The notes beneath the pieces were generated by a model that saw only the letters and a list, made by a program, of their open reading frames with translations, was not told the DNA's origin and searched no databases. Made by a program: the position numbers and the translations under genes. From Yuukianura sp. NJ FZ-2021 (taxonomy: Eukaryota), in assembly GCA_046563655.1 (NCBI GenBank), contig CM102284.1:8060001-8124000 (forward strand): DNA of 64,000 nucleotides. Reading direction: 5' to 3'. Positions 1-64,000 of the stretch are shown piece by piece (position 1 is the first letter of the stretch; every line of letters starts with the position of its first letter).

Positions 1-611
1 CATATAAATCATTGGGGAATAAAATAGGAAAGGAAGAAATTCTCCTCTAAATTCCTCTTCTCGGTTGAACCAAAAGTGAAAAGGAAATGCGTTTTAGAGC
101 ACCATGCTAAACATTCCCAAACTTTCTACTTTTTCCCTTTTCCACACTTATTTCTTCAATCCAAAACAAGAAAAACGGGGTGACTTGACTTGCAACCTTT
201 TTTTAAGCAAGAGAAAAATGGCGGGAAAGAAGTGGTGAAAGGCATTTTCCTTGGTTACGAAAAAGTTTCATGACTATTTTGGAAGGGCACGACTTTTAAA
301 TAAAAAAGGAAGAAAAAATTTCACTTTTTAGCTGTTTTTTCGAAATGTATTGAGTTAGGTAGAAAAAAAATGTGTGGCCCGTGCTTTAAAAAATGTTAGG
401 TCATATGTTGGGATGTTGGGGTTGAAATTTTTCAATTTTTCTTTTCAACTTTCTGTTTTGCTCTCCTGAAATTTGAGTAGCGTTGAAAGTCAATTCTGCG
501 AGACGAAGGGAGTAACTACAGTGTGTTTGAAAGGAGAAATGAAAGTGGTCCATCTTGCAGAAGAGGCATGACATTCCTAGCGGATGTCTCAGACTTTATT
601 AGACTTCTGCC

Positions 612-678
612 TAACCTAATGGTTAGGGTAACCTAACGGTTAGGCTAACCTAATGGTTAGGCTAAAAGTTAGCCTAAC
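612..678. repeat. Three tandem 17-bp units, each an inverted CCTAA-N3-TTAGG pair
   Basis: taacctaatggttaggg / taacctaacggttaggc / taacctaatggttaggc, followed by a degenerate fourth unit. Confidence 0.8.
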
Positions 679-838
679 GCTTGTGAGCCTCCAATGATGA
701 ATGTCTTCTTTCGTCAAATGTGAGTGAAAGTGGCAGGGAAGCTCCAGTCATGAATTTCCGTCAGCAGTCCACTTTTTGTGAATGAATAAACCCAGCTTCC
801 CAAATGTACAGTACGGCCCGCATAAGTAACAAAAAGAA

Positions 839-1107
839 CAAGGTTTGTTGACTTTTGATTTTCTTTAACAGGTTGAGTAATATTACATGTTTTTGGATTT
901 TCCAAAAAAAGTATCTTTTGATTTAGGGGCATCGTAGTCGTAACAGCACAGCCATTTCTTTCAATTTTGCATTCGAATTCATACCAATTTTTTGGATTAG
1001 TAAGTACTATAAATTAGTACTAAATTTGTTTGTGTTTTTTTTGTTAACAAGAGAGCTAGTACCCAACCTGTAAAGAAAATTAAGTTTTCGTTGTCAAGGA
1101 ACCTTGG
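839..1107. mobile_element. MITE with CAAGG...CCTTG termini (P-element-like), copy A
   Basis: Starts caaggtttgttgac and ends caaggaaccttg(g). Flanked by aaaaagaa on both sides (8 bp, one extra base at one end). The interior is the reverse complement of copy B. Confidence 0.65.
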
Positions 1108-1785
1108 AAAAAGAACAAAGAGAAGGTGCTTTGAACAATTTTTTTCTCCGTTAGTTATTTCGGACCGCACTGTACATCCCTTTTTCTATTTGAAAATTCA
1201 GTGCACACTGCCTTATATTCCTAAAGACCTGGAAATTTTTAGAGAAGCCGTGGGATTCGAACCCACAACTACCACAGGAAGGATGGAGCGGGAAAGTGAA
1301 AGCGTGCATGACTCCTGCCGTCTCGTTACATTCCTCTGCAAAGTTGGGCGAAGCGCGAAAATTCAAAAAAGTGAGGTTTTTCCTTCCTAGAAAAAAGTAG
1401 GGTAGTAAGTTTGGACTTTGAGAATCTCACTTTTTACGTCTCGCGGGAGAAAGGAGATGATTGAATTCCAGAGCCACACAAAGGTTTTTAGATCGTCGGT
1501 TCGTTAACTTTTTCCATTTTGGAAAAAAAGAAAATTGGCATACGGTTTTTGGCGCTCTTTTCACCAAACTCGGTCGTAGTGAGTGTGAAATTTGATTTAA
1601 TTCACTCCTCCTGCCGTCCGCTACACACAAGGAATGGAATGCATATCATTTGCATCATTTCACTTTCACCCAAAATCCGCCAAAAGTGGAACTTATGTTG
1701 TTGTTATGTTGAAAGTTTGGAAGAAAAACTGAAACTCCGGCCATTCGCTTTTCAAATCGAACAAGACCACCCTTCTGTCGCTTCC

Positions 1786-2017
1786 CAAGGTTCCTTGACA
1801 ACGAAACGTTAATTTTATTTAACAGGCAGCGTACTACCTCGCTTATGGATAAAAAAGGAAAAAAAAACAGCAGAAATTGGTATCAATTTGTATGCAAAAT
1901 TTAAAAAAAAAATTGCTGTATTGTTATGACTACGATGCACTGAAATGAAAAGTTGCAAAATCGAAATAGGATGAGGTATTACCCAACCTACAGAAAATCA
2001 AAGTCAACAAACCTTGG
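1786..2017. mobile_element. MITE with CAAGG...CCTTG termini (P-element-like), copy B, inverted relative to A
   Basis: Starts caaggttccttgacaacg and ends caacaaaccttg(g). Flanks tcgcttcc / ccgcttcc. 1870-1952 is the reverse complement of 915-995 (gcatcgtagtc core). Confidence 0.65.
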
Positions 2018-5000
2018 CCGCTTCCCGCCTGTCGCTTCTCATCAAAGTGAATAAAAAAAGCTTCACTTCTGGTTAGGCTAAAGTTAGATTTGTGTTAGGT
2101 TAAAAAAAAAGTGGAGAAAGTTGGAAATGGAAAGAAAAACAGTGAAAGCAGGCTTTCACAAATTTGCATTCACAGGAAACGGAATTTGCATCACACAAGC
2201 ATTCTTTCATTCAAAATGGAATTTCAAACTGTCGACCCTGATTATGAAGCTTCAAAAACTTTTCCATTAGGTTTTCAAAAAAAGAGAGAAAAACAGAAAG
2301 ATTGTACAAAAAATCAGAGAAAAACGAAAGTAAAATGCTTTTAAAAACTCACACAAATTTGAGAAGTACTAAAGGAATTTTAGAGCCCAAAAAAATCGGA
2401 GACTCGAGATTCAAAAAACGCTGTACTTATAAAAAATTGATGTTTGAAGGATTTTTTTCAAACAATTTTTCTAAAAAGTTTGAAAAAAGCATTTGCTAGT
2501 CTCAAAAATTTAGAAGCGTTCACGTTTCACTTTTCAATTTACTTTATGACCACTAAGATTGGATCTTTATTTTTTCCTCCTCAAGTTCAAAGCCTTAAAA
2601 GTTCATTTAACATTTAGCCACCAAAAAAGTAAAAATTCAAAAAAGTAAAAGTTGGGGGAGATTTTTTGAGTCATAAATGAAAAGAGGAGTGAAAGTCTTC
2701 GGGAGGAAAAAGTGTAGGATGAGATAGAACGCTATCGTGATAGTTTCAAAAAAATTCAAAAATTTCCATATTTCCCTCCTCCTTATCATATTCATAATCC
2801 AAGAGTTACGTTCTCAAGTGTTTCATTTTTTATCTTTTCTTTTTCTCCATCGTTGCTCGAGGATCAAAAATCCACAAAATTGGTTAGTAACCAAAGGGTT
2901 TTGAACTGAAAAAACGAAAAAAAAAAGTGATAGAAAAACCGAAAAATGAGAAAGAAAACCGAAAAAATGAGAGAGAAGCGAAAAAATGGAGTCGCTAAAC
3001 CGTCTTCCGTGAAAAAAAAGACACAGAAAGTCACTTTTCTTTTTTTTTGTTATGATGATCGAAAACCTTTGTAACTACGGTCCCACCCGCCCCACCGAAA
3101 TCAGTGTTAGACAGATAATGAAGGATGACCAGGATGCGGTAGTGGTGGGGCCAGCCTAACTTTTGCTTCTGGGTTATAGTTTCTAGTTGCTTGGATTCCA
3201 TTAGAGTCAAGTCAAGAAGAAAGAGAAAGTGGCAAAAAGAAGTCTGGAACTGAAAGAAAAAGAAAAATGTCAACACGACACGACGGAACATGCTGGACCT
3301 GCAACCGCTTGTTTGAACTTTCTCCCGCTTTTTTTTGGAACGCAGAAAGTATGGCGAGAGGGATAGAAGACTCGGACGTGTTTCTTTTCACCGGAGCGGA
3401 TTAATTCATTAGCAGAGAGCGAGAAAGTTAGAAGAAAGTCATAAAGAAGATTTTTTGTAGGGCCCTTTAAGGGTCCCACCTTATCATTTCCATTCACGTA
3501 ATAAATAGTGGGGAATTCGGAAACTAAACTTCAAATAATACTTTCACCACTTCTTATACTTAACATTCCCTCTGCGTCTTCTCTTCTTCTAGTTACTCCC
3601 TCCACTTTTAGGCTACTAACCTAACCTTGGCCTAAGAAGCCTTATTAATTCCTTCTTCCAACAAAGCTCTTACTCGTCTCAGAATACATAATTATTCCTC
3701 TAAAAACTTTAGTTTTCATTTCAAAAGTTGAGTTTTCCATTTGAAAACATGTTTTAACGTTCTAAGTTTCTAAATCATACCGTAAAGCTACTAATAGAAG
3801 GCCTTAAATTTATTTTACTCCAGACCCTGCTTTTTTTTAAAAACTTTCCTTTCCATAAGAAATGAAGCTGAAGTTCAACCTGTTTCATTTTTGAAAACTT
3901 TGACAAAAAATTCAAAAACCCGGGTTATTGGACAACCTGGTGTAAGAAACCTTTTTTTTCTGTTGAAGAACCTTGATTAAAAACCCGGCTTTTATTCGAA
4001 CTTTTACGGTAACATAATGAACTTTTCAGATTTCAAATTTCTAAATTTAGTGTTTTTGGCGTTTTTTTGGTTTGTTAGCCTTGGATCAACAGCCCTTGGA
4101 CTTTTGTGCCTCACTAAATGAATTTTCCCGCCAACAATAATTGAAACAGTGAAAGTTCTCACATTACCCCAAGGGGAAAAGAGAGAATAGAGAGGGCGGA
4201 AGCTGATTATAAAAACAATGGTTGATCAACCATCAAAATCTTGTTGAACCTAACCAAGAATTGCCAGCGTTTCACTTTTTTTAGAAAGTGGGCGTGTGTG
4301 AGTTCAGTTTTAGTGCAGAGAAGGCAAGCGGCTTCGTTGGAATGAAGATGGATAGGATCTCATTTATTACCGGCGGCAAAATTGAACCGAGGAGAAGAAA
4401 GTAGTAAGTCTCGGCCCTCTTGGATTCTGGATCAAGTTGGTTGGAGATAAAAGTAAGCTGGAGAAAGTTGGGAGCGGGAGATATGAAAAGTCTAGCAGAA
4501 GCCGAGAGGGAAACAATGAGTGGCGGCGTGCAGGAGAAGCTTGTGTGTTCAAAATGGAAAATTTTGGTAACGGAGAAAGTCTAGCCTTGTTTCCACTTCT
4601 TTCGTTTCATTTGCTTTCTCCAGATCCAAAAAACTACTAAATCATGCATTCCTGACTCAAAATGAAAAGCAGCAGGGGCCTTCTTAATAAGTGAAATTAG
4701 AAAGTGTGAGGAGGGGGAAGGCTTAAGACAAAAGAAAGTCGGTTTTTCGGAGTGCTCGCTTTAGAAATTCGGTTTTTGAGCTCCGGTTCCAGAAATTCGG
4801 TTTTCGCTTCGGATTTTCCGTAGCTTGTTAGGAGATTAGAGCTTGACTTTCATTGAGGGCGACTTAAGTGTGGAACGGACTTGGACGTGATAAGATGAAT
4901 TCAGTTTCACTTTTGGCTGGAAAAGAAAAGCGGGGAATGAGAAAAGGATTTAAAAGAAACAATGGGAGAAGAAAGTGACATTTGGACGGTGGAGCGTCTT

Positions 5001-5881
5001 CTGAAGGAAGGATTAAAAGTTAAGAACGGGCAAGGGAACGAGAAAGCGCGCGCTTTTCAAATTGAGTCATTTCTCCAATTTCTTCTAACTTTAAACTTGT
5101 GTCCAACGACTTTCTCCTTTTTTTCAAAGTTCAAAACTGTTCTCTCTTGGCTACTTCTCGGCGACAAGATTCAAATAAAGATAAAACTCCCGCTTTTTCC
5201 AGTTTTCCCGCCAACCCAATATTTTTTAACGTACTTTCTCCAATTTGGACATTTGGAGTTGTCATGTCATGTCCAAAGTCATGTCAGCAAAAATTTGGCA
5301 AGGAAATAAAAACGGAAGGTTTGTGCAAAAAAAAATGAACGCTGCCAACTATCAAGTTTTCTAAAGAAAACCTAAAATTTTAAAATTTCAAAATTTTAAT
5401 GCCAAAGACTTTTGAAAAATGGAGAAATGTAAGTGGTTTACAATGAAATTTTGGAAAAAGAGAATACTTTTTCAAAAAATGGAAAAGTCAGCAGAAAATG
5501 GTTATGGGAGACGTGGGGGTTGAGCGAGGTGAAAGTGGACTTTCAGCGCTTGCCAGAAGTTACGTAAGGTTAGTTGGCAAAAGTAAGAAATAAAAAACAC
5601 AAAAGAAACGATTTCTCCTCTGTTCACTCCAAAATCCTACGCTTTTCATCATCCTAATGGCCAAAAAACGAACATTTTTCAAACTACATACCTTGGATTC
5701 CCCAACTTTGACAAAACATGCCGCCTCTTCTTTTCTTGCTTCCGGAAAAGTAAGAAAAAAAAATTCGAACAATAGAAACAATCAGCAAGTCTTCAAGTTT
5801 CAAAAAGCTTTCACTTTTGAAACTCAACTCCCCAAAAATTGTTCACAAAATAAAAAAAAAGTGCACCTTATTTTTTTGCAG

Positions 5882-6218
5882 GCTGTCAAGTTTCAGACAA
5901 TTTTGTAATTGAGTGAGCAAAATTTCGAGTTTAGCCAATCACAACAGCTTTCCCTGCTTTCTTTTTTCGAATTTTAAAACTTTCAACTTTTTTTTTTTGA
6001 AATTTTAAAAAAAAGTATCCCTTGAGAGCATGGGCGTGTTGTAGTTCTTGCTGTCAAGTTTCAGACAATTTTGTAATTGAGTGAGCAAAATTTCGAGTTT
6101 AGCCAATCAGAACACGGCTTTCCCTGCTTTCTTTTTTTTTTCCAAATTTTAAAACTTCAACTTTTTTTTTTGAAATTTCAAAAAAGTAGCCCGTGCCAGT
6201 ACATGGGCGTGTTGTAGT
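5882..6218. repeat. Tandem duplication of ~165 bp
   Basis: gctgtcaagtttcagacaattttgtaattgagtgagcaaaatttcgagtttagccaatca...catgggcgtgttgtagtt occurs at 5882 and again at 6050. Confidence 0.85.
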
Positions 6219-6410
6219 TGAGGAGTGATGGGCCCTTGGATATTTCCATTATGGCCAACCATCTGGTGCTGTTATGGCTGAATTCTGAACGGAAAGCGGG
6301 CACTGGAGACTCATTCTTGGCCTCTTGCCTTCTCCGGGATTCGAACCCGCGGCTCTCTTTTCTAGATTCAAGACTTACCAGCCGAATCCAATCATAAGTC
6401 AACTCACTAC
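6215..6410 (-). mobile_element. Possible tRNA-derived SINE remnant
   Basis: Minus strand has a B-box/T-arm cgggTTCGAATcccg preceded by a degenerate A-box (tggattcggctgg). No complete cloverleaf. Confidence 0.35.
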
Positions 6411-7184
6411 TTCCTTTTTTTCTCTGATTTTTACCAAACATGAGAAGATGGAGAAAGTTTCCAATTTTGAACGTAACCTCTGAATGGTTATACTCTCAAA
6501 GTAAAATAAAAAGTGCAGGAATGACCAATTCTCTCTCCTTTTACGACTCAACCTCAACTCTAATCTGATTATAACGTAGTCTCCTACTAAAGGTTAGAGT
6601 AAGCGAACATAACCTAAACATAACTTTAACGTAGGGGAAAGTGCAGTGAGGCAGAAGAAAGTCAGAATTGGACATCAAATCGAATTTGGCCTCTTCTATT
6701 CCATATCAAACACAAATAAAAACAACAACAACCAAATACTGCTTCTCTTTTTTCTCAAATTTACCAATTCGGTAAGCAATCTAAAGCATACTTTCTCCCC
6801 AACCTAACAATTTAGCAACAAAATTGAATTTTTGCAAAAAAGAAGATCATAGTAAAACAACTTAAATTTTCAGTTCACTCAAAAATTTAAACTTGTTTTG
6901 CTTTCTCTTTTGTTTCTTGGCGTCTCTAGCAATCAAAACTCAATTTTGAACTCCAACGCACAGGAATTTTTGCATAATAAGTTAAGAAAGTAATGTTTTG
7001 AAAAAAGTTTGGAGAAAGTTGAAAATGAACAGAAGAGGAAGAACATGATGAAAAGTCGTAAATAGTTGAAATTCCTCAGAGGAAATCCGAAGACAGGCGA
7101 AAGGGAACTCAAGAGTTCCTCACAAAGTCATTGCCCTCTGCCCTCCCTTCAATTTGCAAAGTGAAAGGAAACTTTCTGCCTCGG

Positions 7185-7577
7185 GAACCTTCTTTGTCCA
7201 GTACAACATTTTATGAGGCAGCTTCTTTCCACTGTATCATCTTGTTATGGAAGCTTTTGCCCAAAATAACTTGACTCTGGAAGGTTCCTTGTCCAGTATA
7301 ACTTTACTCTGGAACCTTTTTTTCAGTATAACTTTACCCTGGAAGCTTTTCGTCCAGTATAACTTCATCTGGAAGGTTCTATTTCAGTAGAACTTGACAC
7401 TTGAAACATTTGGTCCAGTATAACTTTAGTCTTGAAGCTTTCTGTCCAGTACAACTTTACTCTGTGAGCTTTTTGCCCAGTATCTTTAGTCTTGAACCTT
7501 TCTGTACAGTATAACTTGAGCCTGGAAGCCATTTGTGCCGTATAAGTTGACTCTGGAAGGTTCCTTGTGCAGTATAA
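7185..7577. repeat. Degenerate minisatellite, ~30-bp unit, about 13 copies
   Basis: Recurring ggaag(c/g)ttt..gtccagtataacttt..tct unit. Confidence 0.85.
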
Positions 7578-10500
7578 TCCGAGTCTAATCATATCTCATT
7601 GGCGAGTCCATTCATTTTCTCATGCTCACTCAAAGGAGGAATCGTCATTACTCAAAAAGGAAGGAAAAGTCGTATTACTCATGACATCATCCGATTAGTT
7701 TCTGTGCCTATGCTGAAACTAGGGTAGGGACCAGAATTTTGTCTGTGTGAGTAGAAATGCTGGCAGCATCCTCTTCAACACAGAGTGAAAGGACTAAAGA
7801 GTGTCAATATTTGTCATTCGACTCATGCTAATAATGCACCCACTTTCACCGGATACTCCCGCATTCCTCGTTCCACTTCCAGCATTAGTCACTCCACTCA
7901 CTGTGTTCACGCGGCAAAAAATGAAACGAATTTTCAAAAAAACTACCAAAACTGAACAAAGTGCAATCCAAAAAGTGGGACTTTTTTAAAAACTTCAATT
8001 TTTTATTCAAGTTGCAACTGTTCCTGTGATTCGTCAGAATTGAAGCAGAGGCAAAGACGCAAATCGTGACTTTTTGTAAACCAGAAGCTGTACAGCGGAT
8101 GATGAAAAATTCAGAAGGTCGTTTGTATCTGCTCTATCCGAGATTTGGTGTGTTAAGTTAAGTTAGGTGTGGTGAATTGGAATCTACTACTTGGAGAAAG
8201 ATGATACTTTATGGAGAAAGTGTAGTACGTGGTTAGGTTGAACCTAACTTACTTTAGACTAGACCTAACGTGGTTGAGACTAGAGAAAGTCCGTGTTGAG
8301 GCGGAAGATGAAGAGAAAAGAAGGATATTGGGATGGGATGAGAATGAAATGAGGAGTTTTTGCCAATTTTATGGCCAAGTGTGTGCTTGGCACTTGGACT
8401 CTTCAATAAATCAGACCACCCACACCACACTAGGACCAGTAGTTCGAGGCTACCCAACTACAACAACTCCTCCAACATTTTTAGAAGAAAACATTGAAAA
8501 TCTAGCAGCCAAGGCTGCTTCTGTAAGAACAAGAAAATAGTTTGAATCTGGCGCTTTCTAGGGAGAAAGTGGGCAGAAGAAGGCGTTAGACACAGTTTAT
8601 GTTCCTCTGGCTGCTGCGTTGTAAGTGTAACCTAATGCCCTCATAATCCTCTCCATTACATTTCCCCATATCTGTTCCCACTTTTGCCCATCTCTGCCTC
8701 AACATTTGCCCATCTCTGCCTCTTCCGCTGCCCAACTCAACATTCATAATCACAAATCAGAGATGGGCAAAAATGGAGAAAGGAGGAGAAAGTCCTTCAA
8801 CTCTCGGCTAACATTTCAATAAAAGTTTAATGGCGGGGGTGGAATACGCCAGGATTTAGAGTAATGTTCATTTCAGAACATTCGCATCTCTTGTTCACAG
8901 AGTCATCATGCCAAAATTGAAATTTTATGAAGAATTTGAAAAATTTTGAAGTTCAATGATATTTTTTTTTTCCCTAACATTATGAAAATTTAGAGTACAC
9001 TTTATTAATCTTTGACCGAAAAAAGAGAAAATACCGCAAGTGAAATCTGTCTTTTCTAGAGTTTAAAAAAATCTTTTTAAAATTCCGTTCTTGAACTGAA
9101 AAGATTTCATGGTTGAACAAAAATCTTACAAGGATGATTAGCCTTTTCAAAAAAAAAAAAAAAAAAGAAAACTTTTTAGAATGAGTTGTTTTTTGAAAAA
9201 CTAAGACTAAAACTAAAAGTAGGAAAGTCAAAGCGAATAGTAAAAAGTTGTTTAAATCCAATTCCATAGCCTAACTTTCTTTTCCTCCCAGTTTGGTTGA
9301 GTTCCAAAAACAAAAGAATGAAATCTAATCCGTCGTGGGTCCTTAGCGGCATTAGTATTAGAACTTTTTCTGGAGAAAGTACAAGTTCCGTTGGATTCTG
9401 CAGAGAAGAGAGGAGTTGAAAGGAAATAAGAGTTCGACATTTCCTGAATTATTCATGACTCGGGAGAGAAACTTAAAAAACCCGGGTTTTGGCGGATTTC
9501 GGATCTCCCGCTTCTGTCCCTAGCCTGTTTATTGGGATGGACTTTCTGGAAGGAGACAAGGACAAAACGACAGTTTACTTTTACTTTGTCTACTTTCTCA
9601 ACTGGACCTATCTGTACACTAAAGTGGACAAAAGACGGAAACGGGTGACAAGGAATTGAACTTTGTGAGGCCTTGAGGTTCCCCAAGGAACTAAAACGAC
9701 TGTGTGACACTTCAAACACCTCTCCGTTCAGTGTCCACAACAAAAACACCACAAAAGTAACCAACTCTGGTCCAAAAGTGACAGAAAGAGAAAAGAGTTT
9801 AGCCGTTTTAAAACTTTCATTTTGAAAAAAGCAGGAAAACGCAAAACTAACAAATTAAACTCCAAAAAAGAGCATCCGAAACTGTTTGACTAAAAACCGA
9901 AATTTTTGTGTTCTTTCTAATTTTTGTGAAACTTTTCTAATTTGATGAGCAACTTTCTTTTTAATTTGAAGTGAAACTAACATGTTCACACCTGACCATA
10001 ATTTTTATGAAAAAAAGTTAGTAGTAAACTCGCTAAATTTCGGCTAGGTTTGTATGTTTTCTCGGTTAGTTTAGTTGCGTCATAAACCGATTTTAGTGTA
10101 AAATTAAAAGTTAATGTTCAATTAATTAAAAGTGATGATGAAAAGTTATTACGTTGGTTCAAGAGATCTTTTCTTAAGCATTTTTCACTTCATTTTGGCT
10201 CTGGATAGAACCTTAAGCTCCACGCACACCAAAATTGAATTTTTTTAAGAATCGCGCCAAAAAGGGGTGAATTTGAATTATTAAGAGGAAAGTGAGGATG
10301 AAGTGGCTGCTTGATTATAGGCTCCTAATCCCCTTCTGCCTTCGAGCGTTCAAGCACAAACTTTCCCGCGCTTTCTCTTTTCCTCAAAACGTTAGAAACA
10401 CAGTTCAAACTTAAAAATGTACACCATGGTTCAAAAGTTCCGTCAACCAAAACGGCTCAAACTAAAGTAAGCCGGGGTGAAAGTTGTTTAAAAGTTAAAA

Positions 10501-12192
10501 GTTGCACGAGAAAAAAACTTTTAAACCGCTCTGTTGTAAAATTAAATGCGTCAGTTTGGATTTGTCAATTGGAAATTTGGATCGTCCTGTACATTTTTTT
10601 TAAATTTACTTTCACTTTGACCCGTAGGAAACTCAGTTATGGCACAGACACAAAAACTCAAAAGTTGAACTAAAAAAAATAGTGAAAGTTTTAGAGCCAA
10701 AGGCCATTAGGGTTTTAGTTTTTGCAAGAATTTGCAAAAACCTTGCTCGAGTTTTAATTACACAAAAAAATAAGCCCCGTGCTTTCTAAATCCTGTTTTC
10801 TCTTTTCGAAAACACAAATTTTGATGAAAACTAATGAGACCTTATTTTGGAGTTAGAAATTAGGGAATTAGAAAATGAATGTTAGGTTATGTACCTAACC
10901 TACTAAAAAGCAAAAGTAAAGACAAGCGTTTGGAAAGCATTAATTTAGCTTCTGCTTCTGACAGACTCAAACTCTTAAAATTCAAACTACCACACGCACG
11001 CTTTCCCCCTATTCTGTTACTTTGTGATTGAATTGATCAAAGTTACTAATCTTCTCTACGTTTTAGTCTATACTATAAAGTACTATGCAATTTCAATTCA
11101 ATTCCACTTTTGTGAATAGACTTTTGAAAGTTATGAAACACTTTCTCTAGAAATAGTCCGAGACGGAAACAAAATTTCACGTTTTGAAATAATTTTCTTT
11201 CACTGCTTTATTCTCTTTAAGTCTCAACTGCTTCATCAGCTTTCTCCTCATTTTGAAAATCTCCCGCTCTTTTTAAACAATCTTAGTTCTCCTTCCTACT
11301 AAAAAGAAGATCGATGAGAGGGAAATTCAATTAATTCTTTCATTATTTTCCACCCCAGAGTTTACACCATACCTTTCCCTTTCATCTTCTTTTCAAAATC
11401 AAAAAAGTTGTGAAAAGCAAATTCATGTTTTTTAAAAAAGCAGAAGATGAAGTTTTTTTTTGTTCTTTTTTGAAGAATCGGCGTTAGTCATCTCTTTTGT
11501 ACGTTTTTAAAACATGTCAAAGGGTATTGAATTGAAGGCGCTTTTCTGAATAGGAGGAGGAACTAATACTTAATTCATTGACACTTCATAAATAACACAA
11601 GGGAGCTGATTAGAATGAGACTAATGACACCTCCTCCTCCTCCTCCTCTTCCTCCTCCTCCATCCTCCGGAGTACTTTTGATACTTTCAAGAAACTGTGA
11701 AGTTACTATTTGGGATTTCCTTGAAGTTGAGTCGTGGAGCTTAAAAGTTTCAAAGGAGCAACTGGAGCAACTTTTGTTAATTTCGTTTGCAGTTTGACAT
11801 GCTATAATTCTATTACATAAATTACTTTCACTTTATATAAATTAAGTTCAGTTGTTAGCTCAAAACTAACTTAAATTGTAACTATAGACATAACTTAACA
11901 TAATCACATGACTCCTACATCACAACAAACTTACATGAAACATAAAATTGTGATGTAAGTTTTCGTACTTTGAAAAAATGTAATGTCAGTTGAAAATTTT
12001 CTGCATTTACTTCATTCTTTCATTTAAGTTATTTCGAAGATTCACGAGAATTGTTACTCTTTTTACGTGAAAATTTGGTGAAAGCTTGATTTCTAAAACA
12101 AAATACTGTGTCCATCTCAAGAAAATATTTTTGAGGAGAAAATTTTTAAAAAAATTCAAATCTTACTAATTTTGTAGATTGGTTTGACTTAC

Positions 12193-12475
12193 ATCGATTC
12201 TGCTCCGTTAATTTTTTGATTGGCTGACGGTTCACTTTAAATTTGATGTGTTCTAGGTTAGCATTTGGTCCTTTCTGAGTAAATTTGGCTGCTGATTGCA
12301 CATTTCTGTGTTGAAATTTGTCTGTGATGGACGTGGAGAGAGGTCAAATGGCGAGGTCAGTTAAACTTTTGAGCTGAGAGTGAGCTGGAAATGGGAGTTG
12401 TACGTGTCGAAGTCTCTTTTTCATTGAGAGCTGTAACTTTCACTCTGTTTGAGTCGAACTATGAACTGAAACTGA
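12193..12475 (-). promoter_or_regulatory. Putative TSS and non-coding first exon of a minus-strand gene extending left of the window
   Basis: Minus strand has tandem arthropod initiator-like TCAGTT motifs at 12464-12475 and a consensus GTAAGT donor at 12192. No CDS identified. Confidence 0.3.
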
Positions 12476-13931
12476 GTTGGGACTTGGGGACCAAGTTGCT
12501 GAAACTCTCTTTTTAGTTATGACTTGGACGAAGGTCTGAACATGTTGCAGAACCACTAACGTCGTTATCTGCTTTCTCCCAGAATTAGTCTCTGCTCCTC
12601 TCTTCTCCTCTGCTCGCATGCAACTGAGGCCAGAAACAGGCTCTCCTCCGAGTGAAAGTTGGAGGATTCTGTGCTCTTTCTTCCATCTTCACAAAGTCTC
12701 TTTTTCCGATTTAGCACAAAAAAGTGTCAACTTGAAATCGATCCGAGAGGAACAGCAGAGAAACGTAGTGGGTTATAGTGAAAGTGGATTCAAGTAGAAA
12801 GAGAACTTGAAACAAGGATTCCTTCATTAAATATTGTCACAACCAAAAACATAACCCAATTAGAACCCACTTTAACTTCCATGTCAAACTTGTGTTCACA
12901 ACCAACCAGTCCAAGTTCAACATTATTGTTTAAGTGCTCTCCTGATTTCAAAGTTTCCACATTTTTTGAAATTTGAAAATTTGAAATTTGCGGAGTGACA
13001 AATGGCAAAAGAAATGCGAAAGTATAAAGTTGGCACTGTGCTATTTCTAGAAAAACGAACAGGAAAAATTGAATTCTGAAAGCTGAAATTGCGAGAGAGG
13101 GACTTAAGTCTTCCGGAGACTCGAAAAAGAGACAAAAATGAAGAAAATTTTGAAAGAGGGCGCGGATTTTTAAATCTCTTTGGCAAAATTTACACTCTTG
13201 ACTAAAAAGCAATCGAACCGAAAAAGAATCGCAATCTTTTATGGTAACGGTAACAAAAAACACGCGTCAAGAAACGACAAAACTTTCTCTTTTTTTTTCT
13301 TTCAAAAAATCAAAACATATAATAACAAATGTGAAATTTTTGTACTGTTTAAAGGAATGCGTGTGCAGGTATCACTCGTACGTTACATTTGAAGTGCTCT
13401 CTCCCGCTGATTCCCACTAGACAAAAAAAAGTTTTTGAAAAAGTACTTTTTCTTTTCCGGAAAAGTCTGAAATTCATTCCAATGTAAAAATGAATATTCT
13501 TATTAAGTTTCTCTTGTGTGCTTGGAAAAGCCCTCTTCTTCTCCTCGGAGAGAGTAACGTCCGTGCACATTTAAAGTTCTATGGAGCGTATAAAGATTTT
13601 TTAGTGAAGATACAGATAGTTCTGGAGAAAAGTTTTCTCTCTTTTATCCTATCCATCTCCAGCAGAAATTAAGACAATGGAAGTTAAAGGAGAGAGCGGA
13701 TATTATTAGGCTCCCCTCGTCCCATGCCCATTCCACTCCACTTCTTCTGCACTACCACTACTACTTTCGAAATTAATACACCACCCCCTCCACCTCCTCA
13801 AGTGGGGAAGTCTAGGAAGAATCTCCTAATCACCCCCTCCCTTCAGGAGTGACCACCACCCTCATTTAGAATCTTAATCACAATTAATTAATCCCTGGTC
13901 CACCCAATTACTAAGAACTTCCTCTCAAAAT

Positions 13932-14680
13932 TGATTGCTGAAAGCTCTTATATTGTGCATGATTGATTATGATTACTGAAAATGCAGATTGCTGAAACTT
14001 GCGTATGCTGCATGATTGCTAAAAATGTTGATTGCTGAAACTTGTGTATGCTGCATAATTGCTGAAACTTGTGTATGCAGATTGATTGCTGAAAAGGTTG
14101 ATTGCTGAAACTTGTGTATGCTGCATAATTGCTGAAACTTGTGTATGCAGATTGATTGCTGAAAAGGTTGATTGCTGAAACTTGTGTATGCTGCATAATT
14201 GCTGAAACTTGTGTATGCTGCATGATTGCTGAAAATGTTGATTGCTGAAACTTGTGTATGCTGCATGATTGCTGAGAATGTTGATTACTGAAACTTGTGT
14301 ATGCTGCACAATTGCTGAAACTTGTGTATGCTGCATGATTACTGAAAATGCAGATTGCTGAAACTTGTGTATGCTGCATGATTGCTGAAAATGTTGAATG
14401 CTGAAACTTGTGTATGCTGCATAATTGCTGAAACTTGTGTATGTTGAGTGATTGCTGAAAGCAAAATTGCTGAAACTTGTGCATGTTGCATGATTCCTGA
14501 AAATGTTGGTTGCTGAAAGCATAATTGCTGAAACTTGTGCATGTTGCATCATTACTGAAAGTCGGGTATGGTGCATTTGCGTGCTTGAAATGTTGATTGC
14601 TGACAACGTTGATTGCTGAAAGTTCTATTTATGGTGCATGATTGCTAAAAATGATGATTGGTGAAAGTTGTGTATTATGA
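13932..14680. repeat. Complex satellite built on ATTGCTGAAA
   Basis: 27-bp attgctgaaacttgtgtatgctgcat units alternate with 15-bp attgctgaaaatgttg units; the core has a near-exact 69-bp higher-order period. Confidence 0.95.
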
Positions 14681-17511
14681 AAATTGTGCCGGAGGAACTG
14701 TACCGTAGAGTGTATATGAAGCTTGAGTTTTCAGTAATTTTGGAGGGATTTTGAGATTTGATTGTTTCCTCAAAATTGGAAAAGCTTTTGAGTATGCAAT
14801 TCTCATTTTCCGCATCAACTCAAAGTCTTCCACAACTTGATTAGTTTTTGAAAAAAGAGAAACTGTAAGAGTAGAATTTCTAGTTTTCTGAATAAAAAGT
14901 ACTAAAAGGAAAAATGAAGTAGGCTATTTGAGTGATATAAATCTGCATAACAGTACTAACTAAAAGACTAAAAAATCTCACTCTCTAGTTTCCTCTTCGC
15001 ACAAAAATACTTACAGTTTCCTCTAGTCCGGACTCCGGACTCTAACTTTTTCCATTTGTACTGTAAATGGAACTTTCTTTTAAAAAAAAAGCAGAAAAAG
15101 TTTCACTTGCTCTGATTTTGTAGTAATTCCCACTCCACACTCTGCCTTCTAACTCTTGCTTTTCCGTGTATTAGAAGTTAAGGGTCTCCCAGTGCCCCCT
15201 TAACTCTTCCTTTCCACCAGGTTGAGCCCTTATAATTTTCCCTACACTTTCTCCGAAAGTTAGAAAGCACAGATAACGTATTCCCAATTTATTAACACCA
15301 TTATGCCAAACTTTTCAAAGTTTGGCACCCGACTTAAAAAGCTAAGGGCCTCACTTTTCCTCAGACTTAAGTTCACACTTGACCATTTCCAAGCTGTCAG
15401 AGGTCACGACCGCCCGCTGTCGCAAATTAGGATCCACTTTTAACTTTTTCCCGCCAAAGTGGAACCAGACGTGCACGATTTAGCATTTTCTACTTTTTGC
15501 AAAAAAATAGAAAGTTCCATTAGCATCACTCACAGCATCACTTGCTCCGACAAAGTGAAAATTTTCAAAAAAAAAAATCTTTTCTCTCATCCCGGCATGT
15601 CGACACTCAAATTGCCAAAAACCGAAATTCCTAAAAACCGAATTTTTGTGGTTTTCTCTTTTTGAGCTTGCAGTTGACACATTCCGACTGACTGAATCTT
15701 GTTCATTTTGTGTTTAAAACTTTTCAGTTCCACTTTGAACTTTTTCTGACATTGACTCTGTACTTTTTCAGCAGGAGAAAGCTAATGGAGGATCGTTTGA
15801 ATGAGACTTAGCTCTACTTTGAAATATTTGAAGGCAAGTGGTTAATTTGACGCCTGAATGAGTCCAGAGCTAAACTTTCTTTTGAAGTCAACTCTCTAAA
15901 AAGTACAAGTTCTGTTTAAGAAATTAAGAAAGTGGAGAAAGGAGAGCTGTTTCACTTTGTTTTAAATTTCCAACTACAAACTTAAATTTATGTAACAAAT
16001 TTTCTGTTATTTGGAAAATGGGAGTTGAAAGGGAATAAATTAAACAAGGTTTTCAGTTTTTCTAAGACAAGCGGGGTTAAATTAGGAAGCGGGAAAGTCT
16101 AAAGTCCAAATTAGATTTCACTCACAATCAAATAACTTTTGAACAACTCTTGTTTCTTAAAAAAACTCAAAATCCTAACGGTCTCTGAAATTTTTAATTT
16201 TTGAAAAAAGGAAGACAAACTTTCTCTTTTTTTGGTCTTTTTTTTTTAAACCGGATGACATTTCTTGGAAAATAGAGCAAGTCGCTTTTTTTTTTGTAGA
16301 GAAAGTTGACAAATGATTTTCTGTTCTAAAATGATAAAAATCTGAAAAAAAAATAAACGTTTTTTATGGAAATCTCTTAGAAGGTGACACTGAGCTGACT
16401 TTGAGCTCCGTTGTATACTAAAAAGCTTCCTCTTCAGAAGTGTTATGTTTTAGGCTACGTAGAGGTTAGGTGCTCTGCGTTTGAAGTTTGTTGTTTTGGC
16501 GGTTGGACTTTCTCTGCTTTCACCTCCCATCACACTATCATTTTATATCACTTAGCTCCTCATCATACATAAATTAGAAAGGGCGGTTGGAGGCTGTGGT
16601 AGCCTCACTTTCTCCACTTGATGAACATAAATCTTCCTCTCTCCACAGTCTCTCTATTATTTATTATTCAACTTCCTACTTATAACCTAACAATCCTAAC
16701 CTATAGCTCTACACAGCATAAAAACCTAACAATCCTAACTTATAACTCTATACAGCCTAAAACCTAACTTATAACCTACGGTTTCATAAAACCCATAGAC
16801 AAGGCTCACATTTTGAAAAGAGAGACACTGTCTTGACAAGGACCACTCCTCCTCCCCCCTCCTCCCTCCTCCCTCCTCCTCCTCCAGTAATTTCATTCCA
16901 AAGCTCCTTAGAAAGAGAGTCGAAAATACCTTGTGACTCCGAAGAGACATAAACCATCTCCTGACAGCCTTCTCTCGTCTTAATCCTTGTCATCTCTCCG
17001 ATCCTGGCAGCAACCTAGTTTCTCCTTTAGGTTTCAACCTAACATGACAACCTAATGTTCAGCTTTGTCCAAAATTTCAAATGAGAGGGAAAGAAATAGC
17101 GCCACTTTTTGAAATGGAATTTTAGATCGACTTCTGCTCCTTCACTCCCTCCTGGGAAAATATAAAAATCACAAGTGAAAGTTCTCGTGAAAGCAGGACC
17201 GGAACGTTTTGATTTATTTTCACAACTCCATCAACACAAAATCGGCTGCAGATTTTTTTTCACAAAATCGTGTCAAACAGGCTCCAGAAATTTTCACTCT
17301 TCGGCCAATGAATTCTTTGTCTCCCAAAAACTAAATCGTCCACACTTCCTTTCTCCAACATTTTTTTTTCTCGATTTTCTTGACTTTTTGTGAAAGATTT
17401 TTTAAGTTAACGGCCAATTTCGTATTGACTAATGGAAAATCGGCGTCACTTTTTCTAAAAAAGAGAACAGTGACTGTCGGTCCACTGCGTTACCGAAACG
17501 GTCACTTTCTC

Positions 17512-17747
17512 CAAGGTTCGTAAACAAGAAAATAGTTTTTGTTTCTTCAACAGGTTAGGCAATAACTAGAACTTTTTAAATTTTGTTACAAAATTAGCAA
17601 AACTTGGTTTACTATGCTTTTATATGGCAATGATTTATATGTGATCTAATGGAATTGGGGGAAAAGTGTTAGGAGCGAGATTCTTAAAAAACATACTTAC
17701 GGCCCAACCTGTTAACGAAAAACTATTACGTTGCTATAGGAACCTTG
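17512..17747. mobile_element. MITE with CAAGG...CCTTG termini (P-element-like), copy C
   Basis: caaggttc...aacaggttaggc / gcccaacctgtt...gaaccttg inverted ends, with a perfect 8-bp target duplication actttctc at 17504-17511 and 17748-17755. Confidence 0.75.
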
Positions 17748-20581
17748 ACTTTCTCAATCAAGCGAACAGTGAATGTCGGTCCACCGAGTTACCGAGATGG
17801 TCGCTCTGTCTGTCCAGAGTTGATTTATGAAGTGTCACGAGAGTGGACAACGTTGTGCAAGAACAGAAGTAAAGTGGGCGTGGAGGTCAAAGGTCAAAGT
17901 TGATTTACAGTTTCCTGCTGTACTAATAATTGAAATTGGAAAAAAAGAAAGTGGCTGGAACCGGAAGTACGCCAGTCAGTCACTTTCGAATAGTTACTCC
18001 CTCCGTCTCTTCCTTCGTATAGTTACTCCCTCCATTGCTTCTCCTCCACACAGAGTTAACAAGACGTTTGAAACAGATTAATGGGCCGAAGGAGGCGATC
18101 ATGAATCTTGTCTCGACTTCAAATCCTTCCCGCCTCTCCTCGTCTCCCGAATTTCCTATCATTCACGAGTGCCTAACCTAACTTTAACTAGCCTAACATA
18201 ACCTGAATAACCTTACTTTATACGCCGTTTCCATGGAGAAAGTGGGTGAGAGGCATAGCCCAAGACCAATCTCGATTTCCGGAACTTTTTTCCCGCCTGC
18301 TTTCCTTTAATCGAAGAAAGGAGAAAAATAATTTCCGTTTTGAAATCATTTACAGTCCACAGGGAACACACATTTTTTTTTCTAAGGAAAAAGAAGGAAA
18401 ACTTTGAAGATTTTTTACTTTTCTCTCCTGAAAGAAGAAAGTGCTAAAAGCTAAGCTCTGGGCATGCGCAGAACCAAATTCATTAAATTTTCTTTCTCTT
18501 CTTAGGAAAAAGTTTGAAAAAATCTGAGTAAAAATGAAATGGTTCAGTTTAGTTAGACTAAAAACATAAGTTGTTTTTCCCAATTAAGCAGAGCATAAAG
18601 TGCTTTATGTCACTCGTCACTTTGAACTTTTTTGGACATGATGACATTTCAGCAAGAGTGAAAGTGGATCCAACATTAGCAACTTCCGCTCAATCCAGAA
18701 TCTCCATCACTAATTTAATTTCCACAGAAAGGCAGATTTCACACGCTCACAAATGTTCATAATTCCAAAAGCAAAGTAGAAAAAAACTCCAAAAGTTAAA
18801 AAATTTCAAATAAAAAGTACTGATGAAAGTGAAAGTAAAAACAAAAAGTTTAACCAGAAAGGAGAAAAATTGAGAAATTGAGAAATGTTTTACGGAAAAA
18901 GTAAAAAGCGGAAGTTTGAAGTTGGCTGTTGACCGAGGTCAAGAGGTCAACCGGTTGACACGTTGGACACTTATTGTCGCTGTAAAGTCAGACACGATAG
19001 ACTTCACTTTTTATTAACTTTTGGTTTTCAAGACACTGAAATCCAGTTTGTGAAGAATGCCACTCAAGTGAGGCTCGAGTAGAGCGGAAGTTTTTAAACT
19101 TTGTGAGAACAGCCATCAAATTAAAAAAAGTGGTGAAATCGATGCTCTGCTGGACGCTGCTGCCAATGGCCCACACGCAACCAAAGTTAACTTACAAACT
19201 TTTTAGAAAAACTAAAACTTTAAAAAAAAAGTTTAAAAAAAAAAGTTTAGTAAGGTCTTTCACCAGGAAAACACATTTTAGGTTCACAAATAAGATTTGG
19301 GAGACTAACACTTAATCAATAGCAGCACACCGAGACTTTGAGCTGCTCGAAACAAATTCGCTTTTACGTTTTTTAAAACACACGTTTTAAATTTACATTT
19401 TGAAAAATGAAGTTTCACTTTTCAAAAAAAAAGCGCGTCAAATTAAAATTCCTTCCAGGTGTAAACGACATTTTTTAAAAAAACGTTTATTTGATGTGGA
19501 CTTTGACAAAAACGATTTAGACTGACTTTATTTGATTCTAAATTGTGCCATTTTAAATCCCGTAATGTTTTTGTGTGTAACATGTTTAAACTCAGTTTTA
19601 ATCAGTATCGGTACCGTAAATTTCCAAATATTGACTTTGTATCAGTTACAATTGGGTGGATTTTTTTGTTTCCTTTGACTTTTTTGTGAGTTTCGTAGTT
19701 TTCCAGTGGATTTCCTTTTGATAAATTCTAAGCTTCTGCGAGGTCTTCGTGATGCTTCATTTAATTTCGATTACTTTGGAGTCGAAACATTCCAGTGGAA
19801 AGTGAAAGTGAAAGGACTACACAACTTTCTCCCGCCAAAAACCAATTTCCCACGAACAACATATAAAAAGTCCTCTACTGGCTTAGCATTAGTTTTTGTC
19901 AAAAATAATCGCCAGCTTAGACGCTCTTTTCCTCTACTTCTAGCTTTTTTGGCGTCTCCAAATCGAGTTAACTCCAAAATTTAGATTTTTGATTTTCTAA
20001 AGTTTCAAAAACAAAAACAGAAAATTCGAGCAAAAAACGCCGTCCTGTCAGCTTAACTTCGTCAAAAAAAAAATTGGTCAAATTTTTCTAAAGTTTTTTA
20101 TCAATGACGTTAAACAAAAAAAAAACGGAAGTTACTAACTTACATTTGTTAAAAAATTTTCACGACTTTTTTTGTTCAAAACTCTTATTAAAATTTACTT
20201 GCGCATAGAAAATACTGCACCAAAGTGCAAAAATTTTTGCAAATTAATTTTTACATACTCCACTCGTTTTTTGCAATTTTGCAAAATGGGCAGTTCAAGG
20301 TCACTTTGAGATCTGGTATGAAAATTTATTTTTCTGTGATGACGAGATCACTCCAGTTTCAGTAGAACTCTAAAAAGAGCAATTGTGTCTTTTGTTGTTA
20401 ATCTAATCTTGACGGATTTAACAAAATTTGATCACCTTTTATAAAATTTTGAAAAGCAGTTGTATAATTCTTAACATCGGGTGACACACTTATGTTAGGC
20501 TTTTAGTGTTGATTTTTCGCGGTCACTGGACACATCAAAACTCTATTTTTTATAACTTTAATTTCTGAGAAGAAAGTGATC

Positions 20582-22708
20582 ATGACCCCCTTAATTTTTA
20601 CCGTAATCGTTCCACTTTTGTTCATTTCTGCCCAAAGTGCCGTTTTGAATGAAAATCCGAAACTGGTTGTGTTTTCTTTCGATGGATTTCGGTTTGACTA
20701 TTTAGACAAACGGTTTGGTCCGAATATGGAACAAGCCGTGGCACCAACCCTAAGGACCATGAGGGCCCAAGGGGTCACGACCCCTTACATGATTCCACAA
20801 TTCACAAGTAAAACTTTTCCGAACCACCAGTCAATTGTGACTGGGCTCTACACGGAGAAACACGGTATTGTGGACAATTCTGTATATGACATTGAGCTCG
20901 GCAAGAATGTGAGTGGATACGACGATGACCGGGAGTTCTGGGTCTACAACAACCAAATTCTGCCGCTCTGGGTACATCTTATATTATAATATTACATATA
21001 TTATATTATATTATATTAATATAATGGTATGATGTATATAACTTAATATATTGTAATATTATATTATTTTTATTGTATTATTTGGCATATTTTAGACACT
21101 TAATGAAATGGCAGGAAATGGAAGGAGAAGTGGAGCCCAGTTTCCTGGGTCAACGCAGATTTACGGTACTGAGAACCTGGAAATAACTTTTCCACTGGGC
21201 TACAATGGGGCAATGCCCTTCCAGGAGCGCATGGACTACACAATCAACTGGCTCACCCATCCAACTACCCCGGCCAACCTCATTTTTATGTATTTTGAAG
21301 AGGTATTTATATTTATTATAATGTATTTTATTCTTTTATATTTTATTATTCTAATTTGTGGTGTTTGTTGTAGCCTGACAGCCAAGGTCACAAGTACGGC
21401 CCAAACTCACTCGAGGTCAAAGCGGCCGTTGAGGAATTGGATAAACTCACAGAATATTTTCTGGAGGCACTTAGGAGATTGGAAATTGTAGACCAGGTCA
21501 ATATCATAATTCTGAGCGATCACGGTATGGAGGAGGTCAAGGAAAAAAACAAAGTGGCTTTGACTGACCTCATTTCGGCTGACCTTGGCTACTCATGGGG
21601 TGGTGGGTCACCGGTCCTCCAAATATGGCCGTTTGAAGAATGTAAGTCAAAGTCAAAGGCAAAGTCAAGGTCAAAAGCAAAGTCAAAGGCAAACTCAAAG
21701 TTAAAGGCAAAAGTAGTCAAAACCAAAGTCAAAAGCAGCATCAAAAGCAGTCAAAAGCAAAGTCAAAGGCAAAGTCTATAGAAGGATCAGTCAAACTCTA
21801 AGCCAAAAGCAGTAAAAAACAAAGTCAAAAGCAAATGTAAAGTCAAAAGCAAAGTCAAGAGCAAAGTCAAGAGCAAAGTCTAAAAGGCAAAGTCTTAGTC
21901 CAAATTTTGTTTTGCTTTTCAGCGGAAACTGATCAAATCCATGATGAATTTGTGGTAGCCTCTCAAAGTCGTCCGTTTAGCGTGTACCGCAAAGAGAATC
22001 TGCCTGCGCACTGGCACTATTTGAACCAACGACGCATCGCCCCAATTCTCATCGTCACTGACCCCGGATTCTCCTTTGACGAAGTCTGGACAGACGCAGA
22101 GGTCAAGGGAATCAGAAGCAGAACTGCGGGTAACAAAATTTTGAACTTTGAAATTTCAAAATTTCGATTTTTTAAAATTTTGACCTCGTGACCTCACTTT
22201 TTAGCAGAAGAGAAAGCCCCTGAGACGCCTAGTGGCTACCATGGCTATGACACTGAAGCTCCCAACATGCGCTCATTTTTTATGGCCACTGGACCAGCCT
22301 TTGAGTCCAACAAAACTGTTGACCCCTTCTTCAACGTTGACCTCTTCCCACTCATGTGCCATGTTTTGAACATCCCGCCTCCAGAGCATGATGGCAACTT
22401 TGCCAACGTGGTGGCAACACTACGTCCAATTCCGCCAACAGATGATGGTGATGGCAACATTGATGGAGGCCAGTCGACTCAGAAGGCAACGGCTCTGGTC
22501 TCACGTAAGACTTAAAATCACAAGCAATTTAAAAAATTTCAAAGTTTCTCAAAAATTGAGATCGCTATTTTGAAAAATTCAAATTTTCTCAAGAATTGAG
22601 ATCGCTATTATGAAAAATTTCAAATTTTCTCAAGAATTAAGATCGTTTTTTTTTTGTTTTGTAGTTTCGATTGCGATTTTAACTCATGTGGTCAACCGGC
22701 TATTGTGA
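20582..22708 (+). CDS. Ectonucleotide pyrophosphatase/phosphodiesterase (ENPP4/5-like), secreted with hydrophobic C-terminal tail
   Basis: Six exons: 20582-20971, 21096-21302, 21374-21641, 21923-22129, ~22205-22504, 22665-22708. Signal peptide; SFDGFR, catalytic-Thr motif SKTFPNH, EEPDSQGHKYGP, LSDHGM and GYHGYD metal ligands all intact. Confidence 0.93.
21645..21900. repeat. Intronic CAAAGTCAAAAG-type tandem repeat
   Basis: Degenerate ~12-bp repeat filling ENPP intron 3. Confidence 0.85.
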
Positions 22709-23464
22709 ACGTCTCATTTTTTTTAGAAGAAAAAGTTGGAACTGAAAATTTTAGTGTTAAGTTCGATTTTAAAGATCTTTTTTCGAAAATTTTGAAAAAT
22801 ATAAGCAAGAATTTTTTTTCCCTCCTGAAATTGATTCTAAAGAAGACAAATCGATGTTGGTGACAATCGGAAAAATTGTTTGTTCTAACTCAAATGCTCC
22901 GCACCTGCCACGCGTACGTTTTGAATTTTTTTTTTTTTCAAAAAAACTCACTTTTTGAAATTTTTGTTTTTGAAAATGGTGGGAGGTAGGATTATGAATA
23001 GATATTTGTAAATTGAGTGGATGTAGGGATTGGTGGGGCTTTGGAAGTTGTGGTTTTATTTTGACAGTGACTGATCTCAAGACGCTCTTGAGGAGAAAGT
23101 CTCGGCAGAGAAAGGAGGAAAAGTCCTTGACACGACAGGACATAAGGATCATCTCAAAATATGAAGCCAAGGACCCTTAACAACCGGGGCCCTTAAGGGC
23201 CTCAACAAAAGTCTCCCAGGAACATGACACCACATCAGTCACTCTCCCTTGTCAATAATTGCACAAATCTCACGTCTGCCAAAACCATCAGCATGAAAAA
23301 TACTTTTTCCAACAAAGATATGCTTTCACTGTCAGTTCATGTGCAGAGCCAGTTTTAAAAAGTTCAGAACTTAAAACAAAATTTTGACTCGAAAAGTTTG
23401 TTTGTTTTTTTGGAAAGCAGTTCTGGAGGTCAACGGTCAACTATTTTTCTTCCAACACTTAAAA

Positions 23465-23772
23465 CGTTTGACAAAAACACTGATTTTTCGGACAATTAAG
23501 GTTGACTAAAACACTGATAGCTCAGACGATCACGTTTGACTAAAACTGAGATAAGTGGGACGATCATCTTTGACTAAAACACAGATTTCTTGGACAATCA
23601 CGTTTGACTAAAACACTGACTTCTCGGACAATCACTTTTGAGCTTTGACTAAAACTCTGACACATCGGAAAATCACGTGTGACTAAAACTCTGACACTCG
23701 GATACATTTGACTAAATCACTGATTTGTCGGACGATCACCCCTTGACTAAAAGTGAGATAAGTCGGATGATC
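23465..23772. repeat. Degenerate minisatellite, ~33-bp unit
   Basis: tttgactaaaacactga...cggacaatcacg repeated about 9 times. Confidence 0.85.
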
Positions 23773-25542
23773 CCGCTTTTTTATCCCTTCTAAAAGAGGT
23801 GATTTCCGAGTTGAATTGGCCATAAACGTTTGCTTTCCCATTTTGCTTTCTCCGCTTATCTTTCATGATCCTTGATGCTCAAAGCAGGCGCTTTCAAAAA
23901 CCCAGCTTTTGAAAAACATGAACTGACCTTTGACCTCAATCTTCACATTCTCAAGGAAGAAATCCATAAACTAACCTAACCTTAGCCTAACTTTGACAGT
24001 TAACCTAACACAGTCGTTCAGTCTATTCAGAATCTGTTTATTTGCGGAAATCTCTCAACTTCAAAATAGCACACAGGAAATGGCTCTTTTTTGAATTTTT
24101 TTTTTTTTTTTTGGAGAAAGTTTTATTTTTATTTTTGGAATTGGTAAAGTCCGGAGAGCGAAAGGATTGCGAAAACCGAAATCGGTTTTTTTTTTCGGGG
24201 AGACGATTGTGGATTGTATACTTTGTCCATAAATCTCCATATTTTGAGTCATAACGGCTCTCTCTTTTTACTTGTTTAAAAAAAGAGAGAGAGGTTCCGT
24301 TTGCTTCGTACAAAAAAGAGAACCTTTTTGCTCCGTACAACTGAAAACCCGGGCGTTTTGATAATAGGGAGGTTTGGGTTTGTTGGAAAAGGTTGCTCGT
24401 ATGGCTTTAGGAGCAATAAAAACACGAACCAAATGTTTTATGGCAGCACAAACTTCTTTTTTCCTTTGAATTTTTTGAAAAGTGTATTTTTTTGAAAAAC
24501 GAAAAAAAAGTACAATATTCCACACTGGTTTTATTTCGTGTCATTGGAGAGAGAGAGACATGAATAAGAAGAAAACAATAAATAATAGGCTATGCATATT
24601 TTTTTTCAAAATGCATTTTTTTGAAAATTCGGAGAAAGCAAGCTGGGGGAAAGGAAAAGGCGGGTGAAACATAATCATAATGATCCTCCATTTCTGGATC
24701 TGGAGTTTTACAAAACTTTTTTTTTTGAAAAAGGCCGCTTTCACTAACGACAAAGTCAACTTTGTAGACAGTTTTTTTGAAAAAAAGGAAAAAAGCTTAG
24801 AGTTTCTGGCAGTATTATTGCGACAGAGGAAAAATCATGACAAATCTGGAAGCATAAATTCCTTGGGGACTTGGTCCTTACTGCGTAAAAAAAAAGTTGG
24901 AAATGGAACCAGGGAAAGCAAAAAACGAAAAAATGAAGAAAAAAAAAGTTAGAGGAAACTGAAATCATAAAAATTTCAATTTAAAAAATTAAAGTTTTCG
25001 AAATAATTAACGCTTTAGATTGGAACAAAACGGAAATTTCAAGGCAAGAAAAGGAATCCAAAGCGTTCCATAGAGAAAGTTTGCCAGCTTTCAAAATTTT
25101 GAGTCGGACGTTTTTCTGTTCATATTAAAACCTAGACAATAAAATTTTCGATTTTTCATTCCAATTTTCTAAATTTTTGAATTTATGAAGCTAAAATTTA
25201 AAATAGCGTTTCCTTATTGACATTTTTTGTGGCGTGAAATTGATGCATAGTTGCATAGTTCCATCTGTGACTTTCTCTTTCCAACTTTCACTCAGACTGA
25301 CCGTACTTTCACCACTTTCCGCTAGGATGCATAACAACGGCTTAAATTTTTTTTAAATACATAAGAATTTTAGAAAAAAGTTCAAAATTTTGAATTTTCA
25401 GGAAAACAGAGTGTATTTATCATTTTCAAAACCAAAGTATACACAATAAGCAGCTCTTCTGACCTCTGACATGCCAAAGTCCTTGCAAATTAAGATTTGA
25501 AAATTCTTGGAAAGTGAATTTGGAATTGCGACTTGACGATTC

Positions 25543-25718
25543 TCGGAGCGTTTTGACATTTTTTTGAGCGTTTTGAAGATTTTTGGAGCGTTTTGCCATT
25601 TGTTTGAGCGTTTTGAAGATTTTTGGAGCGTTCTGCCATTTTTTTGAGCGTTTTGAAGATTCTTGGAGCGTTTTGTCATTGTTGTGAGCGTTTTGAAGAT
25701 TCTTGGAGCGTTTTGAAC
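25543..25718. repeat. 20-bp tandem repeat
   Basis: gagcgttttg(aagat/ccatt)ttttt repeated about 9 times. Confidence 0.9.
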
Positions 25719-25767
25719 TTGTGAATTGAATTGTTGTGAGTAGATTGATAATTGAGTTGGTGAGTTG

Positions 25768-26229
25768 TTAGAGGTTGAGTTGATGAAGTGTCCAAAGAGA
25801 TCCAGTGACGACTGTGACGACTGAGTATGTCAGTGTCCCTGCCTTTGACTCGGGGTTTTCTGTTACAAAGACTGATCCATCCGCACTGCGAGGTTCCTCT
25901 GTAGCAAGGTCTTTGAGGCCCATAGGAACTCGGTCGTTCTCCGACCCATCAAGATTGACGTGTGGCGCCGGCTCACAGACGAGGTTTCCAAGGGCGCTGG
26001 GGTCTGTGGCCACAATGCACTTGTTGCTTTTGCAGTTCTTGTTCAGCGTCTTGGCCCTTTCCGCTGCCTTGGCCTTGTCCTCAAAGTCTTTCAAATCGGG
26101 CCAAGGAGCCATGCAATTCTCGCAACGGTGAAAGTCGTGACAGGTTTGCCCATTCACCTGAGCCTCTGACTCCCAAATCCACGATCCAATCACCAGCAGC
26201 AGCAGAATCCACTTCAAGGGCCCCATCAT
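25768..26229 (-). CDS. Small secreted Cys-rich protein, probably GPI-anchored; family unknown
   Basis: Signal peptide MMGPLKWILLLLVIGSWIWESEA, six mature Cys, and a hydrophobic C-terminus (TLTYSVVTVVTGSLWTLHQLNL). Single-exon CDS. Confidence 0.75.
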   Translation of the reverse strand: MMGPLKWILLLLVIGSWIWESEAQVNGQTCHDFHRCENCMAPWPDLKDFEDKAKAAERAKTLNKNCKSNKCIVATDPSALGNLVCEPAPHVNLDGSENDRVPMGLKDLATEEPRSADGSVFVTENPESKAGTLTYSVVTVVTGSLWTLHQLNL

Positions 26230-26648
26230 CCTATAACACACAACACAATTAGTGGTAGTCAATGACTTTGGAACAGAGAAAGGTCAAAGGTCAACTTTGT
26301 TCAACCTTACCAATCTCCAAGAGTCAAACTTTTTCTGGAACAAAGACAGTGCTCGCTGGAATTCTGGAGCAGCGACGACCAACAATCAAAACCGTCGCAT
26401 GCGTTGCAACAAGCAAGCAGCAGCTCCAGGATTTTTGTTTGTTAAAAAAAAGCGCAGTAGCAAATCCGTTGCCATGAAATTTTAAAAATTTTGAAAAAAA
26501 AAATGCCAAAAGTGTGAATCCGTAGAGTCAAAAGTCTCAAAAAATGTTTAGAATTTTAGATTTACTTCCAAGGAATAAAATGTCAAATACAAAAATATGG
26601 TTCAGTTTTGGTAAAAATAAAAGTTTAAACCTTGTGCGCATGAGTATG

Positions 26649-27768
26649 TTACCACCGCTGATGCTGGACAAGTTTGGTAAACACAGAGATGCTCAAAACA
26701 GTGAAAATGCTTGTCCAGAAAGTAAAAAATTGGCGTGACCTGTGACTTGACCCGGCGTTGCTAAGAAGTCCCGTTGTGAAACAGTTTCCTTGCGTTTCTC
26801 GTTCAACTTCCTCCAAAAGATTTTCAATGACTTGACGCGGTTTCGTATTCGGACAGCGAGAAAGCGACGACAAGAAACAGTCACGTGACTTCCGGAAATA
26901 ACTAACGAAAAACACAAACTCAAATTCGCAACCTGTTTTTCAATTTCACTTTTTGAAAAAATTCATAAAATTTCATACTTGCAAACATCTTCTGAAGTTG
27001 TCAAGTTCTTTTTGTAGTCAGTCGCAGTATTAAAACAACCGAGGATCGGTTCTCTCTGTTCCAAAACACAGTCGATTCCACCGGATTCCAGGAACTCTAA
27101 ACAAAAAATTCCGAATTTTAAAAATTGCGAATTTGGAAAAATTTCGACTTTGCAAAACTTTGGATTTGGAAGAGAAACGCATTGATTTTTTGAAAGTTAC
27201 GGATGAGTTTGGATCCATTTCCACGACATGAGACATTCATGAGTTGTTGGAGTGCTTTGCCATCCTCCCGAGCACAATTATCGATGATCATGCGGTGAGG
27301 TTTGAGACATCCCAGGGACTGCGAAATTTTGTTACAAATTGGTTCGATGTAAATGTGTCGAAAAATTTCCAGTTGCGTAGGATTCCCACGTTTTGTTGGA
27401 CTAATGAGAACGTTGTAGTAGTTTGTTGGTTCCTGAGCTATGATACTGCGCAGACATTCCTTTAGTTCTTTTTGCTAAGAAACGAAAAATTTTGAATAAT
27501 TTCAAACTTTTGAAATTTCAAATTTTTGAATTCATGAATACAGTTTGCAAAAACTTGCCAATTTTTGTCTGTTGAAGGGCATGTAGTTCTGGTCGCAGTT
27601 GGCCTCAAGAGCGACCAATCCCACTTCTAACTGTGACTCCCAGTTGTCAATTCCTCCTGGAAGACGATTTGCAAATTTCGCACTATTTGCACATGACGCC
27701 AAAACAGCAACTCCTAGTACTCCCCACAAAATTTGCAATTTGCGAAAATTTTTGCATCTGCCAAACAT
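26649..27768 (-). CDS. 27-kDa haemolymph protein-like (DUF1397-like), secreted with hydrophobic tail
   Basis: Exons 27768-27559, 27474-27201, 27096-26979, 26901-26649 join in frame. Translation includes CRGNGSKLIQFLESGGIDCVLEQREPILGC and DCFLSSLSRCPNTKPRQVIENLL, matching the Cys spacing of this family as I recall it. Confidence 0.75.
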
Positions 27769-28732
27769 CTTCCAGCGGAAAAACGGGATTTTCCTGCAAA
27801 AAAAGAAAAAAAAACAATCCAAGATTAAAAACAGAAGCTCAAAGTGAAGAAAAATGGAAAAAATGTGAACGTTTACCTGAGTTTTTGGAATTCTTATTTT
27901 GCAAATAGTTGTAGGAATCTCTGGTACAAAAATTTTTGCAAAAATTGCAAATTTTACAAAATTCCCAAATTTTGCAAAAATTGATTATTGGCTTAACAAT
28001 TAACGTTGGGACAGAGACAGCCTGTCGTCCTAAATGCAGTCTTTGTCACACAGTTTAGAAATTTAGGTTGATACTTTTTTCTTTCTATTGTTTTCGCACA
28101 CTTAACTCTCTGCCCGTCCAACCAAATCAGAAACTTGCCTTTAACAGGGTAAGTAGGCTACCAGAAAAAAAAAACATGGTCAGAGGAGAAGTTGCTAAAA
28201 AGGTTCGAGAGAGCTGTGTGAATCTTCGCAATTATTAATTGATCATGTTTTCATGTTGCGAATTTTTCGCATTCTGCAAAACCAACAACCACCAGAAGAC
28301 AGACTTTTGTCAATAACAACTTTTCCCTCACCGTACCACCACCTATAGTTTACGGCAATTTATGAACTGTTGTTAACAATTTCTTTAGTTGAACAAAAAT
28401 TTATCAAACTTTTTGCATTTTAAAATTTTAAAATTTCCAAATTTTAAACTACATGCGTTGCTTCAGTTCGCTTCTGTACTATCTGAAAAACATTGTTGTA
28501 TTTTTTCACCCCAAGAAACTACTCTGACCATTTTTTGCTAAAATTAAATCTGCAATTTGCAAACTTGCAATTTTGTGAACAATGAAACATCAGACGATGG
28601 TATTAAGACGCGTAAACCATGTCCAAAGGAAGAGCTTTTTTTGAAGAAAAAGTGAAATTCTAACTTTAGACAATTCAAAAAACACGAACACGACATCCAT
28701 CGTTCCCGGTGCTTTGTCACTTTGACAAATTG

Positions 28733-30414
28733 TCAGACGCTCTTAGTCTGCACTTTTATTGGTTGTTTCCTTAGGGCATGGACATACTGGTCAAGTTTTA
28801 AAATGCATTCTGAAATAACTTTGTCCTTACTCTGATTAGCATCTAGTACGATAATCGCTGTCTGTGTCGGAAATTTCCGGATAAGCCAGTCTTCATAAGC
28901 TCCGTGCAAATCTGTCAAGTACTCCATGGAGCACAGGTCTTCCGCTGCTCTAGCCCTTGTCTTCATCCGTTCATAGGCTATTTTAGGGTCAGTTTGTAAG
29001 TAGATGATCACATCTAGGTTGCATTCAGTATGTTCCTCCATCCATTTGTGCCATTCTGACAACACACTGAATTCTGCTGGATGCAACGTTCCATTTCTCC
29101 GAGCAAGTTCCATAAAGCAGTGCCTACAATAAAAATATCACTTTCATATGAATTAGCAAAGACATCTCCAATCTTTAGTACAGATTCCATGTAATTTGGT
29201 CGGAATTATTTGGTCGGAAGTGAAAAGATCGGAGGTGAAATGGTCGGAAGTGAATTGGTCGGAAAGTGAAAACGTCGGAGGTGAAAAGATCGCACCATGA
29301 AATGGTCGAAAAGTGAAATGGTCGGAAAGTGAAATAAGTCGCAACAACAAAAGGTCGAATGGCAAAAATGTCGAAAAAAAGTTGTTGTTTTTTTTCGAAA
29401 ATAACCTAACCTTAATTTCTCTATGATGTAAGCCAAAAAAGCTACTTGAACAAAAGTGAACGGAATGTAAAGTGCAAAAGTAGTCGAGTCGGAATCAGTA
29501 TTTCAAACGTTAAAAAGCTTAACCTCGAGGCAAAATCAGTATTGTGAACTTTAAGAAACCTAACAACGCGCCTTCGGCGGGGGAAGATAAACACAACAGT
29601 GGAGGTACGGGACGGAATAAAATCATCAGCAGTGGATAGTGGTTTTGCCTTGCATCCTAGAAAAAAAATTCTTTTATGTTCTTGTTTAGCACCCTTGAAT
29701 TAGGCTAAAACCCAATTTTGAGCTAAGTCGGACAACAAAAATTTCGATTTTTTTTTTGAAATTTCGAAGGAACAAAAAATTTCGACATTTTATCATTCGA
29801 CCTTTTGTTCTTGCGACTATTTCACTTTCCGACCATTTCACTTTTCGACCATTTCATGGTACGATCATTTTAGTGTGCGATCTTTTCACCTCCGACCAAT
29901 TCACTTTCCGACCAATTCACTTCCGACCATTTCACCTCCGATCATTTCAATTCCGACCAAATAATTCCGACCAAATTACCTGCTACGTTTAGTACAGAAC
30001 TGGTTACCTGTTATTTTGTAGTGATCGCTCCATTATCCGAAAATGGATGTTTGATACCATTGGTTTGTCCTCAGAAGGTAAGTCAGTTGCTGCCGCAGCA
30101 TTAGATTTCACGATGTCCGTTAGACGAGTAAGTTGAACGTAGTTTTCAAATAGGAAGTTAAGCTTTTGAGGGTTCTTGTAAAACATCTCCAGGAGATTAT
30201 GGCCTTTGACATTACACCATTTATCCAGTGGTTCTGGAATGACTTCTACTTGAGGCCGTATTTCAACTGGCTTTGAAGTAGTAATTCCATCTTGTAGTCG
30301 GGTACTAAACAGTCCATTCTTCGGTAACAACTCCACCAGTTTTGACACCAGCGTAGACTTTCCACTTGAGATATTTCCATCAACTGACAAGGTAATCATA
30401 TTCTTTATTCTCAT
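28733..30414 (-). CDS. dnk: Deoxynucleoside kinase (Dm-dNK/TK2/dCK family)
   Basis: Exons 30414-30008 and 29123-28733. P-loop DGNISSGKST, PEP, MERS, IIYLQTDP, lid RARAAE, YLTDLH-YEDWL. Confidence 0.93.
29183..29987. mobile_element. Non-autonomous foldback/Mutator-like element in the dNK intron
   Basis: ~215-bp terminal inverted repeats made of ggtcggaa(a)gtgaa subrepeats. 9-bp TSD tttagtaca at 29174-29182 and 29988-29996. Removing it restores a 70-nt intron. Confidence 0.88.
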
Positions 30415-31460
30415 GCCTTAATCCGAATCAGGGGAACAATTCTAAAAGATGGACACGGACAGTTAAGAGAAAAATTAAAATTAGTTAGCGAATCGGATGG
30501 AAATGAAGTAAATGACATACCTTTCGTGTCAGCAAAGCAGCAGAACACGATGCCGGTATGGGTTGGCTTACAGTTAAATTGCGTGTAGGCAGCAAGCAAT
30601 TTAGTACAATTTACGTAAAACTCCGTCAATTAAATCAAAAGTTAATTAAAAACCACTTTGTGCAAAATTTAACAAAAGAATTTGTTTTGTGTTGATAAAA
30701 AATTTGATTTTGCATTGGTATTTCAATGCATTTGTCATTGCAATAGTATTTTTAGACGAAACTCCAATTGACATTGCCACTGCAATCTTTTATACTTTAC
30801 ATGTTAAATATTTTCAATAAATATTAATAAAGTATATAATATCAAAGTATATGGTATATACTGGTCTATAGATGGTTTATAATGATATATTAATAGGTAG
30901 ATTTACTTTATGTTTGTAAAACGAGTTTTACAGTTAATAGTTTTGCATTTTGGTTTTTGTTACAGTGAACTGCCATTCCCATTTCGTAGTTTCGCAATAG
31001 TGAAGCGCGGGCTGAGATAGGTTGATGAATCATTCAAAAAAGTGACGACAGCGATAAACTTCTGACACTCCGGCTCCGTGACCTTGTTTGACCTTTGTTG
31101 TTCAGTGACCTTTTTTTGACTGACGTTGCGTTTATTTGACGTGAAGTAAAGATTAAATGAAACAAAGCTGACAGTGGACGTAACCCTCATGATACAAGAG
31201 GGAAGAAACTAAATATTAAAAAGGAGGAGGGACAGGGGGGGGATTGGATTGGACAATTGGAGATCGAGGTCATTGGGTCACCTTGAACTTCTGCTTTACT
31301 TAAGGTTCGTATCATTTTAATCAGACCACTTTCCGTATTCATTACAAAGGAATATCAGTGTCCACGGGCTCGGACTTTACATTTTTTTACAGCCAAGAAT
31401 TCCATTACTGAGTTTTGAAGGCCCTTTGCGACGGACATTGTGCCAGCACTGATTGAAGCG

Positions 31461-33124
31461 ATGATTTGTAAACTGGACAAGGGCATATGTTGTACACGTA
31501 AGTCTGCATCAGTTAGATCGTCACTAGGTAGAGGTTAACCAATTCTAGAACGAACGGAAGAAGTTAAGCATGTATTTCTATTTACAGGAGCTTCGTCATT
31601 CCAGTCCAACGTTTGCTTACTACTGCTTGTCGTGACGAACGTTTTGTGTCAAGGAGTCCTTGCGGATGAAGCTCAATTTTGCCCTGGTTCCAGTTCTGCA
31701 TCGACCCTCAAAGATTCAGAAGATTTGTGTAGTGATACCAGCAGTAAACTACTAGAAATTGAAGGTAGACTCCGCGAGTTGGAAAAAATTGTACCAAAGA
31801 AGTACCCGGAAGTTAAGTTCCTAACATACAAAGACAGGAAGAGAATTTTGGTAAGTTTGTTTCGCTGTTTAATGCTTTTTCAATGAAGATAAATAATTGG
31901 CATTATTTAGATTACCGGAGGAGCTGGATTCGTGGGTTCCCATTTAGTCGATAGACTAATGCTGGATGGTCATGAAGTTAGTGTCGCCGATAACTTCTTT
32001 ACTGGACGTAAACGAAACGTTGAGCAGTGGATGGGCCATGAGAATTTTGAACTGATTAATCATGACATTGTTAATCCGCTCTTCATTGAAGTTGACGAAG
32101 TGTATCACTTGGCCAGTCCTGCCAGTCCACCTCACTACATGTGGAATCCAGTTAAGACTATCAAAACCAACACTGTCGGAACAGTTAACATGTTGGGTAA
32201 GTTTTCTAACCAAAACTACTTACAAAGTTTTACTTTTACTTTGTTAAAACATAACAAAATCTAAACTTTTTGTTTCACAGGCCTTGCTAAGCGTGTAGGA
32301 GCAAAGATTCTGATCGCAAGTACTTCTGAAGTCTACGGTGACCCAAAGGAGCATCCTCAGACTGAATCGTACTGGGGTCATGTCAATCCGATTGGTCCAA
32401 GAGCGTGTTACGACGAAGGAAAGCGTGTTGCAGAGGCATTGGCCTATGCTTATCAAAAACAAGAAAACGTTTCTGTCCGAGTCGCTCGCATTTTTAATAC
32501 CTACGGCCCCCGGATGCACATGAATGACGGACGTGTCATTTCGACTTTTATACTCCAAGCACTTCAAAATACAACTTTCACTGTTAGTAATTTTTCATAA
32601 TTTCATAAAATTTTAGTTTTCATTTATTAATTTTTTTGGGTTTCAGGTTAATGGAAATGGACAACAGACGAGATCTTTTCAATATGTTTCAGATTTGGTA
32701 GAAGGATTAATTGCCCTAATGGAATCAGATTACACTCAACCTGTAAATATCGGAAATCCGGATGAATACACAATCAAAGGTAAGTTGATTTGGGTAAAAT
32801 TTGATAAATTTTTCACAAAATTCAAAAAATGTTGTGTTATTGATAGAAATTGCTGAGCATATTCGTGACTTGGTGGGTAATACGAATAGTACTGTGCAGT
32901 ACATGGATGCTGTTCAAGATGATCCACAACAACGTCGTCCTGACATCAGTTTAGCCGCAAAAGTACTCAAGTGGGAACCAATTGTTCCACTTAACGTTGG
33001 ACTTGAAAAGACAATAGAATTTTTTCGAAAGGAAATTCAGAGGTCGAAGCACTCCGAACGGAATCTCTTCAATCCCCACGACCTTGTGCCTGAACCAGAA
33101 CTTTTGAAGAAGAAGCAACGATAA
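31461..33124 (+). CDS. UXS1: UDP-glucuronate decarboxylase 1 (UDP-xylose synthase)
   Basis: Exons 31461-31497, 31588-31850, 31911-32196, 32281-32582, 32647-32779, 32847-33124. Motifs [49 protein letters not shown]. Confidence 0.96.
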
Positions 33125-33414
33125 GGTCAGCTTTTTAACAAAAATTATCATATTTTAAATTTAAGTAGTTAAAGCTTTTAGATTTAGAACTTAGAACATG
33201 TCACGAATTGACGTTTGGAACAACAGTTTTTTTAAATACATAATTTCGTTTCCGCTTTTTTAAAAAAACTGAAAAATGGAAGAAATTGTGGAGGAGCAGT
33301 TGATTTTATTGTTGAAGCGAAATCAAATCAAGGTGAAAGTTCAAAGTAATTGCTATTTGACGAGTAATTAAGTAATTACTAATTAACAAGGAGTAATTAG
33401 GTAATTAAGTTGAA

Positions 33415-36400
33415 TTAGTTGCCTTCATACTCCACGCTAACTGCCATTTTGCCCAGAATCGTTGGTTCGTCTTTTGAAAAAGTACTGGAACGCCCAATTT
33501 CAGCCAAAGTTCTCATCTTGGGTTCAATTCCATCCGAGTCCATTTCAATATTGGATTTGGACATTTGCCAACTACTGTCCATGCCAACTCCTCCAGATGA
33601 CTTTACACCCCGTGACCTCGCGTGACCTTGACCTTCAGAGTCGCCTTTTCCATGCACATTGGCCACCCGTCCGCGACTAATCCTGTACGTTCCATGTGAC
33701 GGAACCACCGTCACTTTTCTGGGCTCTGAGACGTTTGACCTTTCAGTGGAAAAGTTTGACCTTTCCGTGGAAATGTTTGACCTTTCAGAGGAAATGTTTG
33801 ACCTTGAGTCGCTTGGTGTCGTGGGCTGATGACTGAACCGTGACCGTGGCAAGGGTGATGCCGGAGCCTTAATAGTCTTTTCGGAATTAGTTTTCGGTTT
33901 GACATTTCGGTTTTCCGTGTATCTTGACATTTGGGCGACATTTGACCCTCTCGGTGTCGTCCCAATTCCGGAACCAACCGAACTTTGACGACTATGTGAC
34001 GACTTTAACTCTTTAGCCAGTGGGGAATGCGGTGGGGGCTCAACCGATACCGAATTGGATCGTTGGTTTCGGAAAACGAGTTTCGGTTTTGAAACGGCCT
34101 TGGCTTTCTCTGAGTTTGTCAGAAACGAAGTCTTGGGCGGTGGTGAAGGTTCTACTACTGGATGTTTCTTAACGGTGTGTACCGGTACCGGTTTCGACGC
34201 TGGGGGTGGGTTCGTTGTTCTTGGCGACGGTGCGTTAGAACTCACGGGTTTTGTATTTCTCGAAACCGATCCGCGACGCGCCGTGTACGTCGATCCACTT
34301 CCGGCTGAACTGACTCTGGACGATGTCGTGTCAAACGATCGTTCTTTTTCTAACAAACCGGTACCGGTTCGTCGTCTATTTGCTGGTTCCGGTTGTGATG
34401 CTCTGCTGTTTGTGGGTACTTGTGCTTGAGCTGTAGTTTGCTTAGCATTTCTGTTCTCTGGTGTGGCTCCTTTTCCAGGACGTGTCCAAGTACCGGTATT
34501 TGTAACGGTTCGACCAGAAGAGTAAACATTCGGGGTCTTCGGAGTCGGAGTAGGTGGGGCCGGAGCCACCGGAGTCTGTGGCTGAGACTGCATTGGGCGA
34601 ACAGAGGCAATGGACTTGGTCGAAACCGATTTCTGAGACGATTCGGAAATCGGAAGTGGTGGTGGAATCTGATTATCCGAAAAATCGGTTTCTGCATTTG
34701 AATTTTTTCTGGGAGTAATCGGTTCAGCCACTTTTGGTTGTTGTGGTGAGATACGTGAAGTACCGCGGACGCTGCTTGAACTCGGAGACTGCGCAGTTCG
34801 ACTGTTTCTTGGAGTCGGTACGGGTGTACCGACGGAACTTGGCGGCATTCCAGCAGTTTTGACTGGAGCCTTTCTGTTTCCGGATTTGTCAAAATTTTGA
34901 AAACTTGTGGCACAAATTCGTTTTCGAACGTCTTGACTCATCTTCTCCCAGTTTTTAGAAAGTACGGCTTTTGAGGCATTGGCTAGCAGGAACTTTTCAA
35001 CTTCACTCCGCAGCATTTTTAGAAAAACGACAAACATCTGGAAAAAATTTCAAAGATCAGAAGGTGAAATTTTGAATTTTAGAATTTTGAATCGGAAATC
35101 ATAATTTTGAACTTTTTTTTTGTGTTTTCATGCAACTACAATTGTACCGTGGACCACTCAACTTCATCAATCGTCACCGTTCCAAGCTCAATTAGTCGAC
35201 ACAGGGCAACGTGAGACAAACAAGCTTCGTCTGCCTTCAAAAGCAAAATGCCCTCCAAAAACGTGTTTTCGATTCTGGAAATGTTCCAGGTTTGACCTTT
35301 TCCAAAAAGCAAAAACCTAAAAATTTAAAATTTTTTGTCAAACTTCGACGCCACTTTTGTCAAAATTTAATGAAATTTTCTTGAAATAATTTAAGATTTT
35401 TTACCTCTGGCTTTGAAGAACTTCACTCAAATGCTCCCCGATGTACTGCGTACCTTCAAAAATTCAGTCCGTAATATTAAAATTTTGAAAAAATTTCAAA
35501 TTTTTAATATTTTGAAAAATTTTACGTTTCGAAATTTTTCAACTCACATGCTTCGTTCAGTTTAATCACTGTAGCAAAAATGGCTTCAGTCCAGCGTACA
35601 GTCGGCATTGTGCTCAGAAGTTGGTCACACCCAAGTGTAACGTCCAGTAAATTTTCTGGGGACTAAAAAACGCGAAAGGTCAAAGGTCATATTTTTTAAA
35701 TTTGCATGTTTGCATTAAAATTTAAAATTTTACCAAGTGAGTAACACTGAAGCCCAAGCATTTGTCAACGAGTGGCTCGCCCAGAGAAGCGAAAGCCTTC
35801 GTGGGCCAAATTCGCACAAAATGTTTGCAAATCCACTTCGTCATTTTCCTTTGCAGTTCGTCCATTCCGTTGCTCACGGCGAGGGGAAAAAATTCCAGAA
35901 TTCCAGCGATGCAGCCGGTACAGGGCTGGAATCAAAATTTTGAGTTTTCTAAATTGAAAAATCAAACTTTTTTTGTTTTTGATTTTGAAAATTTAACTTA
36001 CGCGATGAAAGTTGTGACAAAAACGAGTTCGAATGGTTTGACTAATGACTTCTTTAAGTCCTTCCAGGCCCAGCATCTCAGTCAAAGTGGCCAACTCCAT
36101 GAGGTCAATTGAATCTGGAATTTCATTGGTTCCAGAATAGATGTGGTACATCGTAAACTGAACAGTATTGTAAGAAAATCTATAAAATATAATAATATAT
36201 TATATTTTAGTATATATTTATATTAATACTTTGTGTTTTTTAGGTTTTAGGACTCACTCATCCAGGTGAATTGTGTTTCCAGCCTTCTGGATCCAGTTGC
36301 CGCTGAGCATCGCTGCAAAATACTGCGAGCGTGACGCCAGTATACATTTATGTGCTTTGACGAATCTCCCACGGACGCTTATGGCCACATCAGTGTTAAT

Positions 36401-38153
36401 TCCTTCTTGAAACATGCGCAGTAAGTCCATTCCTAACTTAAAACACGGTCCACCTTGGCACACATCTGAATCTGGGTTCAAAAAGTTCAAAATTTTGAAT
36501 GTCTGACCTTTGACCTTTCAGATTTTTGTGACTTTTACCATCCACTGCTGACATTTCCATGGAACTCAAAATGCTGCTTGTGAAGGAACCATCATGCTCG
36601 TGATTGGCTACATGCAGTGACGATCGATTTGAAGTTCCCGGGAACTGATTTCTGTCAACATCCGAAACAATACTGGACATCATCATGCTGCTGCTCATCG
36701 ATCCACCTCCTCCTTCCCGCTCATTTTTGAAATCGTGACCTTTGACCCCACCAAAGTTGAAATGCGGGTGAGAATACTTGGGAATTCCACTATGCAAAAC
36801 TTTCAGTCTCAAATCTTTTGAATCTGCTTTTTTAGCACTTCGGCTACTTCCAGGAACGTTGCTATTGGCTGCTATCGTCGCTGATTCTCCTACGATTGGC
36901 TTCGTTTTCGGACCGTCTTTGTCACCAATGTCAACAAACATTGAGAAAATCATTTTCTGGGAATCCGTTGAAGCCGTCAAAGGATCTTGACGGTTTTGAG
37001 TCGTTGACGGTTCTGGACAGTCGACTTCGTCCATGCTCAGGAAGTACGTCAAAGAATTTGTGCTGGAAGTTGACTTGCAGCGCCCTCTCGATCGCTGCTC
37101 ATCTTCTCCTTCAGATGTAAACGAATTGAAGTCAACGATCCACGTCTCCGGTGGCTTCTCGCTTGTGATCCCACCGGCCATCACACTTTCTGTCATTACC
37201 GGTTCGATTCGCTCAAAAACCCGAATTCGACCGGCACCATCCGAAACGTCAATTGAATCCCGGTGGACCGGAACGGTTGATGTTGCCGCTGGAGCACGAA
37301 TTTCTTCTAGAGAATCAGCCACAATTGAATTCAGCATTTGATCTTGCTGTGGTTCCCGAGAAGTACCTCGCTGACCTTGAGTGACCTTGAAATTGAAACT
37401 ATCATCTTCATCTCGCCGCGGAAGTATTGTTGTTTGAATTATATCTGGAAAACTTTTGGAAATTGGAACGCGCCGGCGTACTGGAATTCCGGATGAACCC
37501 GGAGATGCTGTGGCTCGACGCGTACTGGGTGAACCACTTTCGGTACGAGGCGGACCGGCAGAAGTTGAAGGCGTGGCGAACAGAAGTGACGGCGGTGGAC
37601 TTGGAACGTACTCGGGTTGTTCGTCAAGCAGTTCGGCAGCATTGATGAAACACTTCGGTTGGGGTGGTGGCAGTTCGGTTTGTTCCGGCGGAATTTCTTC
37701 CACTTCGGTACGATCTTCTTCTTCTTCGTCATCATCATCCACTGGGTTTCCATTTCGGTCAAAGAAGGAACCGATCATAACTGGATCGTCCAGTGGATTT
37801 TCTTCTGGTTCGTTCTTCTCATTGATTCTTGAATCTGAAGTGGATTTGTCCAAATTCCGGTCACTTCCGAAGTGATCTGCGCCTGTGTTATCATCACCTT
37901 CGGTAGTCGTGCCGGTTTCGGTACCGATATCGATGTCGATACTGGAATGTTCGTAGGGTGTGGTCAGTATGTGAACAGATTCGGACTTGCAAATAAACTC
38001 CGCAGCAGCACTGCGGTACGAACTGCTGAGCAGCGGATCTGACAAAGTTTTCAGTTCACCGGATGACGGTAGCGCTGAGCTTTTCCCACTTTCTCCAGAA
38101 ACTGCTTCCTTAACTTTCTTCGGGGCTGGCAAAAATCTCAATCCTAATGGCAT
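33415..38153 (-). CDS. BTB/POZ (+BACK-like) protein with long disordered termini, BTBD8-like
   Basis: BTB motif TDVAISVRGRFVKAHKCILASRSQYFAAMLSGNW at 36254-36470; several small helical-domain exons at 35.1-36.2 kb; acidic N-terminal exon and basic S/T/P/R-rich last exon. 5' start uncertain. Confidence 0.8.
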
Positions 38154-39813
38154 TTTCAAAATTGTTGTCAAAATTTTTGTTTTTTTTTTTAAATTACGAA
38201 TCTGAAATTCTAGAAATCCGGTTCCGATTTACTTTGTATCACACCCTGCCCTTTCTCTTGGGTACAAATATTGATTTCTTTCTTTTCTGAGAATTTGAGT
38301 CGTAAAAGAGAAGAAAGCAGCCACGGGGGAAAATCAATGACTTTCTCCCATGCGCATTTTGCCGTTTTGGTTTCAGCTTTCCACAGTAATAGTGTACTTA
38401 TTTTTTCAAAAAATGTTCATTTTTTATTGTTTTGTAAGTAAAAAAAAATTCTTCGTATTCTCAATACAGTCGCGGAGAGATCGCATCTCTAATGCATTCC
38501 ATTCCCGAGATCTGAATTTTTTGAGTTTTTGAAATTTTTAGAAATTTCCGTTGTATAGTTACTAAAGGCTCCTCAAAAAACTGACCGGAGCTATGCGGAT
38601 ATTAGGCGAAACAGAAAGGCTCCTCTCCCTCTCAACTTTTTTCCCGCCGGTGCAGTGGTCTTCTTCCCATACAAAAATCCAAAAAGCAACGAGGGGCTAC
38701 CTGCCTCTTTGCTCCGTATAATCCCCTATCTCAAATCCACCAAATTCACTCCGGTCACTTTCCAATTTCTCAAATTACAAAATTCAAAAAAATTCAACCT
38801 TGTTGCAATTTTTGAAAACACTTTGACATGTTGAAGTTGCAGAACAAGATCTGGCATACTTTAGTACAAAAAATTTTGCAAAAAAAGTAATTTTCAACAA
38901 TTATTTGACAATATTCATGGAATTTATTGTTTTTGAGGTTTAGATTAACGGCTAAAATTTTTGCAATTCAACTAGTGAGGATAAATAATGTTCAAAATTT
39001 TGTGAAATTTTGAAAAATAAACTTTACGCGTTCCTGGATTTTATTTTGGAAATCCAATGTAGAGATGCTTTCACATGAGGTTACACTGCTGCTGCTACTC
39101 AACTGAAAACGAAACAATTATAAATAAAATCAATCTCAAGTCAATTAATACAGCTGTAGTGCCATTCTGATTATTGCATAAGTCGTAAACTGAGCGGATT
39201 TAATTAATTGCTCCAAGATTGTAATTAAAATAATTAACGCTTTATCAATTAAAAATAAAACAAGTTTGTTTCCTATTGCGTCAACCGTATAGACGCCAAT
39301 TTCTCCTTTGAGACACGACTTATTCAGCAGCGCGGGAAAAGTGTTAAAATTAGATTTCAAATAATTTCGGTGGTTGTTCTAGCGGTTACTCCACAACACC
39401 CCTTGTCACCCAACCAAATTTTAATTGCTTTTATTAATCGAGTATTTGAAATGATAATTAATCGTTCAAGTCTTTAGCCACAACTTTCAATTTGAAGAAT
39501 AATTTACTAAACTTTAAATAAACTTCCCTTTGAGTTTATAAGCAACTTTGCTTTACATTTCAAATAAACTATGCCAAAGGACGAACATTTTACAGCAAAA
39601 ACTAAATTGTACAAAACACCAAGATGTTGACCTTATTTAGAAACTGTGCCTGGTTAACTGGTCAAAAGGTCAAGCTTACAAAGTAAAAGGCAGAGTTAAA
39701 GTAGTTATGTCTTTGAAGGAAGGGAACATCGTCATTTGTTGATCAGCTGATGAAAATTCATGATTCCTAAAGTGTTGTCTGAACGTGACAGGATGTGCCG
39801 GTTATTTCCGTGT

Positions 39814-41902
39814 TCAGCTCTTACGCAAGTCAAGGACGAATACTGAACCGTCGGATGCTGAAGCTCCGACCTTGTCACCCCTCGAGTTCCAACAAACCTC
39901 GAAGATTCCGCCAGTTCCTTTGTAGCTGTGAACTAACTGCCCGCTCTGAAAACACAGCAAAACGTGATGAAAACGTCCAGAATTTATCGATGTCGTCAAT
40001 TTTACGGTTAACCTTACCTGTGTTGACCAGATGTGAACACATTTATCAAAACTTCCAGAAGCAAGCAGCATTCCATCTGGGCTGAAAGCTACTGAATATA
40101 CTGGTTCCGTGTGCTTTGTCAATTTGTGAATGCAGGTTCCTCGCTCAACGTCCCAGAGACGAACAGTGGAGTCAAAAGAGGCACTGGCCAAGATGAGGTT
40201 CATGTTCGGATTGGATGTGCTGGGGCCAGTTGGAGACCACTTGATTGTGTAGATTTCCTTGGAATGGGCCTGAAGATCATGAACACAAGTATCCTGGTTC
40301 ATGGACCAAATCTGTAGGAAACAAAACACTAAACTTTAGTACTCAAATCAGCTGTTTTTGAAAATAGATTTCTTAAAATTCCGTACCTTTAGAGTCATGT
40401 CATCCGAACAGGAAGCCAACAGTTTCCCTTGTGGATCCCATTTAATTGCATTCACCTCATTCTATAATCGTTAAGATGGATTTAATAAGATTCTAGGCTA
40501 GTATGCTCATCAATTTTTCATATGAATACTTACGGTGTGTCCTTGGAATGATTTGATAGGTTTGTCGACCCCCAACTTGCAAACATGAATGCACTGATCG
40601 GTGGAACAAGATGCAAAGGACGTGTTTGATTGCCAATCGACATCTAGGGCCGGTGCAGAATGGAATGCAAATTGTTGGGTACACTGACCGGAGCTGCGAA
40701 ACAAAACGAAAGAAACGGAATGGTCAATTATAAATGTTTATGTTTCATGTTCATGTCAACTGGACATTGTTAGGGTAAAAGTACTTACGATGCGTCCCAG
40801 ATTATAGTTGTTTTATCAACTCCAGCTGACAGAATGAAGTTTCCACGTTTGTTCCATTTGAGAGCAAAGATGGGCCCTTTGTGCTGTCCTAAAGTAGAAA
40901 CCAGTCGCCCTTCAGTGTTCCAGATTCGGGCGTATCCATCATATGATCCAGTGGCAAGCAAACTTCCGTCAACATTCCAGTCCAAGGACGTCACATCTTT
41001 GTTTGAAGGGACCTGGAAAAAGTTAGGCATAAGAAATTGTGGATGATAAACGGAGCCAAAGTGTTTCAGAGTAGAGTTACCTCTGTTCCGCCCTTCTGAA
41101 TGCAGTGCCGAAGTACTAGTTGATTCGGTGTGGTGGTTGAATTTGCACTGTCCATGTTCCAGATCCTAGCTGTCGAATCTCCTGATCTGGATAACAAACA
41201 GATTCATTAGTTAGTTTTTCTGTTCAGAACTAAGCAGCGACTTAGTTTAGTTTCCCCTACCCTGAAGCTAATAGATCTGTAGTAGGATTCCAGGCACAAA
41301 TGAATACCTCGGATTCATGGCCTCTTAGAACGGTAGCCTTTTTCGGAGGGATTTCAATTCCAGTATCCATTGGTTCCGCCGCAGTTTCTGGATTTCCGTC
41401 AGCTATTGCAAAACAAATCAGTGTTAAACGTTTTTGTGACGTTTTCGGACAATCGGTTAACTACTGATCATGACTTACGATAGTTGTGTTTCGGCTCCTC
41501 CTCTCTGTTATTGTTTTCGGCTGTGTCAGCCTTTAGCTTTTGTTCCTGTTGTTGGCGATTGGCTATGACATCAGGCATAACGGCATCAATCAAGGACAAG
41601 GAGTCAACACGTCGTTCTGTCCCATCCGCCGCAATAGAAACTTCCACTTCCGTGTACTGGAGGCCTTTCTGAATGATACTGAGGAGAGCTGCTGGAGGGA
41701 CCAAGGCTCCATTGATGTTGGACTGTGAAATATGCGACTCTATGCCAAACGTGTAAGCCGAATGCTGGAATCCTGTACAATAATGAATTGGCAACCAATT
41801 AGGTCTTCTATTAAACCTACGTCGACTTGAATTTATTGGCTTACCAGATTCCTGTAAGTATCGATACACTAGGAAGTTGACCTCGTCGCTTGTAAAACTC
41901 AT
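39814..41902 (-). CDS. ebi: LisH/F-box-like WD40 protein TBL1X/TBL1XR1 (Drosophila ebi orthologue)
   Basis: [61 protein letters not shown]40 repeats ([26 protein letters not shown]), C-terminus [13 protein letters not shown]. Multi-exon. Confidence 0.96.
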
Positions 41903-42836
41903 TGTAATCTCGTCCTAGTTGTGGTAATGCCTAAGGTCAATACGAATCCAAAACGTTATGAAACCGGGGATACTCCTAATCCCAATGTATTGTGCATTAG
42001 TATGTTATGTAAACATCGTATTCAATTTGAATATGTGTACCTTATTAAACTCCACTGAAGACTAACTGAGGCGTAACGGTAACCTTCAGGAATCAGTCAG
42101 CATTTCACAAAACGTCAGCAAATCAACAAGCCTACCGATGATGACGAATTGGAGTTCTCGTTCTCACAGTAGTACAGCAAATCTCTAAAGTACCGAACTT
42201 GTTGTTTTGAATAAACAGTACCGTTATACCGTGAATGAAGCTTGTCCACTATCAAGTTTTCCAGTTGCATGCAAATTTAATACAAACCGTCTACCGCCGA
42301 ACCACCGGTTCTTCTGGATAACGAAGGAGAAGATTCGTGCTAAATTGCTCAAATTCAAATCTATGAATGCGGGGATTGGCACACCCCCGGACGCTAAGAA
42401 CTCTATGAACTCTTCCGATACATTAAATATCTTTTTCGTTTTAATTGACTTTACTTTGTCCTGTTACTTTTGTTTACTCAAAGGCATACTTTTAAGTGGT
42501 GAAAATAAATGTCCATTTAGCGAAATTGGATTGATTAAGTAGTTAATTACTTTGAATGATTAACTTTTGCTTCTAATTTTCTCATTGAATTTAAATCTTT
42601 GAGAACACAAGAAAAGACTATCCGGCGTAGACTGCCGGGAGAGTCTATTGCGTATCTAAAGTTCATTCCCGCGGGGTGGTGGGAACGAGAGTGAAAGTGT
42701 CCCTCCGATTTCCACATGCTCAGCACATTCTTCCACTTGTTTTGATCTTTCATCAATTTAAATCAGTAAACTTTAATTAACTTCTTGTTTTTGGTGTCAA
42801 TGATTCACTTACACTATTAGACAGGAAGAATCCATC

Positions 42837-44167
42837 ATGGCTCGGACATATTTTGGTTCTCAGCCGGTGGGTGTAGATCTTCTGTCCAAGTTGACCCCAC
42901 GGCAGTCATCCTCAAACAATTTAATTCCCAAAACGAAAAGTTCCTTTTTTAGAATTATTTTGATTTACTTATTCTTCCCTGTCGTTTTTCCAGTTGTAAT
43001 TTACAGAATTATACGTAAATTTCGGGAGAGATTTGGCTTGAAACAGAGGCCACTTGAAGGAAAGGTAAGAAAAGCTAACAAATCAATCGATGAATCTAAT
43101 TACTAATTACTTTGGGTTTGGATGCTTGCAGGTTGTGCTGATCACAGGAGCTTCGTCTGGAATCGGGGAAGCTTTGGCTCATCGTTTATACCAATCGGGA
43201 TGTAAACTTATCCTGACATCTCGACGTGTCAAGGAACTGGAAAGAGTGAAGACTGAACTTGTCAAGACACAAACTGTAAGCAACGAAGCTAACGTTTTAA
43301 CTGTAATTGAAAGTACAACTAACTTCCATTTGTTTTTTAGTATGGTCCGGTTTACATCCCTGCCACATTGCAACTGGATCTGGAAGATTTGGGATCAATC
43401 AAGGATAAGAGTGCAGCTATTTTAGCAGTCTACGGTCACTGTGACATTTTAATCAACAATGCCGGAATTAGTTTTAGAGGAAATGTGCTCAACACGGAGA
43501 TTGAAGTGGACCAACGAATCATGACGATCAATTACTTCGGACCCTTGGCTCTTACCAAATGTAAGACTTGATTACATTGTCACTTTTTACCAGAAAACGA
43601 AAATTCTACGTTTTCGATACACTTACGATACGTTTACGTTGACATCTTGTAGGTATCGCGAAGTCCATGGTTCAGCGACGGAGCGGCCACATCATGTTCA
43701 TCAGCAGTGTCCAGGGAAAGATCGCCATTCCGCATCGGTACTTTTTCAGAATCTAAACTCTAAAACTCTTCGAAACAATTGCTAAAATCTACATCTCTTT
43801 TCTTTTTCCTGTCTTTAGATCTGCATACACAGCTTCCAAACATGCCACTCAAGCTTTAGCTGATTGTCTGAGAGCAGAGTTATCGTCTTCCGCTGTAGGA
43901 GTGACAGTCATCAGTCCAGGATATGTCCAGACCAATCTCTCTCGTCATGCCCTCACAGAAGGTGGAACTCAATACGGGAAAATGGACGAAACAACTGCCA
44001 GTGGATACAGTCCTGCCTACGTCGCAGAACGAACAGTCAAAGCCCTCATGAACAACGAAAAGGAAGTTACCATTGCAGGTCTTGTTCCTAGAGTTGTCAT
44101 TTTGCTTAGAAATATCGTTCCTTCCGTCTTTTTTGCACTCATGTCTAACCGAGCAGAAGCGAACTAA
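42837..44167 (+). CDS. DHRS7B: Short-chain dehydrogenase/reductase, DHRS7B-like, with N-terminal TM segment
   Basis: VVLITGASSGIG, LINNAG, SSVQGKIAIP, YTASKHA (YxxxK), VISPGYVQT across about five exons. Confidence 0.85.
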
Positions 44168-44387
44168 GAACCGTCAATACCAATTACCAAATATCAAAAA
44201 CACACTTAATAAAATCCGCGCTGCATTTAACAGATTCAGAGTGACCATTCAATTTAATGAATTCGGACAATACTCGTCAGTATATTTAGTTATGATATTA
44301 ATATAGCAATTTCCAGTTCTGCATTTTAGTCGTCCGCAAACCGCAATGATCGCATTTTTGGAATCAATACCGAATGATTCCTCAACC

Positions 44388-44456
44388 TCCCCTGCGCTGT
44401 ACAAAACATTAGCAGAACCCCGAAAATCCCCAAATCCCCGGGGAACAGCCAACACT
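44388..44456 (-). mobile_element. Relic end of the same hAT-like family as 56786-58111
   Basis: Reverse complement agtgttggctgttccccggggatttggggattttcggggttctgctaatgttttgtacagcgcagg matches the left end of the 56786 element. Confidence 0.75.
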
Positions 44457-44480
44457 TCTGAAAAACGTTTGAGATACGTT

Positions 44481-46396
44481 TCAGGAAACAATTGGGAGTA
44501 GTTCTTCTTTGTACTTTTTCTGTTTCTTTTGTTTCTTTCTTTTCTTGGGAGTGGTTGGTATTTCTTTGGTAAAGTGTACTAGAGGTGGACACTGATCTAG
44601 AGTAGTTGGATAGTCCTCGTCAATGATTAATGGACAAAGTTCGGAGACGGGGGTGAGCAGTGGCGGAGGAGGGGAGGAACAGCTCGACTGGGACGAAGAC
44701 AGGTCAAATGAATTGGATAAGGCAGAACCCCTCGTTCCACAATCATCCGCACCCATGCACAGTTTCCGCTTAGCTTGTTTCCGGGCCTTCCGAAGTGCTT
44801 TCTTTTCGGCCTTTGACTTCTCTGCTCCGGATATCGGATTCTCTGGATTTGGTTCCACCGTAGGTTTGGATGGTATTTGTATCACAACACCCTGTCCTGA
44901 GCTTCCATACGAAATTTTTATAGTCGGTGTCCTACTTGTCCCTTCAGATTTAGGTACCAGACTCAGCGATTTCCGAGGAATCAGAAGCGGAGGCAGTGCC
45001 GAAGATGTCGATTTTCCAACGTTGACTGTCACAGCTGACGATTTTCCAACGTTGACTGTCACGGCTGTCGATTTTCCAACGTTGACTCCAGCAGCATCGT
45101 CGCATATTGTGCTATGCGGCAGGGATGGTGAATGCTGTGGAATTGGAGCAGAACTGGTCGTCGTCAAAGGCGGCAGTGATTTGTAAACTAAGGCTGTACT
45201 GTCCTTACTTCCTTGTCGTCTTCGTTTAAAATCAAATACTTTCTTAGTAGTGATGCAACCCTCGTCTCGAAAACGAGCTGGAACAGTCGTATTTCGTTTC
45301 CTGGAATTATCCAGCACAGGATTCGGATCACGACGAGAGGACCGCCGGCCACCAGCTGATTCAGTTCCAGTCAGACTATCAATTTCTTCGATCTTTTCTT
45401 CTTGGGCGCTCTGTTTCTGCAACTGAAGTTTGCTTATACAAAGTCGAAGATTTTGTTTTTTCGTTTGTAGTAGATCCGGCGGAGGTTTGTCATCCGCTGA
45501 TTGATTGATTAGAATAGAACTGGGACCTTGATTGTTTTGAGAACTCTTCAGAATTAACCTTGATGTGTCCAAACCTTGTTCAAGATCCTTAATAGCATTA
45601 ATCTTTTCATCACTGTCTCCAACTTGTTCGTTCGTTGGAGGCGGAGGGACTGGTCGCTTCCAATAATTTTCAACTAATCCAGTCTTTGGTCCCGCAACAA
45701 AATATTTACAATCTTCCTCTTCCACTTCATTGATGTGGCCATTTTGGAGTGGCGGCTCTTTGAGGTTTTTGGGTGGATTCCTTTCATCGCAGTATGCTTT
45801 ACATTTGGAGCAGAGAACAGGCCTGTGGCGTAGGCGTAACGCTAATTTCCCATTTTTGTACCTGGCTGGTGGTTTGGTGGCTCTGTTGAATCTACGCAGT
45901 GGAGTTGGAGATGTGCTGTTAGGGCTAATATGAAAGTATGTATGACGTTGCTGGACTGGAGGTTGCTCGTTTTCATCTTCAAAGTCTGTAGAATTGGCTG
46001 GGATAGTTGAGCAGTAGTTCTTTGGAAAGGAAATCCCACAAGGAATTCCACGTCTGAAAATAAATGAGACATTACAAATCAACTCGAGGTTATAAAACGT
46101 ATATAAAACGCTATAAACGTTTGTAAAACGTAAATATAAGAAACTTGTAACAACCCGATCGGAGTAAAACCTGGCAAACGTTCTTACTCTCGATTCAGCT
46201 GGAGCAGAACCCCTTGATACAATGTTCCACTCGGATGCGTAAATGTGACGACAATTAGTCCCGATCCGAGGTCATCAACGTTGACTGGGATCGTAGAATT
46301 CTTTATAATGGTGGACATCGTAGGGTCGACGTTTATGGATTGTGGAGGTGATGAAGGCAGCAGTGAAGTCTCAGTCTCATCTGGTAAAGTGTCCAT
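44481..46396 (-). CDS. PWWP2A/2B-like nuclear protein, N-terminal conserved region; no PWWP domain seen
   Basis: Two exons (46396-~46189, ~46054-44481). IVVTF...YQGVLL, HTYF and LRLRHRPVLCSKCK resemble the PWWP2 N-terminal blocks; PTIKISYG motif; basic NLS-like tracts. Confidence 0.7.
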
Positions 46397-47106
46397 CGCA
46401 ATAACTGAGCCGGTGACCTTCGTTTTCTACAAAAACAACAGAAATATGTTAGTTTAAATAGATTTAATCCTTGCTGAATTTAATATTTTACGTTTTAAAG
46501 ATTATAATAAAAGTGTATAAATTAAGAATAGAAATGATTTCTTCTTGGAGATTACATTAAATTCCCATGTACATTAACCAGGAAGTCGTCCAAATCTGCA
46601 CTAAAATCCGTCCAATTACTTTAGTGCATGGTAATTTACCATTCGTAAATGAATACACTAGCGATAGTGTATTTAGCCCGTCTCCGTATTTGATACATTT
46701 CATGTTCGGAGACACAGTGAAAATCAAAGTGTTGACTCTTCGTATAATAATTCGCAGTAGAGAGGGGCTCCTCTTGCAATACATCTTAGCATTCATATCT
46801 CCCTTCCCGAGTCTAATGCCAAGAGCCGAATTATAAAATGTTGATTAATGATTAGTGAAACTGTGAAATTCACCTTTTGACCTTAAAGTCACTTCGATCT
46901 TCATGTCAACTCCAAAATCATGACGAAAGGATTACGATTGAGACTTATAAAATAAAACCGGAAAGAGGATTCGCTTTTTGGTTATTTTTTTCAAAACAAA
47001 AAAGGCTTCCAAAACATCGTATTGAAAAGTACTCGACCTCCCCCCTTAGTTTTCCTTCTGAATTAAATTTATTTTAAACTTAATTAGACTAAACTTACTT
47101 AAGACG

Positions 47107-47457
47107 TTAGTCCCGTTTTGAATGACTATTCTCATTACGCGTGTCTCGATAAGCTCTATAAGCGTATAAACTTATTATTGACCAAACGGTAATCGTAGAA
47201 GCGAAAACAGCGAGTAGCGTATCCCGATTCCAGGGAACTTCGGCTAAATATGATTTGCAGAGCCAAAGGACTCCATAATACGCTCCGATTGGGAATGTAA
47301 ACATACAGATGCTGGCCAAAAACAATTCGAATAAGATCATGCCCGAGGAATCCTCAGTTTGAGCAGCGTTTTTGTTGAATTTAACCTCCTGGTCTGTTAC
47401 AGGCTTGGATAAGCTTCGATTAGAATAGCCCACTTCATGGGAATCGAGGTCAGCCAT
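47107..47457 (-). CDS. VMA21: V-ATPase assembly factor VMA21
   Basis: 116 aa with two TM helices, MFTFPIGAYY, YAYRAY and a Lys at -3 (SKRD), like the ER-retrieval tail of the family. Confidence 0.85.
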   Translation of the reverse strand: MADLDSHEVGYSNRSLSKPVTDQEVKFNKNAAQTEDSSGMILFELFLASICMFTFPIGAYYGVLWLCKSYLAEVPWNRDTLLAVFASTITVWSIISLYAYRAYRDTRNENSHSKRD

Positions 47458-48249
47458 CTGACCTAAAATTAGTTACAATCATTTTTAATTATTCCAAACT
47501 CGGGGTAGAATGTACTAACAAACCGTTCAAAGTTTTGGTGCAAGCTAAGCTACTCAGTTCAGTATCTGGCTCTCCGAATTCCAGAGTATTCTGGAGGAAT
47601 CCGGAATCCGGGCGTTTTCAACATGATTTATCGAAAAGGTGTTTCAGCATTCTACTTCATACCGTTTGAATACCTAGAAATACAGTTTTTCAATTTATGA
47701 ATTAGAATTGATCATTGCCTGTCAATAAACTAAAAGTAGACTTACCAGGTCAGAGGTCAACAATGAATTAACAATTCCCCGTAATAATGTGCTGGTCGCC
47801 GGTCGTTTAACTGAAACAAAATAGGCAACAGCACGATTTCGCTTGAAGTAAACTTGGGCGGCCTGAATGTATCCACCCGACCCGTTCCAACTTTTTGCGA
47901 TGAAAAATTTGTAAAATTAGATCTGAAATTTCGAAAATTCGTGTTTCCACTTCGACTGCTTCTCTTTGTGAATTTCACATGAACGCCCCAATGAAACCCA
48001 CCAAAACGTGATCCCACCATTCGCGGCAACATTTGGGTGTAAGCTCGGATGGGTAGTTACAATTAGCAAGGTGCGAAATTTTGAACTGGTGAGTACAAGT
48101 GTGGCTTCCCAAGTTTAGTCCAACTCACTAGGTAAATAAAAATAAAAACCGAAATTAAAACCGAATTCGGAAAAGCTGTTCCTTATATTTTCTTTCGTTT
48201 GTCAGGTATCGCTTCGCTGGAGGGTGACCTTTACGAAAATACGGGTTTG

Positions 48250-51200
48250 ATGGGGATGAGTCGGGTGGGAGACGATGTGTCTCAGCCCTTGGAATTTTCC
48301 GGAAGAAGCTCCTCGGCTGGAGAAATTGATTCAGATAAGGTTGGGAAATCAACAGATCCAAAGGTCACTGCATCCAGTACAACAAGCACATCGGCTAAGA
48401 GATCTCCATCATGGGAAAAAGACCTGGTACGATTAATTTCATGTCCACGTTTGACTTAGTTAGTGTAAGTTTCACAAACACAATTGAAAATGACATTTTT
48501 CTTTAACTTTTCCAGACTCTGATGGATTTTCTAAAGGCAGAATTGACAAGAGGGTACAGCCTGGAGCTGGACGAAGAACGTCTTGCTGCAAGGAGAGAAA
48601 AGGTCATTTACCAGACTTTCACACCGTCTATTTCACATTTCGTTTCAATTCAATTACTTGTACTTTTCAATTACTTTGTTGGATATTCCAGGTCTATACG
48701 TTCATCAAAGTTCCTGGAGAGTTAGAGCGACTGATGGGATATGGATTCTTTCAGTGCGCTGATGCTTTCCTATTTGTTTTTACGTTTCTACCGGTGCGTG
48801 GAGTCATTGCTATTTATAAGTTCCTGTTAAAAGTTTGTCAAACTTTTTTACATCAAAAACTCACATTAAGGTCAGTTTCTAAAACATCTAAGTCGTGTAG
48901 AAGTTAATGACAACTGATCTGTCACAGATAATGGCCATGTCAATCGTTTTTTGTTACAGTGGCATTAAAAGTTCTGTTAAACCTGCGGACAAGTGTGACC
49001 TTCTGAAGTGTTTCATCCTGGGTATCTGTGTCTACTTCTTCTCTTTCATCGACTCTTCAGTCATTTACCATGTCATCAAGAGTCAATCAGTCATCAAGTT
49101 ATACATTTTCTTCAATATGCTGGAAGTGGGAGATAGGCTACTAGCCTCTTTTGTACAGGACACACTCGGTAAGTCAACAATACTGTCCAGTTTATAGAAT
49201 TAATCAAGTAATTAATTAATTTGACTAATTTTAATTGTAGATGCTCTGTTTCTCACTGCTACGGAGCTGCCTGAGAGAAAAAGTAGAATGGGAACATTAG
49301 CACATACAATTTTAGCGACGATTAGTGTTTTTGGTCATGCTGTGGTCATCTTACTCCAAGGAACGACCCTTAGCGTCGCAATTAATGCAAGTAATCGAGC
49401 TCTTCTGACAGTCATGATGTCAAATAACTTTGTGGAACTCAAAGGAGCAGTTTTCAAAAAGTTTGACAAAATAAATCTGTTTCAGGTGAGAGTCTAACAG
49501 ACTAATTGAAATTGAAAGTAATCGATTAATTGACTGTTTTGAATTTTCAGATTGCGTGTAGCGATGTGCGAGAGAGGTTTCACTTATCAGTGCTCCTTCT
49601 AATAGTTTCAATCCAGACGATGCGGGAGTATCAGTGGGAGGAGTCCAGATTCTGGATACTGTTTCCAGACTGCTTGATGGTCATGCTGGCAGAAGTTGGC
49701 GTTGATTGGCTCAAACACTGCTTCATCACACGGTTCAACGAAATTCCTCCAGAGGTAAACAGTACTTCCCACTGGCAGTACTTCCTACCGGAAATACTTT
49801 AAACTTGCAGTACTTTGAAGTGGCAGTACTTTCGTTTATGTGTGTTTTAGGTGTACAAGGAGTACACGTTGAGCATGGCCTATGACTTGGTCCAGACGAA
49901 GCAGCGTCGAGCATTTTCCGACCACTCTGACATGGTGGGACGACGACTCGGTTTTGTGCCTCTACCGTTGGCAGTTGTTTTGATCCGGATCATCCGACCT
50001 TCACTCAAAGGCATGTGGACTTCCAACATCATTCTAATCTTGATGGGATATGTCAGTGTAGCCACCTTCAGATTGCTCAATAGCATCATTCTGTTAGGTA
50101 AGGGCAAGAACACGGTGGCTTTGATTTAAATCAAGTTGATTAAATCATTGATTTAAATCAAGTTGATTAAATCATTGATTTAAATCAATTGATTTTTTTT
50201 TGGAAAAAGTCATTGATTAAAAATCAAGTACGCAATATGTCGCAAAAATTTGCTCGTTTTGAGCAAGTTTTTGTCTAATTTCCAGAATTTTTCCAAAAAT
50301 GTTGATTGAATCAAAAAATCATGATTCTTTGATGTTTTTGAAAAAAAAAAAGCAGCAACCCTGCTCCAGAATCAACATTGGAACTTTTTATAATTTTCTA
50401 TGTTTTTTATTAACTTAGGGAAAGCATGTGATCTCATCGACCATCATTGTCAGAAAGTATCTCCGCAGCATGTTCATCCTGCGGATCCGCCAGGAGGCAA
50501 AGTTCAAGAAACATCGGATGAAGTTTTAGCAAGATTCCGGAATGCCACTAGTCAACCCACTACTCGCTCACCATCTCCAACGCGTGACAATGCTGCCCCA
50601 TCCTCAGACGTTTTCCGTGACACGGCTAATGACGACCAACCACTGCGAGGATTCTTTCCAATAGCAAAAGCTCGAGCCAAAAAAGCCGAACTGTGTTCCG
50701 GAATGTTCCGATCCCACAGTGCCAGTCACACGCCGCGTCCCAGTATCGTCGGAGAAGCCGATCCGACACTGGGCGAACCGGTACCGGTACTCCCTAGCGA
50801 AAGTCCGTCACTCCTCATGGCCAACAGTACTGTCAGCATCTTATCAGTTTCACTCAATGAAGAAATGCTGCGAGCCAATTCCAGACATGCTTCGGGCGAC
50901 GACTCGGCAGAAACGAACAGGAAGGAGGGTGACATGTCGCCAAGCGGGAAACACGTTCGGAAACATTCGTTGGGAAGCAATGTGGTACGTGAATTTGCAT
51001 TTATGGGAGAAGACAAGAAGGAAGAAGGTGAGAACTTGTTGCCTAAAGATGTCGGTGACAACGATACCGACGGTGACGAAACTTTGGAAACAACGGTGCT
51101 GGAAGGTGCCCACGGTGTTTCAGATTTAGACGAAACTGTTGTCGCCGCAGAAGGAAGTGAAACCGTGGAAAACAAGGAAAATGTTGTGACAGACGAAGAA

Positions 51201-51275
51201 AAACTGAGCAGCACGGAGGAAGAGGGGGTCAAAAAGAAGAAAAAAGGACTCGGGTGGCTAGGAATTCACAAGTGA
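48250..51275 (+). CDS. TAPT1: TAPT1 homologue (DUF747 membrane protein)
   Basis: ELTRGYSLE, IYHVIKSQSVIKLYIFFNMLEVGDRL, SNNFVELKGAVFKKF, CSDVRERFHL, VDWLKHCFITRFN, SDHSDMVGRRLGFVPLPL. About eight exons. Confidence 0.95.
50111..50363. mobile_element. Degenerate hAT-like MITE with GATTTAAATC repeats in a TAPT1 intron
   Basis: Ends cacggtggc / gcaaccctg (imperfect inverted match); internal repeated palindromic gatttaaatc; TSD degenerate. Confidence 0.5.
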
Positions 51276-51443
51276 AGGAAATTCCCGCCAAAAACTGTTG
51301 GTTTTTGTTAATGTTAACCCAGTTGATACTTCCAAGTATAAAGTACTTGCAAGTACTTACAAGTATCAATCTCAAGTTAATTAAGAATGAATCGTTATAT
51401 TTTTGCTAATTCATTTTAAAAATGTTGACCGTTGACCTTGAGG

Positions 51444-54382
51444 TCATCTTTCGTCTTCTTCAGATCTTCCTGCAGCTTCTCTCAGTTCTTGTAGAGTGGT
51501 CGTCAGTTGTTTCGTTTCGGCGGCTGAAACCGGTTCAGCCAGAGCTTGTGTCAGCGCTTCCTCAACAACTTCATAAACGATATGATCCAGAACGAATGCC
51601 GTCAACTCGGGATCGATCGGCTCCGAAGTCGGAGATACTTGTCCAGCATGTTCCGGTTCGGTTTCAGTGTCGACCGAATCCGTCAGCTGTTCGGTTTTCG
51701 GTGTCTCCGAACCCAATGTGATCGTTATCGTCTGATTTGTGTCACCACTGGCAGTTACTGAAGTTTCAACTACTTGGAGCGATGCTTTTTCGCCTGAAGT
51801 ATCCAGTTCAGCACCGCCCAACTTCCTGGACAAGTTGTGGTCAAGCTGGTCCGTTTGGACGGTAGCGTAGGCAATAGTTGTGTCCGGTATATCGCCAATC
51901 ACAATCGTAGAACTTCTTGGAGAAACAACGTGTGAACCGGATGTCGGAGAAGGGATACGGGAATGTGTTCTTAGCGTAGGAATAATTGACGACATTCGTG
52001 GCGACGTCCTGACCACAAACTCGCTTCGTCTTTGGGCTATAAGTTCTTGAGCTAAAAAAAACATAGGTTGTTAATATCGATTAATCATCAATACTTAACT
52101 TAATCATCAATTAATTAGTTCCAAGTCCAACTAGGGGTGTAAATCCGGCACCGCTTTCTAGAAATCCGGATTTCGGATTTTTATGCAAAAATCCGGATTT
52201 CAGATTTTTGACGAATTTTGATTTACATCTGGATTTCGGATTTTGGTGGATTATGATTTACATCTGGATTTCGGATTTTGATTAAAAAAAATCCGGGTTT
52301 CGGATTTTAACTGAAATCCGGATTGCGGATTTGGATTTAATTTCAGATTTCGGACTTGAATTCGAAAATGCGGATTTCAGAGATTTAAAAATCCGGATTT
52401 CAGAGATTTAAAAACACAGATTTCACAATATAGTACTAAGTTGAAACTTGCAACTTACTGTCCTCACGACGACGTTTCACTTCTTGGACATTCAGGATCC
52501 GGCTCTCGAACATTTCATTGAGCAGCGATCTGGCCCGGCCACGCACAAACGCTGACATTCTGGGCTCCAAGTGCTCAAATTCTATCTTTTCAACGCGACT
52601 TTCAGCTTCTCGGATGATTTCGTCAATGAACGCTTCTGCATCAGGTACGACATCATTCACTTTCTGCTCTGCTTCTTCTATGATTCCGTCCACAAAGGCA
52701 TTGAATTCCGGCTGTTGTCGAAAGATCACCTCAAGATCAAGTTCTCCAAGGGCTAAAAGAGTAGCAATGTTGGATGCTGATCCAAAGAACTCCTGCGCAG
52801 CATCCCTAATTTCCTGGACAGTTTCGTCTGACAAGTTGGCATCTTTGAGGAATCGCTTAAACTTGGCCATGTCCCGGAGGATCATGGATGTCCGCATGGC
52901 TTCGGACAGCATTTCGTCGGCAATGAGTCTTCCGAATTCCAGTCGCTTAGCAACATCTTCTGGACTGATTCCAAGTTCAGCAAAACCGGCATTGAAAATG
53001 TCGCCTAACGAGTTCACTTTTTTCAGAGGTGCTTGACTTTCGCGCAGTTTTAGCCCCATTTCGAGCAGTTCGTTGATTAGAGCTGACACGATTTTGTCTC
53101 TAACGAGGATGTGACGAACGGTGAACTCGACTGACGGAGACTCCATGACGGTGGACGAGCGTTCGATTCCATCCAGGTCAAATTTCAAGTCGGAAAATGC
53201 TGACATGTAGTCAGTCAGCTGACGAGTACAGTCAATAACGGCCATTGGATTTTTCATGAGGTAGCGATACGGGTAGCCATGCGTTTCACAGAATTTTTCA
53301 AACGTTGTGCGATCGTAGGACTCGCCACTCCATTGTCTCTGTTTCAAGTACTGCTCAAATGGAACTTTGCACATCAGATCTACAAAAATTTCAGATTTTG
53401 AAAAGGTTGTCATTTTTTGAAAAAAAAAAAGTTCAAAAACGTTTTTCAAAAACTGACCTCGCATGAAGTTCGGTTTCGGGATTTTGATTATTTCACGAAT
53501 CTTGGCAGCAATGACCTAAAAATCATAGTTTTTGAACAATTATTCTAGACTTTTTTTTTAAAGGAAAAATCAAGCATTTTCAATGTTATCTCAGAATTTA
53601 TCTTCAGGATACTTGGCGATATCGCGATATCTCGATAGTGTAGACAAACCTGGATATCTTTGAAATACTTGAGCCCCATTTTACTCAGAGCAGAAGCGTC
53701 AATCGTAATTAGCTTTCTTCCAGAAACGAAATTATTCACAAACATGTCCTGTGGGGAAAAAAAAACAGCTTTTTTTTTGTGAAAATTTTTCCAAATTTCG
53801 AACTTTTTTCAAAATTTTGAACTTTTGAATGTGTTTGACCTTGAGATGTTCATATCCAATTGAACTTATCCATTGTCCAACTTGTTCTACACTCCAGTAG
53901 TAACAGGAAGGCAGATCCGGATCTTCTGGAATGACGACGTCCGGATGTCGATTGGCGTTGATCTGTCTCACGTGAATGATTATCTTTTTGATGTCTCTAA
54001 AATTTCGAAAAACATTTTTAAAAATGTTTTCAAAACTTTTTTGAAAAGTGAACTCGTACTTATCAGAAAGGTATTTGATTGGTGGTTTGATCTTGCGTTT
54101 GACCATTTGGAGCTGGACGTTGAGCCAAGCAGCAGCAGTCTTCGGTACTCGTGTCATCACTGCTCTCATTTGCCTGAAACGAAGTAAACAGAGCATGACG
54201 ACATCCTCCACGGTTCGTTTCGTTTTGTTTTGAATCCGGGTGATTTCGGCTTCGATTTGCGGATCAACAAAGTTCGTGAGGAGCAGAAGATGTTTGTGAG
54301 ATGTCAACTTTCGGAGAGAGTTGGACTCTTTGTCCAATGTCGGAAGTTGCTGCAGTCGCTTCGTCCTACGACGATCCATCAT
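51444..54382 (-). CDS. SAM-domain protein (SAMD15-like domain) with long helical/acidic C-terminal extension
   Basis: Spliced YYWSVEQVGQWISSIGYEHLKDMFVNNFVSGRKLITIDASALSKMGLKYFKDIQVIAAKIR is a SAM fold. Downstream exons at ~52459-53379 and 51444-52053 join with compatible phases. Confidence 0.75.
52132..52432. repeat. Intronic CGGATTT tandem array, probably an old MITE
   Basis: Begins taggggtgtaaatccgg, followed by many ggattt(c)ggattt units; right end degenerate. Confidence 0.55.
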
Positions 54383-54766
54383 TCTGGACGTCTGTCAAGT
54401 TAAAATGGAACGATTAATTGTCAATTGTCGTGATTTTCAGAATTTCAGATTCTAGATTTTCAGAATTTCAAATTCTAGATTTTCAGAATTTCAAATTTTA
54501 GATTTTCAGAATTTCAGAAATCAAAAAACATGAGCATCTTCTGGAGAAAGAATTATGACAAACCAAAATTATTTTTAAAAATTTTACTGTCGTTTCCATG
54601 ACAAAGTGTGGCTATCCTTCCTCGGAATCTTTAAAAAAGTAGAAACTTATCTGAAACTGCCTATATAGCTATCCCGTATCGAAGTAATTCAGCTATCGGT
54701 TATCGAAGTTATCGAGCATTGGATTATCTAAATAAACAACTTTACCAGGATCTAGGATCAGCTGAT

Positions 54767-56072
54767 TTAAATTTTACTTGCTATGCCAGTATTAGAATTG
54801 TGATGGACAAGAAACGTTTTGTTGCCTGATTTGATGAATTTGAGGTTCATGCGACGTAAAACTCTTCTGAAGCTCGTATGACTTCCTTGAAAAGCTTCCT
54901 TCTCCATCGCTTGAGCCATGACGCTGCTGATGGTCGGTCGGATTCTGAAAACAGGCAAATGTTGACGTTAAGCTAACATTTTTTTTCGTACTTGTGCTAA
55001 ATGAATTTTCAAATCACTTACTTGTTTTTGGTCATGTCACGTACAATATTTCTGATTATGGCTTCTTTATGTTTGTCAACTTTATCCAAAACGTGTTTTG
55101 TCTTTGGAGTAGTTGGAGTAGGAACGATAATTTTTCCATGAGTCTCAAACCGATTCCGTACTTTTCCAATAACACCTAAGAAAGGGAGTTAAAAAATTGA
55201 AACAGTTTTTGAAACTTTTTTAAAAATTTTGAATTTTTCATTTTCAATGAACCTGGCGTGACGTTGAGGACTTTTGCTGCTTGTTCCTTCGGATTTCCCA
55301 ACTTCTTGAGAGCGTAAGGGTCATGTTCCGTTCTTTTAAAAAAGTCATAGACATTCAGGATCAACTTCTGTGCTTGTACTGTAAATGTTTGTCCACTGTA
55401 AGAAAATGGGAGTTCCATGATATCCTTGTTACGGACTTTGGGTTTCTTCTTCTTCTCTTCTTCTTCTTGGGGTGGCAGGGATTCTTCAAATTGAATTACT
55501 TCTTGATCAATTACTTCTTGATCAATTACTTCTTGGTCAATTGATGAATGGTACATGATCCCTTGTTCGTCCAAGTCTCCCTCTCCAGGAACTTGTGCAT
55601 AGTGTTCACCTAATAATTCAGTTTCCCTCTGGTCATGATCGTCCAGTCCATTCAGAATGACTTCGTCAAAGGTACTTTTGTCTCCGACGATTATCAAGTC
55701 AGACGGATCGAATCTCTGTTGGTCTTCGTCCATTCCTTGGTCGCCAGACTCTGACCTGTCAGTGACATTGAGTATATTGACTAGTTGCTGACCTGTCACA
55801 TCACCATCAACTACTGCAGATATGACGTAGGTCTGTCCATTGACTTCCAATGTCAACTCGTCTCCAGATGTCGGTAGGTACTGAATGATATCCGCACCGT
55901 TCGCGGACTGTACTTTTGCGCTGTCGTGTTCCGTGAATGATGCAAACCAAGAGGAAGTTGACGGTAGTTGGATAAAAGTGTTACTGTGAGGTTGTCCATC
56001 TGGCTCCAGTGTTTCTTCTTGTTCTGCTGCCGGTATTTCTACGGTTTCCTCTTCACTGGACATTGTTGACAT
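54767..56072 (-). CDS. Acidic protein with C-terminal IS630/Tc1-type transposase-like HTH region, no DDE domain
   Basis: Exons 56072-55253, 55175-55022, 54944-54767 splice in frame via GT-AG introns. C-terminal part reads QAQKLILNVYDFFK...EQAAKVLNVTPGVIGKVRNRF...TP...VDKHKEAIIRNIV...PTISSV...FQGSHTSFRRVLRRMNLKFIK. Confidence 0.8.
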
Positions 56073-57182
56073 GACGGTGTCAAGTTACAGCGGATCAGCT
56101 GATCTGTCCAAGACGTAACTTCGCTATAAAAATGTAGACGAACGTATTAAGGACACCAAAAAACGATCAAATTTAATTGCAATTATGCTAATCTACCCCA
56201 GACAATACTGGCCTACCTACCTAGGCTAGCGGAATTTCTCAATAAATCGATAACTTACCGGATAAGTTGATGAATGAAGATAAAAAAGTAGAGAATCAGC
56301 TGATTTTTTTAAATTTGACAAAAGCAAATACGAAAGATTCCAGTGCAATTGCAAAATAAGTTTTGCAATTGCAGTTCGACCTCTTGAACTTTCGTTGCAA
56401 TGGCATTTGCTACGATTCAAGTTTTTGTAATGGCAAAATCACAAATTGCAATGGCAAAACACCAGATCTTATTGCAATAATTTTATAGCTTTGTATTTCC
56501 TAATGGCATTTCTAACAATTCAACACAATTTGTTTATGACAAAATTGGAAATTGTAATGGCAAAAGTACAAAACACATTTTGTAGTTTTAGAGTTTTGTA
56601 TTTCAGAATGGCAGTTGTTGTGTTTTGTATTTTGTTTATTATTTAGCTTTTTTAGCTAATTTGAATTGTTGTTTTTAAAATAATGATGGGTGGATTTTTT
56701 TTAAATTCCATTTTCAGTAATTTAATTAGCTAATTCATTCTCTACTCGATTTATTGATTGCACAATCAATTAGTAATTGCTAATTCAGTGTTGGCTTTTC
56801 CCCGGGGATTTGATGTTCTCCCCGGGAAATTGGGGTTATCCCCAAATTCCCGGGGATTTGGGGATTATTGGGGCCCTCGCGATGTTTAGTACTGCGCAGG
56901 CGCAGCGTCTGCGCAAAGCCAGAATTCTGTGTAGCTCCACCCCGAACATTCCCACACATTCCCTGTTTTGTTCTTTGTTCAAATCCGTCATCATGAAACT
57001 TTAACTTAATTCCGGTGTTGAACATTTTATATTATATAATATTTACAATTTATTATATTATAATATATAAATATATTATAAATGATATGCAATACCGGAA
57101 TATATGTATAATGATATTTATAATGCCTGTAATTTAATATAATATGCATAAGTTTGATCATATATGTATAATATAACATATA

Positions 57183-57879
57183 CAGGGTGTACCACCAGAA
57201 AGGAAACGCTCGAAAACTAATTTCTTTGTTTATTTGATCGAATATGAGGGGGAAACCGTAGCAAATATTAGGAAAAAAACCTAAACATTTTTTAGTGTGA
57301 ACCAGACCGTGCTAAGTCCCTTGAGTAGAAATTTTTTTTACTGTGAACCAGACCTTGCTAAGTCCGTTGAAGAGAAATTTTTTTACTGTGAACCAGACCT
57401 TGCTAAGTCTCCAGATTATGAAAAATTTTACTGTGAACCAGACCTTGCTAAGTCCGTTGAAGAGAAAATTTTTTACTGTGAACCAGACCTTGCTAAGTCC
57501 GTTGAAGAGAAAATTTTTTACTGTGAACCAGACCTTGCTAAGTCTCCAGATTATGAAAAATTTTACTGTGAACCAGACCTTGCTAAGTCCTTTGAAGAGA
57601 AAATTTTTTACTGTGAACCAGACATTGCTAAGTCCTTTGAAGAGAAAATTTTTTACTGTGAACCAGACATTGCTAAGTCCCTTGAAGAGAAAATTTTTTA
57701 CTGTGAACCAGACCTTGCTAAGTCCGATCGAACGATCAACGGGTCTTGCAGAAATTAAAAAAAAATTTTTTTTAAAGCTCGTTATTATTGAGTACGTTTT
57801 CCCCTCCATGTTTACAAGTTTTTGTTAAGTTGCTCATAGCAACGAATTTTTGGCGTTTCCTTTCTGGTGGTACACCCTG
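57183..57879. mobile_element. Tc1/mariner-type MITE nested in the hAT element
   Basis: Perfect 27-bp TIR cagggtgtaccaccagaaaggaaacgc, flanked by TA on both sides. Confidence 0.9.
57291..57725. repeat. 45-bp minisatellite, 10 conserved cores
   Basis: tgtgaaccagac starts at 57296, 57342, 57387, 57432, 57477, 57522, 57567, 57612, 57657 and 57702. Confidence 0.95.
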
Positions 57880-58233
57880 TATAATACGTTTTATTTATTG
57901 ATAAATTATATATAATATATATATTCAACACATCACTTATGGTTCCCATTATTTGCGTGTTATTAGATAGGAAACCATAAAAAAACTCATACATTTTTCG
58001 TTAAAAAAAACGAAATCCCCATAGAGCCCCAAATCCCCACCTCCGAGCCTGGGGAGAACCCCATTAATCCCCACCCCAGTCCCCAGTGGGAAGGGGGTGC
58101 TGCCAACACTGTGCTAATTAGTTGACTACATTTGTGTTTTCCTCCTTCACAAATTACAGACAGCTGCCAACTCAGCTGTGCTTAATCTTCGGCTTACAAA
58201 TAACTAATTGGCACTTAACAGTTACAGAAAAGT

Positions 58234-61200
58234 ATGAAGCCGCTGCCTCTGGAGGATTTACTGACCGAAATTCCAGTGAAGTACAAACTACAAGTTTCCG
58301 CAACTGCGACTGGACGAAACCTAATTTGCGCTGTTCACATCAACTGGCTTCGGTAAGTCGTTGACCTTTCGTAATTGTAATTCAAATTCAAGTACTTCAA
58401 TTGATCATGTGTTTAATTTGTTTTTCAATCTATCAGATCAGTCATTTCGGAAAAGAAACTTCCGTCTGAATTTGTGAAGCATGAAGCTCTCACTGATGAC
58501 CAAATATTTGCTTTCATCAATCAAGGGAAACCACAACCCTTGGGACCGTTTTGGGCTTTCATTCATGTCAGAGTAAGTAATTAGTCAAGAGAACACTTTG
58601 AATTGAACTTTAACTCAACAGCATGCAAAGCTAATTGAACTTTTAACTCCAAGGTGTACTCCATTTCAAAAGAAATCAAGTTATTCAAAAACCTGAAAAA
58701 AGAGGCTCCGCCGGTGACGATGATGCCATACTTGCCACCAGCCGTCATTGGCCAAGGATCAAATCCAAAAACATGGCCGCAAATTGTTGATTTCATTGGA
58801 GAGGCTAACTTCAACTACGTCCAGGAAAATCCTTACGTGTCACTCTTAGGTAACTCCAGTTTTTATGATCCACTGCTATAATTTATTCCTCTATTATGAT
58901 TTTTTGTTTAGACTTGCCAAATGACCACAACATTGACTCAGGGACATCGCCAGAACCACTGGAACTGCCAGAAGACGAATACTTTCAAAAAGTTCTTGAA
59001 ATACTCTTCGTTGATCACAAGTGCTCAACTGCCCAAGAGTCTGACCAGTCCATGACATCTCCTGGATCACCCCTTCAAGAACTTTCAAGATTCTTCAAGA
59101 TCTCAAATCTCGCTCAACCTCTCTCAATTATTGTCAAGCAAAACGTTGATTCTACGACTGCTCTCCTCTTCTACTCTTATACTGAACATACCCTTCAAGA
59201 CTGTGTGGACTTTTCGCCTCAGAAACTAAACACTTCGTACATGAAGCAACTTTTCGTGATTTACCAAATCCTGCAACTGATCTACGACTTAGAGCTTCTT
59301 GGCATCCATCCTGGCAACTTGACGCTTTGTAACTTCTGGACCGATGACTGTTTGCATGTCACTGGAGCTCCGATTCTCACTGAAGTTCTGAAACAACTTG
59401 AAGTTGAGCCTCCAGTGCCGGTATCCCGAACAGCCGAAGTTGAAATTTTCATTAACTTTGCCATTCAAAAAGTCAAGGACGGAACTTCTCTGGACAAAAC
59501 CGAGCCTCAACTGACGCCGGAACTACTGGAATCCATTATTCGACATTGGTGTGAAGGGCTGGTTTCGAACTTTGAGTATCTCATGTTTCTCAATTACTTG
59601 GCCGGAAGATTTTGCAATGTGAATCCCAACTACCATGCTGTTTTTCCATGGGTCAATGACTTTTCTGGAAGAGGAGGAGGGTGGAGAGACTTGACAAAGT
59701 CCAAGTTTCGGCTCAACAAAGGCGAAAGGCAGTTGGATTTGATGTTTGAAGAAAAAGGCGGAGGTGCTGGGACGCCAGTAAGTTCAAATTCAAAGTTTAA
59801 TGTTTAGTTCGTTTTCGAATTTTAGTTTTCTGATACTTTCAGATCCCACATCATGTGACGGATATTTTGTCGGAAATTACGTACTACGTCTACAAGGCTC
59901 GTCAAACTCCGAAAGAAGTTTTGTGCAAGTTCGTTCGTCCAAAGTGGGTTCCAGCGGAGTATCCAGTTTCTATCCAGCGTATGGCTGAGTGGACTCCGGA
60001 TGAATGCATTCCAGAATTCTACGATGATCCAACCATTTTCACTTCAATTCACTCGGACTTACCTGATTTGTTACCTCCATCCTGGTCATCATCTCCAGAA
60101 GAATTTATAGAACAACATAGAAAACTGCTAGAGAGTGATCAAGTATCTTCTAAACTTCATCACTGGATTGACCTTACTTTTGGATACAAATTGAACGGAG
60201 TTCCAGCTGCAAAATCAAAAAACGTTTACTTGTCGATTGCTGACAATCATCAAAATCTAACCAAAACTGGAATCGTTCAACTCTTCCAGACGCCACATCC
60301 ACCACGTCGTAGTCCTCGCAGAGACTTGAAGAATCAGGTCAAGTTCATTGACCTCAAAAGTATGCCAACATTTCATCATCAACATCAAAATTTTGAAGCT
60401 AAAAATGTTTTTCTTTTGCTTAAAACGTTTTGCTTTCGCTTGAAACGTTTTTATTTCCATTAAAACGTTTTTATTTCACTTAAAACGTTTTGATTTCGCT
60501 TAAAACGTTTTTCTTTCGCTAAAAACGTTTTTCTTTTTGTTTCTTTTTTTTTCAGGAATGAGGGAAGGCGACACTAGTCATGACAAGGACAACTTGACGC
60601 TTCCGAGAAACTACGATCCGTGTGGCTTTTTGAACGATTTTGAAGTTTGTTTCAAGTTTTTCAAAACTCACTTCAACAATACCGCTGGAATTCATCTAAA
60701 AGATGTCAAACCACATCACTGTCTTGACCAAACTTGTTCGTCCTATGATGGATCTCCATCCTCCGATTATGTCAAACTCTTCGGTTGTCTCATGATAGAA
60801 CTTCTACTACCGTCGAAACTGCACTACATTTCCAGCAAACTACGTTCTGTCTCTCACCGATTTGAATTCTACCAAAAACAACTCAGAAACTTCGAACCTC
60901 TTCCGATTTTTATGAAACGGGTTATTCAAGCTATCTTCTCACGCAAGGAATCACTGGCCTTTGCTATTCCACTGGAAATTTCAATTGAACTTCTTCTACT
61001 GAACAAAGGATTGAGTCCAATTCCATTTCCAACGTACTTCCCTGCTGTATACAAACTAGTCCGAAGTTTACGAAATTATGACACGACACTCCGAACAGCT
61101 GATCCGCTGGATGTCGATTTCCGGACGAAAGTGGAGGAACTGAAAGTGAAGTCATTTGCAAGAGATTTGATTCAAATTTTGAAAGATTTTGATGAAGAGG

Positions 61201-64000
61201 GGCTGGAACTGGTGCTACCATTTGTAATTGAACTATTCAGTGACACTAACACGAGAGTCCTTGCTGTATGGGTTCTCTTTTGTCCATTTGCAAGAGCTAT
61301 CGGCAGAGCGAGTAAGTTTCAAAATTTCAAAAAATTATGATTTTTTTTTCAAATTTTGAAAATTGTGGATCTGTTTTTATGTTCTAGAAGCGATCAAAAC
61401 CCTTCTGCAACCGATTATACAAATCTATGAATCCGACTACAACTCAGACAAACATCTCAAGCTTTTCCACAGAAGTTTCTTGCTCCAACTCCAAAGTTGT
61501 TTTGGGCTAGACGTTTTTCTAGAAAACTTTACTACGCTGCTAATTGAAGCGATTGGAGGCTGGAAGCAACTGGAATCAACTTCGTCAACAGCCACTCCGT
61601 CACATCACTTGAAAGGAATGGCAGACGAAATAGAAGAAACTGCCAGTAGAAAACAAAATGAAGACAAAATGAACCGAAGTTTTGCCAGAACAGAGTCCAT
61701 TGCATGCTCAGTTGATGGAGGAGACACTGGAATTCCAGAAATATTTACAATGGAACCGGATTTCTCAGATTCAGAAGATTCCGGATCAGCGCCTCCAGTG
61801 ACAACAGCGACTTCCAGACCGAATTCAGCGTCTTCTGCCTCCGGTGTACCGACAGCATCGACTGAATCGGGTCAAGATGAGCTGGAAGCTATTGAATCTC
61901 ACTTTGGACATGAAGGATCCACTACCTCTGAAACGTCAGAAGTACGAAGTTTGAAGTTCAATTCCACTCAAGTGGACATAACTGAAATGTGCTGTGAAAG
62001 TGTAATGTGGTTGACACATCGTTTGGGACCAGTACTTTCTGCGAAGTACATTTCTAGAAACTTGTTACGTATGCTTACACTGTGCTATTTAGGACATTTG
62101 GAACAACCTAGTCAAAGTTCTAGTCAGAATGCTGAGTCGTCTTCGACGGAAGAAGTGTCGTGTCAAGGTGACTGCCATGCTGAGAAAGTTTTGGAATGTC
62201 TGAGCTCAATTTCTGGTAGGTTTTTAAAAATAAACGATTTTTACTTTGACATTTAGAATTTTGAATTTTGAATTTTTTTTTTCATGAATTTCTTAGATTT
62301 GTACGGCGACAGTTTTATAGAGCGGCAGTACATTCCGTATGCAATTGACGTGGTGAATTTTGCAAAGAAGCGGTTGACTGCCACAATTGAGTCGGCGCTG
62401 ATCGGAGTTTCGTCGTTATTGGAACATGTGCTAAATTGCATGGAAGATTCATTACTTGTCACTCTTTTGAACGTAAGCGAACTCGTTATATAGTAATAAA
62501 ATTTTTATAATTTATAATTGATTGAAATTGTTTAAAATATTTTAGGATCCTGTGATTTGCTCTCTGTTGAAACCGATTCTAGAGTTAGTCACTTCATCAC
62601 AGACGCAATTTCCTTCAGGATTTGAACCCAGGGCACTCATTGTGAAGAAGGTGAATTCATACAATAAATATATAATCAATTAGACAATTTGTATGTGTAC
62701 TTTCAAGTGTAAACTAAAATTTTGTTTCATTGAAGGTGGTGAGTATGATGAATGTTATTCGCCGTAAAGTTGGGCCAGACATAAGCCAACAAACCCTGAA
62801 ACCGCTGATTCTCCAAATCTGTGCCAGGATAAAAAACGTTTCCGTTGAAAGTGAAGACGATGGCAAAGTAATTTGAGTTCAACTTCAAAGAATTTGAATT
62901 TTTTAAAAATGTGTTCATGTTTTGATTTTGTTTGCTGTGAAAGGTTCCACAAAACATTGGTGCTGTGTTTGGACAGTGGCTAGCTTCCTCTATTTACACA
63001 AACTTCTATGCAATGGTCATTGGGTCAGAGTTCGAAGGGATGATTCGTGATATGGCCCTTGTCCAAGGCCACTCATCGTCAATTCCAACCCCAGGTTTCA
63101 TTTTTCACAAAAAACAGCATCTTCTTATTGCATAAAAATTGTAAAATTCCTGATTTATGTCTAGATTCTGGGAGAACCTGGGAGAAGGGCAATGCGTTTC
63201 CAAGAGTTGAGCAACAAAGTAGTTTTGGAAGCAGAAGTTTCGGAAATCGGATCTTTGTGGAAGAAGTAATCGTGAAGTTAACAATTAGTTAAAAGAAAAC
63301 ATTAGTTTACATTATTTGTTGATTTTTAGAGTGATGGAGGGGACAAAAGTGAGGTGACACCGCATTCTCCAGTTTCCCCACCGAAGGACACTACGAGGCA
63401 CTTGAAAGGGAATTGGTTGGTTTACTGGGACCATGAAGTGGGCCGCTCTTCAGCCAAATTCAACTTTAAACAAATCAAACTCCAAACGTTTTCTGGACAC
63501 ACGGCTTCCATTCGATCAATTTGGTCACTCAACAATGAAAACAGTTTTCTCACTAGCAGCAAAGACAAGACATGCAGAGTTTACTCATTGAGAAACCAGG
63601 TAAAATCTAATTCTTCCATAAGTTACAGTAATTCACATTGGTAATTAGTAATTCACATGAGTAATTAGTAATTCGCATGAGTAATTAGTAATTGAAAGTA
63701 GTTCGTAATTAGTAATTGAGTTCAGAATCTCAGTAGCCGACTATTTGACGCACACAGGTTCCAGAGTATTCACTGCAGAACGTGTTCAGGGCACAGGGCA
63801 GTTTTAAATCTGCAGCGCCATAGTGCTTCACAAGACACTTCTCACCTGGTTTTACGAAACAGGCAGTTCCCCTTTCCTGTTTAACAAAAGCCTTTCTGAA
63901 TACTGTTTTTTAAAAAGTTTTCGAAAAGGTTTTTTTTTTAAACTTACGGGGTCAGGCATCCCTGTGGCATGATTGACTCTGATAGTTTCCGTTCCATGAC
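58234..64000 (+). CDS. WDR81: WD repeat and BEACH domain protein 81 (3' end outside window)
   Basis: BEACH motifs [109 protein letters not shown]; first WD40 GHTASIRS. Last exon seen ends at 63599. Confidence 0.93.
60420..60535. repeat. 20-bp intronic tandem repeat
   Basis: taaaacgtttt(g/t).tttc.ct repeated about 6 times. Confidence 0.85.

Follow-up and report, generated by a model that had tools for sequence, protein, structure and literature searches.

A candidate host gene carrying the DNA-binding module of a DDE_3-type transposase behind an acidic region in a springtail genome

Domesticated transposase DNA-binding modules are a recognised source of regulators (Pax, CENP-B relatives, and Drosophila CG4570 and cag); to our knowledge, few such domestications have been documented outside vertebrates, flies, and plants. 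A candidate in the springtail Yuukianura sp. NJ FZ-2021 lies on the minus strand at 54767..56072 of the 64-kb stretch of DNA analysed here (the window). The locus raises three questions: whether it is a real host gene or the remains of a transposon, where its DNA-binding region came from, and what the protein may do.

All gene features described below lie on the minus strand. Exon 1 (56072..55253, 820 nt, with the ATG at 56072) encodes the acidic region, a KKKKPK basic patch, and HTH1 through its second helix, as far as '...AAKVLNVTP' and one base of the codon that follows; its donor is G|GTTCAT. Intron 1 (55252..55176, 77 nt, GTTCAT...TCTTAG, phase 1) interrupts HTH1. Exon 2 (55175..55022, 154 nt) supplies the HTH1 recognition helix (GVIGKVRNRF), the inter-domain linker (VPTPTTPKTK), and the first winged-HTH helix (DKHKEAIIRNIVRDM), with secondary structure taken from a model of the relative P0008. 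It is followed by intron 2 (55021..54945, 77 nt, GTAAGT...TTTTCAG, phase 2) and by exon 3 (54944..54767, 178 nt), which contains the remaining winged HTH (IRPTISSVMAQAM...FQGSHTSFRRVLRRMNLKF), a 22-aa tail, and the TAA at 54769-54767. The spliced exons comprise 1152 nt in frame and encode 383 aa, with two canonical GT..AG introns.

In protein alignments, P0004-P0008 are uninterrupted across the exon 1/2 junction point, and P0008, P0013, and P0015 across that of exons 2 and 3; because relatives are continuous at each junction, both splice sites are confirmed beyond GT..AG alone. The three in-frame exons proposed by the first-pass annotation are thus borne out, as is its end coordinate, 54767; its placing of the stop directly after 'KTFLV' was wrong, 12 further codons (HHNSNTGIASKI) preceding the TAA. 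Intron 1 is absent from every close relative examined. Intron 2 is ancient and shared; its position and phase are common to the window gene, L002, and L003, which represent three divergent subgroups, and 16 of the 19 close relatives P0004-P0022 are ORFs that end within 6 residues of the intron 2 point. Judged from sequence, the locus is a genuine host gene with three exons. Among the matches from protein collections, none was an identical protein of the window's genome, so the locus may be unannotated.

The acidic N-terminal region spans residues 1-206 (55455..56072), and its measured length of ~206 aa corrects an earlier estimate of ~230 aa. Residues 1-208 contain 24% D+E and 3.4% K+R; the other 175 aa contain 20% K+R. 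DQEVI is repeated three times within the acidic region (55494-55538). The region is predicted to be mostly disordered; in an AF2 model of exon 1, pLDDT was below 50 for 143 of 273 residues, with weak strands at residues 42-103. The N-termini of relatives are acidic, yet not alignable. The patch KKKKPK, reported previously, is present at residues 207-212 (55437..55454) and is NLS-like in composition.

The conserved C-terminal part (residues 221-383) consists of an HTH followed by a winged HTH. It had been described as ~155 aa of helical, basic sequence; the basic character (20% K+R in the 175 aa after residue 208) and the HTH/winged HTH content stand, and the length is ~165 aa. Every HTH-region motif quoted in that description is present in the translation. 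Searched against 1.84e9 representatives, a HMMER profile of the HTH region matched 42 proteins at E<=1e-3. The best-scoring of these, P0004-P0022 (E 1e-54 to 1e-23), have an acidic N-terminus and then the HTH region, as in the window gene. Pfam DDE_3 was matched in two of the 40 profile matches scanned: P0034 from Allacma fusca (profile E 9.2e-6; DDE_3 50.4 bits against a cut-off of 28.6) and P0045 (profile E 4.2e-4; DDE_3 23 bits, under the cut-off). The weaker matches P0026, P0034, P0039, and P0043 go on to '...YL....Y.DETW' and P0045 to '...YLDETC'; the same site reads 'YLDEVN' in P0040 and 'VYTGTE' in P0041, and P0044 and P0046 end earlier.

Profile-profile comparison of the host-gene group with the transposase group (hhalign) gave 99.9% probability (E 6.3e-37, 148 columns). 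The exon-3 part, which was not in the HMMER search profile, alone gave 98.0% (E 1.8e-13, 47 columns); among its 21 controls the reversed profile reached 14%, and column shuffles stayed at or below 4.5% in 20 of 20. The likeness to the N-terminal DNA-binding region of IS630-Tc1-mariner (DDE_3-type) transposases, which the first-pass annotation had drawn from its motifs, is thereby upheld, and homology of the C-terminal region to that N-terminus is supported at the level of sequence profiles.

No Pfam HTH family reached its gathering cut-off on any exon or relative, and Pfam searches of the single exons gave no HTH match and nothing relevant. Sub-threshold matches among the 38 members of the A3 alignment were to HTH_23 (in 8), HTH_29 (in 5), and HTH_28 (in 4), with a best Pfam HTH score of 21.5 bits against a cut-off of 28.1. 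The ESM Atlas offered leads to DUF7769 (0.91) and to HTH_23, HTH_Tnp_IS630, and HTH_psq (0.83-0.84), its best rows being eukaryotic clusters; when the 38 members were searched with hmmscan, 39 Pfam families matched at E<=1, and the 25 matched most often did not include DUF7769. The linker between the two HTH units reads 'PGKKR.R.K' or 'PGQRRRK' in relatives and 'VPTPTTPKTK' in the window gene, which appears to have lost the basic linker; it also has N in place of G in the 'RMG[FY]K' motif. DNA binding by the window gene product may therefore differ or be weaker.

An AF2 model of the P0008 domain (pLDDT 87.2) has helices at 22-76, a low-confidence linker at 77-94, and three helices with a beta-hairpin at 103-166. 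Residues 98-173 of this model match winged-helix DNA-binding domains by VIA-align; the matches are generic, the best being the SAMD1 WH domain (Z 8.6, rmsd 2.4 over 67 residues). Since coverage was mainly of residues 98-173, HTH1 was barely probed by VIA-align. Foldseek against the PDB gave no match at E<=0.001; its top row was the Pax6 paired domain (6pax_A), a weak match (E 0.045, TM 0.23). A PDB profile search with A3 returned two sequences at E<=10 (best 0.39, CylR2), nothing usable and no match to Pax. The structure search proposed as a check thus found winged-helix matches for residues 98-173 and no solved transposase among the rows listed, which is not evidence against a transposase relation. 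The bipartite HTH pair with a linker may resemble the Pax paired domain in layout; unlike Pax, its second unit forms a winged helix that includes a beta-hairpin.

The protein ends 22 residues past the equivalent of the 'GFKF' motif, and in the alignment transposases proceed to the catalytic domain exactly at this end point. A tblastn search of the 64 kb that used the catalytic portions of P0034 and P0045 as queries found no DDE remnant, in agreement with the earlier claim that the catalytic domain is absent. The only row below E 1, at 30097-30351 (P0034, E 0.011), was rejected as chance because HTH-region residues were aligned over a deoxynucleoside-kinase-like ORF. The earlier statement that no TIRs surround the gene is also sustained: barring low-complexity A/T matches, none brackets it among the 25 of 58 inverted pairs listed for 53000-58500. 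No TA/TATA target duplication was found around the gene, and the 64 kb contains one copy of the HTH gene.

The divergent upstream neighbour is WDR81 (Pfam BEACH, E 1.4e-21; best matches WDR81), and the next same-strand ORFs downstream are unrelated, one being SAM-like and the other without a Pfam family. A MITE-like element flanked by TA/TATA is present at 57179-57883, 1.1 kb upstream of the gene. The 10-bp palindrome ATCAGCTGAT, which has no strand and is the one thing found to flank the gene, occurs 22 bp upstream of the ATG (56094..56103), with further copies at 56295-56304 and, just past the stop, at 54757-54766; the window contains four matches against 0.08 expected, and none of 100 shuffles reached four. 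The fuller E-box consensus is AWCAGCTGWT. The palindrome is probably an E-box-type core-promoter element, with the upstream copies serving the window gene and the third the next gene downstream; the E-box CAGCTG is described as a housekeeping core-promoter motif in Drosophila (PMC3375229). A TIR remnant or a binding site of the protein itself was set aside in favour of this reading. The DRE-like motif WATCGATW is not enriched in the window (four matches against 3.95 expected; one at 56245).

Relatives of the same architecture are not absent from other species, as they might have been under the first-pass annotation's own test. The DDE-less group (23 rows) forms a single clade with moderate support (90/90) and occurs in the springtails Allacma fusca and Orchesella dallaii, as well as among environmental relatives. 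The contigs that carry the relatives are 1-1.5 kb long. Three of its proteins, P0008, P0013 (Allacma fusca), and P0015 (Orchesella dallaii), and also L003, extend beyond 'RMG[YF]K' without a DDE domain, and P0008/L001 has a stop codon at the place equivalent to the stop of the window gene. L001 may be a transcript, as its 267-codon ORF is uninterrupted, its flanks are UTR-like, and it has ATTAAA near its end. The relation of the Allacma and Orchesella proteins to the window gene may be one of orthology or of old paralogy; homologue searches gave few relatives (3 of 440 candidates and 2 of 49).

Six pairwise comparisons (138-144 codons) gave dN values of 0.46-0.63. With synonymous sites saturated (NG86 dS of 3.1 in one pair and not computable in the other five), no numeric dN/dS is given. 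Amino-acid identity is kept at 41-47% despite this saturation, and the combination of these dN values with saturated dS points to constraint.

The locus is very probably a domesticated, DNA-binding-only derivative of a transposase. Exaptation as a host DNA-binding protein, suggested by the first-pass annotation, agrees with the introns, with the searches for TIR and DDE traces, which found none, and with the DDE-less relatives in two springtails. Features by which domestication is recognised in the available account of PMC13548663 are found here: homology to a transposase, loss of mobility features, an intact ORF, and conserved relatives that lack DDE and group separately from transposases. 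The closest DDE-bearing proteins have D2-to-E spacings of 81 (P0045) and 85 (P0034) residues, with catalytic surroundings of 'MDYAPYH' or 'IDNAPYH' and 'NPNE' or 'NPIE'. These spacings fall within the DD78E-DD111E range given for the Sailor (DD82E) superfamily, which is reported to be common in arthropods (PMC8533490). By D-to-E spacing alone, the parent transposase was probably Sailor-like; the window gene itself is not a Sailor element, because the catalytic domain, the TIRs, and the TATA duplication are all missing from it.

Among known cases, the nearest are the domestications of Tc1/mariner DNA-binding modules in Drosophila (CG4570, cag, and toy/Pax paired domain), as far as these are described in PMC13548663. 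As in those genes (PMC13548663), what survives of an IS630-Tc1-mariner transposase is the N-terminal HTH module alone, truncated before the DDE domain, and the gene occupies a probably fixed host locus without TIRs and may be under purifying selection. Compared by description only, the window gene differs in that a long acidic region precedes its module, which is C-terminal, that its hosts of known species are springtails, and that it would descend from another parent lineage, the D-to-E spacings of its nearest DDE-bearing relatives being 81 and 85 rather than 34. The transcription factors formed by 'transposase capture', in the portion of that work available (bioRxiv 10.1101/2020.05.07.082677), likewise combine a transposase DNA-binding domain with a non-transposase effector to make a new regulator; the partner in the window gene is instead an acidic disordered region in the same exon as HTH1, not a recognisable host domain (KRAB or SCAN, for example) added by splicing.

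We propose that the gene retained the paired-like module (HTH, basic linker, and winged HTH) of a DDE_3-type IS630-Tc1-mariner transposase and lost both the DDE catalytic domain and the TIRs. The module would have come to lie behind the ~206-aa acidic, largely disordered region and KKKKPK. The protein would enter the nucleus by means of the basic patch and bind specific DNA sites, originally the ends of the parent element, through its two HTH units; the acidic region would then recruit the transcription machinery, resulting in sequence-specific transcriptional activation. For this account as a whole, a domesticated paired-like module joined to an acidic region that acts as a sequence-specific activator, we estimate a probability of about 0.65. 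The role of activator-type transcription factor, taken separately, is a tentative assignment at a little under even odds.

Two readings dispute the origin itself. A non-functional, decaying transposon fragment, its exons and introns produced by chance or by a mis-built model, would suit the lack of any Pfam domain at threshold; it is scarcely credible given the intact 383-codon frame, relatives that match both junctions residue for residue, the amino-acid identity retained over saturated synonymous sites, the conserved intron position, and the lack of TIRs among the inverted pairs listed. It is also highly improbable that the gene is a full transposase with its DDE domain in further exons, or that descent ran in reverse, from a host HTH protein captured by a transposon. 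A GCAA|GTAAAA donor near the stop is usable in principle, but the window holds no DDE-like coding sequence detectable by tblastn, the next same-strand ORFs downstream are unrelated to the gene, and P0008/L001 stops at the equivalent place. Reverse descent is at odds with the layout of an HTH pair followed by DDE, which the available description presents as general to IS630-Tc1-mariner elements from bacteria to animals (PMC8533490), and with the small size of the DDE-less group, whose two members of known species are both springtails.

Two other readings accept the same origin and assign a different function. Truncated transposases in other systems block the active transposase, and the protein could be a trans-acting repressor of its parent family that occupies the terminal repeats. 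The gene has kept only the end-binding module, springtails possess related elements that carry DDE (such as P0034 in Allacma fusca), and a MITE-like element lies close by. Repression is nevertheless unlikely: relatives that diverged deeply share an architecture with a long acidic region, competitive binding does not require an acidic domain, intron 2 is ancient, and the gene has persisted for longer than the usual life of a single transposon family. No better placed is an architectural or chromatin role, with binding to repeats or chromosomal landmarks in the manner of pogo-derived CENP-B-type proteins. Two DNA-binding units with a long acidic disordered region form a composition also seen in chromatin proteins, and co-expression ties the DNA-binding-only Drosophila gene CG4570 to cell-cycle and chromosome functions in the available account (PMC13548663); the compositional resemblance is not specific, however, and no dimerisation domain was seen.

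The gene family is new, and its kind, the domesticated transposase DNA-binding module, is already known. Our literature search found no such domestication for springtails or for Sailor-like elements, and the available sections of the Sailor paper treat domestication in general terms only (PMC8533490). The family is a clean, intron-bearing, DDE-less case with identifiable DDE-bearing cousins, and with 42 profile matches in 1.84 billion representatives it is small enough to study whole. A more far-reaching and rather doubtful extension is that it represents an old, springtail-wide transcription factor family, born once from the union of a Sailor-type DNA-binding module with an acidic activation region, with at least two deep lineages (the subgroup of the window gene and that of Allacma and Orchesella), whose members still bind sites descended from transposon ends. 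If this were true, one transposon family would have given both the regulator and the dispersed sites (for example, MITE termini near genes) of a hexapod-specific network.

The minus-strand gene at 54767-56072 is a conserved, intron-bearing, DDE-less gene whose product joins an acidic disordered region and a basic patch to a transposase-derived HTH/winged-HTH region. The splice model, obtained by reading the reverse complement and joining the exons by script, comprises exon 1 (56072..55253, 820 nt; ATG at 56072, in-frame stop 12 nt before), intron 1 (55252..55176, 77 nt; GTTCAT...TCTTAG, phase 1), exon 2 (55175..55022, 154 nt), intron 2 (55021..54945, 77 nt; GTAAGT...TTTTCAG, phase 2), and exon 3 (54944..54767, 178 nt; TAA at 54769-54767). 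The joined exons (1152 nt) are in frame and encode 383 aa, bearing out the three-exon gene of the first-pass annotation; every motif quoted there is found in the spliced protein, and its end coordinate, 54767, holds, but the stop does not come right after 'KTFLV', since the frame runs 12 codons further. Residues 1-208 are 24% D+E and 3.4% K+R and include a threefold DQEVI repeat; a KKKKPK patch occupies residues 207-212, and K+R makes up 20% of the last 175 aa.

Pfam found no family in the single exons. A 114-position HMMER profile (A2) over the exon 1/2 junction region, scored against 1.84 billion representatives, matched 42 proteins at E≤1e-3; of these, 19 lie at or below 1e-10 and 6 at or below 1e-30. 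Among 38 relatives, Pfam HTH_23 (8 proteins), HTH_29 (5), and HTH_28 (4) appeared only sub-threshold, and no HTH family reached its gathering score. The decisive evidence on what the C-terminal region is likely to be comes from the weaker profile matches: P0026 (E 6.9e-10), P0034 (9.2e-6), and P0039, P0040, P0041, P0043, P0044, P0045, and P0046 (1e-4 to 7e-4) give alignments that span both HTH units. Those long enough carry 'GF[KR][FY].K', then '...R..L.....I...R..YL'; 'Y.DETW' is reached by P0026, P0034, P0039, and P0043 and 'YLDETC' by P0045, while P0040 and P0041 deviate at this position and P0044 and P0046 finish ahead of it. P0034, from Allacma fusca, has the UniRef name 'Tc1-like transposase DDE domain-containing protein' and scores 50.4 bits with Pfam DDE_3 (cut-off 28.6); P0045, which with P0047 represents two loci of Rhynchophorus ferrugineus, scores 23 bits, under the cut-off.

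Profile-profile comparison of the DDE-less group (the window protein and 19 relatives) with ten transposase-like proteins gave a probability of 99.9% (E 6.3e-37, 148 columns). Because these ten had been picked by the profile of the first DNA-binding unit (HTH1), the exon-3-equivalent segment, which lay outside the search profile, was compared alone; it gave 98.0% (E 1.8e-13, 47 columns), against 14% when reversed and ≤4.5% in 20 of 20 column shuffles. The proposed resemblance of the C-terminal part to the N-terminus of IS630-Tc1-mariner transposases is thus upheld, as is truncation where these continue to the DDE domain: the protein stops 22 residues past 'NLKF' (the counterpart of 'GFKF'), at a point from which transposases carry on towards the first catalytic aspartate.

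Structure prediction (38-row alignment) was applied to the contiguous domain of P0008, a relative with 47% identity to the window protein over 141 codons. The model (mean pLDDT 87.2) has helices at 22-37, 44-47, 51-59, and 63-76, a low-confidence linker (77-94), and helices at 103-119, 125-136, and 142-151 followed by a beta-hairpin (155-166). No Foldseek match reached E≤0.001; the top row was the Pax6 paired domain (E 0.045, TM 0.23). In VIA-align, residues 98-173 match many winged-helix DNA-binding domains (Z≥5 for 247 of 48,161 chains; best, the SAMD1 WH domain, Z 8.6, rmsd 2.4 over 67 residues); for this predicted structure, the matches give a generic fold and point to no specific relative. 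An exon 1 model (21-row alignment) is mostly of low confidence (pLDDT <50 in 143 of 273 residues), with weak strands at 42-103 and the HTH1 helices at 232-268 (pLDDT 73-84). The relatives' N-termini are acidic, yet mutually unalignable.

Both splice junctions can be compared with relatives. A word-index search with exon 1 yielded three relatives among 440 candidates, all uninterrupted across the exon 1/2 junction; '...AGKILNVSSSVIGKIRNRF...' in P0005 equals in length '...AAKVLNVTP-G-VIGKVRNRF...' in the window protein. The close profile matches P0008, P0013 (Allacma fusca), and P0015 (Orchesella dallaii) are uninterrupted across the exon 2/3 junction and continue with the pattern '...[IV].PT[IL]P......R[IL].[FY].G...S[FL]RR[IL]L.RMG[FY]K'. 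An intron at the end of exon 2 would yield ORF calls stopping there, as do 16 of the 19 proteins P0004-P0022 (≤6 residues away). Two genomic contigs carry such an intron, L002 (GG/GTCAGT...CCTTTCAG/A) and L003 (GG/GTAATA...GGTTACAG/A), both in phase 2 and one residue ahead of I-T-P-T, a position identical to that in the window gene (AA/GTAAGT...TTTTCAG/A). Intron 1 is seen in the window gene only; P0025, P0028, and P0033 form a further subgroup whose divergence after 'GK[LF]' suggests another lineage-specific intron. Contig L001 (1072 bp) holds the complete 267-codon ORF of P0008 without either intron, with UTR-like flanks and ATTAAA 17-22 nt from the contig end. Possibly L001 derives from a transcript, in which case it would lend support to joining exons 2 and 3 and to an early stop within the window gene's own subgroup; alternatively, it is intronless through intron loss. 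The ends of L003, a metagenome contig, translate to '...EHTSELQSHHDL' (1-60) and 'GRASCRERV' (1480-1518), which we take to be typical of sequencing-adaptor read-through; both contig ends are likely to be artefactual, which makes the open end of the L003 exon-3 ORF untrustworthy.

None of 25 inverted pairs listed (58 found, 53000-58500) brackets the gene, in agreement with the earlier statement that it lacks TIRs. By tblastn, its HTH is single copy within the 64 kb, and the catalytic parts of P0034 and P0045 detect no DDE remnant there; a weak row at 30097-30351 was rejected as chance; it lies over a minus-strand ORF (30004-30417; P-loop 'GNISSGKSTL') whose motifs presumably resemble deoxynucleoside kinases. 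The divergent upstream neighbour is WDR81 (Pfam BEACH, E 1.4e-21), with best matches in Orchesella cincta (76%) and Allacma fusca (73%), then insects (≤71%); on these matches the window is taken to be springtail DNA or that of a closely related hexapod. A SAM-like ORF follows downstream on the minus strand (53732-54394; its candidate start 'MMDRRR' is preceded by ttgacag, which resembles an acceptor; SAM_2 E 0.0031, sub-threshold, at the C-terminal end); another minus-strand ORF (52436-53515, 359 aa) has no Pfam family. The spacer towards WDR81 contains a MITE-like element (57179-57883) with perfect 31-nt inverted ends, TATA then CAGGGTGTACCACCAGAAAGGAAACGC, so that TA or TATA could be its target duplication; it encloses a 45-bp tandem repeat of at least 8 copies (57289-57783), and no coding capacity was seen in it. 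The 370-bp spacer between the stop and the next minus-strand ORF holds a short tandem array (54432-54524; periods 8, 15, and 23 bp; units TTCAGAATTTCA and TCTAGATTTTCAG).

Six pairwise comparisons among the window gene, L001, L002, and L003 (138-144 codons) gave dN of 0.46-0.63 and amino acid identities of 41-47%; NG86 dS was not computable in five pairs and was 3.1 in the remaining one. Amino acids are therefore conserved well past synonymous saturation, and no dN/dS ratio is quotable. A maximum-likelihood tree of 39 rows (the window protein, 22 DDE-less relatives, and 16 others, seven of which, P0024, P0029, P0030, P0031, P0032, P0035, and P0037, carry no indication either way as to a DDE domain) omits the short fragments P0023, P0027, P0036, P0038, and P0042 and the near-duplicate P0047. 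The DDE-less rows, 23 in all, group in a single clade with moderate support (90/90), divided into one subclade with the Allacma and Orchesella proteins and another with the window protein (94/91); these may be old paralogues or lineages.

The parent transposase is probably Sailor-like, judging from catalytic spacing and local motifs only. The spacing from the second D to E is 81 residues in P0045 and P0047 and 85 in P0034; these DDE-bearing relatives, unlike the window gene, can be placed inside the Sailor range. The superfamily is defined by DD82E (range DD78E-DD111E); it shows consensus 'VIIMDNA' and 'NPIEL' around these catalytic residues, duplicates TATA at its targets, and is often found in arthropods (PMC8533490). 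The transposase-like relatives P0029, P0034, P0039, P0040, P0041, and P0043 have a long additional N-terminal region ahead of the HTH pair, in which several share the pattern '...C..[SE].CG.F..LL...' and '...S[IL]SRC[ST]...PMQ...F....P[ST]PGS.N.C', unmatched in Pfam; the region is possibly an accessory domain, so far undescribed, of this lineage of transposons. P0032 (820 aa; cluster members P0169-P0171, one of 1127 aa) has the same HTH region at its extreme C-terminus, behind a large unrelated part with no Pfam match, and may be a separate fusion of the module.

The HTH modules of IS630-Tc1-mariner transposases bind transposon ends sequence-specifically, according to the same source (PMC8533490). 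By analogy with these modules and from the N-terminal composition, the window protein would be a nuclear, sequence-specific DNA-binding protein, with activation its most likely role; rival roles are repression of the parent transposon family and a chromatin or architectural function. Its linker reads 'VPTPTTPKTK' in place of the relatives' basic 'PGKKR.R', and the G of 'RMG[FY]K' is N, so its binding properties may have shifted. The 10-bp palindrome ATCAGCTGAT occurs four times in the window (0.08 expected; 0 of 100 shuffles reach four), at 39742-39751 and three times around the gene: twice upstream, 22 and 223 bp from the ATG (56094-56103 and 56295-56304), and once directly past the stop (54757-54766). 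We read these three as E-box-type housekeeping core-promoter elements, the post-stop copy belonging to the next downstream gene; alternatively, the palindrome may be a binding site of the protein itself.

Transposase capture is reportedly the broader phenomenon to which such cases belong (bioRxiv 10.1101/2020.05.07.082677). The closest cases in the literature are the Drosophila genes CG4570, cag, and toy, likewise domesticated DNA-binding modules of Tc1/mariner type (PMC13548663). Springtails are not mentioned in an excerpt of PMC10027918, and a literature search of the papers proper found no such gene described for springtails; their supplements may contain lists of relevance. The gene is probably unannotated, and the case is worth recording as an example of an already known phenomenon that will not surprise a specialist.
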